Source of the DNA: a virus
Taxonomy: Duplodnaviria > Caudoviricetes
Length of the DNA: 39,819 bases
Direction: 5' to 3' (one strand)
IMG/VR virus record: IMGVR_UViG_3300020045_022011
Location: 1 to 39,819 of that record
Notes under the pieces: model-generated
What the model saw: only the letters and a program-made list of their open reading frames with translations
The model's database searches: none
Told to the model about the DNA's origin: nothing
Shown: one piece after another, positions 1 to 39,819 of the stretch
Position numbering within the stretch: the stretch's first letter is position 1
Layout of the letters: every line of letters begins with the position of its first letter
Made by a program: the position numbers and the translations under genes

Positions 1-2
1 CT

Positions 3-257
3 ATACAACATGAATACCCAGAACTTGTTGTTGTTGTACGTCATGTAAATGCTGTAAGTGCAAGAGCGCGTTGTGAGAGTATTAAACATCTATTAGCTGA
101 AGTCAAAAATACGTATTTAGGGGGGACTTTCTACTTAACAATTAATCCAATGTCCGCACCATTTACTATGCAAACAGATGAAATTAAATCTTATTTAGTT
201 GCATGTCGGTTTCAAGTAGTAAAAGTTATTTCTGATTCTGTAGTCTCTACTTTCTAA
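3..257 (+). CDS. 5'-truncated tail terminator / tail-completion ('minor capsid') protein
   Basis: Open frame from the window edge (IQHEYPELVVVVRH...TFYLTINPMSAPFTMQTDE...FQVVKVISDSVVSTF*) ends at TAA 255-257. It lies just upstream of the tail tube gene, and the pattern resembles tail-terminator proteins. Confidence 0.6.
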   Translation: MQHEYPELVVVVRHVNAVSARARCESIKHLLAEVKNTYLGGTFYLTINPMSAPFTMQTDEIKSYLVACRFQVVKVISDSVVSTF

Positions 258-293
258 TTACACTGCATACTTTACACCTAAAAGGAAAAATAT

Positions 294-638
294 ATGGCAA
301 GGCAAACATTATCTCTTCAGACTTTTAATGCCGTTTATAGTTTAACTGGAAAAGATTTAACACTTACCGCTGCTGATGCAACAAATAAAGAAGAAGCTGT
401 TATTAGTGATCGTATTTTTCTTGTTGCATTCAATTCTGGAGTATCCTCACGCACAGTTACTGTAAATTCTGTGGCAATCAATAACAGAACTGGGGACGTT
501 ACAGCACATTCTATTGCTGCAGGAGGTATAACCTTACTAGGCCCATTCCCTACAACTGGATACGCCCAAACAGGTGGTAAATTATATTTTGAAGCGTCTC
601 ATGCAGATATTAAATGGGCAGTTGTTAAACTTCCTTAA
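294..638 (+). CDS. small virion structural protein (hypothetical)
   Basis: 114 aa, AAGGA RBS, beta-rich composition, located inside the head-tail cluster. Confidence 0.55.
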   Translation: MARQTLSLQTFNAVYSLTGKDLTLTAADATNKEEAVISDRIFLVAFNSGVSSRTVTVNSVAINNRTGDVTAHSIAAGGITLLGPFPTTGYAQTGGKLYFEASHADIKWAVVKLP

Positions 639-688
639 TACATAAATAACATATCATTACTAATTTTTTTATAACAAAGGAATAAAAA

Positions 689-1129
689 ATGCCATTATCT
701 AATGCAACTTTTGGGTATGGAACTAAGTTTAAGGTAGGAGATGGCGGGTCACCTACCGAAATTTTCACAACTATAGCAGAATTGCAAAGTATTACAACGG
801 CTTTTTCGGCAGATGATGTTGATATTACAAATCATGATGGAGATGACAGATGGCGTGAATACCTACAAGGTTTAAAAGGTGTTGAGTTGTCCATTGAAGG
901 TAACTACTTACCTAATAACTCTACTCATAATGGAAGCGCACCACTTGGTATGCTCCACTTATTTGACATTGGAACTCGTAACAATTATCAAATTGTATTT
1001 CCAACAAACCCGACATTAACATGGAGCTTCCCTGCAATTATTACAAACGTAACCCATAGTGCTCCACATGACGCCCAGTTAAGTTTTACTGGAACAATGC
1101 TTATTACTGGAGAACCTACTTTAATTTAA
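689..1129 (+). CDS. major tail tube protein
   Basis: Motifs GTKFKVGDG..E.FTTIAE, DDVDITNHD..WREYLQGLK and TWSFPAIIT...LSFTGTMLITGEP are typical of siphovirus tail tube proteins. It precedes the chaperones and tape measure. Confidence 0.9.
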   Translation: MPLSNATFGYGTKFKVGDGGSPTEIFTTIAELQSITTAFSADDVDITNHDGDDRWREYLQGLKGVELSIEGNYLPNNSTHNGSAPLGMLHLFDIGTRNNYQIVFPTNPTLTWSFPAIITNVTHSAPHDAQLSFTGTMLITGEPTLI

Positions 1130-1157
1130 TTTTATAATTATACTGGAGAAAATAATT

Positions 1158-1562
1158 ATGGCAAAATATCAAAGAAAAAGTGCAATTCCTATTACTCCTT
1201 TAGAATTTGAAGGAGAGATTTACAATCTAAAATACAATTATCGTGCTTATGAAGCTGCTGAAATGGCTCTTACAAAAGCCTGGGGTAAACGTACAACTAT
1301 TCCAGGTTTACTTGGTGACATTTTTGACCAAAGTGGTTCTGTAAGCATGTTAAGTAACAAATTAAGTGTTATGGAAATGTGTATTTTATTTTGGGCTGGG
1401 CAATTACACGAACATCCTGATTTAACACTGAATGAAGTTTCTGACTTTTTAGAATTTGCCGATTTAATTACCATTATGCCAACCATTATTGAAGCTATAG
1501 GTAAAACACTTGTAAAATCTGAAAATACAAACGTAAAAAACGATCAAACCCCACAAGAATAA
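1158..1562 (+). CDS. tail assembly chaperone (gpG-like)
   Basis: Lies between the tail tube and tape measure genes, has a GGAG RBS, and has a slippery heptamer near its 3' end. Confidence 0.85.
   Translation: MAKYQRKSAIPITPLEFEGEIYNLKYNYRAYEAAEMALTKAWGKRTTIPGLLGDIFDQSGSVSMLSNKLSVMEMCILFWAGQLHEHPDLTLNEVSDFLEFADLITIMPTIIEAIGKTLVKSENTNVKNDQTPQE
1535..1541 (+). promoter_or_regulatory. programmed -1 ribosomal frameshift site A AAA AAC
   Basis: X XXY YYZ heptamer in the correct phase (GTA AAA AAC). The -1 frame is open from 1541 (CGA TCA AAC...) through TTG 1598 to the stop at 1924. Confidence 0.88.
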
Positions 1563-1924
1563 CGAATGACGTTGAAAAAGGTGATCATTGGTTAGATTTG
1601 TGGGGTATAGCCCGTTTTGACTTAAATCTCAATGACGATGAATTTTGGGACTTATGCCCTATTGAATTTGATGCATTATGGAAACGATGGATTTTACAAC
1701 AAGAACGAGAAGACCGTAGAGTTGCATTAATTGCAGTAACGTTGGTGAATATAAACCGTAGTAAAAAATCTCAACCCGTAAAAATTGACGATTTTATGCT
1801 ACACAAATTTAAAAAAGAAGAAGATACCCAACAACCTTGGGAAAAACAACTTCAAACTGTACGCATGATTCAACATTTATTTGACAAAGAAAAAGAACGA
1901 AAACAAAGACAACAAAGTAAATAA
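1541..1924 (+). CDS. tail assembly chaperone T segment (C-terminal part of the gpGT frameshift fusion)
   Basis: LWGIARFDLNLNDDEFWDLCPIEFDALW is a typical T-type motif (EFW.LT..E). The TTG start has no convincing RBS, and the frame is reachable by a -1 shift. Confidence 0.82.
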   Translation, partial: RSNPTRITNDVEKGDHWLDLWGIARFDLNLNDDEFWDLCPIEFDALWKRWILQQEREDRRVALIAVTLVNINRSKKSQPVKIDDFMLHKFKKEEDTQQPWEKQLQTVRMIQHLFDKEKERKQRQQSK

Positions 1925-1945
1925 TCTTAAACTTGGTATGCATAC

Positions 1946-4900
1946 ATGGCAATTATCGACACAGTTGAAGTAGTATTTTCAGTTGTACATGGCCAGTTTG
2001 TTTCTGCCATGAATAGCATGAACACTGCCATAAATGCGCAAATACCAAGCTATCGTGCCTTAACACAAACTATTGAACAAACTGAAACGTCTATTGCAAA
2101 AATAGGTATTGCAGCAGCTGCATTTGGTGCAGGTGTAAAAGCTGCAATTTATCAACCTCTTGAAGCTGCAATGGAATTTGAACAAGGTTTTTCAAGACTC
2201 AAAAGGTTAATAGATGATACGTCTGAAATTTCTAATTTTAAAAACTCAATTCAAGGTATAATTTCAACTGTACCTGTGGCATCAAAAGAACTGTTTAAGT
2301 TTGGTGAAGAAGCATTAAAAGCTGGTGCCAATAGTGTTGAAGCATTTGAAGACCTAACAAAATTAGGAGCACAACTTGAAGCAAATGTGGGAGGACCAGT
2401 TGGTAACCTCCTAACACAGATTATACGTTTTACAAAAGGTTTTGGTGAAGGTTTAGGGCAAGTTCGAGATACTGCAAATGAAGTATCAAGACTTGCCAAT
2501 GCTTTTTCTACTGCTGAACCTGAAATTCTTAAAGTTGCAACACGTATAGCTCCTATGGGAAAAAGTTTAGGACTTACAAAAAATGAAGTGTTAGCACTTG
2601 CAAACGCTATGCGTGAAGTAAATGTTACAAGTGAAGCTGGTGGAACGGTTATCAATCAGTTCATTGGAAAAATACAAGAAGGTATTGCTGGTAATCATGA
2701 AATTTTGTCTGGAATTGGCAAAATCATGGGTAAAACAATGCAAGAAGTTGCCAATGCTTTTCGTAGTGATCCATCAAAAGCAATTGGGGATTTTCTTAAA
2801 GGGTTAGAAAATGCAGAACAGCAAGGTAAGCCACTTGTTACACTTTTAAAAAGTATAGGTTTAGAGAATGCACGGCAATTGCTTGTGTTTGGACAGTTAC
2901 GAGAAGCTATTAATGTGTACAATGACTCATTAGCAAAATCACGAGAAGTACTTAAAGAAACTCAAACTACACAAGGCCAAGCAAATCAAATTTGGGATAC
3001 CACAGCAAATGAACTTAAAAGATTAAAAAATAATATTGATTTGTTGCAAACAGCAATAGGAAAAGGTCTCAATAGAGAAGTACGTGTTTTAAGTGAAGTC
3101 GTTACTGCTGTAACAAAAGCACTTGAAAAAAGCCCACTTGTACAGTCTACATTTGCACAAGCACTCATAACGTTTGCCTTAAATACTGTAGGTATTGCTT
3201 CTGCATTAACTGGCGTAACAATTGCACTTGGCGTATTAGGTACGTCATGGACCGCCATGGGAGCATTACTCGTTTCATTTGCACCATGGGCAGCAATAGC
3301 TGCTGGTGCAGTTTTAATAGTTACTCATTTTAAGGAAATTAAAGAATGGATAGTTGCTTTTAGCAAATATTTTGGCGCAGATTTTACAGAATTACAAACA
3401 CTACTTTCTACAATTGGTAGAGGTTTACAATCTATAGCTGAAATACTAAAATTTGAACTTGTACAAGCTTGGAGGGATTTAGGAAGTATTGCAAGTCAAG
3501 TTTTAACATTTTTAGAAGACAAAATAGAAAATGTTAATAGATTTTTACAAAAATTTACAATGCCACCTTTGTTTGACCAATTGAGGGAATTTTTTCTTGT
3601 ACTAACAAATTTCAAAATGCCTCTTGATTTAATAAAGTTTTTTAACTTTTTTGGAAAAAGTAAAGAACAAGTTACCCTAGAAGCCCAAATTAAATTTGGA
3701 AAACAAGGTGGATTTACTGCTGACAAAATTAAAGAACTTCAAGAAGAATTAGAAGTAAAATATGGAGAAGGTCATCCTATTGAACTACCAGTTATGGAAT
3801 TTGAAATTGTTAAAGCTGGTAGTGGAAAAGACCCGTTTGCTAAACTTGGACCCGATGAAAAACTTTCAGAAATTTTAGAAGAATACGAAAGTAAACTTGA
3901 AGCCATTGGTATTAAGTACAAAATGCTTGGAGATAAGTCAGATGGTTTCAAAGAAAAATCGCAACGACTTCGTGAAGAATTATCAGCAGCAGAATCAGCA
4001 TTTAATAAACTTGTAGATATTAAACCGCGTTCCCCTGAAGTTGTTGAAGCGTTAGAACTTATTGCAAAAGAAATTCACAACTATAAAGAGCAAATTGCAG
4101 CACTCAAAGAAGAAATTAAATTTGATAAGGCTGATGATGCTTTAAGTCGTAAACTTAAAGAAATTCAAATTATTGCTCAAATTTCAGGTGATGAAATTAG
4201 TGGATTACGCCAGCAAATTGAATTACTCAAAAGTGTTGCAAATAAAAGCATTTCTCTTGAGATTGAAAAAACAGAAAAATTACCAAATTATCAACCAGAT
4301 TTTTCACTTGCTAAATCCCTCTATGCAAGCACAGCCCCTCTAGAAGCCCGTATTGAAGAATTACAAATTCTTGAAAAAATTAAAGACACTACAAAAGCAT
4401 ACCTTGCAACATTAGATGATTTAGCGATAAAACAAGAACTTGCTATTATTACCCCATTGCAAAAAGAAAAAGCAGCAAGAGAAGCTGCAATGTCAGCACT
4501 ACTGTCCTACACAAAATTACAAGCAGGTTCAACTGCAGAGGCGCAAAAAGCACTCGTTAATGCACAACAAGCCACTTTAGCAATTACCGAACTCACTATT
4601 GCAAGTGATAATGAAGTTGAGTTACAAAAAGCAAAAAATGAAGTATACCGTGAAGCAATGGGAGTTTTGGAAGGAATACGCGGTTCAACGTGGAAGTACC
4701 AAAACCAAGTAGAAAGTTTAGGGTACCTGTTACGTAACAGTCATATAAATATGGGAGAGTATAAAAAAGCGTATAGTGAGTTAACCCTAAAATATATACA
4801 GTCTCAACCTGTGTACAAAGAGCTAGAACAAGTTTTTAATGCATTTTCCAGTGCCGCAGTGTCAGCATTTGAAGACATTTTAGAAAATGGAAAATTAACA

Positions 4901-6724
4901 TCTGAAGGGTTAAAAGGAATTGCTAAATCTATACTTTCTACACTTGGGAAAATTATTGCACAAGTAATTGCAACAAAAATCATTATGTCTATCTTAGGTG
5001 GTAGTGCTCCACTTGGAAGCACTGGGGTAAAAAATTCATCTGGAATATACAACTACCCCTCTTCAACAGGACTGTCAAATTTTGCTGGCGGAGGAGTAGT
5101 TACCCAAACTGGAATGGCAATGTTACATGCTCCAGAAGCCGTAGTACCAATTCAAGGTGGATCAATTCCCGTCCACCTCAAAATGCCAGCGCAAAAGCCA
5201 TTGCAAAAACCTGACATGTTTAATTTTCCAAAAGAAATAAAACTAAAAAATTCAATGGCTTCTAGCAGCGAAACTGGAAAATATCAAAGTGATACTTTAT
5301 TCAAAACAGATCAATTTTTAAAATTACTTGATGCAATGTATTACAAGTATGACGATAAAAATACGAACATGCCACAAGTAAATATTTCATCTGAAGAAAG
5401 TAAAACATCACAAGCTATACCGCCAACATATGATACTACGCAAAATAGAATACCTTTAGCAATTAGACTTATTTTACTAGAAATTGCAAAAATACCTAAT
5501 AAATTACAAAATAAAGATGTACCAAATATGGTACAAAATTCACAATTAAGCAACACTTACCAATCTCCACAACGTATACAAATTCAAAAAATCGAAACGG
5601 AAAAAACACCACTTGTTTCTCCTGTACAATTTGTTCAAAGATTTGCAGAAAATAACCAGTTATCATTTAATAATGAAAAATCTAACACCTTAAAAACTAC
5701 AAGTGATAACTTGTCTTCTGTTTTTGAAAGAATTAAGGAATCAGCTCAAACAACCTCACAAAATACTACACTAAAAAGTACACAAGATAAAACAACGTTA
5801 TATTCAACAGACGCATTTACTAAAATTTTTAATAACAGAGACTCTGAAAAATACACAAGTGCAAACTCTTCAGAAAAACAAACATTTCAAAACTATAAAG
5901 AACAATTACATTCGTTATTTTCAGAAGCAATACGTACTCAAGTTAAAACATCTCATACTAATTACATTGCAACGTCTTTACGTACAGAAACGACACAAAG
6001 CACACAAGAAAATGAAAAATTTAAAACACTAGAAAAATTAGTTAATTCCATACATACAACGAATAGCCTGTATGAAAAATACACCTACAATAAGGATAAA
6101 GTTACAGATAAAAATTCTCGGTATGAAAGTGTGCTATCTACCGCAGTGGATAATTCTAAGTACAAAATACCTTCTGTTTTTGAAGCAATTGAGCACTATC
6201 AAAAAAGTACACCGTTAAAAGCAACAACCTACGCAAATGCTTCAACAACACAATTTAACAACATGCAACCTTACTCCTATAGTAATACTATATCAAATCA
6301 AACGTTATCTAGTAACAGAGCAACACAAACATTATTAGGAGCAGAATCTCAAAATATTACAAATGGCATAAGTAACATTGCAAGTAACTTTAGTAATACC
6401 GCAACTACATTCTCACATAAGTTAGAAAGTAGTTTTGACAAACATCTCCAGTCAACAAATTATTCAAAAAATTTCATTTCTCCAATGGCATATGGTACAC
6501 AAAATACAAGGTTAAACGAAGACACTCTTTACAACACATCCTATGCAAATAAAGAAGATGTTAATGTAGATGCTACAAATGAAATAACGATCATAAATGT
6601 TATAGATCGTAACGAAGCAAATGCAATTGCAGCAAACAAAAATGCCATTATTAACATTATCTCTAGTGATTATGAAAATCGTGGAACCACGTATCGGTCA
6701 ATTGAAAAACGTAGAAAACGTTAA
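1946..6724 (+). CDS. tape measure protein (TP901-type core) with a long low-complexity C-terminal insertion
   Basis: 1592 aa. It has AMEFEQGFSRLKRL and EAGGTVINQ core motifs, a hydrophobic mid-region, coiled coils and the FAGGGVV...MLHAPEAVVP C-terminal motif, and it follows G/T. Confidence 0.93.
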   Translation: MAIIDTVEVVFSVVHGQFVSAMNSMNTAINAQIPSYRALTQTIEQTETSIAKIGIAAAAFGAGVKAAIYQPLEAAMEFEQGFSRLKRLIDDTSEISNFKNSIQGIISTVPVASKELFKFGEEALKAGANSVEAFEDLTKLGAQLEANVGGPVGNLLTQIIRFTKGFGEGLGQVRDTANEVSRLANAFSTAEPEILKVATRIAPMGKSLGLTKNEVLALANAMREVNVTSEAGGTVINQFIGKIQEGIAGNHEILSGIGKIMGKTMQEVANAFRSDPSKAIGDFLKGLENAEQQGKPLVTLLKSIGLENARQLLVFGQLREAINVYNDSLAKSREVLKETQTTQGQANQIWDTTANELKRLKNNIDLLQTAIGKGLNREVRVLSEVVTAVTKALEKSPLVQSTFAQALITFALNTVGIASALTGVTIALGVLGTSWTAMGALLVSFAPWAAIAAGAVLIVTHFKEIKEWIVAFSKYFGADFTELQTLLSTIGRGLQSIAEILKFELVQAWRDLGSIASQVLTFLEDKIENVNRFLQKFTMPPLFDQLREFFLVLTNFKMPLDLIKFFNFFGKSKEQVTLEAQIKFGKQGGFTADKIKELQEELEVKYGEGHPIELPVMEFEIVKAGSGKDPFAKLGPDEKLSEILEEYESKLEAIGIKYKMLGDKSDGFKEKSQRLREELSAAESAFNKLVDIKPRSPEVVEALELIAKEIHNYKEQIAALKEEIKFDKADDALSRKLKEIQIIAQISGDEISGLRQQIELLKSVANKSISLEIEKTEKLPNYQPDFSLAKSLYASTAPLEARIEELQILEKIKDTTKAYLATLDDLAIKQELAIITPLQKEKAAREAAMSALLSYTKLQAGSTAEAQKALVNAQQATLAITELTIASDNEVELQKAKNEVYREAMGVLEGIRGSTWKYQNQVESLGYLLRNSHINMGEYKKAYSELTLKYIQSQPVYKELEQVFNAFSSAAVSAFEDILENGKLTSEGLKGIAKSILSTLGKIIAQVIATKIIMSILGGSAPLGSTGVKNSSGIYNYPSSTGLSNFAGGGVVTQTGMAMLHAPEAVVPIQGGSIPVHLKMPAQKPLQKPDMFNFPKEIKLKNSMASSSETGKYQSDTLFKTDQFLKLLDAMYYKYDDKNTNMPQVNISSEESKTSQAIPPTYDTTQNRIPLAIRLILLEIAKIPNKLQNKDVPNMVQNSQLSNTYQSPQRIQIQKIETEKTPLVSPVQFVQRFAENNQLSFNNEKSNTLKTTSDNLSSVFERIKESAQTTSQNTTLKSTQDKTTLYSTDAFTKIFNNRDSEKYTSANSSEKQTFQNYKEQLHSLFSEAIRTQVKTSHTNYIATSLRTETTQSTQENEKFKTLEKLVNSIHTTNSLYEKYTYNKDKVTDKNSRYESVLSTAVDNSKYKIPSVFEAIEHYQKSTPLKATTYANASTTQFNNMQPYSYSNTISNQTLSSNRATQTLLGAESQNITNGISNIASNFSNTATTFSHKLESSFDKHLQSTNYSKNFISPMAYGTQNTRLNEDTLYNTSYANKEDVNVDATNEITIINVIDRNEANAIAANKNAIINIISSDYENRGTTYRSIEKRRKR

Positions 6725-6739
6725 TTGGAGAATGTTTAA

Positions 6740-9460
6740 ATGCCTACATGGCCTAGCAGCCCAGCAATACATGAAATAACTCCACTAAAGTATACAGAAA
6801 CTCGTGTTGAAAAAATGACCGATAAAGGGTACTGGTTTGCTCGTAATTATTACCATAAACCTTTACGCAAATTTACAATTACATATATTGCTCTAACTCC
6901 ATCTGAAAAAAATGTCATTGTAAATTTTATAAATAGTTTACGTGGTGAAGCAACAGATTTTCAAATTACTGTACCACATGGGCATACAATTACAAATGTC
7001 ACCAACACAACACCTATAGTTATTACAGTTCAAAACTATCACGAATTTATGAATGGAGACGCTGTAATAATTTCTGGTGTTGAAGGTAATACTGCTGCAA
7101 ATGGAGCATGGTACATTGCAAACGTTACAGCTACAACATTTGAACTTGTAACAAGCGTTGGAAATGGTACGTTTGCAGACGCGAATGGAGATGCAATTGT
7201 TAATCTCGTATTACCAAGTGCAAAAATTGTATACAATCAAGAAGAATTTGTTGGAACTGAAAAAATATTAGGTCCAGACGTTAATGCAAGTGGGTATTTC
7301 ACATTGACATGTGATATCGAAGAACTTTACCCACGTATACCCGTTGTTATTGATGAAGGTTCCAGCTCATTTCTTAATTGGTATCCAAGTTTTGAAGATG
7401 ACTTAGTGACAAATGCTATTGTATATTATTTTGTAGAGTATGAAGATGAATTGTATGCAACGTCACTAGATATTGACACGTTTAGAGGTGAACTATTACG
7501 TTTAGGTTCGTGGGATGTATTTAGAGATTTTGGTGTAAACGGGTTATGGATTGCAGCTCCTACTGTCTATGATGGAGAACTATATTTAGTAGAAACAACA
7601 AATGCAAGCCCAGATTCAATGAGAGTATGGTCGTACCATAACGGCACAGATACATGGACTACTCAACACGAATTTTCTGTAACAGACATGGTATCGTATG
7701 GAGGGAATATTGCTATACGCGGTATTGTATTCAATAATATGTACTATTTTGGGACTACCGCAACTACAGGAGGTGGAAAATTTTCAATTTTCCAATGGAA
7801 TGCTGCAACATCAACAATGACTGTCTCTCATACTTTTACTTCCCCACCTTTACTACAAGAGGCAGTTTTAAATTTTGCAGTATATAACAGTGAACTTTAC
7901 GCAGCAGTTTCAGGTTTAGGTAGTAATTACACAGGAAAAATTTATAAATTCAATGGCTCCACTTGGAGTTTACACCACACCTTTGCAACAAATACCCCAC
8001 TTACAAACATACACTCTTTTAACGGAAAACTTTATGCGATTGTTATTGGCGATGGTAATGATGAAATAGGAAGGTTATGGGAATATAATGGCTCAACATG
8101 GTCACTCTCTGTGCAGTTCCCATACCAAACAGAAATTACAAACTCAGCAATGACCATTTATGATAATAAACTGTGTATTTTATTAGAAAATTTTGATATG
8201 GGGGCAGTTGTTTGGTTTTTTGACGGTACAACATTTACAATGAGTAAAGAATTTGGTTTAGACCCGGAATACTCTTACGCATTTGCAAGAGATATTTCTC
8301 CATTTTCTGTAACAAATAGACTGTATGCTTCAATTGGAGATTACTTTGATGAGTACTCAACATTTCGTCCAATTTGGTGTTACCCAACACCAGATGATAA
8401 TACCATACCAGAAACAGTATACCCAGCAGAAGTTGTACCAGCAAGCGGATACTGGCAAGAGTCATTTAAATTTGGAGAATCAAAACAATTTTTTCCATTT
8501 AATGGCGGAAATGGTGCCTTGTATGCAGTTTCAAGTAACAGCGATAGTGACGCAACAATTTGGAAATTTAATGATGTTACTGGATGGTTTTTGCTACATA
8601 CTTTTGATTCAACAACATTTCAAGCAAGATTTGCAATAGATTTCAATGGTCTCTTATACGTAGGAGTGCATAGAAATACCGTAGTTGATAAAGTGTACAC
8701 TTATGATGGAGTATCCTGGGTAGATGTTTTTTCATTCCCCTCTACAAATCTGGACTGTATTTACTCTGCAAAAGTATACAATAATAAGTTGTACATTGGT
8801 AGTGTTACCTCATCCGCATCACAACCTTTACGTGTATACGTTGAAAACGGTGGAACTTTTGTATCGTCTACAACATTTGATTACAAAAACAGAGTAGTTT
8901 TAAACTTAGTAACTTATAATTCTAAACTTTATGCGAATATAGGTAGAAGGATATACGAGTTTAATGACACCACATGGTCTTTAAATTTTGATCCAAATGA
9001 TCCATTAATTGATCCTCCAGAAGATGTATCAGAAGTAAACATCCATCTTATACATGCATTAAGTGATGAGTTTAATGGGAAATTATACGCATTTTTATGG
9101 ATGTCTTATAATTCTATCCAATCAAATGGGTATTTACAATTTTGGGAGCATAATGGGACAACCTGGGTATATAACAGTAGCATTGTTTTACCTATCACAC
9201 GTTTAATGGATGACCGATTTAGACTTACTGCAACGGCACATTTTGTTGAACACAATTCTACGTTATTTTTTGTATTAAATTGTGATGCTCCAGATAGTTC
9301 CCAAGTATGGAAGTTTGATGGAACTGATACTTGGACACTTGAACAATACCTCCATTTCACATACTGCCATAATCCTACGTACTATGAAGGTAATGACCAC
9401 GTTTATATTGGGACTACAGCAGGTACAATGATGGTATACCCAGATTTGAACGAGTTTTAA
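6740..9460 (+). CDS. distal-tail/gpM-like N-terminal domain + FCCH-like beta insert + two beta-propeller regions (putative receptor-binding tail protein)
   Basis: N-terminus MPTWP...RKFTITY..LT..E...I.NF.....G....F is lambda gpM/DUF2460-like. The C-terminal ~700 aa contain repeated (F/Y)NGKLY...IYKFNGSTWS blades. Confidence 0.7.
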   Translation: MPTWPSSPAIHEITPLKYTETRVEKMTDKGYWFARNYYHKPLRKFTITYIALTPSEKNVIVNFINSLRGEATDFQITVPHGHTITNVTNTTPIVITVQNYHEFMNGDAVIISGVEGNTAANGAWYIANVTATTFELVTSVGNGTFADANGDAIVNLVLPSAKIVYNQEEFVGTEKILGPDVNASGYFTLTCDIEELYPRIPVVIDEGSSSFLNWYPSFEDDLVTNAIVYYFVEYEDELYATSLDIDTFRGELLRLGSWDVFRDFGVNGLWIAAPTVYDGELYLVETTNASPDSMRVWSYHNGTDTWTTQHEFSVTDMVSYGGNIAIRGIVFNNMYYFGTTATTGGGKFSIFQWNAATSTMTVSHTFTSPPLLQEAVLNFAVYNSELYAAVSGLGSNYTGKIYKFNGSTWSLHHTFATNTPLTNIHSFNGKLYAIVIGDGNDEIGRLWEYNGSTWSLSVQFPYQTEITNSAMTIYDNKLCILLENFDMGAVVWFFDGTTFTMSKEFGLDPEYSYAFARDISPFSVTNRLYASIGDYFDEYSTFRPIWCYPTPDDNTIPETVYPAEVVPASGYWQESFKFGESKQFFPFNGGNGALYAVSSNSDSDATIWKFNDVTGWFLLHTFDSTTFQARFAIDFNGLLYVGVHRNTVVDKVYTYDGVSWVDVFSFPSTNLDCIYSAKVYNNKLYIGSVTSSASQPLRVYVENGGTFVSSTTFDYKNRVVLNLVTYNSKLYANIGRRIYEFNDTTWSLNFDPNDPLIDPPEDVSEVNIHLIHALSDEFNGKLYAFLWMSYNSIQSNGYLQFWEHNGTTWVYNSSIVLPITRLMDDRFRLTATAHFVEHNSTLFFVLNCDAPDSSQVWKFDGTDTWTLEQYLHFTYCHNPTYYEGNDHVYIGTTAGTMMVYPDLNEF

Positions 9461-9461
9461 T

Positions 9462-10049
9462 ATGGCATTTTTACCAGTAACACAACTTGAACTTTCTGCC
9501 ATTATCCCAATAGATCCTGTTTTAGAATACAGGTTTCAAAATGGTCCACGTACATCACGTGCACGATATGTTAAAACATTACGTAAATATTCTTTAGTGT
9601 ATAAAGGGTTAAACACTGCAAATAAAATTCTCATTGAACGTTTTATAACCCAACAGTTACGTTCTATAACATCCTTTGAATTTTTACATCCTTACGGCTA
9701 CACGATTAGTAACGCAACTAATGCAACACCAATTTTAATTACAACAACATACAATCACGATTACTTGCAAAATGACCAAGTACTTATTAGTGGAGTTGAA
9801 GGAAATACAAATGCAAACGGATACCATATGATAAATGTGTTATCAAATACAACATTTGAATTACGAGATAGTGTCGGTAATGGTGCATTTTCAGATACGC
9901 AAGGTGATGCAAAAGCTCAAGTGTATTTTCCAAGAGTAAAAGTGGTATTAACAAATGGGGAGTACGACACTACAGAAAAAATACTTGGACCGAATAAAAA
10001 TGCACAAGGTATATTTTTTATAAATTTTCAAATTGAAGAATTAGTATAA
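9462..10049 (+). CDS. second distal-tail/gpM-like protein, paralogous to the N-terminus of the preceding gene
   Basis: Shares TI(T/S)N(V/A)TN(T/A)TPI.IT...H....D.V.ISGVEGNT.ANG...TTFEL..SVGNG.F and TEKILGP..NA.G.F......IEEL with 6740..9460. Confidence 0.75.
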   Translation: MAFLPVTQLELSAIIPIDPVLEYRFQNGPRTSRARYVKTLRKYSLVYKGLNTANKILIERFITQQLRSITSFEFLHPYGYTISNATNATPILITTTYNHDYLQNDQVLISGVEGNTNANGYHMINVLSNTTFELRDSVGNGAFSDTQGDAKAQVYFPRVKVVLTNGEYDTTEKILGPNKNAQGIFFINFQIEELV

Positions 10050-10573
10050 TGCCAAAAACTTTATCTGCTGCACTTATAACAGCAAAAAATCAACTTATAC
10101 AAAATAATCCATGGTGTTACTTACTACAATTGCAGTATAGAATAACAACAGCTCCAACATGGGGGTATTTTAGACTAACAAACTATAGCACCACCATAAC
10201 CTTTAATGGAAATATTTTTTATCCTTCACCATTAAGTATAGGAGAAATTACAGAGAATAGCAAAGGTGAAGTGAACAGAATACAAATTGGAATAAGCAAC
10301 ATGGAACCTTTACTCTTACAAAAATTAAAAGAATATTGGTTAAGTGTAGATAGCCCATTGTGGCAAGTATCCTTATGGATTGTAGATACTTCACAACCAG
10401 CAGAAACAGCAGTAGCAAACAAAGAATTTTTTACAGTGATGTCAATTTCTACGAACTTACTTTCCTCAGTCTTAGAGTGTTTATGGGTAGGGTTAGGTTT
10501 TGAAAGAACGTTGCCAGGTAGACGCTATACACGAACTGGTGGATTTCCAAGAATCCCTACACTTATACGATAA
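10049..10573 (+). CDS. minor tail protein (gpL/DUF1833-like)
   Basis: Motifs LS.ALI.AKN.L....PW, ITFNG..F.P, IGEI.E.S.GE...I.I.ISN and LPGRRY. It is translationally coupled (TAATG) and lies before the NlpC/P60 gene. Confidence 0.75.
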   Translation: MPKTLSAALITAKNQLIQNNPWCYLLQLQYRITTAPTWGYFRLTNYSTTITFNGNIFYPSPLSIGEITENSKGEVNRIQIGISNMEPLLLQKLKEYWLSVDSPLWQVSLWIVDTSQPAETAVANKEFFTVMSISTNLLSSVLECLWVGLGFERTLPGRRYTRTGGFPRIPTLIR

Positions 10574-10585
10574 CTAGGAGAATGT

Positions 10586-10990
10586 ATGGAACATTATATA
10601 CCAAAATTAGAACTTGTTGCAAAAGAATATATTGGGTTACCGTATTTAGATACAGTAGCCCCTCAAAAAATTGCATTTACATGTTGGTCATTTGCTCATT
10701 ATTTGTATACTCGAAATTTTACTATTTCGTTGGATTCAAACATAGTTATCGCTGCTGAAAAATTTATTGAAATATGGTCAAAAAGTGATGCTATTGACTA
10801 TCTACACGATATGAAAGAATGGGACATGTTATGCCTATGTATGAATAACACCGTTGTTGATCACATAGGGTTATGTATTTATCCAAATAAAATTGTTCAT
10901 TGCAAACCGAATGTTGGTGTATGCATTGAAGACATTGCAAAATACAGAGATCAGATTTTTCAAATAGTACGTTTACAAGACTTGTATTAG
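10586..10990 (+). CDS. NlpC/P60-family tail protein (gpK-like)
   Basis: YIGLPY...FTCWSF (Cys), DHIGLC (His) and IVH, in the canonical position between L and J. Confidence 0.85.
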   Translation: MEHYIPKLELVAKEYIGLPYLDTVAPQKIAFTCWSFAHYLYTRNFTISLDSNIVIAAEKFIEIWSKSDAIDYLHDMKEWDMLCLCMNNTVVDHIGLCIYPNKIVHCKPNVGVCIEDIAKYRDQIFQIVRLQDLY

Positions 10991-10999
10991 AAGGTAGAT

Positions 11000-13900
11000 A
11001 TGAAAAATTTTGTTACTGTAAAGCTATACAAGTCATTGTTTAAATCAAAAAGTAACACCTATCATATTGATATAAGTTTACAAGAATGTGGGCATTTTTT
11101 AAGTTATTACTTACCCACATATGCCAATAAAAATTCCTTAATCTCTATTGTTAATGGAAAATACATTCCATTGGAAAAATACGACGTTGTAAAACTTAAA
11201 AAACATGATGAACTTATCATAAAAGTTTTACCTGGATTTGTAGAAAGTTTAGTTACTGCACTAATTTATGCAGCAATTAGTCTTGTTATTAGTTTAGCTA
11301 TTAGTGCTATTATGTATTTTGCATTTCCACCAAAAAAACCACAATTACGTACTCCAAAAGATGAAGTAGCGTATTCGTGGGATGGAATTACTACTACACA
11401 AGGACCAGGTAATGTTGTTCCTGTCGTATATGGTGAAGCAAAATTAGGAGGGCAGTTACTTCAGGCTTTTTACACACAACAACCTACAGTAGGGGGATAT
11501 GGTGGTATACCTTTAGTAAACCCAAAACCCTTACTTCAAGTACTTCTTGCCCTTTGTGAAGGTGAAATTGAGGATGTCCTCATAGACACCTTGACCGTAA
11601 ATAATCAACCAATTAATAATTTTCCTCAAATATCAGTACAAAAATCTTTAGGTGAAAACCCTAACATTTTACAATTTGGAGAAATTCAAAATACATTTTC
11701 TACTTCAAATACAGAAATATCACTCACACCTTTTATCTATACAACAACACAAGATGTTGATGCCGTTGTATTAAACATTCAATTTTTAGAAGGTTTATTT
11801 ACTATAGGGAGTAATGGTGGGAGCAGTCCAAATACTTCTGTGTTTCAATACAGAACACGCTTTTCTCCTGCAGGAGCATGGACAACATACACAGAAGTGC
11901 ATACAACATTAGAAGTCCATTCTATAGGATATAAACCAGTACGAATTGAATTTACTTCCCCCGTAGTCACAAGTCCTAACACCTATGACATTGAACTAAC
12001 ATTTGTTACTGCACAGTACATGAGCAATACACGTTCAAAATGGAAACCTTATCTTAATTCTGTAACAGAAATACTCTATGAAACTCAAAGTTTTCCAAAC
12101 ACCGCTCTACTGTACACAAGTGCATTAGCACAAGAAAATTTACAAGGTGCTCTCCCAAACTTTCAAGTAATTGTCCAAGGTCTTAAAGTTCGTGAAAACT
12201 CATTTACAGCCCCTAAAACATACAGTGATAATCCTGCATGGTGTTTAATGGACCTTATGACAAATACAAGGTACGCAGCTGCAATTGAAGACACAGAAAT
12301 TAACCTTGCTTCATTTATAGCTTTTGCAAATTATTGTGATGAACTTGTCGATTTTGATACTGATGGAGATGGTGATTCAGATGGTACAGAAAAACGTGCT
12401 ATTTTAAGTTATGTCCTTGATAGTGACAGACAGGCAATTGATGTATTTGAAGAATTACTCAGTGGTACACGTGGAGTACTCGTTAAAAGTGAAGGCCAAT
12501 GGAAAATTAAAATTGCAAAAAACGACACTCCTGTACAACTTGTAACATGGGCAAATACTCTACGAGACAGTGTGTTAATTCGATATATCAGAGATATAGA
12601 CTCAATTAATGTGTTAGAAGGGCGTTACCTCAATGCATACAATGCCTATGAAAACGATGTGGAGACATATCCCGAACATGCCGATTGGCCAAACGTAGTT
12701 AAAAAACTAAGTTTAGAATTTAAAGGGGTATCCCGCAATACTCAAGTTTTACGAGAACTATTTTTTGAATTACGAGCACGTACACTACCAAAGTTTACAA
12801 TTGAATTTTTAATACCTCTTGAAGGTATAGTTTTTGAAGTTATGGATATTATCAATTTCACCTATCCACAGTTTACAGAAAGTATTAGTGGACGAATTGC
12901 AGAAAAATATGGAGATGAAGTAAATACAGTTCGACAATTTATTATTGATGAAGATTTTACGTTTGAAGTTGGTGAGTCTTATATAGGAATTATTAAATAT
13001 CCAAACGATACACTTCAAACTATTATACTGGACAATCCTGCAACAAGTACAGATGTTACAACACGACGTATTGAGCTTGATGTAGGTGATCCTGATTTAA
13101 ATTTTATACCTACCGCTCTTGAAACACTGTACAGCATTGGTAATCAAACTGAAGTACTTACTTATCCTGTACGAGTTACAGACATTTCTAAAGATTCCGA
13201 ATTTACAGTACGTGTACAAGGTGTACAACATGTCCCTGAAATTTATGATGATTACTTAGCCTACAGTAATGTAAACCGTTTAGGAGCACGGCCATTTCAA
13301 GTTGGAACAAGGCCACCACCAATTATAAGTTTATTTGCAACTGAACAACTAACATTTGACGACAGTACACTTACAACAACACAAATTTTACGTGAAGTAA
13401 TGTTATTGGAATGGCAAGTTGCAGCAATTGATAGCAACCCAAATGAAGTATACGCTCCCTATGGAGGAGTAAACATTTACTCAGCATTTTCAAATTTTAC
13501 ATCATTACTAGGCACATTTAATCTTGGTACTACTCTCTTAGGAGGATTTGACAGTCTTACCACAAGTTTGAATTTAATTGCAACAATTAGAAATGGTGAT
13601 GTGTATTCCTATAAAGATGCACAATATAATAAAAATGGTCCTACTTTATATATTGTTGTACCTATATCACCTGCTGGAGTACCAAATAATGAAGGTGTTG
13701 GAACAGTACTTGTAACTCCTACAGGTGGTTTTTTTGCACCACCAGATGATTTTTTAGCAACTGGAGACAGCCCTACAACTGTAACCTTAACATGGAATGA
13801 TACAACAGATCCAAGGTTAGACAGTGTAAATATCTATAGGGGTACAGCCTTTAGTAGTGCGATATTCCTTATAAATGTTGCAATAGGAGTTGAGACGTAT

Positions 13901-14008
13901 GTTGATACAGGACTTACACCGCTAACAACGTATACCTATTGGGCCGTATCCGTACAAACTAATGGCAATCTTGGTTCAGAAACCTCATCGACAACAACAA
14001 CATTATAA
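11000..14008 (+). CDS. tail tip / central fibre protein (gpI-gpJ fusion) with C-terminal FN3 domain
   Basis: N-terminal gpI-like part (IVNG..., hydrophobic stretch, YSWDG..T..GPG.VVPVVYGE), then LALCEGEI, FPNTAL and YSDNPAWCLMDLMTNTRY (J signature). The C-terminus is FN3-like (VTLTWN...YVDTGLTPLTTYTYWA). Confidence 0.9.
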   Translation: MKNFVTVKLYKSLFKSKSNTYHIDISLQECGHFLSYYLPTYANKNSLISIVNGKYIPLEKYDVVKLKKHDELIIKVLPGFVESLVTALIYAAISLVISLAISAIMYFAFPPKKPQLRTPKDEVAYSWDGITTTQGPGNVVPVVYGEAKLGGQLLQAFYTQQPTVGGYGGIPLVNPKPLLQVLLALCEGEIEDVLIDTLTVNNQPINNFPQISVQKSLGENPNILQFGEIQNTFSTSNTEISLTPFIYTTTQDVDAVVLNIQFLEGLFTIGSNGGSSPNTSVFQYRTRFSPAGAWTTYTEVHTTLEVHSIGYKPVRIEFTSPVVTSPNTYDIELTFVTAQYMSNTRSKWKPYLNSVTEILYETQSFPNTALLYTSALAQENLQGALPNFQVIVQGLKVRENSFTAPKTYSDNPAWCLMDLMTNTRYAAAIEDTEINLASFIAFANYCDELVDFDTDGDGDSDGTEKRAILSYVLDSDRQAIDVFEELLSGTRGVLVKSEGQWKIKIAKNDTPVQLVTWANTLRDSVLIRYIRDIDSINVLEGRYLNAYNAYENDVETYPEHADWPNVVKKLSLEFKGVSRNTQVLRELFFELRARTLPKFTIEFLIPLEGIVFEVMDIINFTYPQFTESISGRIAEKYGDEVNTVRQFIIDEDFTFEVGESYIGIIKYPNDTLQTIILDNPATSTDVTTRRIELDVGDPDLNFIPTALETLYSIGNQTEVLTYPVRVTDISKDSEFTVRVQGVQHVPEIYDDYLAYSNVNRLGARPFQVGTRPPPIISLFATEQLTFDDSTLTTTQILREVMLLEWQVAAIDSNPNEVYAPYGGVNIYSAFSNFTSLLGTFNLGTTLLGGFDSLTTSLNLIATIRNGDVYSYKDAQYNKNGPTLYIVVPISPAGVPNNEGVGTVLVTPTGGFFAPPDDFLATGDSPTTVTLTWNDTTDPRLDSVNIYRGTAFSSAIFLINVAIGVETYVDTGLTPLTTYTYWAVSVQTNGNLGSETSSTTTTL

Positions 14009-14028
14009 GTAGGGCATAGGTACATAGT

Positions 14029-14571
14029 ATGGAAATTGCTGTAGAGCAGTTAAAAAAATTAGGGAAATACTGTAATGTAAAAAGTATAGACTATCAAAAT
14101 TTACTTGTTGGATTAAACGAAGTACAAACTTACGCTGAAATAAATACCCCATTACGCATTTCAATGTTCTTAGCTCAATGCCTTCATGAAACAGGAGGTT
14201 TTGTACATTTACGTGAATTAGGAAGTGACTACTATTTTAGAAAATACGAATTTCGTAAAGATTTAGGGAATATATATAAAGGAGATGGAGCAAAGTACAA
14301 AGGACGTGGACTTATACAATTAACTGGACGCTACAATTATACTGCATGTGGAAAAGATTTAAATTTACCTTTGGTAGAGCAACCTTTTTTGGCAGAACGG
14401 TACCCAGTTGCAGTACAAGTTGCAGGCTGGTTCTGGAAAGAGCACTCATTAAATTACTACGCAGATATGTTGAATATTTATAAATGTACAAAACGTATTA
14501 ATGGCGGGTATAACGGTATTGAAGATAGAAAAATGTGGTATGACAGATGTAAACAAATTTTTATACCTTAA
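14029..14571 (+). CDS. glycoside hydrolase family 19 endolysin
   Basis: FLAQCLHETGG, YKGRGLIQLTGRYNY, AGWFW and TKRINGGYNGIEDR are hallmark GH19 motifs. Confidence 0.95.
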   Translation: MEIAVEQLKKLGKYCNVKSIDYQNLLVGLNEVQTYAEINTPLRISMFLAQCLHETGGFVHLRELGSDYYFRKYEFRKDLGNIYKGDGAKYKGRGLIQLTGRYNYTACGKDLNLPLVEQPFLAERYPVAVQVAGWFWKEHSLNYYADMLNIYKCTKRINGGYNGIEDRKMWYDRCKQIFIP

Positions 14572-14589
14572 ATTTGGAGAAGTTTTAAC

Positions 14590-14787
14590 ATGTTAAAATT
14601 TGATAAAAACAATCAATTTAACCCTGATGACATGACTCAATATGAAGATATTGTACGATTTTGTAAACTTTGCAATACTGGAAAACTTTTAACAAAAGAA
14701 AATTACGGGTATGCACCTTATGACATGTTTAAAAAATCTCTCATTTGTATACCCTGTGAAACAGTAAAAAATATGGATGGTATGTAA
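14590..14787 (+). CDS. hypothetical protein with two CxxC motifs
   Basis: 65 aa, GGAG RBS, CKLC and CIPC. Confidence 0.55.
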   Translation: MLKFDKNNQFNPDDMTQYEDIVRFCKLCNTGKLLTKENYGYAPYDMFKKSLICIPCETVKNMDGM

Positions 14788-14839
14788 AATTCATGCAAAA
14801 TATACAAATAAGTAATTGTAAAAAAAGGAGTTGTAGAAA

Positions 14840-16165
14840 ATGGGTGCCATAGGTGCTGGAAATTTAGGATCTGCCTATCCAAGCGCGTTAGACACACTAC
14901 TCTATGAAGCTGGTGGAGTAAGTGATTACGAAAATGCAGCAGTAACATTACCCGACAACAAGCAACGTATGGATGCGGAAGTTTTAAATGATGTACTTGA
15001 TGCAATTATAGCTATACAAACAACATTAGGAATTAACCCGCAAGATGTGTACACAGATGTTGATGCTCGTTTAGATGCCATTGCAGGTGCAGGATATACA
15101 GATGAACAAGCTCAAGATGCAATTGGCACAATTTTAACAGACAGTGCCTCTGTAGATTTTACATACAATGACGCAACCCCAAGTATTACCGCAGTAGTGT
15201 TACCAAATACAACTGTTCAAAAGGTAGAAGTTGTAAAAAACAGTGGTGCTGTAGTGGGTACACGTAAACAATTAAATTTTATAGAAGGTTCCAATGTTAC
15301 CCTAACCATTGCAGATGACGCTGGAAACGATCAAGTTGACATTACAATTGCAGGGAGTGTAAGTGGATACACGGATGAACAAGCTCAAGATGCCGTCGGT
15401 TCAATTTTAGTAGACACTGCAACAATTGACGTTACATATGATGATGCAACACCACAAATTACAATGGATGTTATTGCCAACACTACAAATCAGAAAGTTA
15501 GAGTTTCAAAAAATAGTGGTGCAGTTGTCGGTACTCGCAGGCAAATAAACTTTATAGAAGGAAGTAATGTTACATTAACCATTGCGGATGATGCAGGTGA
15601 CGATGAAGTTGATGTAACTATAAATGCAAGTGCTCCAGGTACTGGGGATGTTGTTGGACCTTCAAGTGCTGTTGATGCAGAAATTGTACTTTTTGATTCT
15701 ACAACTGGAAAACTTATTAAACGTGCAACAGGTAGTGGTATTGTTAAAGCGACAAGTGGGGTCTATTCAACTGTTACAGCTCCAACTGGTGCAATTGTTG
15801 GAACTACTGATACACAAACTTTAACAAATAAAACTGTACAACCTAGAGTTGTAACAGTTGCAGATGCTACTTCAATTACTCCAAATGCAGATACGACGGA
15901 TGTCTGTGAACAAATAAACACGCAAGGTGCAGGTACTTTAACTCTTAACGCTCCAACAGGTACACCGTATAACAGACAAAAAATGGAAATAGTTGTAGAT
16001 AGTACAAATATACACACCTTGTCATTTAATGCAATTTATCGTGGAAGTACTGATTTAACACTACCAACTGCTACAAGTGGGAGTGGTAAAACTGACTACA
16101 TGCTTGTGCAATACCATTCGACAGATGCGAAATGGGATATGCTCTCTAAAAATTTTGGATTTTAA
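14840..16165 (+). CDS. virion fibre/appendage protein with an internal 91-aa duplication
   Basis: AAGGAG RBS, T/D/G/V-rich. It has EQAQDA(I/V)G repeats, GDVVGPSSAVD..IVLFD.TTGKLIK and GTTDTQTLTNKT motifs of the kind seen in phage fibre proteins. Confidence 0.7.
   Translation: MGAIGAGNLGSAYPSALDTLLYEAGGVSDYENAAVTLPDNKQRMDAEVLNDVLDAIIAIQTTLGINPQDVYTDVDARLDAIAGAGYTDEQAQDAIGTILTDSASVDFTYNDATPSITAVVLPNTTVQKVEVVKNSGAVVGTRKQLNFIEGSNVTLTIADDAGNDQVDITIAGSVSGYTDEQAQDAVGSILVDTATIDVTYDDATPQITMDVIANTTNQKVRVSKNSGAVVGTRRQINFIEGSNVTLTIADDAGDDEVDVTINASAPGTGDVVGPSSAVDAEIVLFDSTTGKLIKRATGSGIVKATSGVYSTVTAPTGAIVGTTDTQTLTNKTVQPRVVTVADATSITPNADTTDVCEQINTQGAGTLTLNAPTGTPYNRQKMEIVVDSTNIHTLSFNAIYRGSTDLTLPTATSGSGKTDYMLVQYHSTDAKWDMLSKNFGF
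15092..15637 (+). repeat. two diverged 273-bp (91-aa) tandem copies
   Basis: GYTDEQAQDA...KNSGAVVGTR.Q.NFIEGSNVTLTIADDAG.D.VD begins at 15092 and again at 15365. Confidence 0.9.
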
Positions 16166-16195
16166 TTATAATTTTATTTTGTAAAGGTACCTATT

Positions 16196-17236
16196 ATGGC
16201 ATTAAGACATATTGATAGTTTTGATTTGTATGGGACTTCTCAAATTTTAAACAGATATACCAGCACTTTACTTGGTGCTAACGCTTCAGTCACAATACAA
16301 AGTGGTCAGGGTAGGCAATCACAGTCTTTACGAATAAGCCACGCTTCTGGTGGAACAAGTACCGTTGCACTCACAAAAACTATAGATAGTCAAAGCACAT
16401 GGTCTACTCATTTTGGAATGAAAACTACCACTTTTGCTTCTCAAAGAGATTTTTTATCTTTTAGAGATGCAGGATCAATACAAGTTGAATTACTTATAAA
16501 TACAGATGGTACAATCTCAGCAACACGAAATGGTACTGTTTTAGGAACAACTTCCTTGTCATTAAGTATAAACGTATATTACCATATTCAATGCAAGGTT
16601 GTAATACATGACACAACAGGTTCAGTACTAATAAAAATAAATAATGCAGAAGCATTAAATTTAACAAGTATAGACACAAAAAACACAGCAAATGCAACAG
16701 CAAACCAAATATACCTTGGGAATAACAGACTATCTGTAAATTCCTACACAATGGACATAGATGATTTAATAATAACTGACGGAACAGGTTCATCTCCTTA
16801 TAATGGTTTAATGGGAGATAAACGTGTTGATGCAGCATTATGTAATGGAGATGGTTCCACTACAGAATTTACTCTGTCAACAGGAAGTTCTCATTTTGCA
16901 TTACTTGATGAAAACCCACCAGTAACAACTGATTACGCTGAAAGTAGTACGGTAAACCATGTTGAACTATTAACTTTTCCAGATTTACCTACTTTAACAT
17001 CTGCAACAGTGGATGCCGTCCAAATATTAATGTTTGCAAATAATCCAGAAGGAGGTGGACGTACTATAGCCGGACATGTAAAATCTAGCGCTGCTACTGC
17101 TACTGGCAGTGGATTTGCTCTAACAGTAGGTGCTACATATTATGCGGATATATTTACACAAGACCCGAATACAGCAGGAGCATGGACACAAACTACAGTA
17201 AATGCCGCAGAGTTTGGTGCAAAAATTACAGCGTAG
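16196..17236 (+). CDS. virion structural protein with a ConA/LamG-like beta-sandwich
   Basis: MAL..IDSFD N-terminus, lectin-like strands (YYHIQCKVVIHDTTGSVLIKIN...IDDLII.D) and a C-terminal DPNT.GAWT...VNAAEFG motif typical of phage structural proteins. Confidence 0.65.
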   Translation: MALRHIDSFDLYGTSQILNRYTSTLLGANASVTIQSGQGRQSQSLRISHASGGTSTVALTKTIDSQSTWSTHFGMKTTTFASQRDFLSFRDAGSIQVELLINTDGTISATRNGTVLGTTSLSLSINVYYHIQCKVVIHDTTGSVLIKINNAEALNLTSIDTKNTANATANQIYLGNNRLSVNSYTMDIDDLIITDGTGSSPYNGLMGDKRVDAALCNGDGSTTEFTLSTGSSHFALLDENPPVTTDYAESSTVNHVELLTFPDLPTLTSATVDAVQILMFANNPEGGGRTIAGHVKSSAATATGSGFALTVGATYYADIFTQDPNTAGAWTQTTVNAAEFGAKITA

Positions 17237-17248
17237 TAGGAGAGTAAA

Positions 17249-17539
17249 ATGGCTGAAAATGGCCGTGTATCCCAACTTGGTATTGAAACACTTGAAAGTG
17301 GGTTACTTTCTAGAATAGACCAACTTGGTATTGAAACACTTGAAAGTGGGTTACTTTCTAGAATAGACCAACTTGGTATTGAAACACTTGAAAGTGGACT
17401 ACTGTCTAGAGTACATCAACTTGGCATTGAAACAATTGAAAGTGCACTACTTTCGAGAATAAACCAACTTGGTATTGAAGTTATAGGGGAAGGATCTGTA
17501 GTAAGTGGAAATTCCCATACTTTCTTTTTTGCACTCTAA
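17249..17539 (+). CDS. small protein made of 16-aa tandem repeats
   Basis: AGGAG RBS, with (QLGIETLESGLLSRID)x~4.3 in frame. Confidence 0.7.
   Translation: MAENGRVSQLGIETLESGLLSRIDQLGIETLESGLLSRIDQLGIETLESGLLSRVHQLGIETIESALLSRINQLGIEVIGEGSVVSGNSHTFFFAL
17273..17479 (+). repeat. 48-bp tandem repeat, ~4.3 copies
   Basis: CAACTTGGTATTGAAACACTTGAAAGTGGGTTACTTTCTAGAATAGAC at 17273 and 17321 (identical), at 17369 and 17417 (diverged) and at 17465 (partial). Confidence 0.95.
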
Positions 17540-17561
17540 AAAGAATAAAGTGTAAAAATGT

Positions 17562-17756
17562 ATGCACATAAAAAAATTTATGAATCTTTTTTACAAAATT
17601 CTAAGCACAACAGCGTATTACCAAAACATTCACACTCCTTTATGTCCAAATGACACTAATCAAAAAAAAATTCAAACACAATTACAAAAGTTAGAATCCC
17701 TTAATAATGAAATAAAGAATGAAATAGCTAAATTTCAAGACATAACAATGGTGTAG
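17562..17756 (+). CDS. hypothetical protein, C-terminal coiled coil
   Basis: 64-aa ORF in an operon context. Confidence 0.45.
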   Translation: MHIKKFMNLFYKILSTTAYYQNIHTPLCPNDTNQKKIQTQLQKLESLNNEIKNEIAKFQDITMV

Positions 17757-17763
17757 GTGAGAA

Positions 17764-18096
17764 ATGGTATACCCCTATTCCACAATTCTACTCAGTATCT
17801 ATGCAGTGTTTACTTGTATATTTTTCATAGCAACGTTCGACATGTATAAGGTGTACACCTTATGTCGTTCAAAAAATATGCAAGTATTACATAAAATTGC
17901 GTTATACATATCAATTATTAATGTAATGCTTGCATTTTGTCTACTATCTCAGTGTGCACTCGTCTACATTCAAAGTTGTACTTCTTATTCTTCTTTAACG
18001 CTTGTAGAAATAATAAATCATAGTATTCAAATTATAATTGCTTTTATTTGGGCACGTATGAATTTTACGGTGCATAAATATGTATATGGATATTGA
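17764..18096 (+). CDS. membrane protein with ~3 TM helices (holin candidate)
   Basis: Three hydrophobic stretches in 110 aa, at the end of the late operon. Confidence 0.5.
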   Translation: MVYPYSTILLSIYAVFTCIFFIATFDMYKVYTLCRSKNMQVLHKIALYISIINVMLAFCLLSQCALVYIQSCTSYSSLTLVEIINHSIQIIIAFIWARMNFTVHKYVYGY

Positions 18097-18340
18097 TATA
18101 CTTAAAGAAATTTCAACATTTGGTGTTGGCGCAGTAATAGCTGGAATTGTGTTGCATTGGAAACGACATGATGACATGATGTACCAAAACACCTTAAAAT
18201 CTCATCTTGAAGAATCTCAAAAACGAGAATTACAACTTATTAATCTTGTACAACTACAAGTAGAAACTTTACAAGCTCTCAAACAAACCATCACACAACT
18301 TGATCTTTTTATTAAAATGCAAAAAAAATTAAACGAGTAA
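18080..18340 (+). CDS. single-TM + coiled-coil protein (holin/antiholin-like)
   Basis: N-terminal FGVGAVIAGIVLHW followed by a Q/L coiled coil, an architecture like BhlA/UviB-type holins. Confidence 0.5.
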   Translation: MYMDIDILKEISTFGVGAVIAGIVLHWKRHDDMMYQNTLKSHLEESQKRELQLINLVQLQVETLQALKQTITQLDLFIKMQKKLNE

Positions 18341-18360
18341 ACTTTTTAATAGGAGAACAT

Positions 18361-18750
18361 ATGTTTGATATATTACAAAAAACTATTACAGATTTGCAGT
18401 ACATGCCATTAAATTTTCAAAATTTAAGTCTATTTTGGAGAGGGCATGTGTATGTGGAATTGCCATTTTCAGCGTATGACCAATGGATACGAAAAATACA
18501 AATGGCAACATCAAATTATTGTATTGTATTTACAAAAGTACCTATGTTATTTGACCATAGCACACTTTATAATTTTGTATTTTTTCAATCTGAACTTATT
18601 ATTTTTCCACCACAAAACTATATAATTACGATAGGTGGATTTTATAAACAATTATCAACAGAAAAATACAAAGAATTATACAACTTTGGTAAAGTGTACA
18701 AAAATAATAAATACACATTGCTCAATAAAGCAAATACTAACCGATTATAA
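18361..18750 (+). CDS. hypothetical protein
   Basis: 129 aa, AGGAG RBS; converges on and slightly overlaps the minus-strand gene. Confidence 0.55.
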   Translation: MFDILQKTITDLQYMPLNFQNLSLFWRGHVYVELPFSAYDQWIRKIQMATSNYCIVFTKVPMLFDHSTLYNFVFFQSELIIFPPQNYIITIGGFYKQLSTEKYKELYNFGKVYKNNKYTLLNKANTNRL

Positions 18751-19408
18751 TATCAAAAACTTCACGTATACCCTTTGTGTATTCTTCAACTGTCATAGAC
18801 TCTAATGGCAAATTTTCGTTAATGTGAGTATTTTTAAAATATTCTGCAAAAGTAAATGTCTTATATATCGGAGTTAAATCCCTATATTCTAACCAACAAA
18901 AACTTTGACCTTTTATACCTGCAATATTGTGCAACGTTCTACCGTCTACATGAATAACTACTTTAGGTTTTAAATAAAAACTTCCTAAAGAATACGTCTC
19001 GTATGTTTTTTCATAATACGGTTTTGAAGTCGCACTATTTTTATATTCATTTTTCCATAACTTCATAGAAGAAAAATATCCGTTTTCTGAAGGTGGAAAA
19101 ATAGAAAAAATATAAAATTCACCAAAACAGTTTTTAATAGTTTTATTAAAATCAGATGTATAAAAACACATACTTGGGGATTGTTCATATGTTGCACTAT
19201 GGTCTTTGTCAATTACTGGTAAATTTTTCCACAATTCATGAGTAGACGTTGCATGAAATAACATGAGAATATTTGTTGAACATTCATCTAAAGTATAGCA
19301 ATGTACACCATTAGCCAATGAATTTTTACAACTTACTGTTGAAAAAAATTCAGCATTATGTAATGCATCACTTTGTAAAATTTGTAAACTCATGTCAATG
19401 TTTCTCAT
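18737..19408 (-). CDS. hypothetical protein, last gene of the RTX-repeat operon
   Basis: Long ORF. The likely start is ATG at 19408 (MRNIDM...), preceded by GGAG. Confidence 0.65.
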   Translation of the reverse strand: MRNIDMSLQILQSDALHNAEFFSTVSCKNSLANGVHCYTLDECSTNILMLFHATSTHELWKNLPVIDKDHSATYEQSPSMCFYTSDFNKTIKNCFGEFYIFSIFPPSENGYFSSMKLWKNEYKNSATSKPYYEKTYETYSLGSFYLKPKVVIHVDGRTLHNIAGIKGQSFCWLEYRDLTPIYKTFTFAEYFKNTHINENLPLESMTVEEYTKGIREVFDIIIG

Positions 19409-19434
19409 GTTTTTTCTCCAAAAAGTATACTTAT

Positions 19435-19911
19435 TTACGGATAACAACTAATGTATTGTGCAGCTTGACCTTCACAATTATCAAAATCATTTCCCCCATT
19501 CAAAATATCAGAATAGGTATTCCCAACTAAAATATCAGAACCATCCCCACCTCGAAATGTTGTCGGGGTATCCCCTAAATTCACCATTTGATCATCACCA
19601 CTATTGCCGTAATGTTCACTTCCCCCATTTAAAAGTTGGATGTAGTCATTACCACTTCCACCACGGGTAATTGCCATCGTATGTGTAACACAAATCAAAT
19701 CGTTACCTTGCAATCCATACACCACAGCATACCCAGTTACACAAATTACATCATTACCAGTTGTCCCATTACAAATTTCAGGATTACCTGTACAAGTTAA
19801 GGTGACATTTTGTCCTAAACATGTACCACTAGTAGAACAATTATTTGCAAATGCAAACGTTGTAAAAAATAATACACTTAAAAAAATACAACTGTATAGA
19901 AATTTTTTCAT
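19435..19911 (-). CDS. exported Cys-rich protein with RTX/hemolysin-type Ca-binding repeats (paralogue 4)
   Basis: Signal peptide MKKFLYS...TFAFA; repeats GLQGNDLI, GGSGNDYI, GNSGDDQM, GGDGSDIL, GGNDFDNC. Confidence 0.88.
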   Translation of the reverse strand: MKKFLYSCIFLSVLFFTTFAFANNCSTSGTCLGQNVTLTCTGNPEICNGTTGNDVICVTGYAVVYGLQGNDLICVTHTMAITRGGSGNDYIQLLNGGSEHYGNSGDDQMVNLGDTPTTFRGGDGSDILVGNTYSDILNGGNDFDNCEGQAAQYISCYP

Positions 19912-19928
19912 ATAATTTTCCTTTTTGT

Positions 19929-19974
19929 AAGGTGTTTAAGTTTTATATTTTACATATTAAAACTTAAACACCTT
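19929..19974. other. perfect 17-bp inverted repeat (stem-loop) between paralogues 3 and 4
   Basis: AAGGTGTTTAAGTTTTA (19929-19945), a 12-nt loop, then TAAAACTTAAACACCTT (19958-19974). Confidence 0.85.
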
Positions 19975-19981
19975 TGTAAAT

Positions 19982-20464
19982 TTAATCTAATTCACATTTA
20001 TGTTTAATTGGACTTACATGTACACCATGGCAATAGTCAACACCATTTCCACCATACAATCTATCAGCCATATAGGTACTACTTAAACTGTCATTTCCAT
20101 CACCACCACGTAATAATGTTAAATACGCCCCAAAATTAACCATTACATCATCTCCTGGACCTCCATAATGTGTACCTCCACCATATGTTAAAGCAATAGT
20201 GTCATTCCCTTTACCTCCCCGTGCACTTGCATGGAGAGTATCTACACAGATAAAATCATCTCCTGCCAATCCATATGCCACTGTATATTCTCCAGTAACA
20301 CATAAAACATCATTCTGCATTGTTCCATAACACACTGCACTATCACAATGCATCGTAACAAGTTTCCCCATACACAAACCTGTACTTCCGCAATTTGCTA
20401 GTGCAAAAACAGGCATAAACATTACACATAACATGGAAAAAATATACTTTTTACAAAGACTCAT
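19982..20464 (-). CDS. exported Cys-rich RTX-repeat protein (paralogue 3)
   Basis: Signal peptide ...MPVFALA; repeats GLAGDDFI, GGKGNDTI, GGPGDDVM, GGDGNDSL, GGNGVDYC. Confidence 0.88.
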   Translation of the reverse strand: MSLCKKYIFSMLCVMFMPVFALANCGSTGLCMGKLVTMHCDSAVCYGTMQNDVLCVTGEYTVAYGLAGDDFICVDTLHASARGGKGNDTIALTYGGGTHYGGPGDDVMVNFGAYLTLLRGGDGNDSLSSTYMADRLYGGNGVDYCHGVHVSPIKHKCELD

Positions 20465-20474
20465 GCATTACCCC

Positions 20475-20996
20475 TTAATTACTAATTACAGGAACGACTA
20501 CAATTTCTTCACAATCATAAAAAGTAGCGGAATCAACACTAGTTTCGCAATAGTCATTACCTTTTCCACCAGCCAACGTATCATCAACATTTGCCCCTCT
20601 TAAAACATCATCCCCTCTATTACCGTACAATAATGCCATGTCTGGACCATTACTGACCAATGTATCATCACCATTATCACCTAAATGGGCACCACCACCA
20701 TTTAGAACAAGAATATAATCATCCCCATTACCACCATGAGTAACGGAACTTACACTTTCTACACAAATTTTATCAACTCCATTTAGCGCAAAAACTTCAA
20801 CTGGAGCAGTAACACAAATTACATCAGATTTATTCGTTCCATAACAAGGATCATCTACACCATCACACACAATTGTGACAACTTCACCTAAACACATACC
20901 ATCAGAACACACGTGTGCACTTGAAAATGCCAATGGGGTAACAATAAAATACAACAATACTGTACTTGCAATAATTAAACTTTTCAAATTTTTCAT
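20475..20996 (-). CDS. exported Cys-rich RTX-repeat protein (paralogue 2)
   Basis: Likely start MKNLKSLII at 20996 (AAAGGA RBS); repeats GGNGDDYI, GDNGDDTL, GNRGDDVL, GGKGNDYC. Confidence 0.88.
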   Translation of the reverse strand: MKNLKSLIIASTVLLYFIVTPLAFSSAHVCSDGMCLGEVVTIVCDGVDDPCYGTNKSDVICVTAPVEVFALNGVDKICVESVSSVTHGGNGDDYILVLNGGGAHLGDNGDDTLVSNGPDMALLYGNRGDDVLRGANVDDTLAGGKGNDYCETSVDSATFYDCEEIVVVPVISN

Positions 20997-21006
20997 ATAG
21001 TATCCT

Positions 21007-21483
21007 TTACTCACAATTTAAAAATAGTGAACTTTGAGAAACAGAGACGCAACGGTCAACATCAGGACCACCATTTAAAGTATTATCCGAAGCTAAACTT
21101 ACAAGATTATCATCTCCAAAACCACCACGTAAAATTGCAGGAAGTGTCCCTCTATTTACTAAAATATCATTTCCCATATTTCCCCAATGTTCACCTCCCC
21201 CATTTATAAGTACAATAACGTCATTACCGTTTCCACCGCGAACTTTTGCTTCTGTTGCTTCAACACAAATGGTGTCATTTCCTCCTTTTGCAAAAACAAG
21301 GCCATTTCCAGATACATAAATCACATCGTTTTCATCTGTACCAATACAATAGTCTTTACTACCATCACATACAATTGTGACAGTTTTTCCTAAGCAGGTA
21401 AAATCATAACAGTCTGAAGCAAAGGAAAACTGCGTACACATTAACAGTACCACACTAAAAACTACAACCTTTAGATTTTTCAT
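21007..21483 (-). CDS. exported Cys-rich RTX-repeat protein (paralogue 1)
   Basis: GAGGT RBS; signal peptide MKNLKVVV...QFSFA; repeats AKGGNDTI, GGNGNDVI, GNMGNDIL, GGFGDDNL, GGPDVDRC. Confidence 0.88.
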   Translation of the reverse strand: MKNLKVVVFSVVLLMCTQFSFASDCYDFTCLGKTVTIVCDGSKDYCIGTDENDVIYVSGNGLVFAKGGNDTICVEATEAKVRGGNGNDVIVLINGGGEHWGNMGNDILVNRGTLPAILRGGFGDDNLVSLASDNTLNGGPDVDRCVSVSQSSLFLNCE

Positions 21484-21664
21484 TTGAACCTCAACTCAAT
21501 GTAATTGCTATTTTCATGAAAAAACTTTAAAACTAAAGAGTCACTATGGCATTACATACTTTTTTCCTCCTTTAGAAATAAAAAAATTAAATTTTTAATC
21601 AATTAGAAATGTTAAATATATGTTAAGTAGAGTAATTACTTAAACTTACAAACTTCATATATTA

Positions 21665-21693
21665 AGTTTACCTTAAAGTGAAGAATTTTTCAA
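21665..21693 (-). promoter_or_regulatory. leftward sigma70-type promoter for the RTX-repeat operon
   Basis: Minus strand reads TTGAAA-N17-TAAACT. Confidence 0.6.
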
Positions 21694-21715
21694 GAAAAAA
21701 ATGTACCATTTTGTA

Positions 21716-21744
21716 TTGACCTTTACCCTAAAAACTGCTATAGT
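21716..21744 (+). promoter_or_regulatory. rightward sigma70-type promoter (extended -10)
   Basis: TTGACC-N17-TATAGT with TG two bases before the -10 box. Confidence 0.75.
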
Positions 21745-22189
21745 ATATTTTATAGGGTGAGTTATAGTTACGGTTCTTTTGGGGAATTTTCATCCAGTAT
21801 GTGCGTTCAAACATACAAAAAGTAACCCCAGTACGCAAGTACAAAATACTATGTTATCACGTTGTGATATACCATCCCACATAGTGTTTTTATGTAATTC
21901 AAAGAGAATTTTTAGTACAGTAAAGTGTACATGTTTTCCCAGGCAACGGGTAGGTAGTTGATCCTACAATAGGGCTACGTCCTGGTCTAAATGTCATATT
22001 TAAAAAATTCTCAATAAAAAATTATATAAAAATTGCAATAAATTAAAGTAACTATAACGCAAATACATATTAGCTTTGTATTTATACTTATCTTCTTTGT
22101 AAGTAAGGATAAATGACAAGGGATGCCCTTTTTGTACTTATGTACTTTATAAGTATACAAATACATAATTGTACAATGGAGAATAGTAC

Positions 22190-22609
22190 ATGAAAGTAAA
22201 GTATCCTAGTGAATTAGCTTATAAATTGCATACTACACCACTTACTAAGTTTGTACCTTGTTTTTTACGTAGTAATACTGGGTATACAAAATATGGATTT
22301 AGATCGTTGTCAGAGATAAGTGAAAGTGTGTATTCCATTTTGCAATGTGGTATACAATTACATTATCACCCGAAACCATGGGGAAGAACACGCCCTTGGA
22401 AAGGAGAGAAGTCCTACTTTGAAGTGTTTTTACTTTTAACTGGCTCAGATGCCCTTATGTGTGGTATTTGTGATCCGTACACACCAGAAACTTGGAAAAA
22501 GTATGTTGATGTCTATAACGACATTACCCTTGCCACACTTACAACAACCCATTGTTTGAGTACGTCTGAAACGTTAGAACAGTTTATGGAATCGTACTGG
22601 GGTAAATAA
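22190..22609 (+). CDS. hypothetical protein
   Basis: 139 aa, GGAG RBS; first gene of the rightward early unit. Confidence 0.65.
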   Translation: MKVKYPSELAYKLHTTPLTKFVPCFLRSNTGYTKYGFRSLSEISESVYSILQCGIQLHYHPKPWGRTRPWKGEKSYFEVFLLLTGSDALMCGICDPYTPETWKKYVDVYNDITLATLTTTHCLSTSETLEQFMESYWGK

Positions 22610-22774
22610 AAGTACAAAGATAGGGGTACATGTCGATATGTGTATTTTACACGAGAATGGCTTAAATTTGAATTTTATCCCCTAATCCTTAGTTTGGTAT
22701 TAGTTTGTATATTAAATTGAAATTTGGGCCATTGTAGAGCGAAAAATGTGGTATGGTGGAATGGGAGAGTGTAT

Positions 22775-22972
22775 ATGAAAGTTTGTTTAGATAAAGGTGA
22801 AGAATACCCCGTGTATACTTTTACAGAATGTAAGGAACATGATAATTGCCGAACTATTGCAGAAATAGATAGGGAGACCTTTAGAAAATGGCAAAAAATA
22901 TGTGAAGATTATAATACAATGCAACGAAATTTGCATGCAATGTATTGGGGTACTACCAAAGGAAGAGTTTAG
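22775..22972 (+). CDS. small hypothetical protein (paralogue family A, copy 1)
   Basis: Likely ATG at 22775 after GGGAG; motif E.YPVY.F...EID....KW......MQ..L..MY. Confidence 0.65.
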   Translation: MKVCLDKGEEYPVYTFTECKEHDNCRTIAEIDRETFRKWQKICEDYNTMQRNLHAMYWGTTKGRV

Positions 22973-22997
22973 TAGATACTACAGTTAAAGGAAATAG

Positions 22998-23225
22998 ATG
23001 CAATTACCTATCCATTTACTTAAAGATGAATGGTATCCGGTTTACTCTTTCTATCGAAAGGTGGAAGATGAGAACGGCCCAGATTGGTTTGGAGATTCCT
23101 TAACATGCAAAGCAGAGCTTTCAGATGTTGTTCGTTGGAAAAAACTATTTATTGAATTTAAAGATATGCAAAAAGAATTGCGTAAATTGTACGAAGAACA
23201 ACATAATCTAGAATGGAAGTATTAA
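22998..23225 (+). CDS. small hypothetical protein (family A, copy 2)
   Basis: AAGGA RBS; DEWYPVYSF...RWKK...MQKELRKLY. Confidence 0.7.
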   Translation: MQLPIHLLKDEWYPVYSFYRKVEDENGPDWFGDSLTCKAELSDVVRWKKLFIEFKDMQKELRKLYEEQHNLEWKY

Positions 23226-23237
23226 TTGGAAAATTTT

Positions 23238-23408
23238 ATGAATTTGTATCTTATACGACAAAATGAATCACGTGATCCTGACTCATTTGAGGAAATGTTG
23301 GTAGTAACAGAAAATGAAGACATGGCAAAATTACTACATCCTATTGATGAGCCATTAAACAACAATAAAAAATAGAGTAGTTTATTGTGGGCTTCCACAA
23401 AGATATAA
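23238..23408 (+). pseudogene. probable truncated small phage gene (MNLYLIRQNE...LLHP)
   Basis: A 45-codon ORF ends at TAG 23373-23375, and in-frame LLWASTK follows the stop. It resembles a common small phage protein family (MNLYLI.Q.....D.YD..VV.A..E..AR..HP...W) that is normally longer. Confidence 0.4.
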
Positions 23409-23436
23409 TTGCAACGTGTTGTGAGGAGGACATGTT

Positions 23437-23625
23437 ATGAAAATTGCAATTCATAGTGGTGAATTGTGTCCATTTTATTATTTCTATAAATTTGAAAATG
23501 AAGACGAAAGTTTCTGTTGTAAAATTGTAGAAATTGATGAGGCAATAGTTTTACGTTTAGAAGAATTAGAGAAACTTTCAAATGAATTACAAGACATTCT
23601 TGAAAAATTATGTAATAGTAGTTAA
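23437..23625 (+). CDS. small hypothetical protein (family A, copy 3)
   Basis: GAGGAGG RBS; GELCPFYYF...IVEIDE...ELQDILEKL. Confidence 0.7.
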   Translation: MKIAIHSGELCPFYYFYKFENEDESFCCKIVEIDEAIVLRLEELEKLSNELQDILEKLCNSS

Positions 23626-23650
23626 ATAACTGTATACAGGAGTAAGTTGT

Positions 23651-26428
23651 ATGTATAAATTGTGGAAATTATTGTATGTACTATTTGTGATAGTGTACTT
23701 TTCACACTATGTAGGTGCAGTACCTGCTGTATTACCTCGTGAATATGATATAATTTATGTGAATGCCCCTCGCATAGGTGGAGATTTGCAAACTTCAAAA
23801 ATACCAGATGTGTCAAATCCGTTAGCGTTACCTCCAGGTTCAAACTTGGTAGTTTTAGAAAAAGATCAAACTGTACCAAAAGTGCTTATTGATACTCTTG
23901 GTAAAGGTGCAATTTTTGATCCTGTACTGTCGTATGATGGTAAATGGGTATATTTTAGTTGGTGTTATGATGTTGAAAATTTAAATATACAACGAAATTT
24001 ACCGAGAACAGGGTGTGACATTTGGAAATATAAATTTTCTACAGGAGAAAAGTTTCAATTAACACAATGGGAAACTATGTGGAGAAAACAACCCTTACCA
24101 AACAAACAATGGTCTAAAGATACCCAATATGCAGATCCCCCTGGCAGTATGTACTTAGGGTATGGTATTTTTAATATGGCTCCAGTACCACTGTCAATTG
24201 ATGAGGAACAGTATTCAAAATTTCTTTTTACAAGTAATGCAAATAATCTTGTGCCAGTTGGTAATGCGGAAAAAAAAGTATCGGGTACAAATGTTGTCAT
24301 GCAAATGTTTATTTTTGATAGTAGAACAGGTGAATTTGAATTATTTTGGCCTTCTCCTGCAAGTTGCCTTCATCCAATTATGACTTCTACGGGGAAAATT
24401 CTTGCAAGTTGTCAAGCAAATCAAGGTACACGTGATAATAGACCTTGGGAAATTTTACGTTGGGAACAAGATGGTAGTGAGTTTTCCCCTGTATATTCCG
24501 GGATAATGGATGCATTACATGCTCGTCATGGTTGTACAACTACACGAGGAAATTACGCAATTTGTAGTGTATATTATTTAAGTTTTAACTTTTTAGGTGC
24601 TTTACAAAAAGCACCTTTATTTCCGTCTCCAAGTACACAATTTCCAGCATTTGGTCCACCTGAAGCGAATCAAAATGTTGCAATTCAAGCAGGACCGTTT
24701 AGAACTGTACGAAGTTCTTTTACTCCTACGGGTATGGAAACATTAACACCGTTTACTCATTTTTTTGACGAACCTGCGCCATTAGTGAATGGGGTGTATG
24801 CTGGAAAAGTAGGCTGGCCTTGGGTAGCTCCAAATGATACAATTCTTGTGAGTGCTTCAAAAGGTCCAGTACACATAAAACTTTCTGGTTCAGTGGATAC
24901 ACCAATGCCAGACTTAGGAATTTATGAAATTGTCAATGGTATTTCTGTTAATGCATTTGAAGAAATGCGAGATGTTGTAAATGACCCGTTGTACAATGAG
25001 GTATTCGCACGTGCAGTAGTACCATGGGAACAAGTGTATGGTGGGGTCCATCCAATCCAAGATGCAAAAGTAAAAAATGATGGAAAAATATCAAAGTGGT
25101 TACCTGCAGGAACGCCGTGGTCTATTGTTGGCTCAAGTAGTGTTTACAATCGGCAATCTAAAGCGGGTCAAAGTGCACCAGGTTGGAGTGGGCAACATAG
25201 TGATTATGGGCGGAGCGATAGTTACACAAATTTTAATTCTCAAGGTGGAGATGCCTATAACTTTCGTAATGATGAAATTCGTTCTATTCGCATAATCGCT
25301 CAAAGTGGGGTGCAGTGGGAATCCTACAATTCCCAGTTTGGGCAAGCAAATCCTAATCATTTTCTTTCTGCAACTGGTAATGAAAGATTACGAACTATTG
25401 CAGAAGTTCCCTTATTAAAATTTGATGCACTTGGTACACTACTCTATGATAAATGGGGAAATCCAGATACATCATTTAAGGTACTTGTGCCGTGCCGCAC
25501 TGCTTTTACTTTTGATTTAGTTGGTGAGTATGGACAAACATTATCCCATGCGTTTACGTGGCATGCTACTGCGTGTGGGGAAGTTCGTACAAATTGTGGT
25601 GGGTGCCATGCTCACAATCTTCCAGAACATAAATTTGAAGAAACACTTTCTGCGAATGATAAACTCCCTCCTGTTATTTCAAATTTAACAGGGTACACCT
25701 TTGAATATCGTGAAGATATTGAACCTATATTTCTTGAGAAATGTTCATCGTGTCACAATACGACATTAAAAGCTGGAAATATAGATTTTACTGATGGTAC
25801 ACTTGTAAAAAGTGTTCCACGTTCATACGCTCAAATTTTTCACGATCAAAGTGGAGAAATTAGTGGGATAATTCCTTTATTCTATCTTTCGAGTAAAAGG
25901 GATTCCTTTTTTGCAATGCGTATGAGTGCATTTCGGAGTAATGTTGTTGCTGCAATTTTTAATAGACGATTAGATAACATATCTAATAACATGTTTTACA
26001 CAGAGGGAATTAGGGGGGATAGAAATACTCTTGATATGCAGGCAAAAACATACACGACAGATATTGATTATTTTTCAATACCTGAACATGAAAATTTAGG
26101 ATTGACAGACAGTCAACGATTTGCAATAATAAATTTTATTGACAGTGGTGCTCCAATTAACATTGACATGAATACAACATGGAAATTGGATACGTTTTCT
26201 CCTGTTATTTCGTTTTTTGTAAATGCAAAACGTATTATTTTTGGTACGGTAGATATAGGGAGTGGTGTAGATATTTCAACAATTCAAATTACGAAAAATG
26301 GGCAAATTGTTCCATTTAGAGTTTTAGCACGTAATCGGTATTCTGTTCCTTATTCTCCTGGAGTTTGGAAGTTTGAAGTTTTAGATTTTGCAAAAAATGT
26401 TGCAAATCGAAGTGTTATTTTTGAATAA
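23651..26428 (+). CDS. exported beta-propeller / di-heme c-type cytochrome, HzsA (hydrazine synthase alpha subunit)-related family
   Basis: AGGAG RBS and an N-terminal signal peptide. It has a TolB/PD40-like DPVLSYDGKWVYFS motif, an HZS-alpha middle-domain-like SFKVLVP.RTAFTFDLV...G......TW.....GEVRTNCGGCH segment and a second YREDIEPIFLEKCSSCH motif. Confidence 0.8.
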   Translation: MYKLWKLLYVLFVIVYFSHYVGAVPAVLPREYDIIYVNAPRIGGDLQTSKIPDVSNPLALPPGSNLVVLEKDQTVPKVLIDTLGKGAIFDPVLSYDGKWVYFSWCYDVENLNIQRNLPRTGCDIWKYKFSTGEKFQLTQWETMWRKQPLPNKQWSKDTQYADPPGSMYLGYGIFNMAPVPLSIDEEQYSKFLFTSNANNLVPVGNAEKKVSGTNVVMQMFIFDSRTGEFELFWPSPASCLHPIMTSTGKILASCQANQGTRDNRPWEILRWEQDGSEFSPVYSGIMDALHARHGCTTTRGNYAICSVYYLSFNFLGALQKAPLFPSPSTQFPAFGPPEANQNVAIQAGPFRTVRSSFTPTGMETLTPFTHFFDEPAPLVNGVYAGKVGWPWVAPNDTILVSASKGPVHIKLSGSVDTPMPDLGIYEIVNGISVNAFEEMRDVVNDPLYNEVFARAVVPWEQVYGGVHPIQDAKVKNDGKISKWLPAGTPWSIVGSSSVYNRQSKAGQSAPGWSGQHSDYGRSDSYTNFNSQGGDAYNFRNDEIRSIRIIAQSGVQWESYNSQFGQANPNHFLSATGNERLRTIAEVPLLKFDALGTLLYDKWGNPDTSFKVLVPCRTAFTFDLVGEYGQTLSHAFTWHATACGEVRTNCGGCHAHNLPEHKFEETLSANDKLPPVISNLTGYTFEYREDIEPIFLEKCSSCHNTTLKAGNIDFTDGTLVKSVPRSYAQIFHDQSGEISGIIPLFYLSSKRDSFFAMRMSAFRSNVVAAIFNRRLDNISNNMFYTEGIRGDRNTLDMQAKTYTTDIDYFSIPEHENLGLTDSQRFAIINFIDSGAPINIDMNTTWKLDTFSPVISFFVNAKRIIFGTVDIGSGVDISTIQITKNGQIVPFRVLARNRYSVPYSPGVWKFEVLDFAKNVANRSVIFE

Positions 26429-26589
26429 ATTGGAAATAGTATAATGGTATCTGCACGAAATAATACGATTAACGTTACTGCTAAAGAAAAAGAGGGGAAA
26501 CAGGAATAAATACCACACTACAATGGTATGCCAATGGTGTTTTTTACGATAGAAACTATAACTATTAAATTGGATAGTAGAAAAAAGTA

Positions 26590-27147
26590 ATGTTGGCACT
26601 ACAACAACAAATTGAGTATGCTTTGCGTGATGGTATTGTGTCACATGAAAAACATAAACACTTAATAAGTGCACCAATACAAATTGGTAAAAAATATAAC
26701 GTTAATCCTTATTACTTTTTTAAATCCCCACGTGCTTTTTTGGAGGAAACTATATGTAATTTTTTAAGGAATATACGTAAAATTTCTAAAGAATTTAACG
26801 GGGCATTGGCTATTGGAAAAACAAATCATGCGGATGTATTCCAAATGATTGCCTCAGTTTTAATAAAAAATAAAATTGAGACATGGTATTACACCTTGCA
26901 CGATTTAATAATGTTTACTACTTTAGAGTACACCAATAGACAAATTTTTTCAAATAATTTTGTTGTAATTACAGACATAACAAAAGAATCCTTAGTAGAA
27001 CACGGCAAACAGTTTGTTAATTTTCTTAACTATTGTAGGGGGAATAATGTTTTTTTGATTTTACATGTTGAAAATACAGAAAGTTTTGCGACATTTACCG
27101 ATTTTTGGAAGAATGAGATATTAAACACTTTTTTTCTGCTACAGTGA
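26590..27147 (+). CDS. hypothetical replication protein, possibly a degenerate DnaC-like helicase loader
   Basis: Directly upstream of the helicase, with an alpha/beta pattern and an hhhhD strand (FVVITD) but no intact Walker A. Confidence 0.4.
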   Translation: MLALQQQIEYALRDGIVSHEKHKHLISAPIQIGKKYNVNPYYFFKSPRAFLEETICNFLRNIRKISKEFNGALAIGKTNHADVFQMIASVLIKNKIETWYYTLHDLIMFTTLEYTNRQIFSNNFVVITDITKESLVEHGKQFVNFLNYCRGNNVFLILHVENTESFATFTDFWKNEILNTFFLLQ

Positions 27148-27153
27148 GGTGTT

Positions 27154-28434
27154 ATGTCTGTCGGTTTGGAATATTTAAGTTGTTTATTACAAAGTGAGTC
27201 TACTGAGTATTATAAGTACCTATGCCCAAAACATTACCTCACTGCTTCAGAAAACCAAATATACACCTACATAGTTGATTCCAATACTAAATACGGTATA
27301 ACTGTTACACTAGATGAAATACATGCACAATTCGGTATACTCTTACCAGTTGTTAAACAACCAAGTTTATCCTTGTATTTTGAGAAATTGGAAGAACGTT
27401 TTATCCAAAATAATTTAAGGGATATTTTTGAAAAAGTTGCAGAAAGTATTAATAACGGTTCACCAAAACAAGCCTTTAACTATATACAATCTCAATTAGC
27501 AAAAATGTATGTAGTAAAGTCAAGTAATACTATCTTTGATTTTCGTGATAGCGGGAAAATTTTAGAAAGGGAAACTGAAAAAATTGTTGCAAATGTTGCA
27601 GATCGTATATGTTTTGGCTGGCCATATCTTGATGATAATTTTCCAAATATTTTTACAGAGGAGCTTGTATCCATTGTTGCAAGAAGCGGTATGGGGAAAA
27701 CGTTTCTTATGCTGTACATTGCCTACAATACTTGGGTAAAATACGATCAACCTATAGTATTTATTACCTTGGAAATGTCTTACAGTCAAATTTTGCAACG
27801 TCTTTCCAGTATACATCTTGGGAAAAATATTGGAAATTTAGATAGAGTGAGAAAGGAAACTTTTGAAGATGTTTCATGGTTATTTGCAGAAATGGGAGAT
27901 TTAAAAGGGCATTCTGCACCTTTTTATGTTATTGATGGAGAAGGTTCAACGAGTACAAGTGATGTTATATCTATTATTAAACAATTAAAAGCAAGAGTAT
28001 GCTTTATTGACGGTGCGTACATGTTAGATGTTGAAGGATACACTAGCGATAACTATGCCAAAATAGGGCAAGTAGTAAGGGCATTAAAATCATATGCTAG
28101 AGAACAACGTATTCCTGTTTTTGCGAGTTGGCAATTAAACAGAAAAGCAACTGAAGTCAAGGACATAAAAGATATTGGTCTTGAACATTTAGGGTTGTCT
28201 GATCAAATAGGGAACTATAGTGCATTAGTGTTAGCAATTTTACAAGAAAATCCATTAGAAGCTCATACAATGAGGGATGTAAGTGTTTTAAAGGGGAGAT
28301 ATGGGCATTATGGAAATTTTAAAATAAACTACATTATTCGAGATGATAAAGTTGATTTTTCACAACATAGGGAGTTAATGTTTGGTATGGGTAGTAACGG
28401 TGAAATGCTTATAGATGATGAAATCGAACTGTAG
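27154..28434 (+). CDS. dnaB: replicative DnaB-like (SF4) helicase
   Basis: Walker A ARSGMGKT, FITLEMS, Walker B CFIDGAYML, QLNR, SDQIG and KGRYG. Confidence 0.93.
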   Translation: MSVGLEYLSCLLQSESTEYYKYLCPKHYLTASENQIYTYIVDSNTKYGITVTLDEIHAQFGILLPVVKQPSLSLYFEKLEERFIQNNLRDIFEKVAESINNGSPKQAFNYIQSQLAKMYVVKSSNTIFDFRDSGKILERETEKIVANVADRICFGWPYLDDNFPNIFTEELVSIVARSGMGKTFLMLYIAYNTWVKYDQPIVFITLEMSYSQILQRLSSIHLGKNIGNLDRVRKETFEDVSWLFAEMGDLKGHSAPFYVIDGEGSTSTSDVISIIKQLKARVCFIDGAYMLDVEGYTSDNYAKIGQVVRALKSYAREQRIPVFASWQLNRKATEVKDIKDIGLEHLGLSDQIGNYSALVLAILQENPLEAHTMRDVSVLKGRYGHYGNFKINYIIRDDKVDFSQHRELMFGMGSNGEMLIDDEIEL

Positions 28435-28445
28435 AGTGGCATGTA

Positions 28446-29357
28446 ATGAGAAAAGATGAATTATTACACTTTTGTATACAACATTTTGCAAAAGAAGTTG
28501 TATTACGTGGGGATTGGTTTATTTTTTCTTGTCCGTTTGCAAAATTACGTCATGTGCATAACTTTGACAGGAATCCTTCATTTGGAATAAATGTTAAATT
28601 TCCACATGGGTATAATTGTTTTTCATGTAACTCAAAAGGGCATAATTTATCTACATTGTATTATCAGTTGTACGGTAAAAGTTTAGTTGATGGCACTGCT
28701 GTACGATTTGAGTTACCACCATATGATATGAGAAAGGATGAGAAAAAAACGTTGTATTTTGATGACTTTTTAGCTACACTACCTGTAGCACACAATCACC
28801 CGTACCTTGTTACTCGTGGTATGGATGACGTAACTATACGAGAATTTGATGTGCGTTTTGACATGTCCCAAAATAGAATTTGTTTTCCAATTAAAAATAT
28901 ACATAACCAATGCATTGGTATCCAAGGGAGAAGTGTAGATGGTAACTTACCGAAGTATAAATTGTACCGACATCCCATTGCAAATAAATGCAATGCTGAT
29001 GTGTTATATGGAGAAAACTATATAAATTTTGATGAACCTTTACTCCTTGTAGAGGGAATTTTTGATCTCGTAAAAGTTTCCAAAATCTGGTACAATGTAG
29101 CATGTTTTTTTGGGGTAAATCCATCAAAAGGGATACTGGAAAAGTTAAAATATGCCTCTAAAATTTTAACATTTTTTGATATTGATGTTGCAGGAGGTAT
29201 TGCAACGGAATACCTGTACTCTACTCTTGGTACTCAAAAGGTTAAGGATATTAGACTTCCATACCTTCCATTTAAAGATCCTGGAGAAATGCCTCTTGAT
29301 ATTTTGAAGAGGCAAATAGTAACATCCATTAATTTGTATTCCTGGAGAAAAATATGA
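28446..29357 (+). CDS. DNA primase (CHC2 zinc finger + TOPRIM)
   Basis: CPFA..RH...DRNPSF...NCFSC, YLVTRG, RICFPI, LLVEGIFD, FFDIDVAG and KDPGE. Confidence 0.92.
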   Translation: MRKDELLHFCIQHFAKEVVLRGDWFIFSCPFAKLRHVHNFDRNPSFGINVKFPHGYNCFSCNSKGHNLSTLYYQLYGKSLVDGTAVRFELPPYDMRKDEKKTLYFDDFLATLPVAHNHPYLVTRGMDDVTIREFDVRFDMSQNRICFPIKNIHNQCIGIQGRSVDGNLPKYKLYRHPIANKCNADVLYGENYINFDEPLLLVEGIFDLVKVSKIWYNVACFFGVNPSKGILEKLKYASKILTFFDIDVAGGIATEYLYSTLGTQKVKDIRLPYLPFKDPGEMPLDILKRQIVTSINLYSWRKI

Positions 29358-30097
29358 ACTTATCAGGTGCAAGTTTTTTGAAACGTGGGAAAGATGCCGT
29401 TAATGAGTTGAAAAATCCAGTTTTAACTGGTAGTAGCGGTAGTGTAATGCGGTTTTTTCTAAAATATACAGGGAATATACAAAAAGATAGTGCGCTTATC
29501 ACATTTTTAGACGGCCCACTTGTTCCAAAGGAACAAACTGATGGAGAAATCGTTTTTGACGTTCCTGGAGCGTATGAGCATTCACAGCTTGTCGGAAAAG
29601 CTGTTCATTATTACGTGTGCACCTTAGAGAATGAAGGAGCATGCCCATGTTGTGATGACAGAATGAATAGATTCTATAATTTGTACTTTACAGTAATTGA
29701 CCATCGTAGGAATGTATCGTCTCAGGGTAAAGTGTATGAGAATAACAAACGTATTTTTTCTGTAAATCAAGCTACATTGGCACGATTGGTAACAATGCTT
29801 GAACGTGATTTGGACCCGATTTTAGGGATGTTTCGTATGCAAGTCACTGCATCAAAACTTGCTGCGAAATCCTCTCCTGTAGGGGATTTTTTTCGATATG
29901 TTAAATATGTTGACCTTTCTACTTTGGAAGAACAGGGAATTGATGTTAAGCCTTTAGATTTTAATGTAGTTTTGAATTATCGGAGTGTTGATGCATTGTA
30001 CAAGTTAGGTTTTGGTAAAGAGAAATTTCAAAACTCTGTAAACGGGGTAGGAGAACTATTACCTCTTGACGATACTGAGGATGACCTTGGGTTTTAG
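29354..30097 (+). CDS. single-stranded DNA-binding protein (gp32-like)
   Basis: RFFL..., EH...C......CPCC, YFTVIDHR and an acidic C-terminal tail (DDTEDDLGF); follows the primase. Confidence 0.7.
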   Translation: MNLSGASFLKRGKDAVNELKNPVLTGSSGSVMRFFLKYTGNIQKDSALITFLDGPLVPKEQTDGEIVFDVPGAYEHSQLVGKAVHYYVCTLENEGACPCCDDRMNRFYNLYFTVIDHRRNVSSQGKVYENNKRIFSVNQATLARLVTMLERDLDPILGMFRMQVTASKLAAKSSPVGDFFRYVKYVDLSTLEEQGIDVKPLDFNVVLNYRSVDALYKLGFGKEKFQNSVNGVGELLPLDDTEDDLGF

Positions 30098-30110
30098 AAA
30101 GTAGTGGAGT

Positions 30111-30392
30111 ATGCCATATATCATTCAAGTGTATCATAAAAGTGGTAAAAGTACTGTTAAAGTTTCTGAAAAGCGTGGTTTTTTGCATGGAGAGCTTATG
30201 CCTGTAGATTCACAAAACATGGTGCATCTTAGTTTGTCGCGTACTATTAATTTAGGGGATTACAATTCTATGAAAGTTGAAATTTCGGTAGACCAAGTAT
30301 ACGATCATGGAAAACTAGAACAAACATACAACACACTTTCTACGTGGTTAAGTTCTAAATTTGTTGATACTGTTAAAAGTATTGCACCTTAA
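30111..30392 (+). CDS. hypothetical protein
   Basis: 93 aa, GGAG RBS; the RTINLGDYNSMKVEISV motif recurs in phage replication modules. Confidence 0.65.
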   Translation: MPYIIQVYHKSGKSTVKVSEKRGFLHGELMPVDSQNMVHLSLSRTINLGDYNSMKVEISVDQVYDHGKLEQTYNTLSTWLSSKFVDTVKSIAP

Positions 30393-30432
30393 AAATGGAG
30401 GGTAAAATGCAAGTAGTGCATTTTTACACTAC

Positions 30433-31278
30433 TTGCATTACTTAATGGAACACGTAAAACAACTTCTCCATGAAACACTAGGTAGATTGTATGATAGTAG
30501 GGATAAAAAAATTATCCATGCTTCTGATATCACCAAAGATGATTTTTGCAGTAGAGAACACTATTTGTATTTTAAGTGTAATATTGATGCAGGTTTTGAA
30601 TTTGTTCCTACCGCCACACAAATTACTTGGCAATATGGGAGATACATTGAAGATATGGTACGTAATACATGGTTACGTAACTATGTAATTGGAGATTGGG
30701 AATGTTTAATTTGTGGTACTACTAATGTACAAAGTTTTTGTTATGAGAGGGATTATGTCTCCCGTTGTCACCATGTATTGTCGTATAAGGAACCAGTTTT
30801 TACCTTAAAAAATACTACCTTTTCAGGTTCAATCGACATGTTTTTATCAATTGAAGAACAAACTACAGCAATTGAAATTAAAACAATTGATAAAGATAGG
30901 TTTATTAAATTAAAATCTCCTGATGTTGAACACATTTTACGTTCACAATTGTACTTGTACCTTATTGAAAATTCAACACATGTGTATAAATCAGCAATAA
31001 ATACACAGTTTTTGAAAATTATTTACTTTAGTAAGTCGTTTGGTGTAAGAGACTCAAAAATTAAAAAATACAATCCAGACGACACTTTGTATTCACCTAT
31101 TAAAGAATTTATGATAACAAGAGATGACAATGCTATTGCACCTATTTTAGACAAAATTAGAAAATACCAAAAGAGTGTGGATACAGAAACTTTGCCAGAA
31201 CGTATTTGTGGAAATATTAGTGTTGAGAGAGCAAAGAAGTGTGCAGTGCGAGAATTGTGTTTTAAGGGAGTACTGTAA
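30433..31278 (+). CDS. Cas4-like / PD-(D/E)XK exonuclease
   Basis: HASD.....FCSRE, SGSID, IEIKT, QLYLY, and C-terminal C..........C.....C (1+3 Cys Fe-S arrangement); start codon uncertain. Confidence 0.85.
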   Translation: MHYLMEHVKQLLHETLGRLYDSRDKKIIHASDITKDDFCSREHYLYFKCNIDAGFEFVPTATQITWQYGRYIEDMVRNTWLRNYVIGDWECLICGTTNVQSFCYERDYVSRCHHVLSYKEPVFTLKNTTFSGSIDMFLSIEEQTTAIEIKTIDKDRFIKLKSPDVEHILRSQLYLYLIENSTHVYKSAINTQFLKIIYFSKSFGVRDSKIKKYNPDDTLYSPIKEFMITRDDNAIAPILDKIRKYQKSVDTETLPERICGNISVERAKKCAVRELCFKGVL

Positions 31279-31727
31279 TGTCAAAATTTTTTACAGGTGT
31301 GGATTGTTCAAAAATGTATCGGTGTTTCAGGTGTAGAGAGAGCATTCCTTTGGATACAAGTTTTTTTTATAAAGATAGTAGCACTTTGACAGGGTTTTCC
31401 TATACATGTAAAAAGTGTTCAACTATTCTGTCTAGGTCTAGAAAGTTTGAAAAGTCTCCAGAGTACTCTAAATATGTATCGTGGAATGCGAACATTACTA
31501 AAAAACACGGGCGTGTTGTCTTTTATAGTGCGTCTGAACTATTTGAATTTATGAAAAAACCGTGTTTGATGTGTGGTGGACTTTCTCGAACTTTTTTGAC
31601 AATTAAAGAAGATTTGGTACCTTTGTGTGGTTTATGTAAACATGGGATAAAAGTTTCTGGTAGTGTAGAAGGGTACCTTGACTATTGCAAAGAAATCTTG
31701 CAATATAGGTATAGGGGGGAAGCATGA
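31278..31727 (+). CDS. multi-CxxC zinc-binding protein, HNH-endonuclease-like (possibly degenerate)
   Basis: CFRC...F.KD.....G....CKKC and PCLMCG...LVPLCGLC; the catalytic DH motif is not evident. Confidence 0.55.
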   Translation: MSKFFTGVDCSKMYRCFRCRESIPLDTSFFYKDSSTLTGFSYTCKKCSTILSRSRKFEKSPEYSKYVSWNANITKKHGRVVFYSASELFEFMKKPCLMCGGLSRTFLTIKEDLVPLCGLCKHGIKVSGSVEGYLDYCKEILQYRYRGEA

Positions 31728-31840
31728 GTTTTCTTGCAGTTGTAGGGTTGCTCTACATTTTATGTTTAATTGTTTTCAATATAAAAACTCGAAATTGTAA
31801 AAATAAAAAGGGAAATTCATGGGGGTTTTTTATAAGTTAA
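31724..31840 (+). CDS. small single-TM protein (38 aa)
   Basis: ATGA overlap with the preceding stop, G-rich RBS, and a hydrophobic N-terminus followed by a basic tail. Confidence 0.45.
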   Translation: MSFLAVVGLLYILCLIVFNIKTRNCKNKKGNSWGFFIS

Positions 31841-32220
31841 GTGTTATACTTTTTCTATGTGTAGTGTATACTAGTGCAATTGCTCATGACAATTTTCATC
31901 AAATGGATTGGATTAAAAACTATACAGGTAAACGTGGTGCAAATTGTTGTGGGAAACAAGATTGTGTTCCTGCAAATATACGGGTGACTCATCAAACTGT
32001 TGACACACTTAATTTAGAAATTACTCGTAATGAAAAAACGTTTTCAATTGTGGGGTTTCCATCAAAAGGTTTTCATTTGTCTGAAGATGCCTACGATTAT
32101 TTTTGCTTTACTGTGGCGTTTACCGATGAATCTATGCAATACCTTCCTGAGAAATATCCGTGTGCAATTTCCCCAAATGAAGAATGTGTAAATTGTGTTT
32201 TTATTAGTGTAAAATTTTAA
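31819..32220 (+). CDS. exported Cys-rich small protein
   Basis: Signal peptide ending SAIA|HD; W....G...CCGKQDCVP...S.D....FC...C.....C..C.F. Confidence 0.7.
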   Translation: MGVFYKLSVILFLCVVYTSAIAHDNFHQMDWIKNYTGKRGANCCGKQDCVPANIRVTHQTVDTLNLEITRNEKTFSIVGFPSKGFHLSEDAYDYFCFTVAFTDESMQYLPEKYPCAISPNEECVNCVFISVKF

Positions 32221-32236
32221 TACAAGGCTAATTTGT

Positions 32237-32482
32237 ATGCTTTCTGTAAGGGCGTATCATGACTGTTATCTTTGTGCATCTGGTTGTTGTGGACATGTAT
32301 TGGAGATACGTAGAAATGGGGAAGTGATACATGATGAGGCTATTTTTATTCATAACGATAATTTTGAAGAAATTGAATTTTTGAAAAGGTTACTTATTGA
32401 TTCTGAATTTAACGTTCCTATTGGTGAAGAAATACAGTATAATGTAGATGATTCTGATATTAGAACGTACTCTCTTTGTTAA
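32237..32482 (+). CDS. hypothetical protein
   Basis: 81 aa with a CYLCASGCCGH motif. Confidence 0.6.
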   Translation: MLSVRAYHDCYLCASGCCGHVLEIRRNGEVIHDEAIFIHNDNFEEIEFLKRLLIDSEFNVPIGEEIQYNVDDSDIRTYSLC

Positions 32483-32504
32483 TTTAAAGAAAGACAAATA
32501 TTCT

Positions 32505-35500
32505 ATGTATACCCGTGATGAAGTTTATGCGCATAGTTTAGACTATTTTTCAAACGATGAATTAGCTGCTGAAGTGTTTGTTGATAAATACGCTTTACGT
32601 AATCAGCATGGAGAATATTTTGAACGTACTCCAGAAGATATGCATAAAAGGCTTGCAACTGAATTTTCACGAATAGAACAAAAATATATTAACCCATTGT
32701 CCTATGAAGAAATTTTAAACTACTTTAGAGAATGGGAGATTGTTCCCCAAGGGAGTATTTTAAACATTGTTGGAAATCCTTTTGTACAAGGTTCTCCTGC
32801 AAACTGTTCAGTAGTTCCTAGCCCAGTCGATTCATATTCTGGTATTCTGTACACAGACACACAACTTGCCTCGTTGTTTAAACGTAGGTATGGTGTTGGG
32901 GTGAGTTTGGATAATATACGCCCAGCAAATAGTCCAGTAAACAACCCAGCATTAACAAGTACAGGAGTTGTATCCTTTGCTCAACGGTACTCTAACACTA
33001 CAAGAGAAGTAGGTCAAAATGGGCGTAGGGGAGCGCTTATGCTTACATTAAGCGTGTACCATCCTGATATTATTGAATTTATAAAGGCTAAAGTTAATTT
33101 AGAAAAAATTACTGGTGCGAATATCTCAGTTAAATTGTATGATTCTTTTATGCGTGCAGTTGAAAAAGATGAAAATATTACCTTACATTGGCCTCTTGGT
33201 GATGTAGACAAAGCTCAAATTGTTAAACAAGTACGTGCTGTGGATATTTGGAATTTATTTATTGAATCAAATATTACAAGTGCAGAACCGGGCGCATTGT
33301 TTTGGGATACAATAACAAAGTATAGTTTATCAAATTGTTATGTTCCTGATGAGTGTGTGAATCCTTGTCAACCAGGATTTGCACCAGTTCTAACACCAGA
33401 TGGCATAAAGACATTAGATAGTTGTGATATTGGTAGTGTTATTTGGTCTACTGAGGGATGGACCACCATTGTAAATAAATGGTCAAATGGTGTAAAGAAG
33501 GTGTATAAGTATACTACAAATTCTGGTTCGTTTATTGGTACGGAAAATCATCTAATAATCGAAAATGATAAAAAAATAGAAGTAAAAAATGCAAAAAAAT
33601 TAAATACGTTAAAAGGCCCTATCTTTTGGACGAGTGAACAGGATGTAATTGATTTTTTCTGTGAAGGGGAACATACAAAGTTTTTTTATTCTAGAGATTT
33701 TTTTGAGTTGTGTCCAGATACGTTAGGGATTCAGCTCAATAATAGTTTGGAGTATATAATATATTTTTTAAAATTGTTGTACGATGATCATGGAGATGTT
33801 TCTAAAGAAGGAGTTTCGCTATATTCAAAACATGTGTTATTTTTAGAAAGAATACAACTTTTACTTAATAGCGTAGGTGTTTCTTCAGTTTTAGAAGAAT
33901 CTTACCCTTTAAGTGAATGGTATGTTTTAAGTATTTTTGAAGATGCATCTGTATTTGAAAAGTGTATAGGTTTTTATAAGGAAGATAAACAGCACCAATT
34001 GGAAAAATTTTTATTAAATGCAGTGTATAGTGGTATCGAATGCGATAGTCCAATTACGAAAATTAAATATCTAGGAGAGTTTGAAGTTTTTGACATTACA
34101 GTGTCTAATTCAACACATACGTATTGGACTGGTGGGATTAATGTTTCAAACTGTAGTGAATTGAGTTTACCAAGTTATGAGACTTGTAGACTTATTACAG
34201 TAAACCCATTTAAGTTTGTACAAAATCCATTTACAGAAAATGCAAATTTTGAATTTGAAAGGTTTGGAGAATGTGTATACGTTGCTCAACGTTTAATGGA
34301 TGATGTTGTAGATTTAGATATTGAATGCTTAGAACGCATTAAAGAAAAAATTGAAAATGACCCTGAAGAATGGAGTATTAAACAAATTGAATATGACACT
34401 ATTCTAAAATTTATAGACACTGCTAGAAAATATAGGCGTACGGGTCTTGGTACTTTAGCTTTGGCAGATGTATTCGCTTCAATGGGAATGGGGTATGCTT
34501 CTGAAGAATCTATACAGCTCTCTGATGCTATTATGCGTGTAAAAATGGAAAATGAATTTGCAAGTTCAATAGATATGGCTCTTGAACGTGGGCCTTTTGA
34601 AGGGTTTGATTCTTCACTTGAAGTCACTTCTCCATTATTTCAATTTTTTAAGGAAAAATTTCCAGATTTAGCCCAAAGAATGGAAAACTATGGACGCCGT
34701 AATATTTCAATTTCTACTATTGCTCCTACTGGCTCAATTGCAATAGAAGCACAAGTTTCCGCTGGTATGGATCCCGTGTATTATTTAGAGTTTATACGAC
34801 GTAAAAAACTTATGGGGGGTAACAAAAGTGAAGCAGATTATATTGACATTGTTGGAGATTGTTGGACAGAGCATACAATTGTCCATCCCCCATATGCGTA
34901 TATGTGTAATCTTGAACAACAGGGAGTTCAAACATTTCTAAAAAATCCTTACAATGGCAACACTGCGCATGATATTGACCCGTTTCAGAAACTAAAACTT
35001 CATGCTGTATTGCAGAAATACATTACCCATAGTATTTCTAATACATACAATTTACCAGAAAATACAAGCGTTGAAACAGTAAGTAGATTGTACTTCAAAG
35101 CATGGGGGATGGGTATTAAAGGTATTACAGTGTATGTTGAAGGTTCTAGAAGTGGAGTGTTGGTTTCAAATGCCACGTACAACAAGCAAAAGGGAATTCC
35201 CTTAAAAAGACCAGAAGTCTTACCTTGTGACATTCATGAATTTCTATTGCATACTGAAAATGACACCTTTGAGAAATGGCTAGCTTTTGTGGGCATGTGT
35301 AACAGGTCACCGTATGAATTGTTTATTGGTAAATTGGATAATATGAATTTGCCAGAAGGTATCCTTTCTTCTCAAATTCGTAAAATTAAATTAAATAATG
35401 TAAATTCTTATGTGCTAGAATGTCAACTTTTAAATGAAAAAAAGTATGTCTATGGGGATTTGTCGCGTTTATTTAATAGGGAGTTTTGGAATTATGCAAA

Positions 35501-35738
35501 ATTGGTAAGTGGTCTCTTGCGGCATAATATGCCATTGCAGTATATCATTCATACTATTGAAAATATGAAATTTGATACAGTAAGTTTACATACGTGGCAA
35601 GCTGGCATTGTTCGTGTGTTAAAATCATACATTCCAGATGGTGTTGTGTCAAAAAACACTTGTGCTACTTGCGGAAATCAGTTAATATTTATAGATGGTT
35701 GTTTGAGTTGTACATGTGGTTACAGTAAGTGTTCTTAG
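32505..35738 (+). CDS. nrdJ: class II (adenosylcobalamin-dependent) ribonucleotide reductase, intein-containing
   Basis: VFVDKYAL, ANCSV, GVGVSLDNIRP, GQNGRRGALM, ANISV, SAEPGALFWD, NP|C-SE, RRTGLG, IAPTGS, SISNTYNLP, KGITVY, and a C-terminal Zn ribbon. No beta-subunit gene is nearby. Likely ATG at 32505. Confidence 0.92.
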   Translation: MYTRDEVYAHSLDYFSNDELAAEVFVDKYALRNQHGEYFERTPEDMHKRLATEFSRIEQKYINPLSYEEILNYFREWEIVPQGSILNIVGNPFVQGSPANCSVVPSPVDSYSGILYTDTQLASLFKRRYGVGVSLDNIRPANSPVNNPALTSTGVVSFAQRYSNTTREVGQNGRRGALMLTLSVYHPDIIEFIKAKVNLEKITGANISVKLYDSFMRAVEKDENITLHWPLGDVDKAQIVKQVRAVDIWNLFIESNITSAEPGALFWDTITKYSLSNCYVPDECVNPCQPGFAPVLTPDGIKTLDSCDIGSVIWSTEGWTTIVNKWSNGVKKVYKYTTNSGSFIGTENHLIIENDKKIEVKNAKKLNTLKGPIFWTSEQDVIDFFCEGEHTKFFYSRDFFELCPDTLGIQLNNSLEYIIYFLKLLYDDHGDVSKEGVSLYSKHVLFLERIQLLLNSVGVSSVLEESYPLSEWYVLSIFEDASVFEKCIGFYKEDKQHQLEKFLLNAVYSGIECDSPITKIKYLGEFEVFDITVSNSTHTYWTGGINVSNCSELSLPSYETCRLITVNPFKFVQNPFTENANFEFERFGECVYVAQRLMDDVVDLDIECLERIKEKIENDPEEWSIKQIEYDTILKFIDTARKYRRTGLGTLALADVFASMGMGYASEESIQLSDAIMRVKMENEFASSIDMALERGPFEGFDSSLEVTSPLFQFFKEKFPDLAQRMENYGRRNISISTIAPTGSIAIEAQVSAGMDPVYYLEFIRRKKLMGGNKSEADYIDIVGDCWTEHTIVHPPYAYMCNLEQQGVQTFLKNPYNGNTAHDIDPFQKLKLHAVLQKYITHSISNTYNLPENTSVETVSRLYFKAWGMGIKGITVYVEGSRSGVLVSNATYNKQKGIPLKRPEVLPCDIHEFLLHTENDTFEKWLAFVGMCNRSPYELFIGKLDNMNLPEGILSSQIRKIKLNNVNSYVLECQLLNEKKYVYGDLSRLFNREFWNYAKLVSGLLRHNMPLQYIIHTIENMKFDTVSLHTWQAGIVRVLKSYIPDGVVSKNTCATCGNQLIFIDGCLSCTCGYSKCS
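33366..34151 (+). mobile_element. intein (262 aa) in the RNR active-site loop with a degenerate LAGLIDADG remnant
   Basis: Starts CQPGFAPVLTPDG after N-P; block B GTENH, block F VFDITV, block G GGINVSN followed by +1 Cys (C-S-E). The internal FLKLLYDDHGDV...S....LERIQLLLNSVGV resembles a decayed endonuclease. Confidence 0.93.
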
Positions 35739-35851
35739 GGAAAATAGTGCATACGAACTGTGTGCATTGTTAAAAGTAAAAATATTGAATGTTCTAAAGT
35801 ATACGTTGACTAGAGTTTATTTGTAGTAGAAGAGTAACGGAGGTAGTACGC

Positions 35852-36262
35852 ATGATAGAAGACTCCTATTTTTATTTTCAATTGGGTGATGTGAACGGTT
35901 ATGAGCATTGTATTGTTGAAAATGTACTATTGAAATGCAGTATCTCCTGTGATGGCTTTAAACGTTTATTTACACAAATGGAAAAAAAGTTAGGTTACAA
36001 TTTTCTAACTTTTTGTAATGGTGAAGGGGATAATAAAGTTCCTGAAATATTGTTAGAAAAACTTTTAGAAATATATAAGGAAGATGAATTAACTACACGA
36101 TATTTCGACCGTGGTATGTCTGGAGAGTTATACATACATGAATCTGTTGACTTTGTAATATTGTGTTGTGACCTTATACAGCATTATTTCCAAAATTTTA
36201 CGTATGAGATTATTGGCTTTCCTACTTTTCAAATTCAGGCGTGTTGTGGGATGTTTGACTGA
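35852..36262 (+). CDS. hypothetical protein
   Basis: 136 aa, GGAGGT RBS. Confidence 0.7.
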   Translation: MIEDSYFYFQLGDVNGYEHCIVENVLLKCSISCDGFKRLFTQMEKKLGYNFLTFCNGEGDNKVPEILLEKLLEIYKEDELTTRYFDRGMSGELYIHESVDFVILCCDLIQHYFQNFTYEIIGFPTFQIQACCGMFD

Positions 36263-36297
36263 AGTTTAACGTGTATACTTTTTAAAGGATTGTGTAA

Positions 36298-36474
36298 ATG
36301 GAGATGGTGAGAAAGATTGTTGAAGTTGAAACTTTTGTATGTTCCTTTACCCGTGACGAGTTAAAGAGCGCGTGTGAGTTTTTGCGTGAGCACACGGTAA
36401 CCCCGTATGGTATGGGTTTTTGTACTCAATTTTATGAAGTTGCAGTCGAACATTTAAAAAAATATTATCCTTAA
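36298..36474 (+). CDS. small hypothetical protein (58 aa)
   Basis: AAGGA RBS; MEMVRKIVEVETF...KKYYP*; below the ORF-track cut-off. Confidence 0.5.
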   Translation: MEMVRKIVEVETFVCSFTRDELKSACEFLREHTVTPYGMGFCTQFYEVAVEHLKKYYP

Positions 36475-36567
36475 AGAAAGTAAACGTTTTGGTGATCAGG
36501 TTTTTCTGTGATCTGCCTGGTCACTACAGAGTTACTTCGACAATAATTTAGATTGGAGAAATAGTAT

Positions 36568-37119
36568 ATGCGTGAATTTTTAGAAAAATATAGCGTTTTA
36601 GCACATAAAACTTCGAGATTTAACAAAAATGAAATTGGGTATATCCCAGATATGCACTTGCTAATGTGTACATTGGGTATTATTGGGGAGTATGGTGAAT
36701 TTATTACTGCTCTTTATTGTCCTCCTGAAAAAGATGACTACTTACAGGGTATTCTTTCGGAATCAGGTGATGTGGTATGGTATATCTCTGAATTGGCAAA
36801 TTGGGCGGATTGTAGTTTGTACTCATGGTATGAGCAATCTCTATTGGTAGAAAAACCTAAGATATTTGACCGTTCGTTTTTTGCTGAATCAGTAAAAAAA
36901 TATGTGTTCCATAATAAAAACCATACACGTTCATTTTTAGAAATGATTCCCTGTTTACTAAAACAAATAATAGATACTATGTATGTAAATTCAAACGTAT
37001 TTACATTAACACGTATTTGCATGTACAATATCGAAAAATTGCAATCGCGTTATGGTGATAAGTTTGATGGAGATAAAAGTTTGAACCGAGTAGAGTATAA
37101 ATTGGACATAGCGCAGTAA
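36568..37119 (+). CDS. MazG-like nucleotide pyrophosphohydrolase
   Basis: LGIIGEYGE, ESGDVVWYI, VKKYVFH and NIEKLQSRY. Confidence 0.8.
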   Translation: MREFLEKYSVLAHKTSRFNKNEIGYIPDMHLLMCTLGIIGEYGEFITALYCPPEKDDYLQGILSESGDVVWYISELANWADCSLYSWYEQSLLVEKPKIFDRSFFAESVKKYVFHNKNHTRSFLEMIPCLLKQIIDTMYVNSNVFTLTRICMYNIEKLQSRYGDKFDGDKSLNRVEYKLDIAQ

Positions 37120-37202
37120 TGCGGGGTGTATGAGCAGAAGCTATTTGTAAAGATTTATGTTAGACTTTAAAAAATACTTCTTTAGAAACATTAGGAGAAT
37201 TT

Positions 37203-37394
37203 ATGGAAAATAAACTTCAATACAAAAATAAAGCACTTTGTAAAAAGTGTCATGTTATTATTGAAAGTAAACATCAACACGACTTTCAATGGTGTAAATG
37301 CCAAACAATTTTTGTAGATGGAGGAAATACTTACTGGCGTTGTGGTGGAAATATAGAATTTTTTGAACGTATATACGAGGAAATTTTACCATGA
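37203..37394 (+). CDS. small zinc-binding phage protein
   Basis: NKALCKKCHVIIESKHQHDFQWCKC..IFVDGG matches a widespread small phage family; AGGAG RBS. Confidence 0.75.
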   Translation: MENKLQYKNKALCKKCHVIIESKHQHDFQWCKCQTIFVDGGNTYWRCGGNIEFFERIYEEILP

Positions 37395-37951
37395 TATTTG
37401 GTGGATTGGATATAAGTACAAAAACAGGATTGTGTATTTTGGGAGATATTGAAAATGATTCACCGAATGTACTTTTTGCAAAAGAAATTCCGCCAGTGTA
37501 TTATCCGAAATTTGAATATAAAGATTTAAAACGTGCTATTTCTATAGCGCAATACCTTTCAAGTAGATTAGATGATTTGGAGCAATACCCTGACATTTTT
37601 TTAATTGAAAATTATGCCTACGGTAATCACTATACTCTAGCAACATTGGTTGAAATAACAACCTTAGTAAAAAACGCACTGTATGAGTTTAATATACCAT
37701 TTTTATGTATTGCTCCTACAGCATTGAAAAAATTTATTACAGGTTCAGGTGCAGCGGAAAAACATCAAATGAAAAAGATGTGCAATTTGAAATACGGTTT
37801 TACCCATGAAAGTGATAACGTAGTTGATGCATATTGCTTAGCAAGGACACTGGTGGATATCTACAAAGGGACAAATGTTAATGATCTTAACAGTGAACGT
37901 GTAAAATTTCTTATTAAAAATAGGTATTTGAATATGGATAGGAATCTTTAA
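37391..37951 (+). CDS. ruvC: RuvC-like Holliday junction resolvase
   Basis: GLDISTKTG, LIENYAY, PTALKKFITGSG.A.K and DNVVDAY.LA. Confidence 0.9.
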   Translation: MIFGGLDISTKTGLCILGDIENDSPNVLFAKEIPPVYYPKFEYKDLKRAISIAQYLSSRLDDLEQYPDIFLIENYAYGNHYTLATLVEITTLVKNALYEFNIPFLCIAPTALKKFITGSGAAEKHQMKKMCNLKYGFTHESDNVVDAYCLARTLVDIYKGTNVNDLNSERVKFLIKNRYLNMDRNL

Positions 37952-38356
37952 ATGTATGCCTTTTTTGGAGAAATTGTTAAACTATATTATAATTACTATA
38001 CTGTTTATTATCTCAAAAACAATGGGCAATTTATAGATGTCATTTCTAGATTGAATGAAGTTTTTTGTGCACAGCCTAATGCTCAATGGTTATTCTCTTA
38101 TGGGTTTTTCGAGTTTTTAGAGATACCAAATTTTGATAGTTGTACAGATGTTACCCCTATAAAAATTACCAAATCAACAGATGTGGAATATACCTTTGAT
38201 ATAGATTGTGAAATTTTTCGTTCTCCAGACTATCCAGATGATATTATATATTTTTCAACTCAAAATTTTAATGTTTGTGGTGTAAATTTTTATGCACTTT
38301 TAGAACAAAATGTAGGATTGATGTGTGGAATTTCTCTTCTTGAAATAAGCGCATAA
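37952..38356 (+). CDS. hypothetical protein
   Basis: 134 aa, immediately after the resolvase stop. Confidence 0.6.
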   Translation: MYAFFGEIVKLYYNYYTVYYLKNNGQFIDVISRLNEVFCAQPNAQWLFSYGFFEFLEIPNFDSCTDVTPIKITKSTDVEYTFDIDCEIFRSPDYPDDIIYFSTQNFNVCGVNFYALLEQNVGLMCGISLLEISA

Positions 38357-38421
38357 AGGGACGTACTATCCTTTTCAAAATACCAAAAATACATAAGTTA
38401 CCAAATAAAGAAAAAAAACCA

Positions 38422-39198
38422 ATGCAAATGATTCCTGGAGTGAGTAATGCTTTTAGGGCAAAACTCCAGGAAATGACGATTGAACACTTTTTATGTGAAG
38501 TGTCAAAATATACAACTTTGCAATTAAAATATTGTATACAAGTGTTTTTTGATAATCCAGAAAAAGAGTATTTTCGTATATTGTTATGTGCATATTTATT
38601 AGTGATTAGAAAAACTTTTACATTACGTAATACTTACCTTATTGCATTACGTAATTTGTATACAAAAAAATGTCCATACATTATTGTGTCAAAACAATTT
38701 TTTACGAATTGTTCATTGTTTTTTGCAAAATTGACAGAAAGCAATATCCCTTATACTTATTGCAAGGATATCCCATTTGAAAATATTTTTCATATAGTAA
38801 ATTATTTAAATTATTTTACAATAGATCAATTTAAGCAATTGTTAAACGAGTATGTGAAAGAATCAACAGACGTTGACGTGTATGATTATATTAAAATTTT
38901 TCTTGCAGGAAGAAATCTTAAATTTAAAAATACAAAACGTCATATAGAGCGGATACAACTTATGCTGTCTTCGGGGCAATTGTTTTTTCTCAAGGCAAAG
39001 TATAAGCAATGGCTAGAAGACCATGAATTTAATAACGATGTACCGATAGAATTGTTTATTTTAGATTGTGCAAAAAGAAAAAAATCGAATAACTTACGCC
39101 TTATTATGGAAAGTACTACTCCTGAAAAAATACTCCAGGCTTTTGGACAGGTATATCCTGACATTACAGTTATTGTGCAGTACCCCTATGTAAAGTAA
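38422..39198 (+). CDS. hypothetical protein
   Basis: 258-aa ORF; start uncertain. Confidence 0.6.
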   Translation: MQMIPGVSNAFRAKLQEMTIEHFLCEVSKYTTLQLKYCIQVFFDNPEKEYFRILLCAYLLVIRKTFTLRNTYLIALRNLYTKKCPYIIVSKQFFTNCSLFFAKLTESNIPYTYCKDIPFENIFHIVNYLNYFTIDQFKQLLNEYVKESTDVDVYDYIKIFLAGRNLKFKNTKRHIERIQLMLSSGQLFFLKAKYKQWLEDHEFNNDVPIELFILDCAKRKKSNNLRLIMESTTPEKILQAFGQVYPDITVIVQYPYVK

Positions 39199-39205
39199 AA
39201 ATTTC

Positions 39206-39234
39206 TTGACGAACATACACTTGTGCAGTATAGT
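39206..39234 (+). promoter_or_regulatory. sigma70-type promoter
   Basis: TTGACG-N17-TATAGT, the same architecture as the promoter at 21716. Confidence 0.75.
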
Positions 39235-39284
39235 TTAGTAGAGGATGTGATTGGTGTAAAAACTCCATTATTAGGATAATTATA

Positions 39285-39572
39285 ATGGCAAAGAAAGTTA
39301 AGGCAACCGAATTGGAATTATTAGTTCAAGATTTTGTAAATGCAAAACAACAAAAAAATGCTCTAGATAAGAAATTAGACGAATTAAGTGCTGTCATAAA
39401 AGAAAAAATTGGAGATGTTGAGGAAATGCAAGTAACAGGGTATAAAATTATTCATGCCTCACGTCGTAGAACTACAATTGATACAAAGCAGCTTACACAC
39501 GATTTTCCTGATATTGCAGAAGCCTATAGTAGAATTACAGAATATAAAGTTTTTGAAGTGAAAGCATATTAA
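39285..39572 (+). CDS. hypothetical phage protein (coiled coil + TTIDTKQL..DFPDI motif)
   Basis: 95 aa, AGGA RBS; resembles the C-terminal part of YqaJ-type recombinase proteins as a standalone gene. Confidence 0.6.
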   Translation: MAKKVKATELELLVQDFVNAKQQKNALDKKLDELSAVIKEKIGDVEEMQVTGYKIIHASRRRTTIDTKQLTHDFPDIAEAYSRITEYKVFEVKAY

Positions 39573-39819
39573 AAGGATGTTTGAGATATTTGATATGGAT
39601 GAAAATAAGTGTAGGGATGCTGATTTCTAGATTTATATCCGAATACATAGACACGCTAAAGGTCTTTGAAATGATCTGGATTCTGCTCGGCGCTATGTAC
39701 ATTGAGGTATATATGAATGAATTTCTTACCGTCTTGCCACGGAATCAGAATCTTTTTATCTTGATCATCAAATTAATAAAATACAACCATTTTGCTCCGT
39801 TCATGCTGAATATATTGAA

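Follow-up and report, generated by a model that had tools for sequence, protein, structure and literature searches.

A gene of the HzsA-related di-haem protein family recurs in unrelated tailed phages

The closest described system to the protein reported here is the alpha subunit of hydrazine synthase from Kuenenia stuttgartiensis (HzsA; 5C2V/5C2W chain A), in which a propeller, a middle haem domain and a cytochrome-c domain follow each other and for which two reports describe that His587 binds zinc together with Cys303, while Tyr591 binds iron (PMC12607021, PMC12758564). According to PMC12758564, some anammox bacteria also lack Cys303, and the anammox alpha subunit is thought to derive from the HzsA-related family, the homologues of which lack key residues; the clades described there adjoin beta-gamma-like genes, whereas no such recurring neighbour was identified in the 85 loci clustered in the present work. 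In PMC10732223, hzs-like genes were proposed to form a wider family with other substrates. The word "phage" is absent from PMC12758564, and among viral genes nirK and norB were reported in PMC8115048, where hydrazine synthase appears only in a figure legend. The phage redox genes soxD, nirK and norB (PMC8190135, PMC8115048) resemble the gene described below in that they also encode exported or membrane redox proteins relying on host cofactor machinery; they are, however, copies of known pathway enzymes, whereas the HzsA-related gene measures 2.6-4 kb and often locates to virion modules. No report of the HzsA-related family in phages was found in the main texts of the open literature. The initial annotation had known of no described phage cargo of this kind, and none was found in the literature covered, yet the gene is not a one-off, as 11 further viral records carry it. 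It is a real gene from a family that is known, though uncharacterised, and its setting, which recurs across unrelated phages, appears to be unreported so far.

The window, i.e., the whole stretch of 39,819 nucleotides analysed here, is an entire IMG/VR virus record with an estimated completeness of 36%, in which the following features were identified.

23651..26428, + strand: intact gene for an HzsA-related (PF18582-type) di-haem protein of 925 aa (open reading frame, relatives, profile, Foldseek, VIA)
23638..23642, + strand: Shine-Dalgarno sequence AGGAG, 8 nt 5' of the ATG (sequence)
23651..23719, + strand: signal-peptide-like N-terminus, residues 1-23, with a putative cleavage site (hydropathy proxy; model helix 2-21)
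23729..25033, + strand: TolB-type beta-propeller, residues ~27-461 (VIA Z 26 to TolB)
24371, + strand: conserved propeller His241 (conservation)
24527, + strand: conserved propeller His293 (conservation)
24575, + strand: conserved propeller Tyr309 (conservation)
25034..25705, + strand: HZS-alpha middle domain, boundaries approximate (Pfam, profile, VIA)
25595..25615, + strand: haem-I motif CGGCH-A-H (C649, C652, H653, H655), of which CGGCH covers residues 649-653 at 25595-25609 (sequence, profile, conservation)
25742..25756, + strand: haem-II motif CSSCH, residues 698-702, in a class-I cytochrome-c-like domain (~686-842) (Pfam, profile, model)
26087..26089, + strand: His813, likely distal haem-II ligand (conservation)
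26177..26425, + strand: C-terminal Ig-like seven-stranded beta-sandwich, residues 843-925 (model)

The reading frame is free of stop codons over 925 aa, and its intactness, the AGGAG ribosome-binding site and the positions of CGGCH and CSSCH, all of which had been annotated initially, were confirmed on the sequence. The signal-peptide-like N-terminus noticed at the same time was found to be hydrophobic by a hydropathy proxy, with a top 11-residue mean of 2.86 while all later 19-residue windows stay at or below 1.24, and by this proxy a hydrophobic N-terminus is present in the window copy and in 8/8 intact viral copies examined. Two conserved CxxCH motifs in combination with the hydrophobic N-terminus, the latter judged by proxy, mark the window protein as a predicted c-type cytochrome. 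Attachment of haem c takes place only once the protein has been exported, and as a consequence a signal peptide is required irrespective of where the protein finally resides, and the phage depends on the Sec pathway and the haem-c maturation of its host; a gene for a cytochrome c assembly protein was found in 0/12 viral records, 9 of which are incomplete. Apart from the haem cysteines, the window protein possesses eight cysteines forming four pairs, three of which (105/122, 295/305 and 615/642) are shared with other alignment rows, both residues being present in 19, 5 and 3 rows, and for the fourth (239/254) no co-occurrence was identified in the other aligned rows. The four pairs may represent disulfides, a reading which fits export. 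A promoter scan of the window yielded 16 sites where 23 were expected, and none of the long repeats listed flanks the gene.

Structural comparison of an AlphaFold model of the window protein (pLDDT 76, pTM 0.81) identified hydrazine synthase alpha as best match (5c2v_A, Foldseek E 3e-27), whereby the VIA comparison with this subunit gave a Z of 31.9 for 603 aligned residues at an rmsd of 4.0 and the profile match reached E 2e-23. Together with 49 PF18582 relatives, these values uphold the HzsA-related assignment of the initial annotation, although the Pfam HZS_alpha match itself, which spans residues 604-653, is below cut-off (21.3 bits, E 4e-4, gathering score 26.6); 9/9 other viral copies scanned score above it. 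The predicted order of the protein is signal peptide, TolB-type propeller, haem-I domain, cytochrome-c domain and Ig-like tail. For residues 27-461, the TolB beta-propeller is the nearest solved fold after HzsA (Z 25-26), but the identity amounts to only 10-15% and TolB possesses no haem domains. The TolB/PD40-like propeller suggested previously is accordingly a TolB propeller by structure, whereas the Pfam search of the window protein returned no PD40. Folded alone, residues 843-925 gave a pLDDT of 94.7 and a Z of ~8 against many Ig/Fn3 domains, and weak Big matches were found in relatives. PHROGs gave no family for the window protein, direct sequence search of the PDB gave no match, and the BFVD viral structures returned generic propellers only, with no full-length match.

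Across 239 alignment rows, the haem-I cysteines and His653 are conserved to 100%, His655 to 99%, Tyr309 to 98%, His293 to 97% and His241 to 94%. All viral rows covering the haem-I site carry CxxCHxH (11/11, identity 23-58%), each of His241, His293 and Tyr309 is likewise present in 11/11 covering viral rows, and conservation of Tyr308 was not upheld in the viral alignment. This conservation pattern is the reason to regard haem I and the propeller residues as a selected site, and haem I (CxxCHxH) with His241, His293 and Tyr309 would constitute the active site. By analogy with HzsA, His655 may ligate the iron, with a metal bound between His653 and His293. Both CxxCH motifs, the conservation of which had been named as a check at the outset, were identified in 41/41 aligned relatives, 75/75 GTDB copies, 91/106 divergent representatives and 10/11 viral rows, haem II being missing in viral record L003 and in 15/106 divergent representatives; haem II may serve as an optional relay. 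A crude pattern count for its distal candidate in the 75 GTDB copies gave Met 55 times, His 11 times and Cys 9 times, and His813 is invariant within the 7-member clade of the window protein, while bacterial copies mostly possess Met there. The window copy is strongly diverged, retaining 150/257 family-conserved columns (58%) versus 68-100% in others, and carries Trp in place of the family His389.

With HzsA, the window protein has in common the domain order, two CxxCH motifs and a His as likely distal haem-II ligand, the counterpart in HzsA being His772. It is, however, only 15-20% identical and possesses CxxCHxH instead of the Tyr591-ligated, zinc-bound haem of HzsA, lacks Cys303, seems to lack the beta/gamma subunits, carries an extra Ig-like tail and is phage-encoded. 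Precisely, Leu657 occupies the Tyr591 position four residues past the CxxCH His, where 68/75 GTDB copies have Gln, and Ile285 is aligned to the propeller zinc ligand Cys303, where most relatives have Phe. Searched against NCBIfam NF052339, the window protein scored 17.5 bits versus a cut-off of 800. A CCP_MauG gene, as expected for a beta-gamma-type partner, was identified in 0/12 viral records (9/12 being incomplete) and in 0/3 near-complete ones, and no anammox organisms are among the 80 best GTDB loci.

Within the window, genes for tail tube, tape measure, tail fibre J and endolysin are located left of the gene and genes for DnaB, primase, exonuclease, B12-type ribonucleotide reductase, MazG and RuvC right of it (PHROGs, Pfam); judged by these genes, the record is shown to be that of a long-tailed phage, and the phage location described initially, just ahead of the replication module, was reproduced. 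Four small ORFs precede the gene, which is followed by the replication block on the same strand. The GC3 of the gene is 0.20 as compared to 0.21 for the other 33 window genes, in line with the earlier statement that its composition is like that of the neighbouring phage genes, while the median of 75 bacterial homologues is 0.81; the codon preferences likewise match the window neighbours and not these homologues. Flanking phage genes, phage-like codons and recurrence in other phages together argue that the gene is very probably genuine, maintained phage cargo.

As to this recurrence, successive IMG/VR scans gave 5, then 9, then 2 further records, and by the alignment-based scans 11 further records (10 distinct proteins) carry the gene, viral record L101 being identical to L087 across the overlap. 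The distinct viral proteins are 23-58% identical in pairs and fall into eight sequence groups. PHROG phage genes were found in the flanks of 11/11 further records, comprising terminase or portal (L002, L005, L087, L089, L090, L097, L101), tape measure or tail genes (L004, L088) and, in L001, primase, helicase and RecT, the terminase, portal and coat genes of this record being located in another part of it, the weakest phage flank being that of L003 with only virion-structural and HNH families. The gene is hence recurrent in unrelated tailed phages. In three records, which are 91-100% complete and 40-50 kb long, it makes up 5-10% of the DNA. It sits with replication genes in 3/12 records, whereas 9/12 carry it in modules for virion, packaging or lysis functions, so the placement among early genes proposed initially holds for the window and two other records but not for the majority, and as a consequence of this mixed position no single timing fits. 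The GC3 of the gene tracks that of its flanks (Spearman 0.96, n=10, with L097 and L101 left out and three related phages included); a correlation of this kind would also arise from a composition common to phage and host. The cargo is rare, with 12 records versus 2.9 million contigs, and the viral record counts are lower bounds because the scans need exact short patterns. Searching 50,697 GenBank phage records by tblastn with P0001 and P0008 gave no match, and single-protein scans of viral contigs revealed no relative for P0001 and P0051 and only the protein itself for L088. A tyrosine integrase was identified in 1/12 viral records and a serine recombinase in 0/12. In L003 a sulfatase immediately follows the gene, in L002 glycosyltransferases are near it, and LamG is a further occasional neighbour.

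Beyond viruses, a protein search returned 49 relatives with 27-34% identity (best E 7e-116; atlas score 0.97), all of which possess PF18582, and an estimated ~1,100 GTDB stretches hold the pattern, the 80 best loci coming from Lysobacterales, Thermoanaerobaculia, Binatia, Planctomycetota, Verrucomicrobiota and others. The window protein belongs to a stand-alone subfamily with CxxCHxH at haem I and an Ig-like domain at the C-terminus. The bacterial PF18582 proteins of this subfamily share its conserved core at a full-length identity of 27-37%, but the phage copy is compact and more diverged. It possesses four additional pairs of cysteines and, at haem II, His instead of Met, and the F-x-D-G-F-E tail found at the C-terminus of 24/75 GTDB copies is missing from it. 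Clustering of the flanks of 85 loci, many of them short, revealed no neighbour family in more than 7, a sulfatase family occurring in 6/85 (one being phage L003), and add-ons such as Ig, dockerin, TSP3, Calx-beta, fn3 or similar were found in 17/30 long relatives. An exhaustive search yielded 131 clusters at E up to 1e-30 with a best identity of 37%; of 30 representatives looked up, 24 stand for clusters with one member and no more than three are represented by an NCBI record, and the only divergent member with a name, P0117, from a Ca. Tectimicrobiota assembly, lies outside the clade of the window protein. This clade unites the window protein with six clusters (P0051-P0054, P0058, P0072; FastTree 99), IQ-TREE giving a support of 100 for the window protein and the three of these closest clusters that were included, and the window copy resides on a long branch. 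A metagenome scan with P0051 gave five short haem-motif matches only, P0051's own contig not among them, and matches occur in 16/401 and 1/401 sampled bacterial genomes, all at 47% identity to the viral query or below. In all three trees the viral copies are scattered over several places, L002 standing beside Gemmatales each time. The AU test under a mixture model rejected viral monophyly (p 0.030, 9 against 12 rows), while that under LG+G4, which counted four unplaced metagenome proteins as viral and used a different row set, did not (p 0.145, 14 against 16 rows). Several captures are therefore only favoured over a single viral origin, since the AU tests disagree, their row sets differ and long branches are involved.

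Considering the conserved site, the gene product is probably an exported haem-I enzyme. The suggested mechanism assumes that the protein, once exported, receives two c-type haems through the host machinery, whereupon it would work alone and oxidatively on the host surface or the extracellular matrix. This self-contained reaction was suggested because no partners were identified and haem II seems optional. The Ig-like tail may keep the enzyme at the surface or close to it. Its substrate would be a surface or matrix polymer, the oxidation of which would hide receptors from competing phages or open up the matrix so that progeny can leave. The presence of an invariant haem site in eight divergent phage groups implies that the phage benefits from the activity. 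A phage-encoded haem enzyme oxidising a surface or matrix polymer is preferred, tentatively, on account of the Ig-like tail, the add-ons of adhesin type in long relatives and the neighbourhood, in which sulfatase, glycosyltransferase and LamG genes occur now and then. Against this role stands that the sulfatase family occurs in so few clustered loci and that carbohydrate-binding modules belong to other HzsA-related clusters; the divergence of the window copy, its Trp for His389 and its long branch, the single integrase and the mixed gene position also count against the preferred reading.

Next to polymer oxidation, the removal of a small reactive molecule (peroxide, nitric oxide, hydroxylamine or similar) by an exported haem enzyme protecting the infected cell or lysogen is conceivable, though on balance doubtful. 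The protein would work without partner genes, the possible loss of haem II suits a chemistry for which no electron chain is required, conserved His and Tyr are near haem I, and the only characterised relative handles hydroxylamine at the equivalent haem, according to PMC12607021. However, the size of 100 kDa, the Ig-like tail and the adhesin-type add-ons would exceed this need, a stress-gene neighbourhood was not seen among the 85 clustered loci, and the gene is patchy in the sampled bacterial genomes. Location in packaging, tail or lysis modules and a propeller most like that of TolB would suit a surface or virion protein without catalytic function, which would attach to a receptor or glycan by its propeller and Ig-like domain (adhesion, receptor masking or TolB-like interference) while the haem is a structural relic or sensor, and PMC13452462 describes the reinterpretation of viral nosD-like proteins as adhesion proteins. 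This is nonetheless unlikely, given that haem I and the three propeller residues are invariant in the covering viral rows at ~25% identity, that TolB is so distant, that the export signal speaks against cytoplasmic virion assembly and that BFVD lacks a full-length counterpart.

Quite unlikely is an auxiliary metabolic gene feeding electrons to host respiration as a periplasmic dehydrogenase or electron conduit, thereby raising the energy supply during infection: two haems with a cytochrome-c-type relay domain, the phage cytochrome c precedent soxD (PMC8190135) and the position of the window copy just ahead of replication genes would agree with it, but the relay haem is the dispensable one and no respiratory partner adjoins bacterial or viral copies. 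An assembly chimera, or a neutral, decaying passenger from host DNA, might be suspected from a single contig with a best relative at 37% identity and a long branch; it is rendered very improbable by phage-like codon usage unlike that of the bacterial homologues, the frame without stop codons, the other viral records and the retention of all core residues. True hydrazine synthase alpha from an anammox host was considered and rejected. The overall fold and the His at the haem-II distal position would fit it, but the missing Tyr591 and Cys303 equivalents, the low bit score and identity, the lack of a CCP_MauG gene in the 12 viral records and of anammox organisms among the 80 best GTDB loci leave it largely refuted and with next to no probability; the initial annotation had likewise judged a true hydrazine synthase improbable.

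In a more far-reaching reading, phages would be the main reservoir of diversity of the family: the hundred-odd divergent single-member metagenome clusters would be mostly viral and would carry a new haem-plus-metal site (His655 on iron, His653 and propeller His293 on a second metal), with which phages would remodel the surface of the host. Such a site would be the counterpart of the zinc/tyrosine haem in hydrazine synthase and might have been its forerunner. This reading is improbable as a whole. Small phages rarely give 5-10% of their genome to one exported enzyme that depends on host haem c. Matches to "hydrazine synthase" domains in viral data do not equal anammox genes. The phage copies provide a handle on a large family without known function, and their compact, partner-free versions are convenient for biochemistry.

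Three observations concern relatives of the HzsA-related protein. In the top-scoring relative, the metagenome protein P0051, the haem-I cysteines are spaced by three residues instead of two (CxxxCH), and 24 of the 75 bacterial copies compared (loci L006-L085) end in a short F-x-D-G-F-E tail, a putative sorting signal that was not found in the nine viral copies tested. In one Gemmataceae genome (G012, contigs C92 and C276; locus L082), HZS_alpha genes stand in two tandem arrays, with three genes per array.

Among other phage records of IMG/VR, the gene was found in the following surroundings:

L003, 12242-13981, (+): phage-encoded sulfatase, N-terminus signal-peptide-like; its gene overlaps the HzsA-related gene at the latter's end
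L005, 2858-9064; L087, 2493-10128; L089, 2626-12008: conserved block between terminase and portal
L001, 14800-17053: series of small signal-peptide-like proteins downstream of the haem gene

The L003 copy itself has lost haem II. Besides the haem gene, the block inserted in L005, L087 and L089 contains two genes of unknown family and one that encodes a small signal-peptide-like protein, and in L001, which is a complete phage of 50 kb, one small protein of the series possesses an fn3 domain.

Within the window, three further features lie in the 3'-terminal part of the haem gene and in the replication block:

26102-26130, (+): extended sigma-70 site, near-consensus (11/12 plus TG)
31819-32220, (+): cysteine-rich 133-aa protein with a signal-peptide-like start, within the replication block
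32448-35738, (+): B12-dependent ribonucleotide reductase, matched in two separate stretches

The replication genes lie downstream of the sigma-70-like site, which falls within the haem gene, and the promoter scan revealed no overall excess of such sites in the region scanned around it. For the 133-aa protein no family was matched in Pfam, PHROG or NCBIfam. Between the two reductase stretches a weak LAGLIDADG match was identified, an arrangement which is consistent with a putative intein.

Left of the haem gene, sequence, domain and repeat scans identified:

19435-21483, (-): four tandem paralogous genes, products of 158-179 aa
19929-19974: perfect inverted repeat, arms of 17 bp separated by 12 nt, located between two of these genes

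The four products are small, cysteine-containing and signal-peptide-like and possess RTX calcium-binding repeats; a protein search with one of them returned just two outside relatives, both weak. Judged from their sequences, the four paralogues are a second, predicted exported cargo of the window phage.
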